Positions 1-64,000 are shown, counted from the stretch's first letter. The stretch is 64,000 bases of DNA from an uncultured Haloferula sp. (GCA_965652295.1 CBFGTS010000006.1:160001-224000); one strand, 5' to 3'. Notes: generated from the sequence alone by a model not told the origin. Numbers and translations are program-made.

Positions 1-60
1 GCGATCGGCAAGCTTCTCGAAACGCTGCGCATCTTCCGTGGAAAGGAGGAAGTACGATGA
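1..60 (+). CDS. C-terminal end of probable TRAP transporter small permease (partial)
   Basis: Frame 1 reads AIGKLLETLRIFRGKEEVR*; its stop overlaps the DctM start (ATGA), the usual dctQ-dctM arrangement. Confidence 0.55.
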   Translation, partial: AIGKLLETLRIFRGKEEVR

Positions 61-1364
61 GTGTCGGACTTGCCGTTCTTCTCGTGGCCTTCGTCGTCCT
101 CCTGCTGCTGGAGGTTCCCGTGGCCTTCGTCATCGGCCTCGCCACCCTGCTCGGTGCGCTGGCGCTGGGGCGCGATGGCAGCCTGGTCTCGCTGGCCAGT
201 GACATGGCCAACGGTCTCGACAGTTTCCCGCTGCTCGCCATCCCGTTCTTCGTGCTCGCCGGCGAGCTGATGGCCGCCGGCGGTCTCGCCCGGCGTCTCA
301 TCGACTTCGCCGCCTCCATCGTCGGCCGCATGCCCGGCGGGCTCGCCCTGATCAACACGCTCACCTGCATGCTCTTCGGTGCGGTCTCCGGCTCGGCCAC
401 CGCCGCCATTTCCTCGATCGGCGGCTCGCTGATCCCGGAGATGGAACGAAAAGGCTACCCGCGGGATTTCAGCGTGGCCCTCACCGCCACCGCCGCCACC
501 ACCGGCCTGCTCATCCCGCCGAGCAACGTGATGATCGTCTACGCGCTGGTGGCCTCCAACGTCTCCGTCGGCGCGCTGTTCCTCGCAGGCGTCTTCCCCG
601 GCGTTGTCACCGGCATCGCCCTGATGATCGTTTCCCTGATCGTCAGCCGCGGCTTCCGCAGCGCCTCCGGTGCCGCCGCCCAGCTCGATGAGATTCCGCG
701 CTTCTGGCGCTCCCTCCTCCGCGCCTTCCCCAGCCTGCTGATGCTCGTGCTGGTGCTGGGCGTCATCTTGACAGGCTTCATGACGCCCACCGAGTCCTCG
801 GCCATCGCCGTCCTCTGGGCGCTGCTGCTCGTCGCCGTGTTCTACCGGGAAATCAAGTTCTCCGAACTGCCGAAGATCCTCGTCAACTCGGCGCGTACGA
901 CGGGAATCGTACTCCTGCTCGTCGGCACCAGCGCGGCGATGAGCCGGCTGCTGACCATCGAGCAGGTCCCCCAGCTCGCCGCCGATGCCCTGCTTTCGGT
1001 CTCCGATAATCCGCTGGTCATCCTGCTGCTGATCAACCTCGCCCTGCTGCTGGTCGGCATCTTCATGGACATGACCCCGGCAATCCTGGTTTTCACGCCG
1101 ATCTTCCTCCCGGTCGCGATCGCGATCGACATCAACCCGGTCCACTTCGGCGTGATCATGGTGGCGAACCTGTGCATCGGCCTCTGCACCCCGCCGGTGG
1201 GCACCTGCCTGTTCCTCGGCTGCGGCGTCGGCAAAGCGAAGATCGCCGGCGTCTCGCGGGCGATGATCCCTTTCTACATCGCGATGTTCGCCGCCCTCCT
1301 GCTGATCACCTACTGGGAGTCCCTCTCCCTCTGGCTGCCCCGGTGGCTTGGAGAAATGGAATGA
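57..1364 (+). CDS. dctM: TRAP transporter large permease
   Basis: 435 aa, highly hydrophobic; LLAIPFFVLAGELM, FGAVSGSATA, LIPPS, GLCTPPVG motifs of DctM. Confidence 0.95.
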   Translation: MSVGLAVLLVAFVVLLLLEVPVAFVIGLATLLGALALGRDGSLVSLASDMANGLDSFPLLAIPFFVLAGELMAAGGLARRLIDFAASIVGRMPGGLALINTLTCMLFGAVSGSATAAISSIGGSLIPEMERKGYPRDFSVALTATAATTGLLIPPSNVMIVYALVASNVSVGALFLAGVFPGVVTGIALMIVSLIVSRGFRSASGAAAQLDEIPRFWRSLLRAFPSLLMLVLVLGVILTGFMTPTESSAIAVLWALLLVAVFYREIKFSELPKILVNSARTTGIVLLLVGTSAAMSRLLTIEQVPQLAADALLSVSDNPLVILLLINLALLLVGIFMDMTPAILVFTPIFLPVAIAIDINPVHFGVIMVANLCIGLCTPPVGTCLFLGCGVGKAKIAGVSRAMIPFYIAMFAALLLITYWESLSLWLPRWLGEME

Positions 1365-1414
1365 TGATGAAGGTTTGACACCCTCCTTCATCCTTCGCTT
1401 TTTCTCCCGTCATC

Positions 1415-2047
1415 ATGTTAGATCGACTGAAACACGCCACCCTCCTTCTCCTCACCACTCTTTCCGTCTCGTGCGTGAGCCTGGTGACGCCCGAACAAGC
1501 CGCCATCGAGGTGAGCGGCGTCAAGCCGGCCAGCGTCGGAGTCACCGTCGCGGACCAGCGGACCCAGGTGTCCGGCGGGTTTCGAAAATCAAGATACTAC
1601 GGCCGCACACGGATGAGCTACGGCATCCCGCAGCCAATCCTCGATCCGAAAATGTCGGTGGCCGATCGGCTCGCTGCGCAACTTGAGGCCGGCTTCCGGA
1701 AAAACGGCGTGGCGGTGCACAAGGTCGCCACGGAGTTCCGGGGTGATCCCGCCTCCGCCATTCGTAGCGCGGGCACCTCTTCGCGTTTCCTAGTGGTGAA
1801 GCTTGAGAACGTGTGGATCGACTTCGCCAACCCGTTGTTCGGCAAGCAATCCATCCTCTACTTCCATGCCACCGCCCAGGTGATGGATGCGGGAGGCAAG
1901 GTCCAGGCTTCGACATCGAAACGCTTCGAGAAGCGCTTCCGCTATGACGTCAACGACTCGTTCTTCAATCAAGCGGTATGGACCTTGCAGCCGGAGTTCG
2001 CCGCCTTGGTGAACCGCCCCGAGATCCGGCGCGCTCTCGCCCGCTGA
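1415..2047 (+). CDS. Hypothetical lipoprotein
   Basis: Signal peptide ending LSVSC (lipobox); globular-looking remainder. Confidence 0.7.
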   Translation: MLDRLKHATLLLLTTLSVSCVSLVTPEQAAIEVSGVKPASVGVTVADQRTQVSGGFRKSRYYGRTRMSYGIPQPILDPKMSVADRLAAQLEAGFRKNGVAVHKVATEFRGDPASAIRSAGTSSRFLVVKLENVWIDFANPLFGKQSILYFHATAQVMDAGGKVQASTSKRFEKRFRYDVNDSFFNQAVWTLQPEFAALVNRPEIRRALAR

Positions 2048-2127
2048 CCCTCCGCATCTCCTGCCAAGCGCTTGGCGTGACAGACGGCGGGAATGACAGC
2101 CGTCTCGATCCGGGCCAACCTCCCGCC

Positions 2128-3411
2128 ATGGAAACCAGCTGGATGCACCCCAGGGAGGAACTCGTCCGCACGATGGCGCGCATCTACCGCTATCGGATGA
2201 CCACCACCTCGGGCGGGAACCTTTCGGTTCTCGATCCCGATGGCAGCATCTGGATCACGCCCTCGCGCCTCGACAAGGGAAAGCTCCGCCCCTCGGACAT
2301 CGTCCGGGTCACGCCGGACGGTCGCCATGACACGCCCTATCCGCCTTCCTCAGAGTTTCCATTTCACCGCGCGATCTACCGCCGGCGGCCGGACATCAAG
2401 GCGATCGTCCACGCCCATCCGGGTGCCTTGGTGGCCTTCAGCATCTGCCGGCAGATTCCCGATCTCCGGGTCCAGAGCCACGCCTACGACGTCTGCCGTA
2501 GAATCGCCTACGCCGAATACGCCTGCCCTGGCAGCGAGCAGCTCGGCGAGAACATCGCCGATGCCTTCGCCGGTGGGGCGGACTGCGTGATGCTGGAAAA
2601 CCATGGCGTCGTCGTCGGTGGAGCGAGCCTCAAGGACGCCTTCCAACGTTTCGAAACGCTGGAGTTCGTGGCCCGAACCCTGATCAATGCCAGACGTCTC
2701 GGCGAGATCACCACCGTGCCGACCGAGGTCCTGAGGCATCCGCCGCGCGCGGAGTTCGCCACCCTCCCCTCCACCACGATCACCAACCGCGAGAAGGAAC
2801 TCCGCGGAGACCTGTGCGCTTTCGTCCAACGCTCATACGAGCAGCGGCTTCTGATCAGCACCGCCGGGGCGTTCTCGGCGCGGTTGGAAGGCGATGAGTT
2901 CCTCGTCACGCCCCACCGCAGCGACCGCCTCGAACTCGGGCCGGAAAAAATCGTCCGGGCCCGCGGGCATGCCTGCGAGGAAGGCGGCCATCCCTCCCGC
3001 GCCACGCCCTTGATCGCGCGGATCTACGAACGGCACCCGGACATCGGAGCCGTCATCCTCGCCCAACCCGCCGCGGCCAGCGCCTATGCCATGTGCGGCG
3101 CTCCCATTTCCACGCGGACCATTCCGGAGAGTTATGTGGTGCTCCGTGATACCCCGAAGCTTCCTTTCACCTGCATCGTGAACGAAGCGGACGAACTGGC
3201 GGAGGCAATCGATCTGGTTCACTGCCCCACCCTCTTGATTCAAAACGAGGGCGTGCTGGTGGCAGGCAAAGACCTGCTCGACGCCTTCGACCGGCTGGAA
3301 GTGCTGGAAGCCACCGCCGAAGCCCTGCAGCTCGCCCAGCCGCTCGGCCCGCTGGTGCCGATGCCCGAGGCGGCCTTGCAAGAACTCCGCGAGGCCTTCG
3401 GGCTCGCTTGA
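2128..3411 (+). CDS. Class II aldolase/adducin family protein with two tandem domains
   Basis: GGNLS, PSSEFPFH, IVHAHP, ENHG in the N-terminal domain; second homologous domain (AGAFSAR, HPSRA, ILAQP, IQNEG). Start set at ATG 2128. Confidence 0.9.
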   Translation: METSWMHPREELVRTMARIYRYRMTTTSGGNLSVLDPDGSIWITPSRLDKGKLRPSDIVRVTPDGRHDTPYPPSSEFPFHRAIYRRRPDIKAIVHAHPGALVAFSICRQIPDLRVQSHAYDVCRRIAYAEYACPGSEQLGENIADAFAGGADCVMLENHGVVVGGASLKDAFQRFETLEFVARTLINARRLGEITTVPTEVLRHPPRAEFATLPSTTITNREKELRGDLCAFVQRSYEQRLLISTAGAFSARLEGDEFLVTPHRSDRLELGPEKIVRARGHACEEGGHPSRATPLIARIYERHPDIGAVILAQPAAASAYAMCGAPISTRTIPESYVVLRDTPKLPFTCIVNEADELAEAIDLVHCPTLLIQNEGVLVAGKDLLDAFDRLEVLEATAEALQLAQPLGPLVPMPEAALQELREAFGLA

Positions 3412-3419
3412 GCCGGTGG

Positions 3420-5960
3420 TCAGCGGATCAGGATCACGTAGTCGAGCGTCCGGCCCGGGATCGCGATCTCCTCGCCGGCCTTCGTCGGCCGGCTCCACAC
3501 CGCCGCATCGGCCAGCCACAGGTCGTGACCGCGCCAAACCGCCGGGGTCTCCGATTTCGTGAAACCGAGGTCCTGGAGATCCTCCGCAAGCCCCGCAGCG
3601 GCTGCGACCTGCGCCGGATCCGGCTCGCGCAGCACGATCGGTGGATAGGTGCCGGTGGCGTGCATGACGAAGACCGTCACGTCCTTCTTCAGCGTGAACG
3701 ACAGATCGGTCTTTCTCTCGGGATCACTGAGGCGTTTCGTGGCGATCCATGATGCGCCTTCGATCATCTCCGGCAACTTGTCGAAGGTGTTGTCCGACGA
3801 TCCATCGACCATGTAATAGAACGGCGACTGCGCCTCGACGGGCCGCTGGATGAAGTGAGCCTTGTTCTCCGGATTGCTGCTCGTCAGTCCTTCCAGCACG
3901 TCGTTCTCCGGGTCGGTCTCCGCCCATTGGTGGATCACCACCGTGTCGCTGAGGCCGTTCGCGTCCCGGGCTTCGATGACATTGCGGCCCGGCTTCAGGG
4001 GTGCGTTCCAGAAAAACACGTGGTTGATCGCCCGTGGTTCGCCTTTCCAGCCATCGGGATACGTGGCGGCCGGTTGGCGGTAGTCCCCGTTCCGCCGTTT
4101 CCCCTGGCTCTCGCCATTGACGATCAGCTCCACCCAATCGGCATTGGAGAAAACCTTGGTGCCATTGTCCGGCGCGAACCAACGGTAAAAATGTCCGCGG
4201 CTGGTGATGCGCAGCAGCGGCTCCTCCGGGCGGAAGAAGGCCTTGTGGAGATAGTAGAGGTCCTTCGGCGTCCCGGCCAGGGTGATCATCCCCTTGGTGT
4301 TCCGGTTGTTCTTGAACTTGCGGTCGTAGAATTCCCGGAAGTTCCACCACAGATACATTTTATGGCCGGACGGATTGTCGCGAAAGACCGTCTGAAGGCG
4401 ATATTCGGTGTAGAGATTGCCGTATTCCATCGGCTCGAACTTGTTGACGTCCCACCGCGCCTCGTCCTGCGGGATGTGCTGGCTGACCCAGGTGCCCGCG
4501 CCGGTTTCTGACACGTAGCGGTTGCGCGGAAGCTCGCTGAAACCAGTGAAGTGTCCGCCATACCACCCCTGATACGTGTTTCCCGCGATGAAATCGACGG
4601 TGTCGGGACGGTCCTCGTGCGCGGAGGCGTAGGTCACCAGGCGGCTGGTGTCGTTCTCCCGGATCACGTCGGCATAGTGGGCGGCGACTTTCTCGTAAGT
4701 CTCGTTCCCGCTGCTCCAGAAGATGATGGAAGGGTGGTTCCAGTTCTGGAATACCATTTCCCGGGTGATCCGCTCGCCATCGGCGGTGGGTGTCCGCTCG
4801 CCGCTGTCGCGTTTCACCTCGTGCTGCCAGAGTTGCCCGGCAAGGCCGTTCTCCGCCCACACCGCGATGCCGCGGCGGTCCGCCTCGTGGTATTCGAACC
4901 GACGGTGCGGATAGTGGGCGAGGCGGACGGCGTTGATTCCCAGCTCGTCGAGCATCTGCCACTCGTTCGCCAGCTCTTCCTCCGGGATGGCGTTCCACTC
5001 CTGTTCGGTCTGCTGGTGCTTGTTGACACCGCGGACGAGCAGTTCCTCTCCATTGAGCAGGAACTTGCCGTCCTTGATGGCAATGGTCCGGAAACCGGTG
5101 GCGTCGGAGATCTCATCCATGGGTACGCCATCGACCGTCAACGTGCTGGTCACCTTGTAGAGGTGGGGCTGCCGGATCCCCCAAAGCTCGGGGTCCGGAA
5201 CCATGACGTCGGTCTCCAGCACCGATGCGGCACCCGCCGGGATCGTGCCGATCACAGTGGCTTCCACGACCCGATCGCCGTCAGGACCCTCCACGACGTG
5301 GCGGCAGGCGACTTCGGCATCGCGATCAAGCGTGTTGCGGACGTGGGCCTTGATCGCAAGCGTGGCACCCTCATCGGAAATGTCTTTCGCCGTCAGGAAA
5401 AGACCGCTGGAACCCATGTAAGGATCGAAGCAGGCCTTTCCCGTTTCGATCAGATGAACCGGCCGGTAAAGACCGCCGTTGGTCACATAGAGGGTGGAAT
5501 GGGAAAGGCAGTCGCGCGCTTCGAGATCCCCGTTGCTGATCCGGATGGCCACGGTGTTGTCGCCGTCCTTGAGCAAATCGGTCAGGTCGAACACCGCTGC
5601 GGTGAATGCTCCGCGATGGCGGCCCGCCTTGCGGCCGTTCGCATAGACATCCGCCACCGAGGCCGCGCCCTCGAGATGCAGGAAATAGCGGCGGTCCTGA
5701 CCCTCGCGGGCGATCACCGTGCGATACCAGCCAGCGGCTCCGTCCTCGACGCCGCTTTGGCGGAAAACGTGGGGCACCCGCACCTCCCGCCACCCCTCCG
5801 TCGGTAGCGACGCAGCCGCATCGTCCGCCGGAGCCTCCGTGGTGGAGCCCGGCTTGGTTTCGTGAAACTGCCAGCTGTCGAGAGTCAGAACTTTTCGAAC
5901 GGGCTCGGCCTCACTGGAGGCGATGGCGAGGAGAAGGACGGCAAGGCGGTAAAGGGTCAT
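3420..5960 (-). CDS. Secreted glycoside hydrolase family 2 (beta-galactosidase/glucuronidase-like)
   Basis: Signal peptide; GGLYRPV, RGVNKHQ, VRLAHYPH, NHPSIIFWSSGNE (acid/base), YVSETG (nucleophile). Confidence 0.92.
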   Translation of the reverse strand: MTLYRLAVLLLAIASSEAEPVRKVLTLDSWQFHETKPGSTTEAPADDAAASLPTEGWREVRVPHVFRQSGVEDGAAGWYRTVIAREGQDRRYFLHLEGAASVADVYANGRKAGRHRGAFTAAVFDLTDLLKDGDNTVAIRISNGDLEARDCLSHSTLYVTNGGLYRPVHLIETGKACFDPYMGSSGLFLTAKDISDEGATLAIKAHVRNTLDRDAEVACRHVVEGPDGDRVVEATVIGTIPAGAASVLETDVMVPDPELWGIRQPHLYKVTSTLTVDGVPMDEISDATGFRTIAIKDGKFLLNGEELLVRGVNKHQQTEQEWNAIPEEELANEWQMLDELGINAVRLAHYPHRRFEYHEADRRGIAVWAENGLAGQLWQHEVKRDSGERTPTADGERITREMVFQNWNHPSIIFWSSGNETYEKVAAHYADVIRENDTSRLVTYASAHEDRPDTVDFIAGNTYQGWYGGHFTGFSELPRNRYVSETGAGTWVSQHIPQDEARWDVNKFEPMEYGNLYTEYRLQTVFRDNPSGHKMYLWWNFREFYDRKFKNNRNTKGMITLAGTPKDLYYLHKAFFRPEEPLLRITSRGHFYRWFAPDNGTKVFSNADWVELIVNGESQGKRRNGDYRQPAATYPDGWKGEPRAINHVFFWNAPLKPGRNVIEARDANGLSDTVVIHQWAETDPENDVLEGLTSSNPENKAHFIQRPVEAQSPFYYMVDGSSDNTFDKLPEMIEGASWIATKRLSDPERKTDLSFTLKKDVTVFVMHATGTYPPIVLREPDPAQVAAAAGLAEDLQDLGFTKSETPAVWRGHDLWLADAAVWSRPTKAGEEIAIPGRTLDYVILIR

Positions 5961-6066
5961 GGGAGTTCGGGTGACGGCGCAAGCCTACCCCGCGCCGCCC
6001 GCAGGGTCACTCCTCCGAAGGGAGGGCTGACGGAATACGTCCCGGCTCCGGCCGGGAACGGCCGCG

Positions 6067-6324
6067 TCAGTAGCGGCGACGCTTGTCCTTCTCGTTCCCG
6101 ACCGCATAGCCGGTCCCTGCACCCAGCGCGGCACCGACGGCGGCACCCTCGGCGGTGTGGCCCGACTGGTGACCGATAATACCGCCCGCAGCGGCACCGA
6201 TCGCGGCACCCGTCGCCGCATCACGTTGGGCGTGCGAGTAACCGGGCCCGCAACTCGTCAAACCGAGCCCTGCGATGGAGACCGAGAGGCAAAGGGCGAG
6301 GCGAAGTGGTTTTTTGGTTTTCAT
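6067..6324 (-). CDS. Glycine-zipper lipoprotein (YMGG-like)
   Basis: Lipobox LTSC then GAAIGAAAGGIIG...GAAVGAALGAGTG glycine zipper. Confidence 0.85.
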   Translation of the reverse strand: MKTKKPLRLALCLSVSIAGLGLTSCGPGYSHAQRDAATGAAIGAAAGGIIGHQSGHTAEGAAVGAALGAGTGYAVGNEKDKRRRY

Positions 6325-6583
6325 AACGTCCATTCCCCACGCCCGTCGCGTGCCACCCCGGCCGAGGCACCGGGAAGACTGGAACCGTCGGCCTCCCGAG
6401 CGGAGGCGTGCTCCGAGGGTCTCCCGCCCGGATTGCAAATCCCTTTGGTTTTCGTGCGATTAGCACCCCCGAACCGCCCGAAACCCACGAAAACTCAGGC
6501 GCGGAGACACGGAACGGCGTCTGCGAACAGCGCCAGCGACCGAACATCCCGTTCGAGACGAACCCCAAACACCATCATATCTC

Positions 6584-7333
6584 ATGAAACCCACTGTCAC
6601 TCGCCATACCCTGCTGGCCGCCGGCTTCTCGCTCGGCCTCGTCACACTGCCCGCCATGGCCGCCGACGCGGAAATGGAGAGCACCCGCCAGACCCCACAG
6701 CAGAACCAGCAACAGGACGCCCGGCCTGAGTCCCAGCCCGCCACGGGTGAAACCGCCATGCGGGCCAACGCCATGGAGGACAATCGCGAGGATCAGCAGA
6801 TGGCTGCCGACGCAAAGAAAGATAAGGCGCCATCCCTCGCTGAAACGCAGGAGCTGATCGCAGCGATCCAGCCGGTGAACAGCTCGAACGTCCGCGGCAG
6901 CGTGCTTTTCGAGAAAGTCTCCGGCGGCGTGAAGGTCACCGCCAAGGTCGGTGGACTGGAGCCGAACTCGAAGCACGGCATCCACATCCACCAGTATGGC
7001 GACATCACCGCCGATGATGGCACCAGCGCCGGTGGGCACTACAACCCGGACGGCCACGAACACGCCCTCCCGTCCGAGTCACGACGCCATGCCGGCGACT
7101 TCGGGAATCTGGAGGCGGACGCCGATGGCAACGCCACGCTGGAACTCACCGTCGACAACATCAGTCTCACCGGTGACAAGAACCCGATTGTCGGCCGTGC
7201 GGTCATCATCCACGCCCAGAGGGATGACGGCAGCCAGCCTTCGGGCAACGCGGGCGATCGGATCGGAGCCGGAGTCATCGGCATCGGCTCCGCCGAGCCC
7301 GAGCCGGGGGACGAAAGCGCGATGGCGGAATAA
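6584..7333 (+). CDS. sodC: Periplasmic Cu/Zn superoxide dismutase
   Basis: Signal peptide; HGIHIH, SAGGHYNP, RHAGDFGN, GRAVIIHA, GNAGDRI motifs. Confidence 0.93.
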   Translation: MKPTVTRHTLLAAGFSLGLVTLPAMAADAEMESTRQTPQQNQQQDARPESQPATGETAMRANAMEDNREDQQMAADAKKDKAPSLAETQELIAAIQPVNSSNVRGSVLFEKVSGGVKVTAKVGGLEPNSKHGIHIHQYGDITADDGTSAGGHYNPDGHEHALPSESRRHAGDFGNLEADADGNATLELTVDNISLTGDKNPIVGRAVIIHAQRDDGSQPSGNAGDRIGAGVIGIGSAEPEPGDESAMAE

Positions 7334-7344
7334 GCCATCCTCTC

Positions 7345-7372
7345 AAGGCCGGCCCGTCCCAAGGCCGGCCTT
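7345..7372 (+). terminator. GC-rich hairpin after sodC
   Basis: aaggccggcc ... ggccggcctt 10-bp inverted repeat 12 nt after the stop; no long U tail. Confidence 0.4.
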
Positions 7373-7412
7373 CCGCAGCGGCCCTCCCCCGCCGAGCACC
7401 TCTCCAACGACC

Positions 7413-7895
7413 ATGATCCAGAACATTGAGGAACTGTATTTCAACAGATTAAGGGACCTCTACAGCGCGGAAGACCAGCTCTCCAACGCCCTTCCCAGAC
7501 TGATGATCGAGTCGTCCTGCAACGAGTTAAGGACGGCCTTCGGCGACCACCTGGAGGAAACCGAGCGACAGAAAGCACGGCTGGAACGGTTGTGTGCCCG
7601 ACACCTCATCTCGCCCGGCGGAGAGAGCTGCGAATCGATCCGCGGGATGATCCGCGAGGCCGAAAAGCACGTTCTTTCCTCGGCCTCCGGCGAAGTGCGG
7701 GACGCGCTGCTGGTCGTCTCGATGGTCCAGTTCGAGCATTACGAGGTCGCCGCCTACCGCATGGCGAAACGGTTCGCGGAAATCCTCGGCTTTCATGACG
7801 ATGCCGAGCTTCTCAGCGAGTCGCTATCCGAGGAATGCCGGGCCGACGAAGAAGCGGCGATCCTCGCACGCGACGGCATTTTCTCCGAAACCTGA
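7413..7895 (+). CDS. YciE/YciF-like ferritin-like stress protein (DUF892)
   Basis: LRDLYSAEDQL, HLEETERQ, EHYEVAAY motifs. Confidence 0.85.
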   Translation: MIQNIEELYFNRLRDLYSAEDQLSNALPRLMIESSCNELRTAFGDHLEETERQKARLERLCARHLISPGGESCESIRGMIREAEKHVLSSASGEVRDALLVVSMVQFEHYEVAAYRMAKRFAEILGFHDDAELLSESLSEECRADEEAAILARDGIFSET

Positions 7896-7981
7896 ACCGT
7901 CATCCGTCACTTGAGGGCGAAACTCTGGTGCGCCGGAAATGTTCTTCCCGCGGGATACCCTGCTGTTAGCCTTTTCCGCGA

Positions 7982-9040
7982 ATGGACGCCGCCCTCCTCG
8001 ACCTCCTCTCGACCGCCTTCACAGGCGGTGCCAGTGATGTATTTCTCGCCGAGGGCGAAAAACCGCGGGTCCGCCAGGATGGCGAGGTCATCCTGGCGCA
8101 CGGCGAGCCACAGACCCGCGAGCAGATTGCGGCGCTCTGGCAGGCTTGCGGGATCGATCCCGAAACGGCGGACGATGGCGACGCCAGCATGGCCGTGCCA
8201 GGCATCGGCCGGCTGCGACTGAACGCCTACCGGACCCTCGGCCGCCTGGCCGTGGTCATGCGTCCGATCAAGAGCGAAGTCCCGAGCTTCGACGATCTCG
8301 GCCTGCCCGGCGATGTCCTGAGTCGCTGGATCGAGCGGCGCTCGGGCCTGATCCTCGTCTGCGGCCCAACCGGCTCGGGCAAGTCGACGACGGTCGCCGC
8401 CTGCCTGGAGTGGATCAACCGTCACCACCCGCGGCACGTGGTGACCTTGGAGGATCCCATCGAGTATCTCTTCACCAACCGCCGCTCGTATTTCTCGCAG
8501 CGGGAAATCGAGCGCGACACGGGCGACTTCAACCATGCCCTGCGCCAGGCGCTCCGGCAGAACCCGGACGTCATTTTCTTCGGCGAGATCCGCGATGCCG
8601 GCTCCGCGCTCTCCGCGCTGCGGGCCGCTGAGACCGGCCACCTGGTGATTTCCACCCTGCATGCCGCCGGGGTCTCCGGGGTGCCCGTGGCGATCGATCG
8701 CCTCACCCGCATGCTCGGTTCCGCCATGGCCGGGACCTCTTACCTTCTCGCCACCCAATTGATCGGAGTGATGGCCCAGCAACTCCTGCCGCGCCTCGAT
8801 GGCGGGCTGGTGCCGATGCTGGAGTACTTCGAGAATGTCGCCGTAACCCGCAGATGGATCGGCGAAGGAGATGTGTCCGAGCTGCGCGACCACGTCGACC
8901 GCGGCGACATGCGAACCGCCTGCCCGTTTCTCCGCTATCTCGTCGCCGCCACGCGCCAGAACATCATTTCGGCGGACGTCGCCCGGGCCGCCTGCGACCG
9001 GCCGCAGGACTTCGACCGGGCCATGCGCGGCATCTCCTGA
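7982..9040 (+). CDS. PilT/PilU-family ATPase
   Basis: Walker A GPTGSGKST, TLEDPIEY, LRQNPDVIFFGEIRD, AETGHL.STLH. Confidence 0.9.
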   Translation: MDAALLDLLSTAFTGGASDVFLAEGEKPRVRQDGEVILAHGEPQTREQIAALWQACGIDPETADDGDASMAVPGIGRLRLNAYRTLGRLAVVMRPIKSEVPSFDDLGLPGDVLSRWIERRSGLILVCGPTGSGKSTTVAACLEWINRHHPRHVVTLEDPIEYLFTNRRSYFSQREIERDTGDFNHALRQALRQNPDVIFFGEIRDAGSALSALRAAETGHLVISTLHAAGVSGVPVAIDRLTRMLGSAMAGTSYLLATQLIGVMAQQLLPRLDGGLVPMLEYFENVAVTRRWIGEGDVSELRDHVDRGDMRTACPFLRYLVAATRQNIISADVARAACDRPQDFDRAMRGIS

Positions 9041-9051
9041 CCCATCGATCC

Positions 9052-10104
9052 ATGAGCGAACCCAAGGAAATCACCGACTACCTCCGCCAGACCGTCGAGC
9101 TGGGGGGATCCGACCTCCACCTCTCTGCTTGGGCCCCGCCCGCCGCACGCGTGTCCGGCCGCATGGTGCCGCTCGAGGAGTTTCTTTTCGATCCCGAGAC
9201 GGTCGCTTCGGTCATCGATCAGTCCCTCACCGAGAAACAACGGGCCGACCTCGAGGCGGACCTCGAACTCGACTACGCCCTGCACATCGAAAACATCGGC
9301 CGTTTCCGCGGCAACGTCCACGTCGTCCGGGGTAGCCACGAGGCCGCGTTCCGCTTCATCCCCGAGGAAATCCCCGAACTCGACAACCTCGGCCACCACT
9401 CGACCGTCGCGGATCTCTGCAACCTGCGACGTGGCTTGGTCCTCGTCACCGGCATCACCGGGTCCGGAAAAACCACCACCCTCGCCGCCATGATCCGGCG
9501 CATTTCGGAAACCCGCTCCGGAGTGATCATCACCATCGAGGATCCCATCGAGTACCTCTTTTCCCACAACTCCTCGCTCATCAAGCAACGCGAACTCGGC
9601 CGGGATACCAAGAGCTTCTCCACCGCCCTGCGGCAGGCGCTCCGGCAGGATCCCGACGTCATCGTGGTCTCCGAGCTGCGCGATCTGGAAACCATCCGCA
9701 TCGCCCTCACCGCGGCGGAAACCGGGCACCTCGTGCTCGCCACGCTGCACACGGTCGATGCGCCGCAGACGATCGACCGCCTCGTCGATGTCTTCCCGCC
9801 CGAGCAGCAGCAGCAGATCGTCACCCAGCTCGCCGGAGTGCTCGAAGGCATCGTCTCCCAGCGGCTCATTCCGCGCGCCGACAACCAGGGTCGCGTGCTC
9901 GCCTCCGAGGTGCTGCGCGCGAATCACGGCATCCGCGCCTGCATCCGCGAGCGCAAGGTGGAGCAACTCGTGGGCCTCATGGAAATCTCCTCCCGGGAAG
10001 GCAACCGGACCATCGACCAGTCGATCAAGGCGCGCCTCGACCAAGGCTACATCACCCTCGAAGAGGCGCTCTTCCACGCACGCGAGCCGCGGAACTTCAT
10101 CTGA
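9052..10104 (+). CDS. pilT: Type IV pilus retraction ATPase PilT
   Basis: SDLHL, GITGSGKTT, TIEDPIEY, LRQDPDVI, AETGHLVLATLHT, GIRACIRE (AIRNLIRE-like). Confidence 0.9.
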   Translation: MSEPKEITDYLRQTVELGGSDLHLSAWAPPAARVSGRMVPLEEFLFDPETVASVIDQSLTEKQRADLEADLELDYALHIENIGRFRGNVHVVRGSHEAAFRFIPEEIPELDNLGHHSTVADLCNLRRGLVLVTGITGSGKTTTLAAMIRRISETRSGVIITIEDPIEYLFSHNSSLIKQRELGRDTKSFSTALRQALRQDPDVIVVSELRDLETIRIALTAAETGHLVLATLHTVDAPQTIDRLVDVFPPEQQQQIVTQLAGVLEGIVSQRLIPRADNQGRVLASEVLRANHGIRACIRERKVEQLVGLMEISSREGNRTIDQSIKARLDQGYITLEEALFHAREPRNFI

Positions 10105-10371
10105 TCACCGGCCCGGCCACTTCCCATTTTTCGGAATCGGCAGCTTCTTGAGCCAGCGGCGCGACCACTCGAACTCGATCGCCAGAATCCCCAGCCCGGC
10201 CGGAATCACGATCAACGCCGGCCCGGGCAACACGAGCAACGCCAGGCCGATCAGCAGCACCGTGCCGCCGAGAAGGAACACAACCGCCCGCCGAATCCGT
10301 GCGGCCGCGGCGTTGTCGTGCCGAGACGAGCCGTCCTCGTCCTGCGCGGAGGATGGTCCGTCCTCATTCAT
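10105..10371 (-). CDS. PGPGW-domain small membrane protein
   Basis: GLALLVLPGPALIVIPAGLGILAIEFEW. Confidence 0.8.
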   Translation of the reverse strand: MNEDGPSSAQDEDGSSRHDNAAAARIRRAVVFLLGGTVLLIGLALLVLPGPALIVIPAGLGILAIEFEWSRRWLKKLPIPKNGKWPGR

Positions 10372-10726
10372 CGCCCTGCACCCAGGTTTGCGCGGCCAGG
10401 CGATCTTCGGCAGAAAAATACCGGACCTCCGCCGTGGTGAACGGTTTCATCAGCTTCGTCATCCACTCCTCCCAGCGCTTCTCCCCGACCATCGCGATGC
10501 GGGTGAAATCACCGGCATGGCGGACATCGAAACCCACGTCCTTGCCGAAGCCCTCGACCGTCCACCCCTTGAGATCCTCCATTTCCCAATACAGGCGGAT
10601 CTTCCCGTGGTGTTCGATCCGCGTTTCGAGCATCGGCAGGATCATCTCGTAGTCCGTCTCATCGAGCTTGCCGGAAACGCGGAGCGCGACCAGATCGGAG
10701 CGGGTTTCTGGAAGGACTTCGTGCAT
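10364..10726 (-). CDS. STAS/SEC14 (SpoIIAA-like) domain protein
   Basis: SGKLDETDY, GKIRLY, RIAMVGEKRW, EVRYF pattern. Confidence 0.85.
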   Translation of the reverse strand: MHEVLPETRSDLVALRVSGKLDETDYEMILPMLETRIEHHGKIRLYWEMEDLKGWTVEGFGKDVGFDVRHAGDFTRIAMVGEKRWEEWMTKLMKPFTTAEVRYFSAEDRLAAQTWVQGDE

Positions 10727-10748
10727 CGCGGGAGATCATCAAAGGGGT

Positions 10749-11198
10749 TCACAGCCGGCCTTCCTCCAGGTCGTAGACGTCGAACCAAACGTAGACCGGC
10801 CGGTGTTTCGGCACGCATTCCTCGATGTAGCCCTCGAGGAATTCCTGCAGCTCGTCCTCCATCTCACTGATGCGTTTGTAGCGCAGGTCGTTGTTCCATT
10901 TGATGACCTCCAGTGGCTCGGACTGCTTTGCGTTCGCACGCACCCATTCGGCCATTTCCTCATCGCTCGCCCCATTCTCCACCCGCTCACGGAACGCACC
11001 GGAATCGATGCCCGAGAAGTCGAAGAACATCCGATCGAGCGGGCAGTCGAAATGATACTCTCCCTCCGTGCCCGCACACACCGCCCGGCACTTGTCGAGC
11101 GTCCGGCAGGCCAGCACGTACCCACCCAGCGTCTCGCGCGGGCTCCGGGGAAATTCCTTCGTCAGGTCCTTGGCGTAGGACTTCAATTTCTCGTTCAT
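10749..11198 (-). CDS. DUF5069-like protein
   Basis: PRSPRETLGGY..RTLDKCRA...GEYHFDCPLD motif. Confidence 0.75.
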   Translation of the reverse strand: MNEKLKSYAKDLTKEFPRSPRETLGGYVLACRTLDKCRAVCAGTEGEYHFDCPLDRMFFDFSGIDSGAFRERVENGASDEEMAEWVRANAKQSEPLEVIKWNNDLRYKRISEMEDELQEFLEGYIEECVPKHRPVYVWFDVYDLEEGRL

Positions 11199-11204
11199 GG
11201 CCGC

Positions 11205-11654
11205 TCAGTTGTTGAGGATGACTTTCACGTCGATCTTCTCGAATCCGGGCTCCAGCAACCGATAAACCGGGCAGCTCTTGCGCGTTTCTTCCACCGCGTC
11301 ACGGAACTGCTCCTCGTTGAATCCACCCACCATGCCGGCCACTTCCAGAGTCAGCTCATCTACCGCCGGACCGGAGTCGGTGATGTTCAGCGTCACCGCC
11401 GCCGTGACGACGAGTTGCTGCGCGACCGTATCGCGGTCCTGAAGCGTCTTGCTCAGGGCCATGCTGAAACACGACGCCAGCCCGGCGGCGATCAGCTCCT
11501 CCGGATTGGTGTGCTCGTGGTCGCCCTGGCTGGTGCGCTTGGAAAAGGAGAACGGCTGCTTCAGCAGAGCCTGGCTCGCGGTCGTCACCAGACCATGCCC
11601 CTCGCTCAGGTTTCCGTTCCAATCAGCTTCGGCTTTGCGGGTAATCTTCTTCAT
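11205..11654 (-). CDS. osmC: OsmC family peroxiredoxin
   Basis: WNGNLSEGHG, TNPEELIAAGLASCFSMAL, second Cys in SCPV. Confidence 0.9.
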   Translation of the reverse strand: MKKITRKAEADWNGNLSEGHGLVTTASQALLKQPFSFSKRTSQGDHEHTNPEELIAAGLASCFSMALSKTLQDRDTVAQQLVVTAAVTLNITDSGPAVDELTLEVAGMVGGFNEEQFRDAVEETRKSCPVYRLLEPGFEKIDVKVILNN

Positions 11655-11785
11655 CTTGGTTTTCTGCTGGAATTCGATTCCCGGGCTCATCCTGTGGAGG
11701 CCCGATTTGGCACCCTAGGACCAAAGTGCGCGATGGAAAGCGACTTCTTCAGTGGATCTTCCCACAGCTCGTGCAAGGGTGGAGA

Positions 11786-12049
11786 ATGATGAAGTTCCAG
11801 ATGCTTTTCGCTCCCGAAAGACATGGAGATTCGCTCAAGGGCGGCGGCCACCCCGCCGATGAGAAACTCACCGAAGCCACTGAGATCCGGGAGATGACCG
11901 GCCATTCGGTCGAGGGCCACGCCAAGACCCCGGGGATCGACAAAGGGGTCAAACCCGGCAGCGATCCCGATCCCGAACACTCCGGCAGCGAATCCTCCGA
12001 TCCCATCCGTCCCCGCACCGGCCCCGACTCACCGCAAGCCGGTTCCTGA
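11786..12049 (+). CDS. Small hydrophilic hypothetical protein
   Basis: GGAG immediately upstream of ATGATG; fills the gap between osmC and xerD; G/S/P/D/E-rich. Confidence 0.55.
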   Translation: MMKFQMLFAPERHGDSLKGGGHPADEKLTEATEIREMTGHSVEGHAKTPGIDKGVKPGSDPDPEHSGSESSDPIRPRTGPDSPQAGS

Positions 12050-12057
12050 GGCACGCC

Positions 12058-12942
12058 TCACCCGCGCGGGTGGAACTTCTTGTGAATCGCCTTCAGCCGC
12101 GCGCCATCGACATGGGTGTAGATCTGCGTCGTGGAAATATCCGCGTGCCCCAGCAATTCCTGGATCACCCGCAGGTCCGCGCCGCCCTCGAGCAGATGCG
12201 TGGCAAACGAATGCCGCAGCAGATGGGGGTAGACCTTGAGATCGATCCCCGCCGCCACGGCACGTTCCTTGACGATCTGCCGCACCCGGTCGGGCGAAAG
12301 CGGACCTCCCCGAACGCTGAGGAACACCTCCGATCCCGTTCGCCGCTTCACCAACTCACGCCGTGCTCCGGAAAGATAGGCTTCCAGCGCCTCCCGCGCC
12401 TTGCCGCCCACCGGCACGATCCGCGTCTTGTTGCCTTTTCCCGTGACCCGCAGGAACCGCTCTTCAGCGTCGTACTGCTCCAGCCGTAGTTGGCACAGCT
12501 CGCTGAGCCGGAGCCCGGACGAGTAGAAAAGCTCGAGAATCGCCCGATCCCGCCGGCCCAGCGGTTCGGCCGTATCGATCGATTCCAGCAGCCGCTCGAC
12601 CGTCACCCGGTTCATCGTTTCCGGCAGGTGCTGCTCCGGCCGCGGCGACACCAGAGGCTCCGCCGGATCCATCGGCAACCGCCCGGTCGAGGCGAGCCAG
12701 CGGAAGAACACCTTCAGGTGGACCGAGGAAATCCGCAGCGACGAGGCTGCCAACCCGTCCGCCTTGCGCGAGCCGAGAAAAGCGGAGAGTTCATCGGTGC
12801 CGAGGTCCTCCAAGGGCAGTCGTTTCGAGCGCATCCAAAGACCGAGCGCGTCGAGCGTCTGACGGACCGAGAGCTGGTAGGCATCGGACAGTCCCCGCTC
12901 CGTCGCGAGGTAACGCATGAACCCGTCGATCTCCCCTTCCAC
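12058..12942 (-). CDS. xerD: Tyrosine recombinase XerD/XerC
   Basis: RDRAILELFYSSGLRLSEL, GKGNKTRIVP, HLLRHSFATHLLEGGADLRVIQELLGHADISTTQIY; GTG start gives 294 aa. Confidence 0.9.
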   Translation of the reverse strand: MEGEIDGFMRYLATERGLSDAYQLSVRQTLDALGLWMRSKRLPLEDLGTDELSAFLGSRKADGLAASSLRISSVHLKVFFRWLASTGRLPMDPAEPLVSPRPEQHLPETMNRVTVERLLESIDTAEPLGRRDRAILELFYSSGLRLSELCQLRLEQYDAEERFLRVTGKGNKTRIVPVGGKAREALEAYLSGARRELVKRRTGSEVFLSVRGGPLSPDRVRQIVKERAVAAGIDLKVYPHLLRHSFATHLLEGGADLRVIQELLGHADISTTQIYTHVDGARLKAIHKKFHPRG

Positions 12943-13057
12943 CCGGCGAGCATCGCGGATGCATTCCCGATTCGCAATCTTCCGGTGAGTGGATGTTTCC
13001 GCTCCGCCAATTTTGCATCCACCCAAGGTCCGAAGAGCTTTTCTCAATCACGGAAAG

Positions 13058-13189
13058 GAAGTTCGAGCACCCATCGACGGCATGAAACAACCCTGACGGA
13101 AGGCTCAACGCTACGAGAGTTCTTCGTTAGGTTGTCTTGGAACGAAGCGATACTGATTCCACCATCGGCGCGCCGCCGCTCGAAGCTTC
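13058..13189 (-). ncRNA. Candidate structured RNA (long interrupted hairpin)
   Basis: Nested complementary segments 13058-68/13178-89, 13075-82/13160-67, 13085-92/13130-37, 13094-98/13125-29; most mismatches become G-U pairs on the minus strand. Confidence 0.35.
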
Positions 13190-13226
13190 GCTGGACCGCG
13201 GCCACGCCGCCTTTACCATCCCGCTC

Positions 13227-14210
13227 ATGAACCAAAGAACCGTCGGAATCGCGGAGCGGCAGGTGTCGGAGATCGGGCTCGGCTGCTGGCAACTCGGCGG
13301 CTCCGACTGGGGAAATGTCGATGACGCCGCAGCCTTCGCCATCCTCCACACGGCGGCGGATGCCGGCGTCACCTTCCTCGATACCGCCGACGTCTACGGA
13401 AACGGCCGTAGCGAGTCGCTGATCGGCAAGTTCCTCAAGGAACGCGGGAATGACTTCTTTGTCGCCACCAAGCTCGGCCGGATGCCGGATCTGTATCCCG
13501 ACCACTACAGCGAAGCCGGCGTGCGGGCGGCCACCGAGGCCTCGCTCCGGCGACTCGGCGTGGAGACGCTCGACCTGACCCAACTGCACTGCGTCCCGCC
13601 CGCGGTCCTGGAAGACGGGGAGATCTTCGACTGGTTGCGGAAGCTGCGGGACGAAGGCAAGATCCGGAATTTCGGAGCCAGCGTGGAATCGATGACCGAG
13701 GCGGAGATCTGCCTCCGCCAGGAAGGGCTTTGTTCGCTCCAGATCATCTTCAACGTCTTCCGCCAGAAGCCCGCGGAAGCGATCTTCGCCCGGGCCCGGC
13801 AACAACAGGTCGGGATCATCGTGCGACTTCCCCTCGCCAGCGGCCTGCTTTCCGGACGGATGACCGCCGGGCAGAGCTTCGCCGCCAACGACCACCGCAG
13901 CTACAACCGCGACGGCCAGGCCTTCAACGTTGGCGAGACCTTCGCCGGATTGCCTTTCGAAAAGGGAGTCGCTTTGGCCGATGAACTGAAGCCTCTGGTG
14001 CCGGACGGTATGACCATGGCCGACATGGCGCAGCGTTGGATCCTCGACCACGAGGCGGTTTCGACCGTGATCACCGGGGCCTCGCGGCCCGCCCAGGCGA
14101 CTGCCAACGCCCGCGTGTCGACCCTGCCACCGCTGCCCGCCGATCTTCACCGGAGCTTGCGCGGGTTCTATGAAACCGAGGTCGCCCCCCACATCCGCGG
14201 TCCCTATTGA
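13227..14210 (+). CDS. Aldo/keto reductase
   Basis: VSEIGLGCWQLGG, DTADVYG, ATK, LDLTQLH, PLASGLL. Confidence 0.93.
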   Translation: MNQRTVGIAERQVSEIGLGCWQLGGSDWGNVDDAAAFAILHTAADAGVTFLDTADVYGNGRSESLIGKFLKERGNDFFVATKLGRMPDLYPDHYSEAGVRAATEASLRRLGVETLDLTQLHCVPPAVLEDGEIFDWLRKLRDEGKIRNFGASVESMTEAEICLRQEGLCSLQIIFNVFRQKPAEAIFARARQQQVGIIVRLPLASGLLSGRMTAGQSFAANDHRSYNRDGQAFNVGETFAGLPFEKGVALADELKPLVPDGMTMADMAQRWILDHEAVSTVITGASRPAQATANARVSTLPPLPADLHRSLRGFYETEVAPHIRGPY

Positions 14211-14253
14211 TCCTCCGGTTGCGAAAACCCAAGGCGGCACCACACTTCCGCCA

Positions 14254-15186
14254 GTGCCCGATCCATCCGCCGCCCGCCGCTTCGAAGTCGTCCTCAACCG
14301 CGAGTCGGGGACGCTGAAAGATCTCTGGCACGACGATTTCCCGCAGGAACTGGCGGCCGTTTTCCAAATGGAGGGAATCGCCCCAAACATCCGCGTGACG
14401 CGCGGCCGCGAGCTGGATGCCACGCTCGACGCGGCCATGGCCACCCGGCCGCAGGCCCTGATTATCGGCGGCGGCGATGGCACCGTCTCGCACGCCGCGA
14501 GCCGGATGCTCGGCGCGGACATTCCGATCGGCATCCTGCCCTGCGGGACCTTCAATCTGGTCGCGCGGGACCTCGAGGTGCCGCTCGATCCCTTCGAGGC
14601 GGCGCGGGCGCTGGGCACCGCGGAGATCGACGAAGTGGACGTGCTTTCCGCCAACGGCCGCACCGCGCTGTGCAATCTGATGCTCGGCTTTTACCCCCGC
14701 ATGGCGCGACGGCAGGAAGAGTTCCACGGACGGGCGTGGTGGAGGAAATCGGCCCGCATCCTGTGCGACCTGCGCGACGCCTTCTACCGCTGCCCGCCCC
14801 TGATGCTGACCCTGGAAAGCGCCGAGCACGGAGAGATCCATCGCGTCACCCGCTTCGCGGCCTTCGTGCCGGGCGACTTCGACGACATCCTTTCCGTGAT
14901 CCCGAAGCGCATGTCGATGGATGGCGGACGGATCGGCGTGTACGTCTCTAGGCACCGCAGCGCGCTGGCACTGGCGCGGGGGATGGCCGCTTACGTGCTC
15001 GGGCTGATGGAGCGCGAGCCCGGCCTCGAACATTTCCATGCCACGCATCTGACCATCACTTCCGGCCGACGGCATCGGCTGGCGGCCTCGATCGATGGCG
15101 AAATTCTCGACATCTCCCTGCCTCTGCGGCTCGATCTGAGGCCCAAGGCGCTGCGGGTGCTCCGTCCGCGCGCCGAGAACGACTGA
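14254..15186 (+). CDS. Diacylglycerol/lipid kinase family protein
   Basis: VLNRESG, GGGDGT, GILPCGTFNLVARDL, IDGE; start codon uncertain. Confidence 0.85.
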   Translation: MPDPSAARRFEVVLNRESGTLKDLWHDDFPQELAAVFQMEGIAPNIRVTRGRELDATLDAAMATRPQALIIGGGDGTVSHAASRMLGADIPIGILPCGTFNLVARDLEVPLDPFEAARALGTAEIDEVDVLSANGRTALCNLMLGFYPRMARRQEEFHGRAWWRKSARILCDLRDAFYRCPPLMLTLESAEHGEIHRVTRFAAFVPGDFDDILSVIPKRMSMDGGRIGVYVSRHRSALALARGMAAYVLGLMEREPGLEHFHATHLTITSGRRHRLAASIDGEILDISLPLRLDLRPKALRVLRPRAEND

Positions 15187-15195
15187 AACTCCGCT

Positions 15196-16011
15196 TTGGC
15201 TTTCTTCATCCAGATTTCCGACCTGCACTTTGGCGCCGAAGTGCCCGCCGCCGTCGATGCACTGCTTGAGACCATCGCCCACACCCACCCGGACGCCGTC
15301 CTTTGCTGTGGCGACTTCACGATGCGCGCGCGACGCTTCGAGTGGCGGGCCGCCCGGGATTTCCTGGAAAAGATCGCCGTCCCCGTGGTCTCGATCCCCG
15401 GCAACCACGACATCCCCGCCGCCAACCAGCCGCTCGACCGCCTGCTCCATCCGTTCCGCCGCTACAAGCGCTTCATATCCGACGACATGGAGCCGCACGC
15501 CAGCTTCGGTGGCCTGGAGGTTTCCGGCATCAACACCGCCCGCCCCTGGGGTTCGTGGCCGACCTTCGATTGGTCGCACGGCGCGGTGAGCGTGGCCCAA
15601 TGCGCGGCGCTGCCCTTCAAGTTCACCTCGCACGCCGGCATGCGCGCCGTGATGATCCACCACCCGCTGCGCGGCGAGGCTGGCCAGACCCGGAAGCTGT
15701 TGCGAAAAAACGGGCTGCTGCTCGCCGCCATGGCCTCCGCGAAGGTCGATCTACTACTGGCAGGCCATTTCCACCGCTCCTATATCGACGTGATGCCGCT
15801 GCCGGTCGGCGAGGGCAACATCGTCCTTTCCCATGTCTCCACCGCCTGCTCCCGCCGGACGAAAGGCGAACCCATGGGTTTCCACGGCATCGAGACCGGC
15901 GAGAATTCGGTGACAATCACGCAGTACTGCTTCAACGACGGGAAGTTCGAGATCGCCTCCACTCATCTCTTCCATCGCGAGGAGAATGTTTGGTCGAAGC
16001 AGGGTGCCTGA
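15196..16011 (+). CDS. Metallophosphoesterase (calcineurin-like)
   Basis: SDLHFG, GDFT, PGNHD, HHP, GHFH motifs; TTG start. Confidence 0.88.
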   Translation: MAFFIQISDLHFGAEVPAAVDALLETIAHTHPDAVLCCGDFTMRARRFEWRAARDFLEKIAVPVVSIPGNHDIPAANQPLDRLLHPFRRYKRFISDDMEPHASFGGLEVSGINTARPWGSWPTFDWSHGAVSVAQCAALPFKFTSHAGMRAVMIHHPLRGEAGQTRKLLRKNGLLLAAMASAKVDLLLAGHFHRSYIDVMPLPVGEGNIVLSHVSTACSRRTKGEPMGFHGIETGENSVTITQYCFNDGKFEIASTHLFHREENVWSKQGA

Positions 16012-16343
16012 AGCGTATCGACTCCCGCCCGCAAAGAATCAGTTAGGACACCCGGAGCGGCGAAACGCGTTCGCCGGAACCCGCCAGAGAAGACCGCCCT
16101 CAGGGACCACTCCCGGCGGACATGTTCCGCCGTTCCTTTCCCCCGCGACCGTCCTCGCACGTCCGCAACCGCTTCTCCTATAACCCACAGCTTCAGACTG
16201 GCGCTCTTTCCACCAAAATCAGGTTCCGACCGACGAACAAAAGGAAGTATTTCATGGCTCCGCTCGAAGAGCCGGAAGCGGGGTCTCAATCTGGCATGAA
16301 GATCAGATCCAAAAGCTCGTCCAGCAAAAGAACCGGTAATTCT

Positions 16344-16381
16344 TTCTGTAAATTTGCAGAATCGGTTGCATCCCATATTAT
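16344..16381 (+). promoter_or_regulatory. sigma70-like promoter with overlapping 18-bp palindrome
   Basis: TTGCAG (16354-59), 16 nt, TATTAT (16376-81); palindrome ttctgtaaa/tttgcagaa at 16344-16361 with 1 mismatch. Confidence 0.5.
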
Positions 16382-16387
16382 TCCCGC

Positions 16388-16416
16388 TACCGTGGGTTCG
16401 AATCCCGCCAGATCCG
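16388..16416 (+). other. tRNA 3'-end-like fragment (T-arm plus acceptor strand), possible att-site remnant
   Basis: taccGTGGG-TTCGAAT-CCCGC-cagatcc-g: 5-bp T stem with canonical loop; no D-arm/anticodon upstream and no CCA. Confidence 0.55.
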
Positions 16417-16418
16417 AA

Positions 16419-16823
16419 ATGAGCACCAGTATTCGCAGAGCCACGCTTCCTCCATCCACCGCCGGAAGCGGTTGGCGCAAGGGTGACCATCCACCAACGA
16501 AGGGCCTCATTCAGACTCTGCGAGAGGATTACGGAGTAACTCAGAACCTGATGGTCCGCCTGTCGGGCTACTCCCCTCGCTCGATCGCAAACTGGGCAAG
16601 TGGGACCAAGGCCACCAAGCCGGCGACAACAAAGTTCATGGAACTGACGAGGCTCTTCAGCGCTCTCGCCGAAATGGCTCAGAGCCCGAAAGACGTGATC
16701 CAGTGGCTTCAGGAGCCCAACGAGGCCTTTGATGGCTCAACACCTTTGCAAGTCATTGAACGGGGCGAGTCGGACCGTATCTGGCGGATGATCTACTTCC
16801 TGCGCTCCGGCGAGCCTCTCTGA
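16419..16823 (+). CDS. Xre/MbcA/ParS-type antitoxin (HTH plus toxin-binding domain)
   Basis: HTH (LREDYGVTQ...SGYSPRSIANWASG); C-terminal WLQEPNEAFDGSTPLQVI..G motif. Confidence 0.8.
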   Translation: MSTSIRRATLPPSTAGSGWRKGDHPPTKGLIQTLREDYGVTQNLMVRLSGYSPRSIANWASGTKATKPATTKFMELTRLFSALAEMAQSPKDVIQWLQEPNEAFDGSTPLQVIERGESDRIWRMIYFLRSGEPL

Positions 16824-16954
16824 CGATTTCTGTCTCAAGGATCCATTCCGGCTCGTGTTTCTATGAGAAGGAAGCTCAGCCGATCTGACGCAGGGGCGGG
16901 AAAAGACGGCTGCCGGGCTCGTGGAACGGGGGCGTCCCACCTCCAAAGTGAGAC

Positions 16955-17302
16955 TCACCCGATCGCCGCCTCCCACTCGGCTTCCTTGAAGCCGGTGAGG
17001 CCGATGCCGTTCCCCACGACGAACGGGCGCTTCACGAGGTTGCCGTGACGGGAAAGCAGGTCGAAGGCCTCGGCCTCGCTCATGGCGGCCAGGCGGTCCT
17101 TCAAATTCAGCTCGCGGTAATCACCTCCAGCGGTGTTGAAGAGGCGCTTCAGGTCTCCCATGGCCTCGCGCACTTGCTTCAGCTCCGCCACCGTCGGCGG
17201 GGTTTCGCGAATGGCAATCGGCTCGTAGGTGAGGCCTCGGGCGTCGAGCCATTTCAGGGCTTTCCGGCAGGTATCGCAGCCGCGGTAGACGTACACTTTC
17301 AT
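16955..17302 (-). CDS. ArsC/Spx (YffB-like) thioredoxin-fold protein
   Basis: CDTCRKA, LFNTAG, NLVKRP, GFKEAEW; ATGA overlap with the folB stop. Confidence 0.9.
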   Translation of the reverse strand: MKVYVYRGCDTCRKALKWLDARGLTYEPIAIRETPPTVAELKQVREAMGDLKRLFNTAGGDYRELNLKDRLAAMSEAEAFDLLSRHGNLVKRPFVVGNGIGLTGFKEAEWEAAIG

Positions 17303-17661
17303 GAAGACGGGCGTTCTCTTTCCAGGCTCACGCCGACCCACTCGGTTTGGGGCAGGATGAATTTCCGGATCCGCACCTTCACCGCGACGGCACCGAAGCT
17401 GTCCAGCACCAGGTCCGCGATTTCATCGGCCAGGGTTTCCACCAGCTTGCGCTCTCCTTCCGCGGCGAGCTTCTCCACGGCCAGCGAGACGGCGTGGTAG
17501 TCGATCGTCCGGCCGACGTCTTCGGCCATGTCGGCGAAATCCGTCGCCGGGCGCATGTCGAGGTCGATCTTCAACATCTGCGAACCGGCCCGTTCTTCAT
17601 CGGGCACGCCGATGCGGGTGAAGATCTCCAACCCGCGGACATGGATCCATGCGGCATTCAT
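17299..17661 (-). CDS. folB: Dihydroneopterin aldolase
   Basis: IGVPDEER..SQ, TIDY, LVETLA, VRIRK motifs; 120 aa. Confidence 0.92.
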   Translation of the reverse strand: MNAAWIHVRGLEIFTRIGVPDEERAGSQMLKIDLDMRPATDFADMAEDVGRTIDYHAVSLAVEKLAAEGERKLVETLADEIADLVLDSFGAVAVKVRIRKFILPQTEWVGVSLERERPSS

Positions 17662-18695
17662 GATTCGGGGCCGCCGAGGACTTCCTCGATCAGGCGGCGG
17701 GTCGGTTGGTTAAGGTCCAGCTCCAGGGCTTCCTCCGGCGTCAGCCAGCGGAATTCCTCGGCTTCGTCGTTGAGCACCACCTCGCCGGAAATACGGCGGG
17801 CGACGTAGTTGAGCAGCAGGAAGTGCTCGGGCCGTTCGAATTCGTCGGAGTCGATGCAGTCCTGCACCATCACGAAGACCGGGGCGGCGACATCCAGGCC
17901 GGTTTCCTCGCGGATCTCGCGCACCAGGGCGGCGGCGGCGCTTTCGCCGCGCTCGATCTTCCCGCCGGGGATCCCCCAGCGATGGCCCCACTTGTGGGTT
18001 TTCACCATCAGCACGCGACCTTCCTCGTCCTCGATCAGGGCACCGACGGTGGCAACCGGCCGCTGTTTCTCGCCCGGGCGCTCCATCAGGCGGCGCAGTC
18101 CGTCGAGGTCCTGCACGGTGAGGTGCGGCCTCGCCAGCGCCAGCGCGCCGGCGTGGGTGTAACCGGTGAGCACCGCCACGGAAGTGAGCTGCGCGTGGTG
18201 CGCGGTCTCCACATCGTGGGTCATGTCACCGACGAAGGCAGTCTGGGAAGGAAGCAGGGCGTGGCGCTCGATGATTTCCAGAATGACCTCGCGTTTGTCG
18301 AGGACGCCGGAGTAGGTGGCTTCGAAATACGGGCCGAGGCCGAATTCCTCAAGCTGCCCGTGGAAGGCGTCGGAGTCCATGCTGGTCAGGACGAAGCAGC
18401 GGATGCCGCGCCGCCGGCACCATTCGAGTTTTTCCCGGGCATGGGGCAGCACGGTGACTTTTTCCAGTGATCCGGAAAAGGCCCTGCGGAAATGCACCTC
18501 GAGCTTGGCGAGCGGCACGGCGGGCAGCATTTCCTCGTAGAACTCGCGGTAGGGCAGCCGGAACCGTTGGCGGAAGGCCTCGCGATCGAGCGGCGGCAGA
18601 CCGTAGACGGCCAGCACCCGGTTGGTGGCATCGAGCACCGGCGGGAGGTCGTCCACCAGCGTGCCGGACCAGTCGAAGATGATATTTTGAAACAT
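17658..18695 (-). CDS. HAD-family hydrolase fused to a Nudix hydrolase
   Basis: N-terminal IIFDWSGTL, LTS, DK, FVGDMTHD; C-terminal Nudix box GGKIERGESAAAALVREIREETGL. Confidence 0.9.
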   Translation of the reverse strand: MFQNIIFDWSGTLVDDLPPVLDATNRVLAVYGLPPLDREAFRQRFRLPYREFYEEMLPAVPLAKLEVHFRRAFSGSLEKVTVLPHAREKLEWCRRRGIRCFVLTSMDSDAFHGQLEEFGLGPYFEATYSGVLDKREVILEIIERHALLPSQTAFVGDMTHDVETAHHAQLTSVAVLTGYTHAGALALARPHLTVQDLDGLRRLMERPGEKQRPVATVGALIEDEEGRVLMVKTHKWGHRWGIPGGKIERGESAAAALVREIREETGLDVAAPVFVMVQDCIDSDEFERPEHFLLLNYVARRISGEVVLNDEAEEFRWLTPEEALELDLNQPTRRLIEEVLGGPES

Positions 18696-19048
18696 CAGCC
18701 GAGAGAGAAACGGATCGACTTCACTTTTCCCTCGCCGAGGGAGGCGCGCAGGTTGGTGAGCAGCCTGCCTTTCATCTGCTCAAGCTGGAAGCGCATCGCG
18801 GGCTGGAGCACCTTGAGGGTGAGGCAGCCGTTTTTCAGCGACTCCGGAGATGCATGGCGGGCGACGAGATCGCCGGCGATTTCGCGCCAGAGCTCGCGGA
18901 GGCGTTCCTCGTCGATGCCCTCGGCGGCACCGACCTGGTTCAGGATCGCCGCCAGGAATTCATCCGGCCGATGGACTCCGGCGTCCGGGTGTTTCGGCTC
19001 CTCGCCGCCCCGCCACTCGGCGAGGATGGCGCGACGGAGCCGGGACAT
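18695..19048 (-). CDS. DUF721/DciA family protein
   Basis: LWREIAGDLVARHASP..LKNGCLTL...LEQMK..LL..L pattern; alternative start at 19066. Confidence 0.8.
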   Translation of the reverse strand: MSRLRRAILAEWRGGEEPKHPDAGVHRPDEFLAAILNQVGAAEGIDEERLRELWREIAGDLVARHASPESLKNGCLTLKVLQPAMRFQLEQMKGRLLTNLRASLGEGKVKSIRFSLG

Positions 19049-19067
19049 CCGGTCACCCCTGGCCATA

Positions 19068-19304
19068 TCACGCGTCGCCGTCGTCGCCGATGGCTTCGAC
19101 CGGGCAGCCCTCCATGGCCTCGCGGCATTGGGATTCCTCCTCGGCGTTCTCCGGTTGCTTGTAAACGTACGAGTAGCCTTCGTCGTCGGAGCGGGTGAAA
19201 TTGTTCGGCGCGGTCTCGCGGCAGAGGTCACAGTCGATGCACTGGGAATCGACGTAGAACTTGCCTCCGATGTTTTCCTCGTTTTTGTCTTCGCGGTCAG
19301 CCAT
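19068..19304 (-). CDS. Ferredoxin (single cluster)
   Basis: CIDCDLC...CPVEAI. Confidence 0.92.
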   Translation of the reverse strand: MADREDKNEENIGGKFYVDSQCIDCDLCRETAPNNFTRSDDEGYSYVYKQPENAEEESQCREAMEGCPVEAIGDDGDA

Positions 19305-19435
19305 GGTGTGTGGGTCCGGGTTCCTTGGCCTGTGAATCGCGCCAGCGGGCCCGGCGTGCAAACCTTTTCCGTGCTAGCGGGGCGTTCGTTTCCACTGGCC
19401 AAGAGAGCGGCCGATTCCTATCACCGGCTCGTCCC

Positions 19436-20455
19436 ATGCCCGACGAGCCCGACCAACCGTCCAAACCCTCCCGCTCGCGGCCGCGTCTGAACGACCTGGC
19501 CGGCGAAACTTTGGAAGACGAGCTTTGGAACCTTGATGACGACGATTCGCAGCCGGCGGACGTCGAGGTGCAACCGCGCAATCCCAAAGCCAGGCCCGCG
19601 CCGCGAGCGGTGAGCCAGCCGGAGGAGGTCGAGGACAAGCCGGGGGAGGGAGCCGAAGCGCCCGCCGGGGAGCCCCCTGCTGAGCAGCCGGAGAAGCACG
19701 AGGCGCTCGCCGCGAAGAAGCCGAAACCGAGCCGCCCCCTCCACGCATCCGAGGACGAACTGGACCTCCCGGAAGAGGAGGCCGATGACACGATTTCCGC
19801 CAAGCCGACCGAGCCCGAAACCGCTCCGGAAACCGGACCCGACGTGGAGGAGTTCGAGAAAAAGCGCCCCGCAGCCGCGGCCGCCACGCCTCCGGTCGCA
19901 GGAGCGAACTCGCAGAAAATCGAGAAGATCGGGCTGATCTCGCTCGCCGTCGTGGTGGTCGGGATCGCCATCTGGGCCACCGCCGGGCTTTTCTCCAGCG
20001 TCAGCACCACCGAGCTGGGCGAGGATTTTCCCGACCTCCCGGCGGAAGGGAAATACGCGACGATCGACGAAGTGGACACCTACTGGCGCAAACCGGTGCG
20101 TGAGGGGGAAGATGCCGATGCCGCCACGGCCGGCGTGCTTTACATCCCGATCGTGTCGGTGACGCTCGACGAGGGCGGGTCCGGCGTGCTGCGCATCCTT
20201 TTCCGCGACGAAAACGGGGAGTTCGTGGGCGATGCGATTTCCCGCCGTTTCGCGAATGGCAGCTTCACCGAAAGCGGTTCGGAAACGGCCGACTTCGCCG
20301 CAACGGACGGCTTTCGCGAGATTTCCGAGTTCAATGGCTACCGCGTCGGCACCGAGCGGTGGACGGCCGAGATCTACGAAGGCCCCTCGGCCGATGCCTC
20401 CGGCAGCGAATTCAAGCAGCTCGTGACCACGCCGCTGTTCCCGAAGACCCGGTGA
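19436..20455 (+). CDS. Hypothetical bitopic membrane protein
   Basis: Acidic/Pro-rich disordered N-terminus, single TM (IGLISLAVVVVGIAIWA), beta-rich C-terminal domain. Confidence 0.7.
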   Translation: MPDEPDQPSKPSRSRPRLNDLAGETLEDELWNLDDDDSQPADVEVQPRNPKARPAPRAVSQPEEVEDKPGEGAEAPAGEPPAEQPEKHEALAAKKPKPSRPLHASEDELDLPEEEADDTISAKPTEPETAPETGPDVEEFEKKRPAAAAATPPVAGANSQKIEKIGLISLAVVVVGIAIWATAGLFSSVSTTELGEDFPDLPAEGKYATIDEVDTYWRKPVREGEDADAATAGVLYIPIVSVTLDEGGSGVLRILFRDENGEFVGDAISRRFANGSFTESGSETADFAATDGFREISEFNGYRVGTERWTAEIYEGPSADASGSEFKQLVTTPLFPKTR

Positions 20456-20474
20456 TCGCCCGATTTTCCCGCTC

Positions 20475-21308
20475 ATGAATGACAGCAACTCCGCCGTTCC
20501 GCCGCTCGTGCCCCGTGAAGGCTGGCACGTCATGCACCTCTTCTACCATATCGATCACTCACAGTGGTCGCTGCTCGACGACGAAGACCGCCGCCACGCC
20601 AAGACCCGCCTGACCGAGTTGGTCCAGGAAATCCGCAGCACACCGGACACCCATCTGCTCATCTTCGCCGTGGCCACGCCGAAGGCCGACCTCGGCTTCA
20701 TGCTGCTAACGCCCGATCTCCAGACGGCGAACGCCTTCGAAAAGCGGCTCACTCTTTCGCTCGGGCCCGACATCCTCACCCCGGCCTACTCCTATCTCTC
20801 CCAAACCGAGCGCTCGGAATACACCACCACTTCCGAGCAGTACGCCGAGGAAACCCTCAAGGGCGAGAAGGGCCTCGCGCCGGACTCCCCGGAATTCGCC
20901 GCGGCGATGAAGGAATTCGAGGAGCGGATGGACCACTACCTGAAGCACCGCCTCTATCCCGTCCTGCCCGATTGGCCGGCGATCTGTTTTTACCCGATGT
21001 CGAAGCGCCGCAGCGGGGCCGACAACTGGTATTCGCTCCCCTTCGAGGACCGCAAGCGCCTGATGGGCGGTCATGCCCGCACCGGCCGAACCTACTCCGG
21101 CCGCATCCTCCAGCTCATCACCGGCTCGACCGGCTTTGACGAGCACGAATGGGGCGTGACCCTGCTCGCCAAGGACACGATCGACATCAAACAGATCGTT
21201 TACGAAATGCGCTTCGACGAAGTCTCCGCCCGCTATGGAGAGTTCGGCGACTTCTACATCGGCATGCAGCTGCCGCTGGCCGAGCTGTTCAAGCGGCTGT
21301 GCCTGTGA
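20475..21308 (+). CDS. hemQ: Coproheme decarboxylase / chlorite dismutase family protein
   Basis: FYPMSKRR..NWY, LMGGH..TGRTY, GSTGFDEHEWGVTL, EMRFDEVSARYGEFG. Confidence 0.85.
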   Translation: MNDSNSAVPPLVPREGWHVMHLFYHIDHSQWSLLDDEDRRHAKTRLTELVQEIRSTPDTHLLIFAVATPKADLGFMLLTPDLQTANAFEKRLTLSLGPDILTPAYSYLSQTERSEYTTTSEQYAEETLKGEKGLAPDSPEFAAAMKEFEERMDHYLKHRLYPVLPDWPAICFYPMSKRRSGADNWYSLPFEDRKRLMGGHARTGRTYSGRILQLITGSTGFDEHEWGVTLLAKDTIDIKQIVYEMRFDEVSARYGEFGDFYIGMQLPLAELFKRLCL

Positions 21309-21443
21309 AGCAAGGAGCGCCGATTAGGAAATCGGCATTCCTTCTTCCGCACACTTCACCTCGAATCCGAGGCGCGGCTCGTCTCCAAAACTTCGGGCCC
21401 CCTTGGCAAGGCAGTGCCGATTTCATCATCGGCGCTCCTGGCC

Positions 21444-22631
21444 TCACGGACCGAAGGGGGCCATTTCGCGGTCCATGCGGCGCATGAACTCGGCCATCTC
21501 TTCCAGATGCGCACGCATCGCGTCCGCCGCGCCTTGAGGAATCGGCACAACCTGCTGACGCGGCCCCCGCCCGGCGCCGCGACGATTTCCCGGCACGGCA
21601 GCCAGATTGGGTGCGACCGGCTCCTCTTCCAGCAGCTCAAGAATCCGCGCTGCGGGAATGATGAAACTCCGGGTCCGGTCGGTGCGGGAAATCGAGAGAC
21701 CGATCACGTCGCCATCCAGGTCCACCACCGGGCCGCCGCATTGCTCGGGACGGAGCTGCATGTCCGTCTGGATCACCACGGGGAAATCCTCGCCGCGCAG
21801 GCTGATCGGGCCGCCCATGGAACGCATCACGCGCAACCGGCCCTCGGGGATTTTCTTGTACTTCGATTTATCGCCGAGCACGACCTCCACGGTCTGCTTC
21901 TGATCACCGCGGCGGAACTCGACCTCCACGGCATCGCCGGGCGATTTCCCCTCCAGCACGGGTCGGAGATCGAACGGAGCGTTCATTTCCACGCCATCCG
22001 CCGACAGCAGCACATCGCCGATCCGCAGACCGGCATCGTCGGCTCCGCCGCTTTCGTCGATCTCCGCGATGCGGACGCCTTCGCCGGTGTCGGAATTTTC
22101 GAGCACCACTCCGAAGAACGGCTGGTTCGAAAGCCGCAAGATCCGCTCCTCGACGGCCACCACACCCATCCGCGCCGCGCCTTCCGGATCGGCGGAAATC
22201 AGGAAACGTCCCAGAGACGGAGATTCTCCCGTCCCCCACTCCACCGGCGTGAAGGTGACGTCCTCTTCGACCACTTCCAGCAGCGCGAGGTCGTCGTCCT
22301 CATAGACGCCGACAACCGTCGCCGTGGCTTCGCGACGATGGCCATCGACCACCTGCAACGCGCCACGGGCGAAGGCGATCTGGCTCCATTTCGTCAAAAT
22401 GCGATGACCATCACCGATTACCGTGCCGAGGGAAATCATCCGTCCGCCGGACCAGACCCACACGGCCGAGGCCGAAGCCTCGTCCACCACCGGGTCGATG
22501 ACATCGTAGAGCATCTGCGACTGGCGCGCGGTGGCCGCTTCCTCGTCGGGCCGCTGCAACGGCACCTCCGCTTCGATCTGCGCACAGAGAGGCGTCACCG
22601 CCACCCCTATCCATAAAAGCAGTTCTTTCAT
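21444..22631 (-). CDS. Secreted trypsin-fold/PDZ protein with non-canonical catalytic positions
   Basis: Signal peptide; ILTKWS, DLALL, internal PDZ (AGLRIGDVLL), QCGGPVVDLDGDVIG. Confidence 0.8.
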   Translation of the reverse strand: MKELLLWIGVAVTPLCAQIEAEVPLQRPDEEAATARQSQMLYDVIDPVVDEASASAVWVWSGGRMISLGTVIGDGHRILTKWSQIAFARGALQVVDGHRREATATVVGVYEDDDLALLEVVEEDVTFTPVEWGTGESPSLGRFLISADPEGAARMGVVAVEERILRLSNQPFFGVVLENSDTGEGVRIAEIDESGGADDAGLRIGDVLLSADGVEMNAPFDLRPVLEGKSPGDAVEVEFRRGDQKQTVEVVLGDKSKYKKIPEGRLRVMRSMGGPISLRGEDFPVVIQTDMQLRPEQCGGPVVDLDGDVIGLSISRTDRTRSFIIPAARILELLEEEPVAPNLAAVPGNRRGAGRGPRQQVVPIPQGAADAMRAHLEEMAEFMRRMDREMAPFGP

Positions 22632-23630
22632 TCAGCGATTCAGGGAGGGTTCGACTTTGTCCAAACGGCTGAGGGTGGCCCCGACCTCGAAGGTCTCGCG
22701 CCCGCGGCGCACGCCCACTTTCACCTCATCGCCGTCCTCGTGTTTCATGATCATGTTGATGAGCGCCTGGCCCCCGGTCACCCGGCTGCCATCGACGCTT
22801 ACGATTTCATCGCCGGCACGGATGCCGGCTTTCTGCGCGGGGCCGCCCGGCGTCACCCCGGCGATGATCACCGCGCCGTCCCGCCGTTCGCCCGCGATGT
22901 TGACGCCCAGCACGGGGCGCTCCTGGTTGACCATCGGATCGAGCTGCAGCTCGCCCCATGCCTCGCCGGCCAGCAGCCGGTCCCAATCCTCGCGGAAGCC
23001 ATCGATGCCGGCATGGTTGTTGTTCGACCACGATTGGCCGATCGAGGAATTCACCGCCACCAACCGGCCTTCCAGATCAAAGAGCGGACCGCCGGAATCG
23101 CCGCCGATCAGCGTGCAGTCCGTGGTCATGAAGTTCCCCGGGCCGTCCGAAACCACGCGGCCGAAGCGGACCGGCGGCGTGCGGGTGGCATCGTAGCCCT
23201 CGCTGTGACCCATCGCGATCACCCAATCGCCCGCTTTGAGCGGCTTCGATTCGCCCAGCTCGACATGCGGCCAGCTCTTTTCCTCGGTGATCTGCACCAT
23301 GCCGATGTCCTTGGAAAAATTCGACCCCAGCACCTTGCCCTCCGTTTCCTGGCCGTTCGGGAAAATGACCCGGACGATTTCCGAACCCTGCGTGACGTGG
23401 GCGGCGGTGAGGATCAGACCATCCTCATTCACGATCGTTCCAGAGCCCGAGGCACCGACTTCGTCGGAAATGAGAGCCACCACCGCTGGCAGGACTTTCT
23501 CCGCGACGGCCTCGGTCTTCCGCTCCAGATTCCGCACATCCTCCAGCGAGTGGATCGGCCCCTGAGCGGGGAGCACCGCGCACAACAACGCGGAAATGAG
23601 GGCCGTTTGCAAAATTCCTGATTTCTTCAT
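22632..23630 (-). CDS. S1C (HtrA/DegP-like) serine protease with PDZ domain
   Basis: GSGTIV, ILTAAH, DIGMV, GGDSGGP; C-terminal PDZ GPAQKAGIRAGD. Confidence 0.92.
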   Translation of the reverse strand: MKKSGILQTALISALLCAVLPAQGPIHSLEDVRNLERKTEAVAEKVLPAVVALISDEVGASGSGTIVNEDGLILTAAHVTQGSEIVRVIFPNGQETEGKVLGSNFSKDIGMVQITEEKSWPHVELGESKPLKAGDWVIAMGHSEGYDATRTPPVRFGRVVSDGPGNFMTTDCTLIGGDSGGPLFDLEGRLVAVNSSIGQSWSNNNHAGIDGFREDWDRLLAGEAWGELQLDPMVNQERPVLGVNIAGERRDGAVIIAGVTPGGPAQKAGIRAGDEIVSVDGSRVTGGQALINMIMKHEDGDEVKVGVRRGRETFEVGATLSRLDKVEPSLNR

Positions 23631-23720
23631 CGCTTTCTCAACCGTCATAGCGACGCAATTTCCGCGCTTCGTCTTCAAGCGAATCTTCCGCGGATTGCTC
23701 GACCAAGCCTTCCTCACCTC

Positions 23721-26081
23721 ATGGCCAAACGCAAATCGAACGAAGAAACGCCGGCTTCAAAAAACCGTCGGCGCAAAGTCGCGCCCCGGCGCCACGGCCT
23801 CGGCACTCTCGTCCTTCTGTGGCCGTTTTTTCTCCTCCAGAGGATCACCGCCGGTTTCCCCCTGCCCGTCCGCTGGGGACTGCGCGCCTTCGGACACCCC
23901 GTCGTTCTGGGCCTCTACGCCGCCATTCCCATGGCTCTCTTCTACTACGCCCGGGCGCGGTCGTACGACATGGCGAAGGTTGCGGAAATGCCGGAACGCA
24001 GCGTGGTGCTTGATCGCCACGGCGAGGAGATCGGCCGCATCCACGGGGAAAAACGCGACATCATTCCTCTCTCGAAAGTCTCCCAGGACTTCATTTTCGC
24101 GATCCTCGCCCGCGAGGACGAACGTTTCTACACCCACCACGGGGTCGATTGGATCGGTTTCGGCCGCGCCACACTCCGCAACATCAAGGACCGCTCGCTC
24201 ACCCAAGGTGCATCGACGCTGACCATGCAGCTCGCGCGGAATTCCTACCCGCTCTACGCCCCGTGGCTGGATTTTTCCGGCGCGCTTCAGGAGCTGGACC
24301 GCAAGTTCCTGGAAATGGCCGTCACCTACCGCATTGAGGGCAACTACACCAAGGAGGAGATCCTTGAGCACTACGTGAACCGCATTTTCTGGGGCCACAC
24401 GATCCGCGGCATCGAGGAGGCCTCACGCACCTATTTCGAAAAGTCGGCGGCCGATCTCACCCTCTCCGAGTCCGCGCTGCTCGCCGGCATCGTCCGCGGG
24501 CCGAACGCATTCTCTCCCTTCCGCGACATTTCGGACTCAATCCGCGAGCGCGACACCACGCTCGACCGGATGGTCATTGCCGAATTCATCACGCCCGAAC
24601 AAGCGGAAGCGGCCAAGGCGGAGGAAATCAAAGTCCGCCCCGAATGGCGCCGGGTGTTCCACGATTCGTGGGCGATGGATGCCGTCCGCCGCGAGCTGGA
24701 GCGCATTCTGGAAGAGGAGAGCATCGAGTTCGGCGGGCTCCAGATCACCACCACCATCGATCTCCCGGTCCAAGCCAAGGCCGAGGAAGCGCTCAACCGC
24801 CACCTTCGCACCTTCGAACGCCGCGCCGGCTACCCGCACCAAACCCGCGCCGCCTGGCAGGACAAACCGGAGCCGCGGCCGAATCCCTCCTACCTCCAAG
24901 GCAGCGTGGTGGTCATCGAAAACCTCACCGGCGCGATCATCGCCAGCGTCGGCGGACGGGATGCCGACGAATCGAAATACAACCGCGCCACCCAGGCCAA
25001 GCGCCAGGTCGGCTCCAGCTTCAAGCCCTTCGTCTACGCCGCCGCCTTCGAGGCGGGAATGCGCCCGGACGCAATGATTTCCGACGACCCGCTGGCCCCC
25101 GGCGAGGTCAAGAAAGCAGGTCGGTGGTCGCCGCGGAATTCCGACGGCACCTTCCTCGGCTACCAGCCGGTGGAGGTCGGCCTGATCCGCTCCCGCAACA
25201 CCATGTCGGTGCGGGTGGGCGACTATGCCGGCGTTGAACACGTCTCGGACGTCGCCCGTCAGGTCGGGTTCGAGCGGCAGATGGAAATGAACGCCGTCTC
25301 CTACCTCGGCACGCTGGAAGCCTCGCCGGAGGAAGTCGCCTCCGCCTACACGATTTTCCCAAATGGCGGCCGTCGCTTCCCGCCGCGGATCATCGCGGAA
25401 ATCCGCAACCGCGACGGTGAAATCGAGTATCAGAACCGCACCGTTTCCTATCAGGCGATCCAAGGGCAGGCCGCCACCACCACCGCCCGCATCCTCGGCG
25501 AGGTGATGGAGCGAGGCACCGGCGCCGCGGCCCGGAGACTCGGGTTCAACCGCCCCTGCGGCGGCAAAACCGGCACCACCGACGATTACAAGGACGCTTG
25601 GTTCACCGGCTTCACCTCCAGCCTGACCTGCTCGGTGTGGGTCGGTCTCGACCAGCCGAAGACCATTTTCGAACGCGCCTACGGCTCGACCATGGCGCTG
25701 CCGGTGTGGGTCGAGGTCATGAAAACCGCCGAGCGCCTCGGCTACCGGGCCGACGGCCTGAGCTCGTCCGAACCCTTCACCGATGCCCGCCTTTGCAAAA
25801 GCTCCGGCAAGCGCGCCACCAAAGGCTGCGAAATCGCCGGCACCGCCTACACCGACAGCCTCCCGGCCGAGCGATTGCCGGTGGAGGGCGATTTCTGCTC
25901 CGAGCACGACGATCTGCTGGCGGAAGCCGTGGAGGACGCGCCCAAGGCGGTAGTCATCGAACCCGGTGCGGAGGTCGATTTGGAGAGCGCACCCAAGGCC
26001 CGCCCGGTCGATGAAGAAGCCGTGCCGAAGGCGATTCCCATCGAGGAAGAGAAAATCCCGCGTGCGCTGCCGATTGACTAA
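23721..26081 (+). CDS. Class A penicillin-binding protein (PBP1A family)
   Basis: GT motifs EDERF, GASTLTMQL, RKFLE; TP motifs SSFK, SRN, KTG. Confidence 0.95.
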   Translation: MAKRKSNEETPASKNRRRKVAPRRHGLGTLVLLWPFFLLQRITAGFPLPVRWGLRAFGHPVVLGLYAAIPMALFYYARARSYDMAKVAEMPERSVVLDRHGEEIGRIHGEKRDIIPLSKVSQDFIFAILAREDERFYTHHGVDWIGFGRATLRNIKDRSLTQGASTLTMQLARNSYPLYAPWLDFSGALQELDRKFLEMAVTYRIEGNYTKEEILEHYVNRIFWGHTIRGIEEASRTYFEKSAADLTLSESALLAGIVRGPNAFSPFRDISDSIRERDTTLDRMVIAEFITPEQAEAAKAEEIKVRPEWRRVFHDSWAMDAVRRELERILEEESIEFGGLQITTTIDLPVQAKAEEALNRHLRTFERRAGYPHQTRAAWQDKPEPRPNPSYLQGSVVVIENLTGAIIASVGGRDADESKYNRATQAKRQVGSSFKPFVYAAAFEAGMRPDAMISDDPLAPGEVKKAGRWSPRNSDGTFLGYQPVEVGLIRSRNTMSVRVGDYAGVEHVSDVARQVGFERQMEMNAVSYLGTLEASPEEVASAYTIFPNGGRRFPPRIIAEIRNRDGEIEYQNRTVSYQAIQGQAATTTARILGEVMERGTGAAARRLGFNRPCGGKTGTTDDYKDAWFTGFTSSLTCSVWVGLDQPKTIFERAYGSTMALPVWVEVMKTAERLGYRADGLSSSEPFTDARLCKSSGKRATKGCEIAGTAYTDSLPAERLPVEGDFCSEHDDLLAEAVEDAPKAVVIEPGAEVDLESAPKARPVDEEAVPKAIPIEEEKIPRALPID

Positions 26082-26117
26082 GCGCGCCCGGCCCCCTCTT
26101 CTCGGGTTTTCCGAACC

Positions 26118-27827
26118 ATGTCCACCTGGCGTCCCGTTTCCCGCCCACCCCGCTGGCTCGCGTGGCTGCCCGGCTGGGCGCTGACGCTGCTCAAGCTCGG
26201 GCTGTGGTGTGCCGGCGGGGCCACCGTCATCGGCTTCTGCGTCGCCCTTTTCTACTTCAGCCGCGCCGGGCGCTTCAATCTCGATGAGGTCGCCGCGATG
26301 CCGGCCCGCACCACCCTTCTCGACCGCGACGGCACACCGATCGAGGTGAGCTGGGGGTCATCCCGCCACCTGGCGAAACGCGACGACCTCCCGGATTTCC
26401 TCGTGCAATGCTTGGAAGCGCGCGAAGACGCCCGGTTTTTCGACCATTGCGGCGTCGATTTCCGCGGCCTCGCCCGCGCCACGCTGCGCAACCTCAAGGA
26501 CCGCGACTTCACCCAGGGGGCGTCGACCCTGAGCATGCAGCTCGCCCGGAACACCTACGACATCCGTGCCAAATCGATCGACCGCAAGCTGCTGGAAATC
26601 GCGCTCACCCTGCGCATCGAGCGGCGCTACTCGAAGGACGAGATCCTCACCCACTACCTCAACCGCATTTACTTCGGTTCCGGCTGCCATGGCATCGACG
26701 AAGCCGCCCGGACCTATTTCGGCAAACCGGTCTCCGGCCTCCACCAGGGCGAGTCGGCGATGCTCGTCGGTATCATCCGCGGGCCACACATTTTCTCCCC
26801 CGCGCGGAACCTCGAAGGGGCCCGGGCCCAGCAGAGCGAAGTGCTCGACCGCATGATCGCCATGGGACGGATCACCGCCGGGGAGAAGGAGGCCATCCAA
26901 GCCCTGCCGATCGACATCACGCCGGAGGATCAGCGTTCCGCCGAGCGCTCCTACGCCATCCAAGCCGTGCGCCGCGAACTGGGCGACATCCTTGAGGCGC
27001 TCGACATCCGGCTCGACGGGCTGGTCGTTCACACGACGCTTTCCACCGGCTGGCAGCTCCGGCTAGAGACCGACCTCTCCAACACCCTCCTCGAAGCCGA
27101 GCGCCGCGCCGGCTGGAGCCACCCGACCCACACGCAGCACACCGCCGGCGAGGCGACCGCCTATCTCCAGTGCGCCGCCGTCACTTTGGAAAGCCGGACC
27201 GGCGCGGTGCTCGCTCTGATTGGCGGGCGCGATTTCCTCGACTCCCGCTACGACCGCAGCACCGGTGCCCGGCGCGACCTCGGCAGCGCCTTCATCCCGT
27301 GGGTGGCCGCCGCCGCCGCCGAGCGCGGAAAACGCGTGCTTCCGGGAAACATCATGCTCACCGGGCGCCAGATCGGCCCGCTCGAAACCGCCCGCATCGC
27401 CCAGCGCTGCGGCCTCGGCGGCCCCTTCCTCCAGACCGAGGATCTTTTCCGCGGGAGCGCCGCCAGCACGCCGATGGAAGTCGCCACCGCCCTGGCCACA
27501 CTCTCGAATCAAGGCCAGCGGCCCGATCCGTTTTTCATCACCCGCGTCACCGATGCGGCGGGCGAAACGCTCTATCAACGGTCGAGCGGACTCTCCCAGG
27601 CGATCACCGCCGCTGCGGCCGACGAGGCAATCGAGCTCTTCAGCGAGGTCGGCATGAGCCGCTGCTACGACGGCCACACCGGCTCCGAGCGCGATGCCTG
27701 GCTCCTCCGCGTCGGCCCCGGCGGCTCCACCGCCGTCTGGCTCGGGTTCGACGAGCCCGCGAAAATCTGCGAGCAACGCCAGCTTCGCAGCATGCTCGAC
27801 CGGCTCTCCAACCGGCTCGGGAAGTAG
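26118..27827 (+). CDS. Peptidoglycan glycosyltransferase with degenerate transpeptidase-like domain
   Basis: Intact EDARF, GASTLSMQL, RKLLE, YLNRIYFG; TP region has SAFI and HTG in place of SxxK and KTG. Confidence 0.85.
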   Translation: MSTWRPVSRPPRWLAWLPGWALTLLKLGLWCAGGATVIGFCVALFYFSRAGRFNLDEVAAMPARTTLLDRDGTPIEVSWGSSRHLAKRDDLPDFLVQCLEAREDARFFDHCGVDFRGLARATLRNLKDRDFTQGASTLSMQLARNTYDIRAKSIDRKLLEIALTLRIERRYSKDEILTHYLNRIYFGSGCHGIDEAARTYFGKPVSGLHQGESAMLVGIIRGPHIFSPARNLEGARAQQSEVLDRMIAMGRITAGEKEAIQALPIDITPEDQRSAERSYAIQAVRRELGDILEALDIRLDGLVVHTTLSTGWQLRLETDLSNTLLEAERRAGWSHPTHTQHTAGEATAYLQCAAVTLESRTGAVLALIGGRDFLDSRYDRSTGARRDLGSAFIPWVAAAAAERGKRVLPGNIMLTGRQIGPLETARIAQRCGLGGPFLQTEDLFRGSAASTPMEVATALATLSNQGQRPDPFFITRVTDAAGETLYQRSSGLSQAITAAAADEAIELFSEVGMSRCYDGHTGSERDAWLLRVGPGGSTAVWLGFDEPAKICEQRQLRSMLDRLSNRLGK

Positions 27828-27919
27828 CCGGCTTCGGGAGCATCGACCCACTTCGTCTTCCCTTGTCCGACAGGCGCTTTCCAGTTAGTCAGGAAACATG
27901 AAGCTTCGCCCATGCGCAG

Positions 27920-28273
27920 ATGACCCTCGAAGCCATGGATCGCTTCAACAGCGATGAGATGCCCGACTGGGGGAGCCTGACCTCAACAGGACTCGGAGAT
28001 CCGGATCTCTCCCACCTGTCGCCCGCCAGCGAGAAGGTGCTTGAGCTGTTTTACATCGGCGCGGATGCATGGGGCAAAGGTGCCTTCCGTAGCCAGTCCA
28101 CCTTCGCCATGAACCAAGCCGCCTTCGACATCATGAAAGGTCAGCCGGTTCCGGTGGATCCGGTTTTCGGTCAGCCCTACCGCTGGAACCCTGACACCCG
28201 CGAACTCGCCGCACCCGACACGCCGGAATTCAAGCAGCTGGACATCAAACCCATCACCGTGCCGCGGCCGTAG
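27920..28273 (+). CDS. Hypothetical protein (possibly a C-terminal gene fragment)
   Basis: 117-aa ORF with coding-like composition ending PVDPVFGQPYRWNP...; no recognisable N-terminus. Confidence 0.45.
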   Translation: MTLEAMDRFNSDEMPDWGSLTSTGLGDPDLSHLSPASEKVLELFYIGADAWGKGAFRSQSTFAMNQAAFDIMKGQPVPVDPVFGQPYRWNPDTRELAAPDTPEFKQLDIKPITVPRP

Positions 28274-28283
28274 CCTTCCGGAA

Positions 28284-28303
28284 CAGCGGCATTCCTGCCG
28301 CTG
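28284..28303. terminator. Hairpin between convergent genes
   Basis: cagcggca-ttcc-tgccgctg perfect 8-bp stem. Confidence 0.4.
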
Positions 28304-28342
28304 CGGTGGGAGGGGCGGGCAGGATTGCCCCCTCCCTATGAC

Positions 28343-28945
28343 TCACACGTAGTGGAGTCTCTCAGCGACGGCCTCGATCTGCGGACTGTGGTCGAGCAAC
28401 TCCTGAATCGGGTCCCAGCGGCCGGAAATCAACGCGTCGCGGGCGGATTCGGGGATGGAGAAACCAAACTCGTCGCCGGCGGAGGAACGGACCTTTTTCG
28501 CTTCCAGATCGATCGTGATCTCGGTGGCCGGATCGGCCTCGACCGCGGCGCGCAGCTTGGCGATCGCCTCGGCCGGGAGGGTCACGCAGGGCATGCCGAG
28601 CGTGGTGGAGTTGCCGAAAAAGATCTCGGCGAACGACTCGGCGATGACCGCCTTGAAGCCGTACTTGCTGAGCGATTGCGGCGCGTGCTCACGGGACGAA
28701 CCGCAGCCAAAGTTCACACCGGCCAGAAGGATTTCGGCGTCATTGAAGCGCGGATCGTTCAACGGGTGGCTGGTCTTTTCTCGGGTCGTCGGGTCGAAGC
28801 GAACGTCGTAAAACGCGTACTCGCCGAGACCGTCGAAGGTCACGCACTTCATGAACCGCGCGGGAATGATGCGGTCGGTGTCGATGTCGGCGCCGGGCAC
28901 GAATACGCCGCGGCCGGTTACTTGGGTGATCTTTTCGAGTGCCAT
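28343..28945 (-). CDS. leuD: 3-isopropylmalate dehydratase small subunit
   Basis: DIDTDRIIPARF, NFGCGSSREHAP, SFAEIFFGN. Confidence 0.96.
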   Translation of the reverse strand: MALEKITQVTGRGVFVPGADIDTDRIIPARFMKCVTFDGLGEYAFYDVRFDPTTREKTSHPLNDPRFNDAEILLAGVNFGCGSSREHAPQSLSKYGFKAVIAESFAEIFFGNSTTLGMPCVTLPAEAIAKLRAAVEADPATEITIDLEAKKVRSSAGDEFGFSIPESARDALISGRWDPIQELLDHSPQIEAVAERLHYV

Positions 28946-28967
28946 GGTGTCGATCGGTGGGAGAAAT

Positions 28968-29906
28968 TCATTCGGTCACGCGGGTTACCTTGAACCCTTG
29001 CTTCCTGAGGTCGCCGACGATGCTTTTCTCGCCCAGATAGTGGGCGGTGCCGACGGCGAAAAAGTGGCTCTTGCCGGGCTCGGTCTGGAGCCGGCTGACC
29101 ATCGTCGCGGCCATCGCCGCATTGCGGTCGTCGAGGAGGCGCTTCATGAGCTTCTTGCCCAGCTCGGCGTGCTCGCCCTCGATCATTTCCTGATAGTAGC
29201 GGTTCATCCAGTCGAGCACCGCCTCGTCGTCGCCCGCCACGTAGGCGTCGATGAGCTCCTGGGTGAGATCCTCGTCCTTCTCCCGCGCTTCCGCGAGTTG
29301 ACGCAGCGTTTCGGAAAGCATCACCACCTGCTCGTCCTCGCTCAGGTCGTCGAAGATCCGGAACTGGTCTTCGGGCTTCTCGAGGGCCACCGTGGCCTTG
29401 CCAGCTTCTTGCGCCAGTTCCCAGATGATCATGTCGAGCGGCGGTGCGCCCTCAAGCTGGAGCTTCAGGGTCGGCAGCGTGATCGCCACCGCCCAGGTCT
29501 TGAAGGCTTCGAGAACCGCCGAGTTGAGCGCCGGTTGGATCTTCTTCAGCTCGGTGTCGAGTTGCCGGGAAAGTTCGTCACCGATCGATTCGGAGAGGGT
29601 ATTCCCATCGCTGCGGATGAAATGCTGCGCCAACCCCAACTGGGTGGCAGGGTCCATCTCCAGTTCGGTGTAGAGCGCGTCGGAGTTTTCCAGCGCCTGT
29701 TCCGCGGCCGGATGCAGGTTGGCCACCGCGCCCTTGCCGATGTGGATGGTGCCGAAGAGCCACGAGGGCTCTTCGAGCTTTCCTCCCTCCACTTTCCACA
29801 GCATCGGCTTGGCCGGATGCGCGGCGGCCTCCTCCACGCCCCATGCAGGGACGAACAGGCCCACCACGGCAAGCGTGGCCAGACAGCGGCGGAAGAGGCG
29901 CTTCAT
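28968..29906 (-). CDS. TraB/GumN (TIKI-like) family secreted protein
   Basis: Signal peptide; SWLFGTIH, ALE...Q, LLDDRN, FFAVGTAH. Confidence 0.9.
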   Translation of the reverse strand: MKRLFRRCLATLAVVGLFVPAWGVEEAAAHPAKPMLWKVEGGKLEEPSWLFGTIHIGKGAVANLHPAAEQALENSDALYTELEMDPATQLGLAQHFIRSDGNTLSESIGDELSRQLDTELKKIQPALNSAVLEAFKTWAVAITLPTLKLQLEGAPPLDMIIWELAQEAGKATVALEKPEDQFRIFDDLSEDEQVVMLSETLRQLAEAREKDEDLTQELIDAYVAGDDEAVLDWMNRYYQEMIEGEHAELGKKLMKRLLDDRNAAMAATMVSRLQTEPGKSHFFAVGTAHYLGEKSIVGDLRKQGFKVTRVTE

Positions 29907-29919
29907 TTCCCTGGAAAAA

Positions 29920-31338
<1,419 letters not shown>

Positions 31339-31547
31339 GATTTTGCGTCGCCCGGTGTCGCCGGGGGGCACGGAACGTGGGTCAGCCCGCCGCGATTGTC
31401 AAAGCGGGATGTGCGGCGGGAAATTCCGGGTTGCCACCGGGATGGACTGCCGCGGATCTGCAGCAGGATGGAGGGGACTCCCGTCAACGAAAAACCCGGA
31501 CGCACTTGGCGCTTTCGGGCCGTCGCTTCCTCCCTCAGGTTCGGCCC

Positions 31548-32591
31548 ATGAGCTCGCGCGTCACCGACCTCCACGTCGCCCGCAACATTCCGCTGCCCGC
31601 CCCCGCCCTGCTGCTTTCGGAAATCCCGCGCAGTGAGAAGCAGGCGGACTTCGTCGCCACTGCCCGGGAGACCATCCACTCCATCCTGTTCGGCTCCGAC
31701 CCGCGCCTGCTGGTCATCGTCGGCCCGTGCTCGATCCACGACACCGATGCCGGCTACGAATACGCCCAGCGTCTCGCCGCCCTCGCCGAGCGCCTGAAAG
31801 ACAAGCTCTACCTCGTGATGCGGGTCTATTTCGAGAAACCGCGCACCACCGTCGGCTGGAAGGGCCTGATCATGGACCCTGAGCTCGACGGCTCCGACAA
31901 CATCCCCGAGGGCCTGCGCCGCGCCCGGACCTTCCTGCGTCAGGTCATCGACCTCGGACTGCCGACCGCCACCGAGTTGCTCGATCCCATCACGCCGCAA
32001 TTCATCGCCGACCTGATCTGCTGGTCGGCCATCGGTGCCCGCACCACCGAGAGCCAGACGCATCGCCAGATGGCCTCCGGGCTTTCCATGCCGGTCGGTT
32101 TCAAAAACGGCACCTCCGGCGACCTCGTGGCCGCCATCAATGCCGTGAAAGCCGCCGGACGGCCGCAGACGTTTCTCGGCGTCTCCGAACAGGGCGTCGC
32201 CTCCGCCGTGACCACCACCGGCAATCCCGGCTGCCACGTCATCCTCCGCGGCGGCGAGAACGGTCCGAATTTCGACGCCGATTCCGTGGGTCGGGCTCGC
32301 GCCGCGCTCGAAGCCGCCAAGCTGCCGCCAGCCATCATGATCGATGCCTCCCACGCCAACTGCGACAAGGACGACGCCAAGATGCCCGCCGTTTTCGAAG
32401 ACATCGTCCGCCAGCGCGCCGCGGGCGACACCTCGATCATCGGCACCATGCTTGAAAGCAACCTCGTCTGCGGCAACCAGAGTTTCCCCCAGCCCCTCGA
32501 CCAGCTCGTCCGCGGCCAATCGATCACCGACAAGTGCATCGACTGGGAAACCACCGAGCGCCTCCTCACCGAGGCCGCGGAGAAGCTCTGA
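31548..32591 (+). CDS. DAHP synthase, class I-alpha (AroF/G/H family)
   Basis: GPCSIHD, RVYFEKPRTTVGWKGL, AIGARTTESQTHR, DASHAN, SITDKC. Confidence 0.96.
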   Translation: MSSRVTDLHVARNIPLPAPALLLSEIPRSEKQADFVATARETIHSILFGSDPRLLVIVGPCSIHDTDAGYEYAQRLAALAERLKDKLYLVMRVYFEKPRTTVGWKGLIMDPELDGSDNIPEGLRRARTFLRQVIDLGLPTATELLDPITPQFIADLICWSAIGARTTESQTHRQMASGLSMPVGFKNGTSGDLVAAINAVKAAGRPQTFLGVSEQGVASAVTTTGNPGCHVILRGGENGPNFDADSVGRARAALEAAKLPPAIMIDASHANCDKDDAKMPAVFEDIVRQRAAGDTSIIGTMLESNLVCGNQSFPQPLDQLVRGQSITDKCIDWETTERLLTEAAEKL

Positions 32592-32609
32592 GCCCGCCAC
32601 CATCCGCAC

Positions 32610-32689
32610 GTAGTTCCCCCTTCAGGGGGTGGCGGACGGCCGGATCGCCGGTTCGCTCGGGCACTGCTACCCCCTGAAGGGGGAACTAC
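32610..32689. repeat. Inverted pair of GTAG-type REP palindromes (REPIN-like)
   Basis: gtagttcccccttcagggggtggc (32610-33) and its reverse complement (32666-89), 23/24 match; each copy has a CCCCC-ttca-GGGGG hairpin. Confidence 0.75.
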
Positions 32690-32710
32690 TTACTGAAAGC
32701 ACCCTGCATC

Positions 32711-33796
32711 TCAGGCGACTTCGTTTTTCCTCCCCGAAAGCGCCACAAGCACAAGCGAGAGCGCCAAGCCCGCAGCCACTCCCAAAAACGTCCCAAACAC
32801 CAGATTCAGTGCCACCTTGGGACTCACCGGAACCTCCGCCTCCACCGGTTCCTCGTGCACGATCACCGGATCCTCGGAAATCCGACGCTGCATCTCCTCA
32901 CCGATCAACTTGACCTTGAGCTGCTCCAGCAGGTCCTGAGCCGTTTGGGAGTCGGCCCTAAGATCTTCGAATGCTTGGGAAGCTTTCTGCCCCGATGGCG
33001 GAACCGCCCGCGCCTGCTGCTCCACTTCCGCCATCTGCTTGCCGATCAATTCAAGTTGCACCGCCAACGTCGATTTCAACGACTCAACGGCCGCGGCCAG
33101 CTCATCCTCGGTGAACCCCGGATCAAGCATCCGGACCGGGTTGGGAGAAACATCCAGACGCGACCCATAGTCGAAAAGCGAAGTTCCCTCATGTCGACTC
33201 AACTTCTCCATCTGTGCTTGCCGCTCGATCTTCTGGCGCTCCAGCCACACATGAACGCGCGGCTCCTTCGGAGCAAACGTCAGACCCTCCGATCGGATCA
33301 ATGAGGCCAACTCCCGCCGCTTCTCCTCCACCACTTTCTCCTGAGCCATCACCGCCTCTCGCAAGGCAGCCACCACCCCATCGATCCCCTCATTCTCCCA
33401 TTCCGCACGCCGCATCCGGTAGGCCCTGCTCACCGCCGCAGCGACATCCTTCGCGTCCCTCGGGTTCGTTGCCCGCACATCGATCTTGATCAGGTCGGTG
33501 CCATGGATGTTCTCGACCTCGACGATTTCCCGCAGCCGACCCAGCACCTGCTGCGTGTCCATGCTCCAACGCTTCTCCAGCTCAAGCTCGCTCGCGGCGA
33601 TCTCCAAAGTCTTCGCCGAGCGGATCATCTCAAACTCGGATGTCAGGCCCCCACCCATCGTCGACGGCCTCACCTGCAGAACCGCGCCCGATTCATACTG
33701 CTTCGGCATCACGTAGGTCACCACCGCGGCCACCATGAGCCCCACGCCGCCGCCCACCACCATCAAAAAGGGAACCAGCCACCAAGATCGTTTCAT
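32711..33796 (-). CDS. Polysaccharide co-polymerase / chain-length determinant-like protein (Wzz/GumC type, no kinase domain)
   Basis: N-terminal TM plus MPKQYES, coiled-coil middle, C-terminal PVSPKVALNL plus TM. Confidence 0.75.
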   Translation of the reverse strand: MKRSWWLVPFLMVVGGGVGLMVAAVVTYVMPKQYESGAVLQVRPSTMGGGLTSEFEMIRSAKTLEIAASELELEKRWSMDTQQVLGRLREIVEVENIHGTDLIKIDVRATNPRDAKDVAAAVSRAYRMRRAEWENEGIDGVVAALREAVMAQEKVVEEKRRELASLIRSEGLTFAPKEPRVHVWLERQKIERQAQMEKLSRHEGTSLFDYGSRLDVSPNPVRMLDPGFTEDELAAAVESLKSTLAVQLELIGKQMAEVEQQARAVPPSGQKASQAFEDLRADSQTAQDLLEQLKVKLIGEEMQRRISEDPVIVHEEPVEAEVPVSPKVALNLVFGTFLGVAAGLALSLVLVALSGRKNEVA

Positions 33797-33930
33797 CACG
33801 GTTTCTCATGACAGCCATGATTTTGCAGCGCAATGTCGAATCCCACAGCGCCTCGCCGCTCCCCCCATATGGCAGGAAACGCGCAAAACCGCGCTTGCGC
33901 CCCTTGGGGCTGTTCGTAGCTTGGGCCGCC

Positions 33931-35145
33931 ATGACGCCAGCCAGCCCCGCCCTGCCTGACTACCTGTCGGAGGAAATCCTGCTCCACCCGGAGAACCGCA
34001 AGTTCCCTCCCTTTGATCTCGTCAAGCTCCTCGGCTCCGTGTTCGAGCCCACCGCAGGCTGCCGCGTCTGCATCCTCACCGATTTCGACGAGCCCGCCGA
34101 ACTCATCAAGGACTTCGCCTTCCTCCAGCACGACGGCTTCCCGGTGCAAAAGAAGGCGCACGAAGCGTTCTATCAAGCCCTCCATGGCGGCGCGATGGAA
34201 GCCCTCGGCATGACCGGCGGCGACATGTTCGCCTACCGCACCACCCACGGCTCCAACCTCGATCTCCAGGACGAGGTCTGGGACACCCAAGGCCACCTGC
34301 TTTCGCTCGATGCCGACATTTATCCGAACTACGACATCATCCTCTGCATCTCCACCTGGTCGGCCACCGCGCCGCTGACCGCGAAATGCAAGGAATTCGG
34401 CTTCCGCGGCGCGACCCTTCACGGTCTCAACGACATCATCCTCTCCTCCGGCCTCGCGGTGAACTACGACGACGTCTCCGCCGACGCCGAGCGCATCCGG
34501 CTCGCAATGACCAGGGCCGACTCCGTCGAGATCGACTTTGAACTCGAGGACGGCCGCATCCTCACCGCCTGGCTCGGTCTCAACCGCCAGGAGGCGCAGA
34601 AGTCCCACGGCCTCTGCAAGGGTAGGACGCCCGATGTCGCCAACCTGCCCGCCGGCGAAGTCTATTTCGTCCCCAACGACGCCAACGGTCATTTCCCGAT
34701 GAAATACGAGGACGGCACCCTCGGGGTGCTGACCGTGAAGGACCGCAACATCATCCTCTCCGAGTTGATCGAGGGCAACCAGGCCACCATCGACGCCCAC
34801 AATGCTCGCCTCGCCGACGACCCGATGACCGGCACCCTCGGCGAACTCGGCTTCGGCACCCAGGTGCTGCCCGTTTCCGGTGCCGACATCCAGGACGAGA
34901 AAGTCCTCGGCACCTGCCACCTCGCCACCGGCCGCGACGACCACCTCGGCGGCGACATCGTCCCGGAGATGTTCAAGAAGCACGAGAATTCGACCCACGA
35001 CGACATCCTCTTCGCCCCGCACAAGACGCCGAACTTCAACGTCAAGGAAGTCCGCATGAACCGCGGCGGCCAGCAGGAAGTCATCATCGAGAACTTCCGC
35101 CCGTCCCGCTACATCATGGACGCCCTCGCCGCGGGCAGGGATTGA
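33931..35145 (+). CDS. Peptidase M29-like (thermophilic metalloaminopeptidase) protein
   Basis: NLPAGEVY, GELGFG, DEKVLGTCHLATG, HDD. Confidence 0.75.
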   Translation: MTPASPALPDYLSEEILLHPENRKFPPFDLVKLLGSVFEPTAGCRVCILTDFDEPAELIKDFAFLQHDGFPVQKKAHEAFYQALHGGAMEALGMTGGDMFAYRTTHGSNLDLQDEVWDTQGHLLSLDADIYPNYDIILCISTWSATAPLTAKCKEFGFRGATLHGLNDIILSSGLAVNYDDVSADAERIRLAMTRADSVEIDFELEDGRILTAWLGLNRQEAQKSHGLCKGRTPDVANLPAGEVYFVPNDANGHFPMKYEDGTLGVLTVKDRNIILSELIEGNQATIDAHNARLADDPMTGTLGELGFGTQVLPVSGADIQDEKVLGTCHLATGRDDHLGGDIVPEMFKKHENSTHDDILFAPHKTPNFNVKEVRMNRGGQQEVIIENFRPSRYIMDALAAGRD

Positions 35146-35148
35146 GCC

Positions 35149-35871
35149 ATGCCGAATCCCTACGAGTCGGAGAAGCTCGTCTCCGAGTATCTCCTCTTCC
35201 ACTACGGCAGCCCGGAGGAAATCCTGCCTCCCGCCGCCCCCGCCGGCATGCGGGAGGCGCTCGATTTCCCCCTCCGCACCTGCGCCCGCTTCCGCGGAAA
35301 CGGCGGCCGCGGCCTCGACCTCGGATGTGCCGTCGGCCGCTCGACCTACGAGATGTCCCGTAGCTTCGATTCGGTGCTGGGGATCGATTCCTCCCACGCC
35401 TTCATCGACACCGCCCGCGCCCTCCGGCACGGCTCCGTTTCCTACCGTCGGCTCGACGAAGGAAATCTTTCCACCTCTCTCGAAGCCCGACTCCCCGCCG
35501 GGGTCCGGCCGGAAAGGGTGAGCTTCGAACAGGGGGACGCCATGAACCTGCGCGACGACCTCGGAGCCTTCGATCACGTTCACGCCGCCAACCTCCTGTG
35601 CCGCCTTCCCGATCCGGAGCGGCTGCTGCGCCGCCTTCCCGATCTCGTTTCCCCCGGCGGCGAACTCATCCTCGCCACCCCCTGCACCTGGCTCGGCGAG
35701 TTCACTCCGATGGAAAACTGGCCCGCCGGCCCCACACTCGACTGGCTGCTGGATCAGCTCGGCGAGGCTTTCGAGCTCCTCGAAACCGCCGAAGAGCCCC
35801 TCCTTATCCGGGAGACGGCGCGCAAGTTCCAGTGGACCTCCTCCCAGGTCACCCTCTGGCAGCGGCACTGA
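35149..35871 (+). CDS. Stand-alone OvoA C-terminal-type SAM methyltransferase (putative mercaptohistidine N-methyltransferase)
   Basis: NPYES..LVSEYLLFHYG, LDLGCAVGRS, GIDSS, FEQGDA.NL, ANLLCRL, IRETARKFQ. Confidence 0.8.
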   Translation: MPNPYESEKLVSEYLLFHYGSPEEILPPAAPAGMREALDFPLRTCARFRGNGGRGLDLGCAVGRSTYEMSRSFDSVLGIDSSHAFIDTARALRHGSVSYRRLDEGNLSTSLEARLPAGVRPERVSFEQGDAMNLRDDLGAFDHVHAANLLCRLPDPERLLRRLPDLVSPGGELILATPCTWLGEFTPMENWPAGPTLDWLLDQLGEAFELLETAEEPLLIRETARKFQWTSSQVTLWQRH

Positions 35872-35997
35872 CCGTTCAGCAAGACCCGCGCAGTTCGGAC
35901 GCACGCCCGCCAGAATCCGCGCACACTTGCACAGCCCACGCGGAGCGTGATGAGGCTCCGGGCATGAGCATTCGCTTCAATCTCGGAAGCCACAGCC

Positions 35998-36495
35998 ATG
36001 CCCATCACGACCCTCACCGATTTCCATCACTGGCTCCTCGCCGAGGAGACCGATGGAGCCCCCTTCATCCTTCTTGAAACCGGCGACCTCCCCCGGACTT
36101 CCTGTGCCGCCGCCGTGGCCAGGCATCTCAACGAGTTCGACGAAACCTCCGGTGGCAACTGGGTCGCCCTCGACTCCGAAGTGATCCAGGCGATCGCCAA
36201 CGATCCCGCCCAGCGCAAGCTCATCGGCTTGAACGGAGATACCGCGTCTCCGCCGTGCCTCGCGGAGGTCTTCGCCGCCCTCGCCCGCCGTGGCCACATC
36301 GTCATCAACCACCCCGGTGCCAAAAAAACCCTCGCCGGTCATCGCCTCGGTTTCCTCGCAGCCCTGGGGGTGCCACCCAACGGTGGTGAAGGCTTCCATA
36401 TCATCCTCGATCCCAACGCCTTCCCCGCCCGCTGCCTCGCGCCACTCATCGCGGACATCTTCCTCGAGTGGTTCAACCACCTCACGTCCGCCTGA
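35998..36495 (+). CDS. Hypothetical protein, distantly cytidylate-kinase-like
   Basis: VARHLNE...WVALDSEVI...LARRGHIVI pattern; no intact P-loop. Confidence 0.55.
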   Translation: MPITTLTDFHHWLLAEETDGAPFILLETGDLPRTSCAAAVARHLNEFDETSGGNWVALDSEVIQAIANDPAQRKLIGLNGDTASPPCLAEVFAALARRGHIVINHPGAKKTLAGHRLGFLAALGVPPNGGEGFHIILDPNAFPARCLAPLIADIFLEWFNHLTSA

Positions 36496-36574
36496 TCCAC
36501 GGCAGGATCCGCGCATCCTCGCGCAATCCACGCGGCGACCCGGCTCCCGCCCCGCGCTCTCATCCCCTCCATCC

Positions 36575-36715
36575 ATGAACGTCATCGCCCTGACCATTTT
36601 CGTCAGCACCTGCCTCGCCGGCATCTTCATCGTCTGCTTCCTCGGCGAGTTCCGGCGTTCCAAGAACTCCTCTCCCGAACGCGACAGCCTCCTTCCTTTC
36701 GAAGACGAAAACTAA
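36575..36715 (+). CDS. CcoS-like small membrane protein
   Basis: 46 aa, single N-terminal TM (MNVIALTIFVS...), directly upstream of ccoN. Confidence 0.7.
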   Translation: MNVIALTIFVSTCLAGIFIVCFLGEFRRSKNSSPERDSLLPFEDEN

Positions 36716-36728
36716 CCCGCTCCCATCC

Positions 36729-39260
36729 ATGAGCAACCCCGCCAGCAGCACCACCACCATCACCTACGACGACAAGTCGGTCCGGCAGTTCATGTTCTTC
36801 TCCATCCTCTGGGGATTGGTCGGCATGCTCGTCGGCGTCATCTGCGCCACCCAGCTTTCGTGGTGGCAAATGAACGGCAAGTTCCTCGAAACCCTCACCT
36901 TCGGGGCCGTCCAAGCCGACGGCATCTCCTACCTCACCTTCGGCCGCCTCCGTCCGCTTCATACGAACGCGGTCATCTTCGCCTTCGTCGGCAACATGAT
37001 GTTCGCCGGCATCTACTACTCCACCCAACGCCTCTGCAAAGTCCGGATGGCTTCGGACTTGCTCACGAAAATCCACGTCTGGGGCTGGCAGGCGATCATT
37101 GTCGCCGCCGCCGTCACCCTGCCGATGGGCCTCACCCGCAGCAAGGAATACGCCGAACTCATCTGGCCCATCAACATCGCCGTCGCGCTGATCTGGGTGG
37201 TGTTCGCGGTCAATTTCTTCTGGACGCTGGCGAAACGCAACGAGCCCAGCCTCTACGTCGCGCTTTGGTTCTACATCGCGACCATCGTGACGGTGGCGAT
37301 GCTGTATATCGTCAACCACCTTTCCATCCCCACCTCCCTGACCCACTCCTACCCGATCTTCGGCGGGCTTCAGGATGCGCTGGTCCAGTGGTGGTATGGC
37401 CACAACGCCGTCGCCTTCTTCCTCACGACCCCGATCCTCGGGATCATGTATTACTTTTTGCCGAAGGCCGCCAACCGTCCGGTTTACTCCTACCGTCTCT
37501 CCATCATCCACTTCTGGTCGCTGGTCTTCATCTACATCTGGGCCGGACCCCACCACCTGCTGAACACCTCGCTGCCGCGCTGGCTGCAGATGCTCGGCAT
37601 GCTCTTCTCCCTCATGCTCTGGGCTCCCTCCTGGGGCGGCATGCTCAACGGCCTCCTCACCCTCCGCGGTGCCTGGCACAAGCTCCGCACCGATCCCGTC
37701 ATCAAGTTCTTCGCCGCCGGCGTCACCTTCTACGGCATGGCCACCTTCGAGGGGCCCCTGCTCTCGATCCGCGCCGTCAACCAGCTCTCCCACTATACCG
37801 ACTGGACCATCGGCCACGTCCACGCCGGTGCCCTCGGCTGGAACGGACTCATGGCCGCCGGCATGTTCTACTGGCTCGCTCCGCGCCTTTGGAAAACCAA
37901 GCTTTGGTCCGTCGCCCTGGCCAACCTCCACTTCTGGGTCGGTCTCGTCGGCATCCTCCTCTACGTCGCCGCCATGTGGACCGCCGGCGTCATGCAGGGC
38001 CTGATGCTCGGTGAGGTCGCCGAAGGCGGCACCACGCTGAAATACGAGTTCGTGGAAACCCTCAAGGCGATCCAGATCGAGTACATCCTCCGTTCCTTCG
38101 GCGGCACCCTCTTCCTGATCGGATTCGGATTCTGCGCGGTGAACATCTGGATGACCGCCCGCTCCGGCCAGCCCCACAACGACACCGTCGAGGTCGCACT
38201 TCCCGAGGAGAAGATGGACGACATGCCGCTGCCGAAGACGATCTTCAACGACCCGCTTTCCTACGTCATCCTCGGTCTCGTCTTCCTCTGCCTGTGGTTC
38301 TTCCTGCCGCCCCACGGCGACAAGGTCGCGCTGATCCTCACCATCCTGCTCTCGATCAAGGCCATCGCCGCTTTCCAGAAGAACAAGGGCGCATGGATCA
38401 GCTGGCACGAGCGCCTGCTTCACAACTACCTGCCCTTCACCCTGCTGGTCTTCTTCGCCGTGGTCGTCGGCGGTGCGGTGCAGATCATCCCGTCGCTCAT
38501 CGTCAACCGCGAGAAGAACATCGAGGGCCGCCTGCAGGAACTCTACACGCCGCTCGAACTCGCCGGCCGCGACATCTATGTCTCGGAAGGATGCTACAAC
38601 TGCCACTCGCAGATGATCCGCATGCTCCTGCCCGACGTCATGCGTTACTCCCGCGCCGGGAAGACCGACGACTTCTCCCACCTCGGCGAGTCCCTTTTCG
38701 ACCACCCCTTCCAGTGGGGATCCAAGCGCACCGGACCGGACCTCGCCCGCGAGGGTGGGGAGATCGTGATGGGTGCCAAATACATGCGCTCCGGCAAGCG
38801 CGACAACGTCTGGCACTACAACCACTTCCTCAATCCGCGCCAGACCTCGGAAGGCTCCAACATGCCCGCCTATCCCTGGCTGTTCGAGGCCAAGACCGAT
38901 TACAAGGCCCTGCCCGGCAAGATCGCCGTCCAGCGCAAGGTCGGCGTGCCCTACCCGGCGATGAACCAGCACGAGATCAACGACACCGCCCGTGTCCAAG
39001 CGGCCGAGATCGCCAAGTCGCTGGCCGACGCCAAGGTCGTGCCGCCCGCCGGTGCCGAGGGTCTGTCCGGTGATCAGCTCGCCCACTACCTCGAAGATCG
39101 CCAGATCGTCGCCCTCATCGCCTACATCCAGAAACTCGGCACCTACCGGATGGTCGAGAAGGAAGGCGAGGACGGCCCCACTCCGCTCGATCCCGACTCC
39201 TACCGCAACACCCGCGCCAAAACTCCCGCAGCCGCCAACCCGGAGTCCGCCGCCAACTAA
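36729..39260 (+). CDS. ccoN: cbb3-type cytochrome c oxidase fused subunits I+II (CcoN-CcoO)
   Basis: GRLRPLHTN, WWYGHNAV, WAGPHH, HVHAG; CcoO part EGCYNCHSQ, WGSKRTGPDL, SNMPAYPWL. Confidence 0.96.
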   Translation: MSNPASSTTTITYDDKSVRQFMFFSILWGLVGMLVGVICATQLSWWQMNGKFLETLTFGAVQADGISYLTFGRLRPLHTNAVIFAFVGNMMFAGIYYSTQRLCKVRMASDLLTKIHVWGWQAIIVAAAVTLPMGLTRSKEYAELIWPINIAVALIWVVFAVNFFWTLAKRNEPSLYVALWFYIATIVTVAMLYIVNHLSIPTSLTHSYPIFGGLQDALVQWWYGHNAVAFFLTTPILGIMYYFLPKAANRPVYSYRLSIIHFWSLVFIYIWAGPHHLLNTSLPRWLQMLGMLFSLMLWAPSWGGMLNGLLTLRGAWHKLRTDPVIKFFAAGVTFYGMATFEGPLLSIRAVNQLSHYTDWTIGHVHAGALGWNGLMAAGMFYWLAPRLWKTKLWSVALANLHFWVGLVGILLYVAAMWTAGVMQGLMLGEVAEGGTTLKYEFVETLKAIQIEYILRSFGGTLFLIGFGFCAVNIWMTARSGQPHNDTVEVALPEEKMDDMPLPKTIFNDPLSYVILGLVFLCLWFFLPPHGDKVALILTILLSIKAIAAFQKNKGAWISWHERLLHNYLPFTLLVFFAVVVGGAVQIIPSLIVNREKNIEGRLQELYTPLELAGRDIYVSEGCYNCHSQMIRMLLPDVMRYSRAGKTDDFSHLGESLFDHPFQWGSKRTGPDLAREGGEIVMGAKYMRSGKRDNVWHYNHFLNPRQTSEGSNMPAYPWLFEAKTDYKALPGKIAVQRKVGVPYPAMNQHEINDTARVQAAEIAKSLADAKVVPPAGAEGLSGDQLAHYLEDRQIVALIAYIQKLGTYRMVEKEGEDGPTPLDPDSYRNTRAKTPAAANPESAAN

Positions 39261-39285
39261 GCCCAACCCCGGAAACACCACTCCC

Positions 39286-39459
39286 ATGTTCAAGCGCGTC
39301 ATCTATGAGGACTGGGCCAACATCGTGCCCATCATCGCCTTCGGCATCATGTTCACCGTGTTTGTCGTCGCCACCATCCGCGCCCTGCGCATCCGCCCCA
39401 CCGAGCGCGAACGGCTGGCCACCCTGCCCTTGGACGAGTCCTCCAGCACCGATCTCTAA
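39286..39459 (+). CDS. CcoQ-like small subunit
   Basis: 57 aa, single TM, ends LATLPLDE; between ccoO and ccoP. Confidence 0.75.
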   Translation: MFKRVIYEDWANIVPIIAFGIMFTVFVVATIRALRIRPTERERLATLPLDESSSTDL

Positions 39460-39474
39460 CTCCACCGCACGACC

Positions 39475-40113
39475 ATGTCCGATTCATCCCGATCCGAACA
39501 ACCGAAGCGGGGGGATTTCGCCACCAAGAAAGGCGAGGTCATCCTCCGCGAACACGAATACGACGGCATTCAGGAGTTCGACCAGAAGCTCCCGAACTGG
39601 TGGCTGTTCACCTTTTACTTCGCCATCGCCTGGTTCGTGATCTACTGGGTGCTCTACTACCACTTCGGCACCTACAGGACGGATCAGGAAAAGATCATCT
39701 CCTCCCTCGAACAGATCGAAGCCGACAAATCCGCAACCCTCGCCACCGCCATGGCCAGCCTCGACAACGAGACGCTGATCCACGGGTGGGCGACCGACCC
39801 CGAAAAGGTGTCCGCAGGCGAGGCGATCTACACCCTCAACTGCGTCGCCTGCCACGCCGCCGATCTCAGTGGCGTGATGGCCGTCGGCGATCAGAAGATC
39901 CCGCTTCCCGGCCTGCCGCTCAACGACGGAGAATGGAAATACGGAGCCCAACCGCTTGATCTCTTCAAGTTGATCAACGAAGGCACCCCGGCCGACTCCC
40001 CCGGCCACAACGGAGCACGCATGCAGGCGTGGGGTCAGATGCTGACGCCCGAGCAGATCGCCCAGGTCACCGCCTATCTCATCTCGAAGAATCCCACTGA
40101 CTTCGGTCTCTGA
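39475..40113 (+). CDS. ccoP: cbb3-type oxidase subunit III, monoheme
   Basis: HEYDGIQEFDQKLPNWW, single CVACH, MQAWG. Confidence 0.9.
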   Translation: MSDSSRSEQPKRGDFATKKGEVILREHEYDGIQEFDQKLPNWWLFTFYFAIAWFVIYWVLYYHFGTYRTDQEKIISSLEQIEADKSATLATAMASLDNETLIHGWATDPEKVSAGEAIYTLNCVACHAADLSGVMAVGDQKIPLPGLPLNDGEWKYGAQPLDLFKLINEGTPADSPGHNGARMQAWGQMLTPEQIAQVTAYLISKNPTDFGL

Positions 40114-40143
40114 TTCTCCCATTGGCTCATCCACGCACACGGC

Positions 40144-40174
40144 AAAGGCGGTCTCCTCACGGAGGCCGCCTTTT
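40144..40174. terminator. Bidirectional intrinsic terminator
   Basis: aaaggcggtctcc-tcac-ggaggccgcctttt between convergent ccoP and phoH. Confidence 0.8.
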
Positions 40175-40198
40175 CCATATCGGATCAACAGGACCTTC

Positions 40199-41719
40199 TC
40201 ACATCAATGTCGCGCCCGCCTCGGCCAGCTCGGAACGCTCGCCGCGGCTCAGCGGAACGTGCGCCACGAAGGGCTGACCTTTGAGACGATTGCGCGTGTA
40301 GACGAGACCGTTGCTACGGCTGTCGACGTAGGGATGGTCGATCTGCGCCGGGTCGCCGACCATCACCAGCTTCGAGCCGCGCGACATCCGCGTGACGACC
40401 GTCTTCGCCTCCTGCGGCGTGAGCTGCTGGGCTTCGTCGAGCACGAAGAAACGGTTCGGGATCGAGCGACCGCGGATGTAGGCCAGGGCCTCGATTTCAA
40501 TGATCCCCTGCTCAAGCAAAACTTCGTAGGGCTTCTTGCCGCCGGAGTCGGTCTGCTTCTGCTTGCGGCGCGGTCCGGCCGGGCTCGGGGGGCACATCAG
40601 CAGTTCCAGAGCATCATGGATCGGCTGAAGCCACGGCCGCATCTTTTCCTCCAGGGTGCCGGGCAGGAAACCGAGCTGTTCGCCCATCGCGACCACCGGA
40701 CGGCTCACCGTCAGGCCGTTGTATTTCCGATTGAACATCTCGTGCAGTCCCGCCGCCACCGCGATCAGCGTTTTGCCCGTGCCGGCGTGGCCGTAGCACG
40801 TCACCAGCGAGACCTCCGGGTTGAGCAAGGCATCGATGAGGCAACGTTGCCCGAGGTTCATCGGTTTCAGCGCGATGCCATCCGGGATCTTCAGCGCGTC
40901 GGGCACCTGCAAACGCACCAGCCGCCCCTCGCTCGCCAGGCGCGCCGGCATGGTTTGCTTCTCCCCGGCTTCCAGCAGCACATACTGGTTGAGCACCACC
41001 TCGAACCGACGCTCGTGGGGAACCACCAGCTCGCCCGAACTCGCGAAACGTTGCAGCTCCGAGGGATCCACCTCGATACGGCGGATGTCGTAGGTCGAGA
41101 CCTCCCGCGGGTCCACCTTGTCATTGAGATAATCCTCGCACTCGATGCCTACCGCCCGCGCCTTGAGTTGGAGGTTGATGTCCTTGGTCACCAACACCAC
41201 CGGCGCGGTGTTATGCTGCATCAACAGCAGTGTGGCGGCCATGATCCGGTGATCGACCCGCTCGCGATCGGGGAACACCCGGTGGAAATGATTCAACATC
41301 TCCGAGTTCTTCGGACAACTGAGCGGATCATAGATCACCATCCGCAAGGTCCCGCCACCTTCCGTGGGCACCCCGGTCGTGATCGCGTCCGAGCTCGAGA
41401 AAAGCTCCGTCAACCTCCGATGCACCCGGCGGGCGTTGGCACCGCGCTCCGATTGCTCGGACTTGAAACGGTCGAGCTCCGCCAGCACGTCCACGGGAAT
41501 GCAGATATGGTTCTCCTTGAAACGGCTGAGACAGCCCGGATCGTGAATCAGGACATTGGTGTCCAGGACGAAATTCTTCACCACCTGTGATGGAGCCCGC
41601 AGGCCGAACTCCATCGCATCGGAGATGAGCTTCGCCGTTCTCTTCCGCGCCGCGCCTCCCGGTTTGCCGTTTGTTTCAGCGAAGAGATTGCTTTGGGAGT
41701 CGTCGACCGGCTGGATCAT
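40199..41719 (-). CDS. PIN-domain PhoH family ATPase (PhoH2/YlaK-like)
   Basis: VLDTNVL, ELDRFK, VTKDINL; GHAGTGKT, GFLPGTLEEK, YIRGRSI, LDEAQ, GDPAQID. Confidence 0.92.
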   Translation of the reverse strand: MIQPVDDSQSNLFAETNGKPGGAARKRTAKLISDAMEFGLRAPSQVVKNFVLDTNVLIHDPGCLSRFKENHICIPVDVLAELDRFKSEQSERGANARRVHRRLTELFSSSDAITTGVPTEGGGTLRMVIYDPLSCPKNSEMLNHFHRVFPDRERVDHRIMAATLLLMQHNTAPVVLVTKDINLQLKARAVGIECEDYLNDKVDPREVSTYDIRRIEVDPSELQRFASSGELVVPHERRFEVVLNQYVLLEAGEKQTMPARLASEGRLVRLQVPDALKIPDGIALKPMNLGQRCLIDALLNPEVSLVTCYGHAGTGKTLIAVAAGLHEMFNRKYNGLTVSRPVVAMGEQLGFLPGTLEEKMRPWLQPIHDALELLMCPPSPAGPRRKQKQTDSGGKKPYEVLLEQGIIEIEALAYIRGRSIPNRFFVLDEAQQLTPQEAKTVVTRMSRGSKLVMVGDPAQIDHPYVDSRSNGLVYTRNRLKGQPFVAHVPLSRGERSELAEAGATLM

Positions 41720-42009
41720 CGGATCAAGGTGTTGGGGTTGGATGGGTGGCGGTGAAGCTGGGACGAACGCCCGGACCGCCTCCGGGCTTCGCCAATCCGC
41801 AACAGTGCGGAACGGTTGAAAACAATATATTCAAGCCATCCGAAGTATTGCCGGCGCGCGCCGGAAGGCAACCAAATTCGGCTTTCAGTTCGTTCACTGG
41901 ATTTCCCTTGAGCATGGCGGATGCCAGACGTTGCGATGACGCTTGTCATCCGACCACCCGCGTCGAAAAGCCTGCGTCGGGAAGCTTTGCGACGGCCGAA
42001 CTCGGGTAC

Positions 42010-43095
42010 CTATCGTACCTCGGCGGATCCGGCGGCGAGCCGGCGGGCTTCACGGCGGTCCGGCTTGCCCAGCGGCGTGCGCGGGAGAACGGGCACCCGC
42101 ACCATGCGTCCGATCTTCCATGGGCCTGCCACCGTGGCATTATGCACGGCCAGCTTCTGATTTGCATCCCCGCCAGCCGTTACGAGAACCAGCTCCCGGC
42201 CATTCCTGGGATGGGGCACATCCACGACCATGCTGTCCACCCCGAAAACCCGCTCGAGTTCGTCGAGGTCGACCAGCTCGCCGAGAACCTTTACGCAGCG
42301 GTCGGCCCGCCCGATGACCGAAATCGCCGAGCCGGTGATGCAGACCCGGTCGGAGGTGGTGAACGGCCCGGGAGCCCGCGGAATGAAGCGACAACCCGTT
42401 TCCCCGCCTTCGAGCACCCCGGCGAAAAGCGAGGGACCCTCAATTTCCAGCCGTCCCCCCTCGCCAATGCCGGCCCGCCAATGAGGAAGGATTTCGATCG
42501 GCTCCGGCACGTACGGAGATCCCAGTAGTTCCGGCGGTTGGGTGGCGATCTGTGACGCCGCCTCGGTCATGCCGTAGCTGGCCAGAACCGGCCATCCGAG
42601 TTCACGAGCCGCGTTCCCCAATTCCCCGGAAAGCGCTCCCCCACCCACCACCACGGTCCGCAAGGCGGGCGGTGCCGGAAGCCGGGCGACCACAAGATCG
42701 TGAACCTGCGTGGGCACCAGCGGGCAATGGGCCACGTCTTCCGTCCTCATCCAGGCCACCGCAGCGACGGGATCCCACCGGCCGTTCAGGCGCGTGATTC
42801 CGCAGCCCGCTTCGAACGCACGGGCCACCACTCCGAATCCGCCGACGTGATGAAGCGGCAGCGCCAGGCCCCAGATTTCTCCGTCCTTCACACCCAGATG
42901 CCGGTTGACCACCGCAGCGGAAACCAACAACGCCTCGCGGGAAAGCCCGATCCATTTCGGCTCGCCGGTAGACCCGGACGTCCGGAAATAAACCAATCCC
43001 GGAAGCCCGCCTTCCACCTCCGGAAGCTCGCTGCCCGGAGCGATGGGGCGGTCCGAAACCCAGAACGCCGGGTCGGTCAGGAGAGCTTCTTCCAT
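42010..43095 (-). CDS. menE: o-succinylbenzoate-CoA ligase (short form)
   Basis: TSGSTGEPK, LPLHHVGG, SYGMTE, GRAD, PRTPLGK; adjacent to menC. Confidence 0.85.
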   Translation of the reverse strand: MEEALLTDPAFWVSDRPIAPGSELPEVEGGLPGLVYFRTSGSTGEPKWIGLSREALLVSAAVVNRHLGVKDGEIWGLALPLHHVGGFGVVARAFEAGCGITRLNGRWDPVAAVAWMRTEDVAHCPLVPTQVHDLVVARLPAPPALRTVVVGGGALSGELGNAARELGWPVLASYGMTEAASQIATQPPELLGSPYVPEPIEILPHWRAGIGEGGRLEIEGPSLFAGVLEGGETGCRFIPRAPGPFTTSDRVCITGSAISVIGRADRCVKVLGELVDLDELERVFGVDSMVVDVPHPRNGRELVLVTAGGDANQKLAVHNATVAGPWKIGRMVRVPVLPRTPLGKPDRREARRLAAGSAEVR

Positions 43096-44048
43096 GGCAG
43101 TCGTTCCAACAGGTCGTCGAAACCCAGGCCGGTTCCGCCCGGCGGCTTGAACTCCGGCGACCAGCGGCCGAGGCGTTCGGCGAAGTCGCTGGGCGTGAAA
43201 AGGTGATGCGTCTGCAAGCCGCACACCCCGACCAGCCCCGGAAACTGGACGTTCAACTTCGCCGCCTCCCAGGCCGCCGCGCACTGCCCGAGCGGGTGCT
43301 CCATCGAGCTGGTCACCACCACCTGCTGGCCCCGCGCAGCCGCGGCCTCGGCAAGGAGCCAGGGTTCATCCACGGCAGGCTTGATCACCATCACCTGAGC
43401 GGCCGCGGCCAGCGGAACCGCCTCGCGATCCACCGCCAGGGGCACCCGGCAGCGGCTCTTCAGCTCGCGCCAAGTGGTTTCGGAATACGGACATGGATCT
43501 TCCACGAAATCAATCTTCCACCTCAGCGCCTCCGGCAACCCTAGTAGGAAATCGGTCGCCTGCGCCGGGTCGAAGCTTTCGTTGGCATCCAACCGCCATC
43601 GCAAGCCAGGGTGCTTGTCCGCCGACTTCATCAGGTACTCGGCTTCCGCCGCGGGATCCCGGCCGATCTTCATCTTGATCCGCGTGAAGCCCTTTTCCAC
43701 GGCGCTGTCCAGAATCCGTTCGTCCTGCCACGGGAGGGTCGCGTGGCTCGGCGGGATGTCGATTTCCTCCAGCAATGGATCACCGATAAAGCGGGCATCG
43801 GCATCCTCCTTCGCGCAGCGGACCGCGCGACGCACGATCACCCGCCGGCGGTCTCCTGCAAGGTCGTCGAGGCATTTCGCCAGCGTCGGATCACCGAACT
43901 CCGGCCATGGATGCAGGCAGGCGAAGCCTTCGCCGACGCGAACCAGCGCGCCCTCGAACTCGCGGCGGGTCGTCTTCGAGTTCACCGGCTGCCGGGCTGC
44001 CAGCGTGTATTTCCAATACCAGAGATCCTCGGACACGTGCGGAACCAT
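43077..44048 (-). CDS. menC: o-succinylbenzoate synthase
   Basis: HPWPEFGD, IKMKIG, RLDANE, VEDP, AVD, VIKP (enolase superfamily); men context. Confidence 0.85.
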   Translation of the reverse strand: MVPHVSEDLWYWKYTLAARQPVNSKTTRREFEGALVRVGEGFACLHPWPEFGDPTLAKCLDDLAGDRRRVIVRRAVRCAKEDADARFIGDPLLEEIDIPPSHATLPWQDERILDSAVEKGFTRIKMKIGRDPAAEAEYLMKSADKHPGLRWRLDANESFDPAQATDFLLGLPEALRWKIDFVEDPCPYSETTWRELKSRCRVPLAVDREAVPLAAAAQVMVIKPAVDEPWLLAEAAAARGQQVVVTSSMEHPLGQCAAAWEAAKLNVQFPGLVGVCGLQTHHLFTPSDFAERLGRWSPEFKPPGGTGLGFDDLLERLPWKKLS

Positions 44049-44225
44049 GCCCTCGTCGGCAGGATTTCCAAATGCAAAGCGGCGGGCAGGATGTTTCCCT
44101 TCCTTATGACGGACTCCTCTCCAGCGAACGGGCGTTTGAGCTTGCCTCAGAGGAGGCTTTTGGAGTGTGTTGCGGAGAGCCTTTTCTCCGGGAAAGGCCA
44201 TCAACCCAACCCCAACCAACCCAAA

Positions 44226-45179
44226 ATGAAGACCCATCCCTTGATGTGGCCGCTGATCTGCGGCTCCATTGCCGGCAGCCTGCACGCAAGCACCGTGGCC
44301 TACTGGCGATTTGAAGAAGGCCCCGCGGGAGCGAACGTGGATCGCAACGGCCAAGCCGACGGCACCTACTACGGCGCGATCGCCGATCACTCCGGCAACG
44401 GCTACAACCTCTCGGTGTGGTCCGACGGCGGCGGTGCCGGCTACGCCTACCGTTCGTCGGTGGCTGGTCCCATCGTAGACGGCCAGGCAAACAACCTGAG
44501 CGTGCAGAACACCGGCGGTTCTCCGGCGATGTGGACGGAAACAGGCTCCTCGCTGCAGACGATGACGTTTCCGCAGTTTACGATCGAGGCGACCTTCAAG
44601 CTCGAAAACGGGACCCACCGTACCATCGTGGGTCGCGACTCGTTTGGCGCCTCCACCACCAATTCCCAACTCTCCGCGCTTTACTTCCAGGCCCTGCCCA
44701 ACAACGGCCTGGCCATCAAGTTCGGCGATGAAGACGGGTTCTGGCACGAAGCCGTTTCGGCCGACAACGCTTTCACGAGCTTCGACTTCGGCACCGATCC
44801 GAATGGCGACAACGCCCCTTGGTACAGTATGGCCGGAGTCAGTGACGGCTCGACGCTTTCGCTCTACCTGCGGGACATCGATGCAGGCGGTGGCTGGAGC
44901 CTGCTCGCCAGCACCGATTTGACCGCCAGTGGCAGCACCAACACCGCTTTGACCAATGGAGCAGGCGATGGAGGCGACTGGGACGCGGGCAACTTCTCGC
45001 TCGGCCGCGGCCTCTACAACAGCGGTCACGGCGATCGCGCCTGGGGCTTCATCGACGAGGTCCGGATTTCCGACACGGCGCTCGATACGTCCGAATTTTT
45101 GGCGGTGGTGCCGGAGCCAAGTACTGTGGCCCTCGGACTTCTCGGCGGCCTTGCCCTGCTGCGCCGGCGGCGTGACTGA
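44226..45179 (+). CDS. LamG-like jelly-roll protein with PEP-CTERM sorting signal
   Basis: Signal peptide; VAYWRFEEG, FTIEA, GFIDEVRISDTAL; C-terminal VPEPSTVALGLLGGLALLRRRR. Confidence 0.92.
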   Translation: MKTHPLMWPLICGSIAGSLHASTVAYWRFEEGPAGANVDRNGQADGTYYGAIADHSGNGYNLSVWSDGGGAGYAYRSSVAGPIVDGQANNLSVQNTGGSPAMWTETGSSLQTMTFPQFTIEATFKLENGTHRTIVGRDSFGASTTNSQLSALYFQALPNNGLAIKFGDEDGFWHEAVSADNAFTSFDFGTDPNGDNAPWYSMAGVSDGSTLSLYLRDIDAGGGWSLLASTDLTASGSTNTALTNGAGDGGDWDAGNFSLGRGLYNSGHGDRAWGFIDEVRISDTALDTSEFLAVVPEPSTVALGLLGGLALLRRRRD

Positions 45180-45201
45180 CCAGCCTTTTCTTCGACTTCA
45201 G

Positions 45202-45236
45202 AACGGCCCGGGATTCATCGCCCGGGCCGTTTTTTG
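45202..45236 (+). terminator. Intrinsic terminator
   Basis: aacggcccggg-attcatcg-cccgggccgtt followed by a T run. Confidence 0.85.
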
Positions 45237-45261
45237 TACTCCGCAAATCGTAAGCCCACCC

Positions 45262-46137
45262 TCAGAAGGCCACTGCGCAGAGATGGAACAACGCCGCAAA
45301 CGCGACCAACTGAAGGGCGGCGAGTGCGAGCAGGCGGTTCATTCCCGGGCCCTCGTCCATCGACATCGCTCCCCAACTGATCCTCAGACCGAGTGTCCAC
45401 AGCGGCAAGGTGGCGATGAACAGCCACGGCAGGCCGAAGAAGACCCACACGATCCCCAGCAAGGCCGGAATTTTCACCTCCGCCCAGACCATCAGCCGCG
45501 CGAACTTCGGCCCGAAGCGAACAGCCAGCGTGTGCTTGCCGGTGCCCGCGTCCTCCACCCGGTCACGCAGGTTGTTGATGGAGATGAGCACCGCGGAGAG
45601 CAGTCCCACCTGAGCACCGAGCAGCAGCGCCTCCGGCCGCCATTCGCGGAGCTGCACGAAAACCGTTCCGGTCACCGCGACCACGCCGAAGAACAGGATC
45701 ACGAACAGCTCGCCCATGCCCCGATAGGCCAGAGGGAACGGTCCGCCGGTGTAGCCATAGGCGAGATACATCGACACCGCCCCGATCGCCAGAATCGGCC
45801 ATCCGGCGGCGAGGAACAGCGGAACCCCGAACAGGGCCGCAAGCAGCAGAAAGACCCCACCGCAGATCATGACCGCACGCGGCGACATCAGCCCGCTGGC
45901 CGTCACCCGCCGCGGACCGGTACGGCGATCGGTATCCGCCCCCTTGGCGGAATCGATCGCGTCATTGAAAAAATTCGTCGCAATCTGGATACAAACCGCT
46001 CCGAGCAGCGTGCAGACGCCGAGCAACGGACTCCAGGTTTCCTCCAGCTTCCAGGCAAGCACACAGCCGGCCCAGACCGGAACGACGGCGGCGGGCAGGG
46101 TCTTCGGACGCGTGGCGAGCAGGAAGGCTTTGATCAC
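45262..46137 (-). CDS. menA: 1,4-dihydroxy-2-naphthoate prenyltransferase
   Basis: RPKTL, NFFNDAID..KGAD, YTGGPFPLAY.G.GE, NNLRD..D...GK.TLAVR; GTG start. Confidence 0.93.
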   Translation of the reverse strand: MIKAFLLATRPKTLPAAVVPVWAGCVLAWKLEETWSPLLGVCTLLGAVCIQIATNFFNDAIDSAKGADTDRRTGPRRVTASGLMSPRAVMICGGVFLLLAALFGVPLFLAAGWPILAIGAVSMYLAYGYTGGPFPLAYRGMGELFVILFFGVVAVTGTVFVQLREWRPEALLLGAQVGLLSAVLISINNLRDRVEDAGTGKHTLAVRFGPKFARLMVWAEVKIPALLGIVWVFFGLPWLFIATLPLWTLGLRISWGAMSMDEGPGMNRLLALAALQLVAFAALFHLCAVAF

Positions 46138-46238
46138 GCGGGAGAGCAAAGGAACTGGCCGACGGTGCCGCCATCCAAAAAACGAGAACGGCCGCCCGGG
46201 AGATCCGGACGGCCGCGATGCGCAGGTCAAAAAAAGCG

Positions 46239-47957
46239 TCAGAATTCGTAGCCGACTTTGGCTCCGATGTAGTGGGACTCCGTGTTCTCACCCAGACGCG
46301 CTTCGTAGTCGACCACCACGTTGATGCCGCAGTTCTGATACCAGCCGACACCGACTCCAATGACCGCGAGGTCTTCGTCCAGACTGGCCAGCGGAACACC
46401 GCCGATGGTTCCTGGATCGTCTTCGAACTCGTGCTCCCATGCGGCGCGCACCTGGGGAACCAGTGTTCCGGAAGCCAGTTTCACCGGGTAGGACAGTTGA
46501 TACCCCAGCTGGGTGGCGAGCGACTCATAGGTTGCATCCTGGAAGGTCAGGGCTCCGGGACCGGTTTCGGTGTAGCCGTCGATTTCACCATCCAGCCAGC
46601 GGACCTGGCCGTACGGGCCATGGACGAGCGCACCGGTGGAAATGTTCAGGCCGGTGTTGAACTCAAGATGGTGGAAGTCGCCTTCCGTGTCACCGATCGC
46701 CCCACTGGGAATTCTCGTCGTCTCGTAATCGTTCATCCCATATGCATACAGCGCATCGGCGTAGAACATCATGTTCGAGCCGACGTCCTGACGGTACGAA
46801 ACGTAGGGGATCAAGGCGACCGTATCGATGTCGGCATTGCCGAGGTTCGTCATGTCAATATCCGTCCGGGCACTGCTGAGCGCGAAGCCCGCGGACCAGT
46901 TGGCGTTGAAGTCGTATTCGAATCCGATCATTCCGCCGAAGACATCGGTGGAAACCTCGTCCTGCAACAACTGGCGGAACAGCCCGTTGGCGGTGCTGAA
47001 GGTCCGGTACTGGGCATCGAAATCGTCCGAAGAATAAAAGATCTGACCATAAACCTCCCATGGGCAGGTCTCGGTCATCATGATCGGCTCCTTGGACATG
47101 CCTCCCTTTGCCATACCGCCCTTTGCCCCCGAGGGAGCTGGCTGGGTGTAGGTCACCGGCTCGGTGCGGACGCCGGAGCGGAGACGATAGAGACGGCTCC
47201 CCACATCACGGGTCACCGTCCGCGAAACCGCGAGCGAGGAAGTGCGGAGGGTGGAGCTGACCAACCGGCCTGCATCGGTGATTTCGAAACCGATCTCCCG
47301 ACCCAGCTTCGAAAGGATCGCCGCCTCGAAATCAGTAAACGTGTCCGCGGCCAGGGTGAAGGAACCGGTTCCGCCCTGGATGTTATCGATGAAATACTGT
47401 TCGAGCGTGGTGCTCCCATCGAGGATAGGAAGACCGTTGATGGCATCGATTCCTGCGGCAAGCGCGGCATCCCGCGATGCTGCATCGCTACTGGCGGAAC
47501 CACTGCCGTCGCCGGAAACGTCGATCACCTGACGGTTGCTGACGATGTTGTTGCCGAAGATTTCCTGAACCGCCAAGTCGATGCCGATGGCGGGATTGGT
47601 CCCTCCGGAACTCGGACGGGCGAAATTGTCGAGCAGATTGGCGAACGTCAGCGCATCCGAGGCGTTGTTCAGCACCGTCCACGGGATTCCCACGCCGGCC
47701 GAGCTGTCGAAATAGATGAGACTGACGGCCAACCCTCCCGAAAGCGACGAGTGAAGCTGCGAATTTCGAAATGCCTGCGCATAACCATCAAGCTGGAGAT
47801 CGAACTCCATACTGTCGATGCTTCCCGACGTATCGGTGACGAGAGCCAGCTCTAAACCGACCATGGTCTGCGCGCCAACACTGGCAGGCACGCTCGCTGC
47901 TACGAGCGCTCCGAAAAGCTTGGCGTAGCGAATAGGGGGTAAACTACTGCGTTTCAT
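46239..47957 (-). CDS. vWA-like (DUF1194-type) domain fused to autotransporter beta-barrel
   Basis: Signal peptide; LVTDTSGS (MIDAS), GGTN, VIDVSGDG, INGLPI; C-terminal barrel VPQVRAAWEHEF...VGYEF with terminal Phe. Confidence 0.85.
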   Translation of the reverse strand: MKRSSLPPIRYAKLFGALVAASVPASVGAQTMVGLELALVTDTSGSIDSMEFDLQLDGYAQAFRNSQLHSSLSGGLAVSLIYFDSSAGVGIPWTVLNNASDALTFANLLDNFARPSSGGTNPAIGIDLAVQEIFGNNIVSNRQVIDVSGDGSGSASSDAASRDAALAAGIDAINGLPILDGSTTLEQYFIDNIQGGTGSFTLAADTFTDFEAAILSKLGREIGFEITDAGRLVSSTLRTSSLAVSRTVTRDVGSRLYRLRSGVRTEPVTYTQPAPSGAKGGMAKGGMSKEPIMMTETCPWEVYGQIFYSSDDFDAQYRTFSTANGLFRQLLQDEVSTDVFGGMIGFEYDFNANWSAGFALSSARTDIDMTNLGNADIDTVALIPYVSYRQDVGSNMMFYADALYAYGMNDYETTRIPSGAIGDTEGDFHHLEFNTGLNISTGALVHGPYGQVRWLDGEIDGYTETGPGALTFQDATYESLATQLGYQLSYPVKLASGTLVPQVRAAWEHEFEDDPGTIGGVPLASLDEDLAVIGVGVGWYQNCGINVVVDYEARLGENTESHYIGAKVGYEF

Positions 47958-48089
47958 AATGTTTGAGGTTAATCAGGAGGAGGCCTTCCAGCCCTTTACT
48001 ACAATCCGTCTTTAAACAAAGAACCCCCATTCTAGACAAGAGCGAAATGCATTCTTAACGATTTCAGACAATACCGAGCCAAGAATATG

Positions 48090-48112
48090 CCCGTGATTAT
48101 TATTATCACGGG
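48090..48112. promoter_or_regulatory. Palindromic operator resembling a Fur-family 7-1-7 box
   Basis: cccgTGATTAT-T-ATTATCAcggg; core differs from TGATAATnATTATCA at one position. Confidence 0.55.
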
Positions 48113-48249
48113 ATCCTCCGGAATTTCGAAAGTCCGGGATGCGTCCGCCCGGGAAAGCCAAACGACCGCTCCGAGGATCACCTCGAAGCGGCCGCGGAAA
48201 GCTCCGGTTCAGTAACGCGTCAAAATATCCAACAGCTGCGCGCCGCCGT

Positions 48250-49065
48250 TCAGGGCACCCTGGGGAACTTCGAAAAGTCGGGCTTGCGCTTTTCGACGAA
48301 GGCGTTTTTCCCCTCCTTCGCCTCCTCGCTCATGTAGTAGAGCAGAGTGGCGTTTCCGGCGAGGTCGAGGAGACCCATCTGCCCGTCGCAGTCGGCGTTG
48401 AGGCACGCTTTGAGACAACGCAGCGCGAGCGGCGAGTGGGCGAGCATCTCGCGGCACCATTGAAGGGTTTCCGCTTCAAGTCTTTCGAGCGGCACCACGG
48501 TATTCACGAGTCCCATCTCCAAGGCTTGTTGGGCGTCGTACTGACGGCACAAATACCAAATCTCCCGAGCTTTTTTCTGACCGACGATCCGGGCCAGATA
48601 GCTGGAGCCCAGCCCACCATCGAAAGACCCCACCTTCGGTCCTGTCTGACCGAAGCGTGCGTTGTCGGCGGCGATGGTTAGGTCGCACACGACGTGCAGC
48701 ACATGACCGCCGCCGATGGCATAGCCCGCCACCATCGCCACCACCGGCTTGGGCATCTGGCGGATCTTCTTCTGGACGTCGAGGATGTTGAGGCGAGGCA
48801 CGCCGTCATCGCCGACGTAGCCGGCATGGCCGCGCACCTTCTGGTCACCGCCGGAGCAGAACGCCTTGTCGCCCTCGCCCGTCAGCACCACCACTCCGAC
48901 CTGCGGGTCCTCGTGCGCGAGTTCGAACGCGATGAGCATCTCCTTCACGGTCTGAGGCCGGAAGGCGTTGCGCACCTCCGGCCGATTGATGGTGATCTTG
49001 GCAATCTGCCCCTCATCCGTCGTCTCGTAGCGGATGTCCTCGAATTCACGCACTGCGGTCCACAT
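48250..49065 (-). CDS. menB: 1,4-dihydroxy-2-naphthoyl-CoA synthase
   Basis: [43 protein letters not shown]. Confidence 0.97.
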
Positions 49066-49082
49066 GGTGGCCGGAGTGTGGC

Positions 49083-49814
49083 TTAGGAAACGGACCGCTC
49101 AAGGAATTCCCCCACGATGCGGGGAAAGTCCGCGCTCTCCCACGGCACGCGGTGGCCGGCTCCGGGGGCGATCCACGACTCGAAGCCGCCGCACGCCATC
49201 GCACGCGCGGCAAGCGTGCGGAACTTCGCGTCCTTTTCTCCCGCGACCCACAATACCGGGCATGCGATCTTTCCCAGCCGGTCCCACAGAGGCTCCTGCA
49301 CGCCCAGCGACCAGTCCATGAAACTCCGCGCCACCGCGCCGCGACGCGTTTCCAGCGGGCGGCGGTCCGGCATGGCGAGCCCTTCGTTCCCTTCACGCTT
49401 CAAAACACCCTGCCCATCCCATGCCTCCAGAAAATCCCGCCAGTCTCCCTTGAGCGCCTTCGCCGCCCATGCCGCATCGTGTTTCCGGCGGGCGGCCTTT
49501 TCCCGCTCCTCCTCCAGCCCGGCGTGGGCCGAAACGATCACCGCCGCATCCCACGGACCGCCCGCAAGCAGCGCATGCAGTGCCAGCCGTCCACCCATCG
49601 AGTAGCCGAGCAGAACATTCCGCGCTCCGCACTCCGCACTCCGCGCTCGTTCCGCCTCTTCGTTGAGCGCTCCGCCGAAAGCCGGCATCGACATCGGGCA
49701 GCAGTCGAGGAAACGCCAGAGATCGACCCGTTTCACCGCCCATCCCGGAACCGACAGCCCGCGCCAGTCCGCCGCCATCCCGACCGCTCCGTGCAGGCAC
49801 CAGATCGACTTCAT
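49083..49814 (-). CDS. menH: MenH-like alpha/beta hydrolase (SHCHC synthase)
   Basis: LHG, GYSMGGR, GEKDAKF, AGH; directly upstream of menB. Confidence 0.8.
49618..49645. repeat. Heptamer tandem repeat (YTCCGCR x4) inside menH
   Basis: ttccgcg-ctccgca-ctccgca-ctccgcg. Confidence 0.65.
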
Positions 49815-51958
49815 CAAGCAACGTGGCGGGCGATGACGCGGTCCAGCTCGCCGAGGGTCAGAGATTTCGTCAGGTAATCGTCCATTCCGGCAACGAGGGC
49901 GGCTTCACGGTCCTCGTTGAAGGCGTGGGCGGAGAGGCCGACGATGACCCGGCGCCCCCCCTCCCTGCCACCTTCGGCCTCACGGATTCGGCGCGTCGTT
50001 TCCAAACCATCCATCCCGGGCATCTCAACATCCATCAGGATCAGGGAGCAATCCTCTCCACCGATCATTTCCAAAGCGTCAGCGCCGCTGCCCGCCTCCA
50101 TGACCCGCAAGCCGCGCCGCTTGAACAGCGCGGAAAGCAAGGACCGATTCACTTCGTTGTCGTCCACGATCAGCACGGCGCCTTGCAGCGGACGGAGTTC
50201 GCCCGCCGCCTCGGACCCCGTTTCCGCGAAGTCGGCAGCGCCGTTGGCCGCGGGCAGATCGATCTCGAAGAAGAACGTACTGCCCGATCCCGGCCGACTG
50301 TCGAAATCGATCCTGCCGCCCATTTGATCCACCAAGCGTCTGCAAATCGCGAGGCCGAGGCCGGTACCCTCGAACGAGCGCGAACTTGAACGGTCGAGCT
50401 GGCTGAAGGGCTGGAACAGCAGCTCTTTCGCACCGGAATCGATGCCGATCCCGGTATCGGTCACCTCGAAGCGGATCACGCTACCCGCGGTGGCTCCCAC
50501 GTGGACGGTCACGCCGCCACTCGGCGTGAACTTGATCGCATTCCCCACGAGGTTGAAGAGCACCTGCCGGACTCGCCCGGCATCTCCTGTCACCCGCGCC
50601 GGCACGTTGCGATCGACGGAGCAATCCAGCGCGAGCCCTTTCGTCCCGGCAGCGGTGGAAAGCAGGTCGATCACCTCACGGGCGACGTCTTCCGGCGAGA
50701 ACTCGTCCCGCCGGAGCGTCGCGGCCCCCGCTTCGAGCCGGGAAAAATCAAGGATGTCGTTGAGCAGCGTGAGCAGGTGGTCGCCGCAGCGCTTGACGAT
50801 GCTGATGTGGCGCTCCTGCTCCTCCGACAAGCCGCTCTGGCGGAGCAGCTCGGCGTAACCGAGGATGCCGTGCAACGGCGTGCGGATCTCGTGGCTCATG
50901 GCGGCGACGAAGTCACTTTTCACCCGCGTGGCCATCTCCGCATCCTTGCGTGCGGCCACCTCCACAGCTTCCGAGCGGCGGATCTGAAGGTAGGAAAAGC
51001 CGAACCACGCACCCAGTAGCAGCACGCCGCCGGAAAACACCATCAGCATGAAGCCGGACAAGCGGTGGAGACTCGCCAAGTGGCGGTCCTTTTCCGTGGA
51101 AAACACCAACCCCAGCGGCTCACCCGCGAGACTCAGCGGGTTGAAAACCGAAATCACCTCCCGCTCGTCAGGGAAGGCCACCGTGTGCTCACGCATGCCT
51201 TCCAGGCCGTCGTTCATCAGGCGCTTGAAGTGCCGAAGGCAGCCCGGAGACACTTGGAAAGCGCTCCTCCGCGGATCGAGGGGATGGCGGATGAGATCCG
51301 GCCGCGAGTTCGCATCGAGCGCCCAGATCCATAGCTCCGACTGCCCCATCATGTAGCTTTCCAGCCCCGCTCCGAGAAAATCCCGGTGGCGGATGACCAG
51401 CTCGGCACCGGCCACCGGGGAATGGACACCGGCGGGAAGCCACTCCGAGATCACGATGAAGTCGCCGCGCCGCGACACGCTGGAAGACCTCCTGGGAGGA
51501 TGCTTGCTGCCGCCGGATGGCAACTCCGAGACGCTCAGGTAGTTCCCCGGCAGGATCTCGATGGCCATGGTTTTCCCCGAACGAAGTTCCACCTCGATCC
51601 GCTCCAGCGAATCCTGGTGACGCGCGAAAAACCGCCTCACCATCGCCTGGTTGCGATGCCCGAGATCGGGCAGCCCATCATTCCCAAAGTAGCTGGCAAA
51701 GGCGTCGAGCGAGGCCAGCAGGCGGAAGTCGTCCCGCAAGCCGTCGAACTGGCTCTCAAGATGGCGTGAAGCCCCCGCGGTGAAACTCTGCAGGCGCGTG
51801 GTGGCGGCGTGCGTTTCCCTCCGTATGATCCGGCGGGAAAAGACCATTGTCACGGAAACGAACAGCAGCGAGACCGCCAGCACATGCCACAGGGAGATCG
51901 GGCTGATCCATTGCAGGAAACGCCCGGCGGTGCCCCGCACTTCCCGCTCCGATCTCAT
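49814..51958 (-). CDS. Hybrid sensor histidine kinase (2 TM, HisKA, HATPase, receiver)
   Basis: MSHEIRTPL, NLVGNAIKFT, DTGIG, GTGLGL; receiver IVDD, LMDVEMP; ATG 51958 overlaps the upstream stop (ATGA). Confidence 0.93.
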   Translation of the reverse strand: MRSEREVRGTAGRFLQWISPISLWHVLAVSLLFVSVTMVFSRRIIRRETHAATTRLQSFTAGASRHLESQFDGLRDDFRLLASLDAFASYFGNDGLPDLGHRNQAMVRRFFARHQDSLERIEVELRSGKTMAIEILPGNYLSVSELPSGGSKHPPRRSSSVSRRGDFIVISEWLPAGVHSPVAGAELVIRHRDFLGAGLESYMMGQSELWIWALDANSRPDLIRHPLDPRRSAFQVSPGCLRHFKRLMNDGLEGMREHTVAFPDEREVISVFNPLSLAGEPLGLVFSTEKDRHLASLHRLSGFMLMVFSGGVLLLGAWFGFSYLQIRRSEAVEVAARKDAEMATRVKSDFVAAMSHEIRTPLHGILGYAELLRQSGLSEEQERHISIVKRCGDHLLTLLNDILDFSRLEAGAATLRRDEFSPEDVAREVIDLLSTAAGTKGLALDCSVDRNVPARVTGDAGRVRQVLFNLVGNAIKFTPSGGVTVHVGATAGSVIRFEVTDTGIGIDSGAKELLFQPFSQLDRSSSRSFEGTGLGLAICRRLVDQMGGRIDFDSRPGSGSTFFFEIDLPAANGAADFAETGSEAAGELRPLQGAVLIVDDNEVNRSLLSALFKRRGLRVMEAGSGADALEMIGGEDCSLILMDVEMPGMDGLETTRRIREAEGGREGGRRVIVGLSAHAFNEDREAALVAGMDDYLTKSLTLGELDRVIARHVA

Positions 51959-53004
51959 CGGTTCAGGGAAAAGGCAAGAAGCCGCCAGTTGAGATTCCTG
52001 ATCCGCCGGACGCGGACTTTCCACTCCCGGTCGTCGAGCCGCAGCAAGGCCTCGGAGCGGGCGGAGCCTCCGTCAACCAACACTTCGGCCGCCAGCCGCC
52101 GGATCGGCAACGAGCTGCTCTTGCAAAGATTGTATTGATCCGAGCGGAAGGTGTCCGAGCGCACCGTATCGACGTAGCGATGGCTCTTCAGTGGCGGGAG
52201 GCGCAGCACCTGCACCAGTGCCGCACCGGTCGCCACGACCGTGCCATCGTCCGTCAACAGCAGGCAGAAACGGTTGTCGCCTTCGAAGTCGAGACCACGC
52301 ACCAGCGTCTCGATGGTGATGTCGAGCCCCGCCACGCCCTGCAGGTCGTTCCCGGTATAAACGGGAGCCACACACGAGACCATCCAACCCCGGCCGGCGG
52401 GATCGACGTACGGTTGCTTGACCCACACCGGAACCCGCGCCGGATTGTGGGCCTGATCCGCCAGGTAGTAGAAGTTGTAATCCTCCATCTTCATGCCCGG
52501 CGGATACTGCATCACCACGTCGAAGGGCGGGTAGATGCGGTTGAAGCTATGACGATCGTTGTAGTAGGCTTGGACCACCTGCTCGTTCTCCTCCACCGCA
52601 CGCTTCAGGGCGGGATCCGCCGCCTCGGTGGCATGGACCACGCGGAGAATCTCCTCGTTCACCGGCACTACTCCGGACACGAAGACGGCGGAATCGCGGT
52701 TCGCGACCGCGGTGGGCCGGTGCAGCGTGCCATTTTCCTCCAGCACGTAGGCCGAGGGATCGGCCCGGGCGGCGAGTTCATCGAGGTTCCCGTAGATGCC
52801 GCGGATCTCCGCCGCCAGCGCGGCACATTCGGCCTCGGCCCGCATCACACCGCCCTCCAGCTTGACCGCCAGGGCATCCAGGCGGGAAAACGGCGGCTCC
52901 GATGCCTCGTCGCTCCCCCGGCACCCTGATGCCACGAGCGCACCCAGAACCACCCCGAGGAGGGTCGCGCTACGGCGTGCTGTCGTGACGACTCCTGGCT
53001 TCAT
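51955..53004 (-). CDS. Stand-alone Cache-domain lipoprotein
   Basis: Lipobox VASGC; FYYLA...W..PYVDPAGRGWMVSCVAPVY...GVAGLDI Cache signature; no C-terminal TM or output domain. Confidence 0.85.
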   Translation of the reverse strand: MKPGVVTTARRSATLLGVVLGALVASGCRGSDEASEPPFSRLDALAVKLEGGVMRAEAECAALAAEIRGIYGNLDELAARADPSAYVLEENGTLHRPTAVANRDSAVFVSGVVPVNEEILRVVHATEAADPALKRAVEENEQVVQAYYNDRHSFNRIYPPFDVVMQYPPGMKMEDYNFYYLADQAHNPARVPVWVKQPYVDPAGRGWMVSCVAPVYTGNDLQGVAGLDITIETLVRGLDFEGDNRFCLLLTDDGTVVATGAALVQVLRLPPLKSHRYVDTVRSDTFRSDQYNLCKSSSLPIRRLAAEVLVDGGSARSEALLRLDDREWKVRVRRIRNLNWRLLAFSLNR

Positions 53005-53357
53005 GCATCGGGCAGGTGTTTCTCCAGAATGGCCTCCGCCTCGTCAAGCTGCCGCGCCAGCCACTCCAGCTCGGAGGGTGCCGGGGCTCGGCCGTTCGCG
53101 GCATCGGCCTCAAGGCGGGCGAAGCCTGCGGCGAGGCTTGTCAGGCCGAGCGACGCAGAAGCTCCCTTCAGCTTGTGGGCCAGCTTCGGGATCGTCGCCA
53201 TCGGTGCCCGGGCGGAGAGCTGCTGCAGACCCTCGCGCGTCTGCATGAGGTACTTCCCCCAGATCGGGCGCAGCTCCGGGCCGATCATTTCCACGAGGGC
53301 TTCCAGCATCCTCTCATCCACTTCCCCCGCCGACCGCTCTTCGCTCCTATCCGACAT
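53001..53357 (-). CDS. Hpt phosphotransfer protein
   Basis: AHKLKGASASLG motif, 118 aa helical. Confidence 0.88.
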   Translation of the reverse strand: MSDRSEERSAGEVDERMLEALVEMIGPELRPIWGKYLMQTREGLQQLSARAPMATIPKLAHKLKGASASLGLTSLAAGFARLEADAANGRAPAPSELEWLARQLDEAEAILEKHLPDA

Positions 53358-53372
53358 CCAATCAAGATCCTG

Positions 53373-54743
53373 CTAGAATTTCGCTTCCCGCAACTGGTGG
53401 CGGTCCAGCATGTTGTAAACGGTGCGCAGGCTGACGCCGAGCGTCTTGGCCGCGCGACGGCGGTTGCCCTTGACCGCCCTCAGCGTCTGAACGAGAGCCT
53501 CGCGCTCAAGCTCGCGCAGCCGGTTCTGCTCGCGCTCGGCCAGCGAACCACTGAGCTGCGCACTCCAGATTTTTTGTTTCTCCTCCAGCTCGCGCGCGGT
53601 GATCGGGCCATCTTCCCGGTCCGTCATCACCTCGGAGATGGAAAGGGACATCTCTTCCAGATTTCCCGGCCACGCGTGGTCGGCGATCCACTCCTGCGCC
53701 GGGCGATCGAGCGCCGGCCGTCGGATCCGGTGGCGGATGCAATGCTCCGCGAGCCGGAATTCCCATAGGTTCACCAGGTCCTGGGAGCGCTCGCGCAGCG
53801 GCGGCAGGGCGAGGTGAAGAATGGACAGCATGTAAACGAGATCGGCATCCAGTTCGGCGGTCCCGAGCAGATCGCGCAGCGTGCGCTCGCTGTGCACGAT
53901 AACCCGGCAGGCGTCCGCCACCGCCGGCTGCTTGAGTGCGGCGAGCAGGCGTCGCTGGCAGATCTCCGGCAGCGCTTCCAGCCGGCGCAGCATCAGCGTG
54001 GAGGGCTGCCGCGCGTTCATGATGCCGGGAAGCCTCGTGACGAGCACGCCGGAGCCGGCGGCCGTCATTTCCCCGCCGAAGACACGGGCCATGAACTCCG
54101 CCGGCGGCACGACCGAGCAATCGAGTTCCAGCCAGCTGTCCGGCCCACCACCGGCCGCCTCGTGCAGCTGCATCGCCAGCCGGGATTTTCCCGTCCCCGC
54201 TTCGCCCTCGATGAAGACCGGCCTGCGGCTTCCGGACGCCTGGCGGAAGAGCTCCGCCACGCGCAGCATCGAGGGGGAGGCCCATGCAAAGCCGTCGTGA
54301 CAAAGTCCGCTTTCCTCCGAAGCGGAGCCATCCACGAGCCGGGTCACCTTTTCGAAGAAACCTTCCGGATCGAATGGCTTCACCACGTAATCGACCGCTC
54401 CGCCCTTCATCGCCCGCACCGCATCGTCCGCGCAATCGCGAGCGGTGAGCACCACGCAGGGCAACCGCGGAAATCGATCCCGCACCCGCTTCAAAACCTC
54501 ATGGCCGTCACAATCCGGCAGTCCCAGATCCAGCACCATCACATCCCACGGGCATTCGCCACCAGCGGCCTCGAAAGCCAGGTTCACCTGCTCACCGCAC
54601 TCCATCACCAGCGGCTCGAAGCCGAAATGGCGCGAGGTCTGGAACAGCAGGTCGGCGGAAATCGGATCGTCCTCCACGATCGCCATCCGTCCGAGGCGCA
54701 AGGGAAGCCTGCCTCCGCTTTCTTGGATTGGAATCTTCCTCAT
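53373..54743 (-). CDS. NtrC-like response regulator (REC-AAA+-Fis HTH) with degenerate AAA+ motifs
   Basis: VEDD, LDLGLP, KPF; GEAGTGKS, LPPLRER, WPGN; HTH GNRRRAAKTLGVS; start uncertain (54743 or 54686). Confidence 0.88.
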   Translation of the reverse strand: MRKIPIQESGGRLPLRLGRMAIVEDDPISADLLFQTSRHFGFEPLVMECGEQVNLAFEAAGGECPWDVMVLDLGLPDCDGHEVLKRVRDRFPRLPCVVLTARDCADDAVRAMKGGAVDYVVKPFDPEGFFEKVTRLVDGSASEESGLCHDGFAWASPSMLRVAELFRQASGSRRPVFIEGEAGTGKSRLAMQLHEAAGGGPDSWLELDCSVVPPAEFMARVFGGEMTAAGSGVLVTRLPGIMNARQPSTLMLRRLEALPEICQRRLLAALKQPAVADACRVIVHSERTLRDLLGTAELDADLVYMLSILHLALPPLRERSQDLVNLWEFRLAEHCIRHRIRRPALDRPAQEWIADHAWPGNLEEMSLSISEVMTDREDGPITARELEEKQKIWSAQLSGSLAEREQNRLRELEREALVQTLRAVKGNRRRAAKTLGVSLRTVYNMLDRHQLREAKF

Positions 54744-55140
54744 TTCGTTGCCAGGCGCAGCCCCCCGCCGGTGTGCGCGCAGAGGTTGGAGGAGAAAAAG
54801 AGTGCTCGGAGCAAGGGCCGACCCTGCATTCCATGGTAACTGCCGCGTTACATTGCTCTGCCGGCCATCCCTCCCTCCCCCTCGGGGATGCAAATTCTGC
54901 ACGTTCCCGACCATCATTCCGTCGATTTTCCCGGCATGTGTCTCCACCCTGACAAAGCCGCTCGGGGGGGCGGCACGCTGCTGTCAAAGCAGCCAAGGGA
55001 CCTCAGGGTCCCTGGTAAGAGCGTGGCCGGGTAGCACAATCGAGCAGCGGTTTTGAAAGCTGCCATTGGGGGAAGCTACCCGGCCGCCTGCCCCCTCCCG
55101 ACCGTTTGACAGCACCTCGCCGCGCGGCACCTTAGCCGCC

Positions 55141-56283
55141 ATGCGCGCCATCCTGACCGTCCTGCTGTGCCTGCCCCTCGCCGCCGAAACGACCACCCGG
55201 GTCGTCGCCGAGGGCTTCGAGCGTCCGGTATGGATCGGCGCGCCGCCGGACGACCGCGACCACCTCTGGGTCGTGGAGCAGGCGGGAAAGATCTGGAAGC
55301 TCGATGCGCGGACCGGCGAAAAGGCCAACTCGCCGGTGCTCGATATTTCCTCCCGCGTCAGCCGCCGCGGAAACGAAGAAGGTTTGTTAGGTCTGGCATT
55401 CCCGGCCGATTTCGCCACCAGCGGCCGGTTCTACATCAACTACACCGGCAACGACGAAACCACTTACATCCAGCGGATCCACGCCCGCGGACCGGAATTC
55501 GATGCGGTGGACGACTCGAAATCCGAGACCCTTTTCGAGTTCAAGCAACCCTGGCGGAACCACAACGGCGGCTGGCTCGGCTTCGGGCCCGATGGCTACC
55601 TCTACGTCGGCACCGGCGATGGCGGCGCGGCCAACGATCCCCACGGCAACGGCCAGAAACTCGACACCCTGCTCGGCAAGCTGCTGCGCGTCGATGTTTC
55701 GCCCGAACGCTCGATCAAGATCCCTCCGGACAACCCCTTCGTGGGCCGCGAGGGCGCGCTCGGCCACATCTGGGCCTACGGCCTGCGCAATCCGTGGCGT
55801 TGTTCGTTCGATCGAAAAACCGGTGACCTCTGGATCGGCGATGTCGGTCAGAACCGCTGGGAGGAAATCAACTTCGTCCCTGCCGACGAAGGCTCCGGTG
55901 CCAACTTCGGCTGGCGGCAGCGCGAGGGCAACCGCAAGACCCCCGGCGTCGGCGGTGCCAGACCAGAGGGGGCGATCGATCCCGTTTACGTCTACGACCA
56001 CGGCACCGGCCCGCGCGACGGTCTCTCAGTCACCGGTGGATACGTTTACCGCGGGCCGATCCGGGAACTCCAGGGACGGTATATCTTCGCCGACTACCAG
56101 AACCGCCGTATCTGGTCGTTCGTCCTGAAAGCCGGCAAGACCTCCGATTTCCAGGACCACACCGACGACTGGCAACCGCAGAACCACCGCATCGGCCTTG
56201 TCTCCTCCTTCGGCGAAGATCCCGACGGCCACCTTTATTTCACCTGTCTTGAAGGCACGGTCATGAAAGTCATCGAGCAGTGA
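55141..56283 (+). CDS. Glucose/sorbosone dehydrogenase (PQQ-dependent beta-propeller) family protein
   Basis: Signal peptide; EEGLLGLAF, NHNGG..FGPDGYLY..GDGG, GLRNPWR.SFD, DVGQ, SVTGG.VYRG. Confidence 0.92.
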   Translation: MRAILTVLLCLPLAAETTTRVVAEGFERPVWIGAPPDDRDHLWVVEQAGKIWKLDARTGEKANSPVLDISSRVSRRGNEEGLLGLAFPADFATSGRFYINYTGNDETTYIQRIHARGPEFDAVDDSKSETLFEFKQPWRNHNGGWLGFGPDGYLYVGTGDGGAANDPHGNGQKLDTLLGKLLRVDVSPERSIKIPPDNPFVGREGALGHIWAYGLRNPWRCSFDRKTGDLWIGDVGQNRWEEINFVPADEGSGANFGWRQREGNRKTPGVGGARPEGAIDPVYVYDHGTGPRDGLSVTGGYVYRGPIRELQGRYIFADYQNRRIWSFVLKAGKTSDFQDHTDDWQPQNHRIGLVSSFGEDPDGHLYFTCLEGTVMKVIEQ

Positions 56284-56374
56284 TCCCCTGAACAGGGGAA
56301 ATTGATGCATTGAGGCGCTTTTATCTCCTCATGGTGCGGACCCGTCCGGTAAGGGACCGGTAATCCCCACCACG

Positions 56375-59300
56375 ATGATCCGCTCGCTGATTTTTCTGGC
56401 TGCCCTCGCCGCGATTGCCCCCGCCGCTCCCGATACCGTCGACACCACCTTTGCCAGCACGGCCGGGCAGGTGTTCACGCCGAACCACTACGGCGGCGTC
56501 GCATCGTTGCTCGTCCAGCCCGATGGCAGGATTCTCTTCGGCTCCAACGAAATACCCGGCACGGTCGGCGGCAATCCGCTCCGGCTCCCGCTCATCCGCT
56601 TCAACCCGGACGGCTCGGTCGACAACACCTTCTTCGCCGACAACGAACCGAACGGCTCCGACGGCGGCATCTACTACGACGGTCAGGGCTGGTCCGAGGT
56701 CCACTCCCTGGGCCTGCTTTCGGACGGAAAAATCGTCGCCGCCGGGGTCATGCAGGGCGTGCGCACCGGCACCGTTTCCTCGCCCGGGACTTTCCTCCAA
56801 TCGAACTCCATCGTCCGCTTCAACGCCGACGGCACTATCGACACCTCCTTCCAAACCGCCGGCACCATCGGCTGGCCGACCGGCGGACTGAATTTCATCG
56901 ATGAAGTCACCATCCAGCCGGACGACAAGATCATCGCCGTCGGAGGCTTCGGAGGCTTCCGGGATTCGCTCGCGCTACCATCGGTAGCGCGCCACGGCAT
57001 CGCCCGGCTGAATGTGGATGGCTCGCTCGACACGTCCTTCCAGATCAACCCGTCCGAATTCGGCGTGCCGACAGGAGCGTCCCTCGTCCGCGGCTGGTTC
57101 CAACAAGCGTCGCTCGATGCCTCGGGGCGGGTTCTGGTGGTCGGAGGTTTCGAATGGGGTCCCTCCTTTCCTCCGGCCGGCAGTGTCGAAGTTCTCGCCC
57201 GCCTGAACCCGGACGGCTCCCGCGACACCTCGTTCTCACCCGTACTTCCCGCCGATCTCGCCGGGTTCCGCAACGTCGTCGTGGAGCCCTCCGGCCGCAT
57301 CACCGTGGTCGCCAGCCGGACCAATGATCAAACCTGGATGGGCCGCTTCCTGCCAGACGGCACACCGGATGCCACCTTCGTTCTCGATCCCTCGCTGACC
57401 ACCTTTTCCGCCCGCCCGCTGCGCGTCGACGCCGCAGGCCGCTACCTCGTTGCCACCCGCAGCGCCAGCGGTGCCTACGACCGCCTCGTCCGCATTCTTC
57501 CCGATGGCTCGCTCGACACCGCCTTCGAAGCCCTCGCAACCTACGTCAACGGCCCCTCCGGCAGTGGTCCAGGCTACTTCGGCACCTTCGACACCGCCCC
57601 CTCGGGGAAAATCTACTCCGGCTCGTTCTTCGACCGGGTGAATGGCGAGGAAACCGTCAAGCTCGTCGCCTTCGAAGGCGACTACTCGCCCTCGGCCACC
57701 GGCCAGATCCGACTCGCCGCCACGGCGGTCTCCGCCGCCGAGCAAGACGGCATGATCCGTGTCGCCGTCACCCGCGACGGTGGCGTCGCCGGGATCGCGA
57801 CGGTCCAGTTCGCCACCTCACCCGGCACGGCAAACAGCACCGATTTCACCCTCACCGCCGGCACCCTCACCTGGCCCGCCGGCACCGGCGGCAGCCAGTT
57901 CATCGAGATCCCCATCACCCAGGACTCCATCGCCGAAGGCAGCGAGCCCTTCACCCTGGTCCTCAGCAACGCCACCGGAGCCACCATTTCCGGGGCTAGC
58001 GTGGCCACCGCGACCATCATCGATTCGAACTCACCGCCGATCATTACCCGCCAGCCCCAGACGCTCTTCGTCCCGCCCGGCTCACCCTTCACCCTGAATG
58101 TCGGCGTCGTCTCCGGTGCCGGACCGGTCACCTATCAGTGGTTCAAAAACGGCAATCTCCTGTCCGGTGCCACCGCCCCGGTTTATTCCATCCCCTCGGC
58201 CGATGCCGCCGCGCACAACGGCAACTACACCGTCACCGTCACCAACCCCAATGGTTCCACCCCCTCCGCGGCCGCCGGGGTCACGGTGAAAAACCCGGCC
58301 ATCCTCGGCTTCACCAGCCCCACCGCCACGGCGGTCGAAAATGATGGCACGCTTACCCTCACGCTCCAGCGCGCCGGCTCGAATGTCGGTGCGGTTTCCG
58401 TGGATGTCTCGCTGGTCGATGGCACCGCCACCAGCCCGGCCGATTTCACCGCAGCCACCACCACCGTTTCCTGGGCCGATGGCGATACCGCCGACAAGAC
58501 CATCGCCATCACCCTCACCAACGACGCCGCCGCCGAGTCTCCCGAAACCTTCCAGGTCATCCTCGAAAACCTCTCGCTCGACGCCATCTTCGGCGGTGCC
58601 ACCACCGTCGTCACGCTGCTCGACGATGACTCCGGCCCCGCCATCACCACCCCGCTGGCCTCGATGCGAGCCGTTACCGGTTGGAATGCCGCGTTTTCCG
58701 TAGGCGTCCAGTCGCAGACCACTGTCAGCTACGAGTGGTTCAAGGACGGCGAGTCCCTGCCCGGGGAAACGGGGGCCACGCTCAGCTTCGAGCCCGTTAC
58801 CCTGGCCGACTTCGGCTACTACTCCGTCGAAGCCACCAACACCGCCGGCACCGTCACCTCCGGTCCGGTCGAACTCGGCGCTCGACCGAACCCGCTCGAC
58901 CGCGTCGCGCTGGATCTCAGCGTTTCCTCGAACCAGTTCTCCGGAATCTCCGCCCGGCCCGCCGGCGGCTATCTGATCTACGGTGCCTTCACTTCCGTCC
59001 CCACCTCCGGCGGCACCGTGAGCATCTCCCGCGTCATGCGCACGCATCCGGACGGCTCGCTCGACACCACCTTCAGTCCGGCCCCCAACTCCACCGTCAC
59101 CCACGCGCTTGAGCTGTCCGATGGTTCCACTATCCTCGGCGGCGGCTTCAGCCAGATCGGCGTCGTGTCCGTCTCCGGCCCTCTGGTCAAACTCCTGCCC
59201 GACGGCTCGGTCGATCCGGACTTCTCCTCGAACCTCCCCGCCGGCATCGGCTCCCTCCGTGATCTGGAGATCGGACCCGACGGGAGAATCTACGTCACCC

Positions 59301-62300
59301 ACGCCGACGGCATCGATCGCCTCAACCTCGACGGCACCTACGACGCCGCCTTCCGCGCCAACGTCATCGCCCCCTTCGAGCCCTTCGCCACCTACAACAA
59401 CCTTGAGTTCGGACCGGGCGGAGAATTCTACCTCGCCGGCCGCGTCCAGCTTCCCGGCGTGGGCTATCGCAACCTCGTCAAACTCAACTCCAACGGCACC
59501 CTCGACCCCACCTGGAAGTTCACCTACGGCAACTCCACCTTCTCCAACATCGGCATCCAGCCGGATGGAAAACTCATCGTTCCCGGAAGCTCCAGCTCCA
59601 CGGTCATCCGACTGCTGCCGGACGGCTCCACGGACGCCGGTTTCACCCCCATCACCGGCGTCTGGAGCCAGACCTTCGGCGTCGCCGCCGATGGCTCGGT
59701 TTACATCGCCAGCGGCAACAACTCCAATGCCAAGCTCCGCCACTTCCTCCCGGACGGAACCCTCGACAGCGCTTTCAACGGCGGCATCGATCCCGCCGCG
59801 AACAACACCATCAGCTCCATCACGCCCCTGCCCGATGGCTCGATCGCCATCCACGGTTCTTTCACTACCTTCAACGGCGCTTCCGCCGACCGGCCCTACC
59901 TGCTGACCGCCCAGAAGCAAGGCATCATCATCACCAGCCAGCCGCTGTCGCAAGCCGTCGATCCCGGTGACGACGTCTCGCTCCAGGTCGTCGCGACCTC
60001 CGTCACGCCGCTCACCTACCAGTGGTCCAAGAACGGCTCGCCGCTCCCCGGCGAAACGCTGCCGACCCTCCAGCTCGATGCCGTCGATACCTCCGACACC
60101 GCCGGCTACTCCGTCAAAGTCACGGCCGGCCCCCTTTCGGCCACCTCGGAAACCGCCTCGCTCACCGTCCGGGACGAACCCGTCGTGCTCGCCACGCCCG
60201 ACGACCTCACGCTGCTTCTCGGCAACCCGCTGGAACTCACCATCGATTGGGTCGGCCTGACTCCGGCCACCTTCGAGTGGTTCCGCAACGGCTCGCCGGT
60301 CGGCGGCCAGGACACCGCCACCCTTTCCATCCCCTCGCCCACCGCGGGCGACTCCGGCCTCTACACACTGCGCATCACCAACTCGCTCGGCCACACCACC
60401 AGCCACCCCGTGGTCGTCAACATCGTCCCCGACCCCGCCGCCATCGCCGCAGGCTACGTCCCCGCCACCGCCGGCAGCCCACAGGTCTCTGGCATCACTC
60501 CCGCGCCGGACGGTGCCTATGTCCACCACGAGTTTTCCACCATCACCCACCCCTCCGGAACCTATAACTCCGTCCTCGAACGCATCGACCTGAACGGCAA
60601 CATCGCCGAGCCCTTCGCCTCCACGCCCAACACCAACCTCAACAGGGTTTACCGTGATGCATCGACCGGCGACCTCTACCTCTACGGCCAGAGTCTGTTC
60701 CTCGATGGCATCCCCAGCCTCAGCCTCGCCCGCATCGCCGCCGACGGCACGGTCGACACCGCCTTCACCGCCGCCGCCACCGCCGCGCTGAACAGCATCG
60801 GCGTGAATCCCTTCGGCGTCGGCCTCGATGCCGACGGACGCGTCCTCGTCGGCGGCATCACCCACCTCGTCCGTCTCAACTCCGACGGCACCCTGCACGC
60901 CAACCTCAGCTCCGCCGTCAGCGATCTCTCCTTCATTCATCAAATGGAGATCGTCGAGGACGGGAAGATCCTCCTCGTCGCCAACCAAGGCATGCGCCGG
61001 GTGCTTCCCGATGGCACCATCGACCCCACCTTTACCATGCCGGCGCTCGGGGTCGGCGCCTCGTTCAGCCAATTCGAACTCGAACCGAACGGCAACATCA
61101 TCCTGCCCTTCGGCGGCTTCACCGGGCAGGCGATCTTCCGCCTTTCGCCCGAGGGCTCCCTGCTCGAAACCCTCGACTTCCCCTATTCCACCTACGGCAC
61201 TCTCCACCAGTTGAAGGTCACCCCGTCCGGCAAGTTCCTCATCGCGCACAGTACCGGCACAAAGCTCACCCGCCTCAACCCCGACGGCACGCCCGACCCA
61301 CAATTTTCCCTCACCACCGGCTTCGGCAACAGCCTCAGCACCATCGCCCTCGGCCCCGATGGCAGCTACTGGGCCGGCGGCTCCTTCACCACCTTCGAGG
61401 GCGCGAACGTCCGTGGCCTCGTCCGCCTGAATGGCGAGCCACTTGACGTCGTCATCTCCACCCAGCCCACCCCGCAGATCACCGACGCCGGGGAAACCGC
61501 CGCGTTCTCCGTCTCCGCCACCGCCTCCGGTGGGGCCACCCTTTCCTACCTCTGGCGCAGGGACGGCGTCCCGCTCGAAAACGGCGGCAAGATCTCCGGT
61601 GCCACCACCGCCACGCTCACGATCACCGATAGCCAGGACGCCGATGAAGGCAGCTACGACGTCATCGTCACCAACACCGTCACCGGCCGCCCTTACCTGT
61701 CCAACCCCGTCAACCTCACCGTCCTCCGCGAGCCCGAGTTCCTCGTCACCCCCGCCGCGCAGAACCTCGAAGTCGGCGATTCCCTGACCCTTTCCATCGA
61801 AGCCCGCGGTGCCGGCACCCTCGGCTACCAGTGGCTCCGCAATGGCGATCCCATCTTCGGGGAAAACGCCGCCACCCTCACCATCTCGCCGGCCAAGGAG
61901 CAGGACAGCGGCACCTACACCGTGGAAATCAGCAACGCCTACGGCACCTTCAGCTCCATCGACATCCCCGTCGTCGTCACGCTTCCCGCCGGAGGCATCC
62001 GCTACACCACGCCGCAGCTCACCTTCGGCAGCACCGTCGCCGCCGTCCTCCCGCTGCCCGACGGCCGCACCCTCGTCGGCGGCTATTTCACCAACGTCAT
62101 CGCCAACTCCACCAACCACAACATCAGTGAACTCGCCCTGCTCGACGTGGACGGCAACCTCGTCACCACCTTCGATCTGAATCCGAGCAGCAGCGTCGAT
62201 GCCCTCGCCCTCATGCCCGATGGCGGCGTCCTCGTCGGCGGCAACTTCACCTTCATCGGCGGCGTCTCCCGCAACCGCATCGCCCGCCTGAATCCCGACC

Positions 62301-64000
62301 TCACGCTCGACACCGACTGGACCGCCGACGCCGGAGCCAACAACCGCATCAACGTCATCGAGCCCGCCCCCACCGGCTACTATGTCGGGGGTAGTTTCAC
62401 CTCCTTCAATGGCGACACCCTCCTCGCCCACCTCTGCCGCATCCTCCCCGACGGTTCGCCCGATCCCGGGTTCCTCCCCCATGCCCCCCTCGGCATCATT
62501 TACGACCTCCAGCGCGATGGCGACGGCGTCCTCGCCGGCGGAAACATGACCGTCGCCAACGCCGACACCGCCAACAACCAGATCGGCATCGTCCGCCTCC
62601 ATGGCGATGGCTCCCACGACACCGGCTTCGTCTCCACAATGGCCTTCGGCACCACCGTCTACAGCATCGCCGCCCTGCCGGATGGCAAATGGCTCGCCGG
62701 CGGCACCTCGGGCCGCCTCCAGCGCTTCCTGCCGGACGGCACTACCGATTCCACCTGGCTCGCCTCCGCCAACCAGACGATCCGCTCCATCGCCGTCCAA
62801 CCCGATGGCCTCATCGTGATCGGCGGCAATTTCACCACCCTCGCCGGCACCTCCGTCAACCGCATCGGCCGCCTCTTCCCCAACGGCTCGCCCGATGCCT
62901 CCTTCGCTCAGGGCGCGGGAGCCGATGGCGAGATCAACGTCATCGCCCGGGACGCGCTCGGCGGTCTTCACATCGGCGGCAGCTTCAACAACTACCGCTC
63001 CCAGCAACGCGGCCGCTACGCCCGCCTCAACGGCACCCCCGTTTCCATCGGCATTGCCATCCAACCCGTCGCCCAGATCGTCAACCCCGGCGACACCGCA
63101 CAGTTCAGCATCACCGCCGTCGCCACCGAGACCATCAGCTACCAATGGCGGAAAAATGGCACCCCCCTCAGCAACGGCGGCGATTTCTCCGGCGTGACGA
63201 CCGCCACCCTCACCATCGCCAACGTCGAGGACACCGACGAGGCCGGCTACGACGTCGTCGTCACCCACAACGGCGACGCCACCGCCATCACCTCCGCCTC
63301 CGCCGAACTCGTCGTCCTCGGCGCGCCCGAGATCCTCACCCCGCCCGCCGCCGTCACCACCGAGGCCGGACTTTCCGCCACCTTCCGCGTCAATGCCCGC
63401 GGCGTCGCCCCCCTCACCTACCAATGGTATCGCGGAAACACCCTGCTCAGCGATGAGACCGGCATCGCCGGTACATCTACGGCGGAACTCGTACTTTCCG
63501 GCCTCGCCGTTGCCGACAGCGGCGACATCAAGGTCCGCGTCACCAACCCGCTGGGCTTCGACGAAAGCAGCCCCGTCGCCCTGCTCGTCGAGAAGCTCCC
63601 CGCCGCCCGCGATCGCTCGATCGTCCTCCCCGTCAACGTGAACACCACCATCAACGACGTGATCCCCTTCGCCGACGGCAGCTACCTCATCGGTGGCAAC
63701 TTCACCTCCGTCTCCCACACCACCGGCAGCGCCAGCCGCCGCTACCTCGCCAGGTTCCATGCCGATGGCTCGCTCGATTCCGACATCCCCCAGATCAGCG
63801 GCAGTGGCACGGTCGAGATCCTCGCCCTCGCTCCCGATGGCAAGATCTACATCGGCGGCGGCTTCACCACCCTCAGCACCCCGGGAGGAAACATCAGCCG
63901 CACCCGCATCGCGCGACTCAACTCCGACCTCTCGCTCGACACCACCTTCGCCGTCGAAGGCACCGGCCCGAACTCCGCGGTGAAATGCATCCTCCCCCTC
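56375..64000 (+). CDS. Giant secreted surface protein with delta-60 repeat blocks, Calx-beta and Ig-like domains (partial, continues past the window)
   Basis: ATG 56375 MIRSLIFLAALAAIAPA signal peptide; same frame reads as protein at every point checked to the window end (2542 codons); repeated QPDG[RK]I / RLNPDG[ST]LD..F and YQW.KNG...D.G.Y motifs. Confidence 0.93.
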   Translation, partial: MIRSLIFLAALAAIAPAAPDTVDTTFASTAGQVFTPNHYGGVASLLVQPDGRILFGSNEIPGTVGGNPLRLPLIRFNPDGSVDNTFFADNEPNGSDGGIYYDGQGWSEVHSLGLLSDGKIVAAGVMQGVRTGTVSSPGTFLQSNSIVRFNADGTIDTSFQTAGTIGWPTGGLNFIDEVTIQPDDKIIAVGGFGGFRDSLALPSVARHGIARLNVDGSLDTSFQINPSEFGVPTGASLVRGWFQQASLDASGRVLVVGGFEWGPSFPPAGSVEVLARLNPDGSRDTSFSPVLPADLAGFRNVVVEPSGRITVVASRTNDQTWMGRFLPDGTPDATFVLDPSLTTFSARPLRVDAAGRYLVATRSASGAYDRLVRILPDGSLDTAFEALATYVNGPSGSGPGYFGTFDTAPSGKIYSGSFFDRVNGEETVKLVAFEGDYSPSATGQIRLAATAVSAAEQDGMIRVAVTRDGGVAGIATVQFATSPGTANSTDFTLTAGTLTWPAGTGGSQFIEIPITQDSIAEGSEPFTLVLSNATGATISGASVATATIIDSNSPPIITRQPQTLFVPPGSPFTLNVGVVSGAGPVTYQWFKNGNLLSGATAPVYSIPSADAAAHNGNYTVTVTNPNGSTPSAAAGVTVKNPAILGFTSPTATAVENDGTLTLTLQRAGSNVGAVSVDVSLVDGTATSPADFTAATTTVSWADGDTADKTIAITLTNDAAAESPETFQVILENLSLDAIFGGATTVVTLLDDDSGPAITTPLASMRAVTGWNAAFSVGVQSQTTVSYEWFKDGESLPGETGATLSFEPVTLADFGYYSVEATNTAGTVTSGPVELGARPNPLDRVALDLSVSSNQFSGISARPAGGYLIYGAFTSVPTSGGTVSISRVMRTHPDGSLDTTFSPAPNSTVTHALELSDGSTILGGGFSQIGVVSVSGPLVKLLPDGSVDPDFSSNLPAGIGSLRDLEIGPDGRIYVTHADGIDRLNLDGTYDAAFRANVIAPFEPFATYNNLEFGPGGEFYLAGRVQLPGVGYRNLVKLNSNGTLDPTWKFTYGNSTFSNIGIQPDGKLIVPGSSSSTVIRLLPDGSTDAGFTPITGVWSQTFGVAADGSVYIASGNNSNAKLRHFLPDGTLDSAFNGGIDPAANNTISSITPLPDGSIAIHGSFTTFNGASADRPYLLTAQKQGIIITSQPLSQAVDPGDDVSLQVVATSVTPLTYQWSKNGSPLPGETLPTLQLDAVDTSDTAGYSVKVTAGPLSATSETASLTVRDEPVVLATPDDLTLLLGNPLELTIDWVGLTPATFEWFRNGSPVGGQDTATLSIPSPTAGDSGLYTLRITNSLGHTTSHPVVVNIVPDPAAIAAGYVPATAGSPQVSGITPAPDGAYVHHEFSTITHPSGTYNSVLERIDLNGNIAEPFASTPNTNLNRVYRDASTGDLYLYGQSLFLDGIPSLSLARIAADGTVDTAFTAAATAALNSIGVNPFGVGLDADGRVLVGGITHLVRLNSDGTLHANLSSAVSDLSFIHQMEIVEDGKILLVANQGMRRVLPDGTIDPTFTMPALGVGASFSQFELEPNGNIILPFGGFTGQAIFRLSPEGSLLETLDFPYSTYGTLHQLKVTPSGKFLIAHSTGTKLTRLNPDGTPDPQFSLTTGFGNSLSTIALGPDGSYWAGGSFTTFEGANVRGLVRLNGEPLDVVISTQPTPQITDAGETAAFSVSATASGGATLSYLWRRDGVPLENGGKISGATTATLTITDSQDADEGSYDVIVTNTVTGRPYLSNPVNLTVLREPEFLVTPAAQNLEVGDSLTLSIEARGAGTLGYQWLRNGDPIFGENAATLTISPAKEQDSGTYTVEISNAYGTFSSIDIPVVVTLPAGGIRYTTPQLTFGSTVAAVLPLPDGRTLVGGYFTNVIANSTNHNISELALLDVDGNLVTTFDLNPSSSVDALALMPDGGVLVGGNFTFIGGVSRNRIARLNPDLTLDTDWTADAGANNRINVIEPAPTGYYVGGSFTSFNGDTLLAHLCRILPDGSPDPGFLPHAPLGIIYDLQRDGDGVLAGGNMTVANADTANNQIGIVRLHGDGSHDTGFVSTMAFGTTVYSIAALPDGKWLAGGTSGRLQRFLPDGTTDSTWLASANQTIRSIAVQPDGLIVIGGNFTTLAGTSVNRIGRLFPNGSPDASFAQGAGADGEINVIARDALGGLHIGGSFNNYRSQQRGRYARLNGTPVSIGIAIQPVAQIVNPGDTAQFSITAVATETISYQWRKNGTPLSNGGDFSGVTTATLTIANVEDTDEAGYDVVVTHNGDATAITSASAELVVLGAPEILTPPAAVTTEAGLSATFRVNARGVAPLTYQWYRGNTLLSDETGIAGTSTAELVLSGLAVADSGDIKVRVTNPLGFDESSPVALLVEKLPAARDRSIVLPVNVNTTINDVIPFADGSYLIGGNFTSVSHTTGSASRRYLARFHADGSLDSDIPQISGSGTVEILALAPDGKIYIGGGFTTLSTPGGNISRTRIARLNSDLSLDTTFAVEGTGPNSAVKCILPL

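What the first reader, a model, noticed from the sequence alone, without database searches (positions are those of the whole stretch)
17299..18695. HAD-Nudix fusion translationally coupled to folB: candidate one-protein route from dihydroneopterin triphosphate to dihydroneopterin
Seen: a single ORF with a HAD domain (atypical motif I DWSGT) and a canonical Nudix box; its stop overlaps the folB start (ATGA, 17658-61). Known: folate synthesis needs pyrophosphate removal from dihydroneopterin triphosphate (Nudix enzymes FolQ/NudB), then removal of the last phosphate, usually attributed to non-specific phosphatases, before FolB acts. Inference: this fusion supplies both steps, giving a dedicated enzyme for a pathway hole.
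Basis: partly seen in the sequence, partly recalled or inferred. Interest (0 to 1): 0.75.

Follow-up and report, generated by a model that had tools for sequence, protein, structure and literature searches.

The report
Phosphatase repeatedly fused to folate aldolase
An unusual phosphatase that sits beside, or is fused to, the folate enzyme FolB in many Verrucomicrobia (including the gut bacterium Akkermansia) is an untested candidate for a folate-synthesis step usually credited to non-specific phosphatases, though it probably also has another job.

Summary
Observation confirmed: a 345-aa HAD (DWSGT)-Nudix ORF overlaps the genome's only folB (ATGA). The genome has FolE2, FolK, FolP and a QueD-type PTPS, so both dephosphorylation steps are needed. 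The constant partner of folB is the HAD, not the Nudix. In 193 genomes' loci from three orders plus one other class, folB is fused in 43, adjacent in 92, unlinked in 53 and cut off in 5; Nudix is present in only 84. FolB fusions fall in 7 tree clades (Akkermansia included); dciA is never fused. Apart from this gene block, the Nudix family abuts TmpR (pterin/folate reductase) and a HAD-Nudix abuts folE-folB. Against 'dedicated': many folB genomes lack the HAD, folB also stays beside dciA, three near-complete genomes lacking most pterin-branch genes keep the intact gene, the Nudix is closest to NudI, and motif I lacks its second Asp. Verdict: good, untested candidate for dihydroneopterin-phosphate dephosphorylation (about 0.5), probably not exclusive. 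No paper found in 10 searches. The scan noted the same idea on other DNA (e1-5270387).

The parts
17658..18695 (-). HAD-Nudix fusion gene, 345 aa
   Evidence: ORF; Pfam; AF2 model pLDDT 93.9, two domains; 80 full-length relatives at 63-88% identity
18081..18695 (-). HAD domain (aa 1-205), helical cap; family-invariant D8 W9 S10 G11 T12, D16, K134, G156 D157 M158 H160 D161
   Evidence: alignment A1; D8, W9, S10, T12, D16, K134, D157, H160, D161 invariant in the five architecture classes tabulated; Foldseek matches to HAD phosphatases, TM 0.8 by target length
18660..18674 (-). motif I DWSGT: nucleophile Asp present, usual second Asp replaced by Ser
   Evidence: sequence; S10 in all 183 loci of the five classes and 62 of 64 distant representatives
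17682..18056 (-). Nudix domain (aa 214-338) with family motif T-H-K-W; nearest solved relative NudI/YfaO
17895..17963 (-). Nudix box G245-x5-E251-x7-R259-E260-x2-E263-E264-x-G266-L267
   Evidence: sequence; G245, E251, R259, E260, E263, E264 at least 95% conserved in 79 fusions
17299..17661 (-). folB, dihydroneopterin aldolase; the only copy found in the genome
   Evidence: E23, Q28, Y55, E75, K100 invariant in all 175 FolB of the fused, adjacent and HAD-less classes, including 43 fused ones
17658..17661 (-). ATGA stop/start overlap between the fusion and folB
   Evidence: overlap in 36 of 74 close loci
18695..19066 (-). dciA (helicase loader, DUF721), upstream gene of the block; TGATG overlap with the fusion
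   Evidence: Pfam DciA; adjacent in 80 of 80 close loci but only 38 of 193 wider loci
19068..19304 (-). ferredoxin, first gene of the block
   Evidence: Pfam Fer4_13; 79 of 80 close loci
16955..17302 (-). ArsC/Spx-MgsR family gene overlapping the folB stop; recent addition, not part of the conserved unit
   Evidence: TIGR01617 above cut-off; present in 2 of 80 close loci

Best explanation
The gene encodes a two-domain phosphohydrolase that serves the pterin branch of folate synthesis without being its only route. FolE2 makes dihydroneopterin triphosphate. The Nudix domain removes pyrophosphate (FolQ-like; inferred). The DWSGT HAD removes the last phosphate through a phospho-Asp8 intermediate, and FolB then cleaves the dihydroneopterin (inferred). 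With Ser in place of the usual general-acid Asp, invariant D16 or H160 may take that role (speculation). The HAD step is the better-supported half (about 0.6), because the HAD is what stays with or fuses to FolB. The Nudix step is less certain (about 0.5) and is replaceable by other Nudix enzymes, or by the HAD itself, where the domain is lost. Shown: domains, motifs, linkage, fusions and pathway inventory. Inferred: substrates, mechanism and physiological role.
For: (1) folB is fused or adjacent in 135 of 193 loci (107 of 165 without the oversampled genus g2). (2) FolB fusions form 7 separate clades among 192 genome tips and 16 once representative proteins are added (FastTree, some joins weak). 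23 of the best 150 clusters at 50% identity carry FolB by my profile, 21 of them above Pfam's cut-off. All 28 g2 loci examined are HAD-FolB, and one is identical to a protein that sources name Akkermansia muciniphila ACD05284.1. (3) Control: dciA is adjacent in 38 loci and fused in none; folB kept with dciA lost in 96 loci, the reverse in 1, plus 4 of 80 close loci. (4) Fused FolB keeps its invariant residues. (5) Independent contexts among the 10 family loci of the metagenome scan: in L413 a stand-alone Nudix of this family (51% identical) overlaps a TmpR dihydropteridine/dihydrofolate reductase gene above cut-off (368 vs 325); L405 shows the same order with a cut-off SDR start; in L410 a DWSGT HAD-Nudix lies tail-to-tail with folE, with folB next upstream and no dciA. 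(6) The genome needs both steps: FolE2, FolB, FolK and FolP are present, the PTPS is QueD-type, and NudB is not among the top five families of any of its 7 Nudix domains. [quoted passage not shown]
Against: (1) The co-loss test fails. G436 (99% complete) has an intact HAD-Nudix but no FolE, FolE2, FolB, FolK, FolP or PTPS was found. G476 (95%) is the same apart from a FolE2 fragment. G432 (95%, HAD only) keeps only FolK. (2) The HAD is not found in many folB genomes: own order HAD 106 of 151 vs folB 145 of 151; G005's order 43 of 71 vs 70 of 71. Some misses are false: G433 and G440 had the gene beside folB. (3) dciA lies in the folB locus in 15 of 40 and 13 of 20 folB loci without an adjacent HAD, so the block shows strong gene-order inertia. 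(4) 53 of 193 HAD loci have no folB within about 1 kb (3 of them have it at 1.1-1.3 kb). (5) FolB also accepts another N-terminal partner: a cpYpsA SLOG domain in 6 of 7 f8 loci. Deleting the Nudix between two adjacent genes can also create a fusion mechanically. (6) The Nudix scores 31 vs a cut-off of 103 for NudB, and its nearest solved relatives are NudI. (7) In L413 the upstream genes are cmk-like and a CDP-alcohol transferase, which fits a cytidine-nucleotide role too. (8) Distant DWSG HADs, mostly stand-alone, keep the same active site; one look-alike cluster is mainly Woesearchaeota (a lead only). (9) Kin are not independent, and L405 and L413 count as one event.
Confidence: 0.5

Rival explanations
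1. Nucleotide house-cleaning: a NudI-like pyrimidine (d)NTP pyrophosphatase joined to a 5'-nucleotidase-type HAD, taking dUTP or damaged dNTPs to nucleosides. It would be co-expressed with dciA and kept beside folB by operon inertia or by a shared thymidylate/folate context.
For: Nearest solved Nudix by profile and by fold is NudI/YfaO; the gene survives loss of the pterin branch in G436, G476 and G432; cmk-like neighbour in L413; dciA in the ancestral block.
Against: NudI score 37.7 vs cut-off 95; dciA is lost from the locus far more often than folB (96 vs 1); repeated fusion is to FolB, not DciA, and happens after loss of the Nudix; it does not explain the folE-folB and TmpR neighbours.
Confidence: 0.25
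2. Generic, promiscuous phosphoglycolate-phosphatase-like HAD with no special tie to folate. The folB link is inherited gene order, and the fusions are neutral by-products of deleting the Nudix or a stop codon.
For: Database names are 'phosphoglycolate phosphatase'; fdx-dciA-folB persists without the HAD; YkuD is a second conserved neighbour in 20 of 55 loci of G153's order; FolB also fuses to cpYpsA.
Against: PGP models are far below cut-off (59.8 vs 225, 54.1 vs 180); family-specific invariant S10, D16, H160 and cap aromatics; HAD-folB linkage survives across three orders where other neighbours change; no DciA fusion; pterin-gene neighbours in unrelated contexts.
Confidence: 0.15
3. Pterin-linked but a different chemistry: the HAD alone strips all three phosphates in sequence (so the Nudix is dispensable), or the protein clears oxidised, epimerised or excess pterin phosphates (damage control and salvage) rather than carrying the main flux.
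For: The Nudix is absent in 109 of 193 loci while folB often stays; none of the 7 Nudix domains of G210 matches the fusion's Nudix closely; a clean-up role could persist in genomes that lost de novo synthesis.
Against: No direct evidence; a capped HAD acting on a triphosphate is less usual (recalled); other Nudix enzymes could fill the gap.
Confidence: 0.1

Closest known systems
E. coli NudB and Lactococcus lactis FolQ (Nudix dihydroneopterin-triphosphate pyrophosphatases)
   Same: Nudix fold with an intact box; folate-gene clustering, the criterion by which FolQ was found (PMC1971073 passages). PMC5389931 (passages) reports that this activity is ancestral or arose more than once, so low similarity does not exclude it.
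   Different: NudB model score 31 vs cut-off 103; different subfamily with a THKW motif; fused to a HAD; FolQ itself was not compared here.
NudI (YfaO) nucleoside triphosphatase
   Same: Best PDB matches by profile (E 2e-15) and the first Nudix hits by Foldseek.
   Different: Score 37.7 vs cut-off 95; about 30% identity; different gene context.
Phosphoglycolate-phosphatase-like HADs (Gph/PGP, COG0546)
   Same: HAD core with helical cap; motifs II-IV intact; TM about 0.8 to 3mc1, 2ah5 and 3sd7.
   Different: DWSGT instead of DxDGT; far below all PGP cut-offs; tied to FolB.
'Non-specific phosphatase' step of folate synthesis (model reaction DNMPPA)
   Same: This is the reaction proposed for the HAD; it is listed as non-specific in PMC1971073 and PMC4161248 and was added from a database during curation in PMC11406949 (passages).
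   Different: Here a specific family with Rosetta-stone fusions to FolB is proposed; no such gene was found in the papers searched.
Phosphonatase and P-type ATPases (HADs without the second motif I Asp; recalled, from no call)
   Same: The position +2 from the nucleophile is not Asp; Trp at +1 as in phosphonatase (recalled).
   Different: No invariant cap lysine for a Schiff base: K134 is the only invariant Lys.

Membership tests
HAD superfamily phosphatase (helical C1 cap) | Motif I nucleophile Asp; motif II Ser/Thr; motif III Lys; motif IV GDxxxD (motif definitions recalled) | tested here: met
   D8, T104/S105, K134, G156-D157..D161; invariant or S/T across the five classes tabulated
HAD superfamily phosphatase (helical C1 cap) | Second Asp of motif I (DxD, general acid/base; recalled) | tested here: not met
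   Ser10 in all 183 loci of the five classes
HAD superfamily phosphatase (helical C1 cap) | Rossmann-like core with cap | tested here: met
   AF2 pLDDT 93.9; Foldseek E 1e-13, TM 0.8 by target length
Phosphoglycolate phosphatase (Gph) | Score above the NCBIfam/TIGR equivalog cut-off | tested here: not met
   59.8 vs 225; 54.1 vs 180
Nudix hydrolase | Nudix box GX5EX7REXXEEXGU and fold | tested here: met
   G245..L267; strict pattern in 56 of 79 fusions, and G245, E251, R259, E260, E263, E264 at least 95% conserved; Pfam E 6e-24
NudB/FolQ dihydroneopterin-triphosphate pyrophosphatase | Sequence membership (NF006961 cut-off) | tested here: not met
   31.3 vs 103
NudB/FolQ dihydroneopterin-triphosphate pyrophosphatase | Clustering with folate/pterin genes | tested here: met
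   folB fused or adjacent in 64 of 84 Nudix-bearing loci (Nax 41, NaD 16, Na? 3, NFx 4); TmpR in L413; folE-folB in L410
NudB/FolQ dihydroneopterin-triphosphate pyrophosphatase | PPi release from dihydroneopterin triphosphate; folate drop in a knockout | not testable with these tools
   needs enzyme assay and genetics
NudI | NF012016 cut-off | tested here: not met
   37.7 vs 95, although it is the nearest solved relative
Dedicated folate-pathway enzyme | Lost together with the pathway | tested here: not met
   retained intact in G436, G476 and G432, in which most or all of folE/folE2/folB/folK/folP were not found; draft genomes, 95-99% complete
Dedicated folate-pathway enzyme | Present wherever the FolB route is used in the clade | tested here: not met
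   HAD 106 of 151 vs folB 145 of 151; 43 of 71 vs 70 of 71; some misses are false
FolB dihydroneopterin aldolase (partner gene) | Domain model and active-site Glu/Tyr/Glu/Lys (roles recalled) | tested here: met
   TIGR00526 70 vs 45; TIGR00525 69.9 vs 72.15, just under; E23, Y55, E75, K100 invariant

The most novel reading that the evidence does not exclude
The DWSGT HAD family is the first gene family specialised for dihydroneopterin monophosphate dephosphorylation. It uses a non-canonical acid/base arrangement. The THKW Nudix family is a new FolQ type shared with other phyla. The natural HAD-Nudix-FolB triple fusions are single chains that take dihydroneopterin triphosphate to 6-hydroxymethyl-dihydropterin, and Akkermansia muciniphila's only FolB is the two-domain form.
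Probability: 0.3. Interest if true: 0.8.

Novelty: new variant of a known kind. Interest (0 to 1): 0.6.

Why it matters
The monophosphate step of folate synthesis is drawn as 'non-specific phosphatase' in the papers read, and FolQ is unassigned in most bacteria (PMC1971073). This family gives named, small, soluble candidates for both steps, with natural controls: HAD alone, HAD-Nudix, HAD-FolB and the triple fusion. It would also re-annotate the A. muciniphila protein now called 'phosphoglycolate phosphatase', which carries the only FolB domain found in that genome, and so bears on folate production by a prominent gut commensal. The invariant DWSGT motif is a mechanistic question in its own right.

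Tried and rejected
Overlap as proof of a folB link: rejected, since the neighbouring junctions overlap too. A Chlamydia-type RibA/TrpF bypass (PMC4161248 passages), considered when FolE was absent in 5 of 5 genomes: rejected, FolE2 is present in 5 of 5. PTPS-III bypass: rejected, CxxxHGH motif. Complex prediction of the HAD with four FolB chains: no verdict, score 0.27 under the mark of 0.32; not used for or against. Rfam scan of the window: 0 matches. Promoter scan: 0 sites; terminator-like sites at chance level. Plasmids: no Nudix-family match, only distant HADs. Viral contigs: no family member; the best Nudix hits have E 3e-13 or weaker and are not near-full-length high-identity matches. 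Stand-alone Nudix directly beside folB without a HAD: not seen in the 40 + 20 folB loci examined, except L310, which is cut off upstream, and a 12-bit hit 1.6 kb away in L500. Wider sampling of the L413 and L410 lineages was not possible, so the out-of-block evidence rests on 3 loci (2 events). The careful IQ-TREE search did not finish; quick and FastTree trees were used, so clade counts are approximate. A neighbour scan of 49 of 77 candidate flanking frames at 27 of the 53 unlinked loci showed no second pathway partner besides YkuD. An alkaline phosphatase family hit is present in G000 and G210 and absent in 3 others: uninformative. Essentiality data for the Akkermansia gene were not found in the search listing. 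Two papers sought (the Thermus reductase study, and a HAD substrate screen) were not held, so the context of TmpR in print and any screened DWSG HAD are unchecked.

Full report
OBSERVATION. The ORF 18695..17658 (-) encodes 345 aa, with Pfam HAD_2 at aa 5-175 and NUDIX at aa 214-338. Motif I is D8-W-S-G-T12 and the Nudix box runs G245-L267. Its TGA overlaps the ATG of folB (17661..17299) as ATGA. The gene sits in a tightly packed run: ferredoxin, dciA, fusion, folB and an ArsC/Spx gene. dciA/fusion and folB/arsC overlap too, so the overlap alone says little. Named relatives at 86-88% identity are Haloferula species. The AF2 model is confident (pLDDT 93.9, pTM 0.73). Foldseek matches each domain separately, to PGP-like HADs and to NudI/YfaO. 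No curated family cut-off is reached among the 25 of 36 families shown: PGP 59.8 vs 225, NudI 37.7 vs 95, NudB 31.3 vs 103.

PATHWAY INVENTORY. In G000 (98% complete) and four comparison genomes, FolE was found in 0 of 5. FolE2, FolB (one copy each), FolK, a pterin-binding FolP hit and a PTPS were found in 5 of 5; for G000, FolE2, FolK and FolP pass NCBIfam cut-offs. The PTPS carries CxxxHGH in all five, which PMC5041015 (section 7) assigns to QueD and not to PTPS-III; the G000 copy passes the QueD cut-off. NudB is not among the top five families of any of G000's 7 Nudix domains (only five families were shown per protein). The organism therefore needs both dephosphorylations before FolB.

LINKAGE. 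Among 80 close loci, folB follows in 74 (2 of the 6 misses are cut off), dciA precedes in 80 and arsC follows in 2. I then sampled whole genomes. The HAD ortholog (E at most 1e-25) was found in 106 of 151 genomes of the own order, 59 of 61 of G153's order and 43 of 71 of G005's order. In the 301-genome phylum sample, hits fall from E 1e-42 to 1e-20 with nothing between, so many lineages have no ortholog found. I fetched 193 loci: 106 of 106, 55 of 59, 31 of 43, plus G004. folB is fused in 43, adjacent in 92, not within about 1 kb in 53 and cut off in 5. The Nudix is present in 84 and absent in 109. dciA is adjacent in 38 and never fused. Without the oversampled genus g2 the folB figures are 15, 92, 53 and 5 of 165. 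For the 12 unfetched genomes of G005's order, coordinates read by eye put folB within about 1 kb in 11. folB is kept with dciA lost in 96 loci, and the reverse occurs in 1. In G153's order dciA is adjacent in 0 of 55 (2 cut off) while folB is adjacent in 28.

FUSIONS. All 28 g2 loci are HAD-FolB without a Nudix. One is identical to a protein named A. muciniphila ACD05284.1, annotated as HAD hydrolase or phosphoglycolate phosphatase. Triple HAD-Nudix-FolB proteins occur in L236, L255, L259 and L266 and in database proteins. On a FastTree of 192 HAD domains, fused forms make 7 separate clades and Nudix-less forms 23 (upper bounds, several joins weak). Among the best 150 clusters at 50% identity there are 17 HAD-FolB, 6 triple and 18 HAD-Nudix by my profiles. 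Pfam on the 47 longer proteins confirms FolB above cut-off in 21, and shows only one Smr and one LamG as other partners. Fused FolB keeps E23, Q28, Y55, E75 and K100 in 43 of 43, and the HAD keeps D8, S10, D16, K134, D157, H160 and D161 in the five architecture classes tabulated.

OTHER CONTEXTS. The metagenome scan gave 10 family loci among 80 kept. Seven look like the usual gene (5 with folB directly behind, 2 without). L413 holds a stand-alone Nudix, 51% identical to the window's domain, whose stop overlaps the start of a TmpR dihydropteridine/dihydrofolate reductase (368 vs cut-off 325). L405 has the same order, with the reductase cut off after its first residues. L410 holds a DWSGT HAD-Nudix tail-to-tail with folE, with folB next upstream and no dciA. 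That L413 and L405 look like Deinococcota and L410 like a planctomycete is my recall and is not tested; the atlas does list a mainly Deinococcota Nudix cluster, and FolE was absent in the 13 Verrucomicrobiae genomes tested (G279 and G449 among them). These are two independent events, both beside pterin genes.

RESULTS AGAINST. First, folB is almost universal (145 of 151, 56 of 61, 70 of 71) while the HAD is often not found, so the pathway can run without it. Some misses are false (G433 and G440). Second, where no HAD is adjacent, dciA still lies in the folB locus in 15 of 40 and 13 of 20 cases, which shows real gene-order inertia. Third, the co-loss test fails. All 5 genomes of G153's order without folB have the HAD. 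In G436 (99% complete) no FolE, FolE2, FolB, FolK, FolP or PTPS was found, yet its HAD-Nudix is intact. G476 (95%) has only a FolE2 fragment. G432 (95%, HAD only) has only FolK (one search had no positive control). The other two (87-88% complete) keep FolP and probably have assembly gaps. Fourth, FolB is also fused to a cpYpsA SLOG domain in 6 of 7 f8 loci, so FolB tolerates other partners. Fifth, the Nudix is nearest to NudI, and L413's upstream genes are cytidine-nucleotide-related. Sixth, three g2 genomes lack both HAD and FolB; all three keep FolK and two keep FolP, which is unexplained.

MECHANISM (inferred). FolE2 makes dihydroneopterin triphosphate. The Nudix domain removes PPi. The HAD attacks the monophosphate with Asp8 (Mg bound by D8, D157 and D161; phosphate held by T104/S105 and K134; roles recalled from HAD chemistry), while the aromatic cap (F41, F45, Y49, F52, Y53) could stack the pterin ring. 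FolB then cleaves the product. The missing second Asp suggests slower turnover or a substitute acid (D16 or H160), which is speculation. The patchy distribution fits a preferred but redundant enzyme, backed up by promiscuous phosphatases and Nudix enzymes, and probably with a second substrate that keeps it in genomes that no longer make pterins. I put HAD action on the monophosphate at about 0.6, a FolQ-like Nudix at about 0.5, the combined non-exclusive model at 0.5, and a strictly dedicated two-step enzyme at 0.3.

LITERATURE. Ten searches of the held library found no description of this family, its FolB fusions or a gene for the monophosphate step. Most subscription papers are not held, and no supplements were read; the SEED table of PMC1971073 may list such fusions. 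Seen as passages: PMC1971073, PMC4161248, PMC5389931, PMC5270213, PMC10339729 (which calls the phosphatase 'specific' without naming a gene) and PMC11406949. Seen as passages plus section 7: PMC5041015. All others were seen as listings only.

VERDICT. A real and conserved feature. It works like FolQ plus the missing phosphatase, but it is not a member of NudB, NudI or Gph by their cut-offs. It is a new variant of known enzyme kinds and a good, directly testable candidate for a pathway hole. Interest 0.6.

Noticed in passing
L111:1456-2367 (-); also L584, L585, L586, L588, L589: In family f8, FolB is fused behind a circularly permuted YpsA SLOG domain (PF12694) in 6 of 7 loci checked, while the HAD lies elsewhere; a second, unexplained FolB partner.
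   Followed up: partly
L413:1250-2370; L405:817-1419: A stand-alone THKW Nudix directly precedes a TmpR-type pterin/folate reductase, after cmk-like (L413) and CDP-alcohol transferase genes; a FolQ candidate for that lineage.
   Followed up: partly
G436, G476, G432 (loci L352, L342, L387): Small genomes (1.7-2.2 Mb) in which most of the pterin branch of folate synthesis was not found; possible folate auxotrophs that keep the HAD(-Nudix).
   Followed up: partly
G102, G255, G394: Three g2 genomes (98-99% complete) lack HAD-FolB; all keep FolK and two keep FolP. Assembly gap or a FolB bypass.
   Followed up: partly
window 18695-19304 and L283-L302, L484-L503: fdx-dciA-folB adjacency persists across two orders even without the HAD; a ferredoxin/helicase-loader/aldolase block with no obvious rationale.
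   Followed up: partly
window 19364-20455 (+): 363-aa ORF with an acidic, proline-rich N-terminal part, one likely membrane helix and no Pfam match, upstream of chdC and conserved in 68 of 80 close loci.
   Followed up: no
window 20475-21308 (+): Coproheme decarboxylase (ChdC/HemQ) above cut-off, divergent from the block.
   Followed up: no
window 16122-16823 (+): Xre/MbcA/ParS-type antitoxin domain gene downstream of the operon; a partner toxin was not looked for.
   Followed up: no
L204, L205, L209, L218, L221: In genus g158 the HAD, separated from folB, is followed by a second, different HAD (DWDGV).
   Followed up: no
loci of G153's order, e.g. L342:999-1487: A YkuD L,D-transpeptidase gene is in the HAD locus in 20 of 55 cases, with or without folB.
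   Followed up: partly
G000:C9 and G000:C13 (L161, L171): Two hits above the dihydropteroate-synthase cut-off in the window's genome.
   Followed up: no
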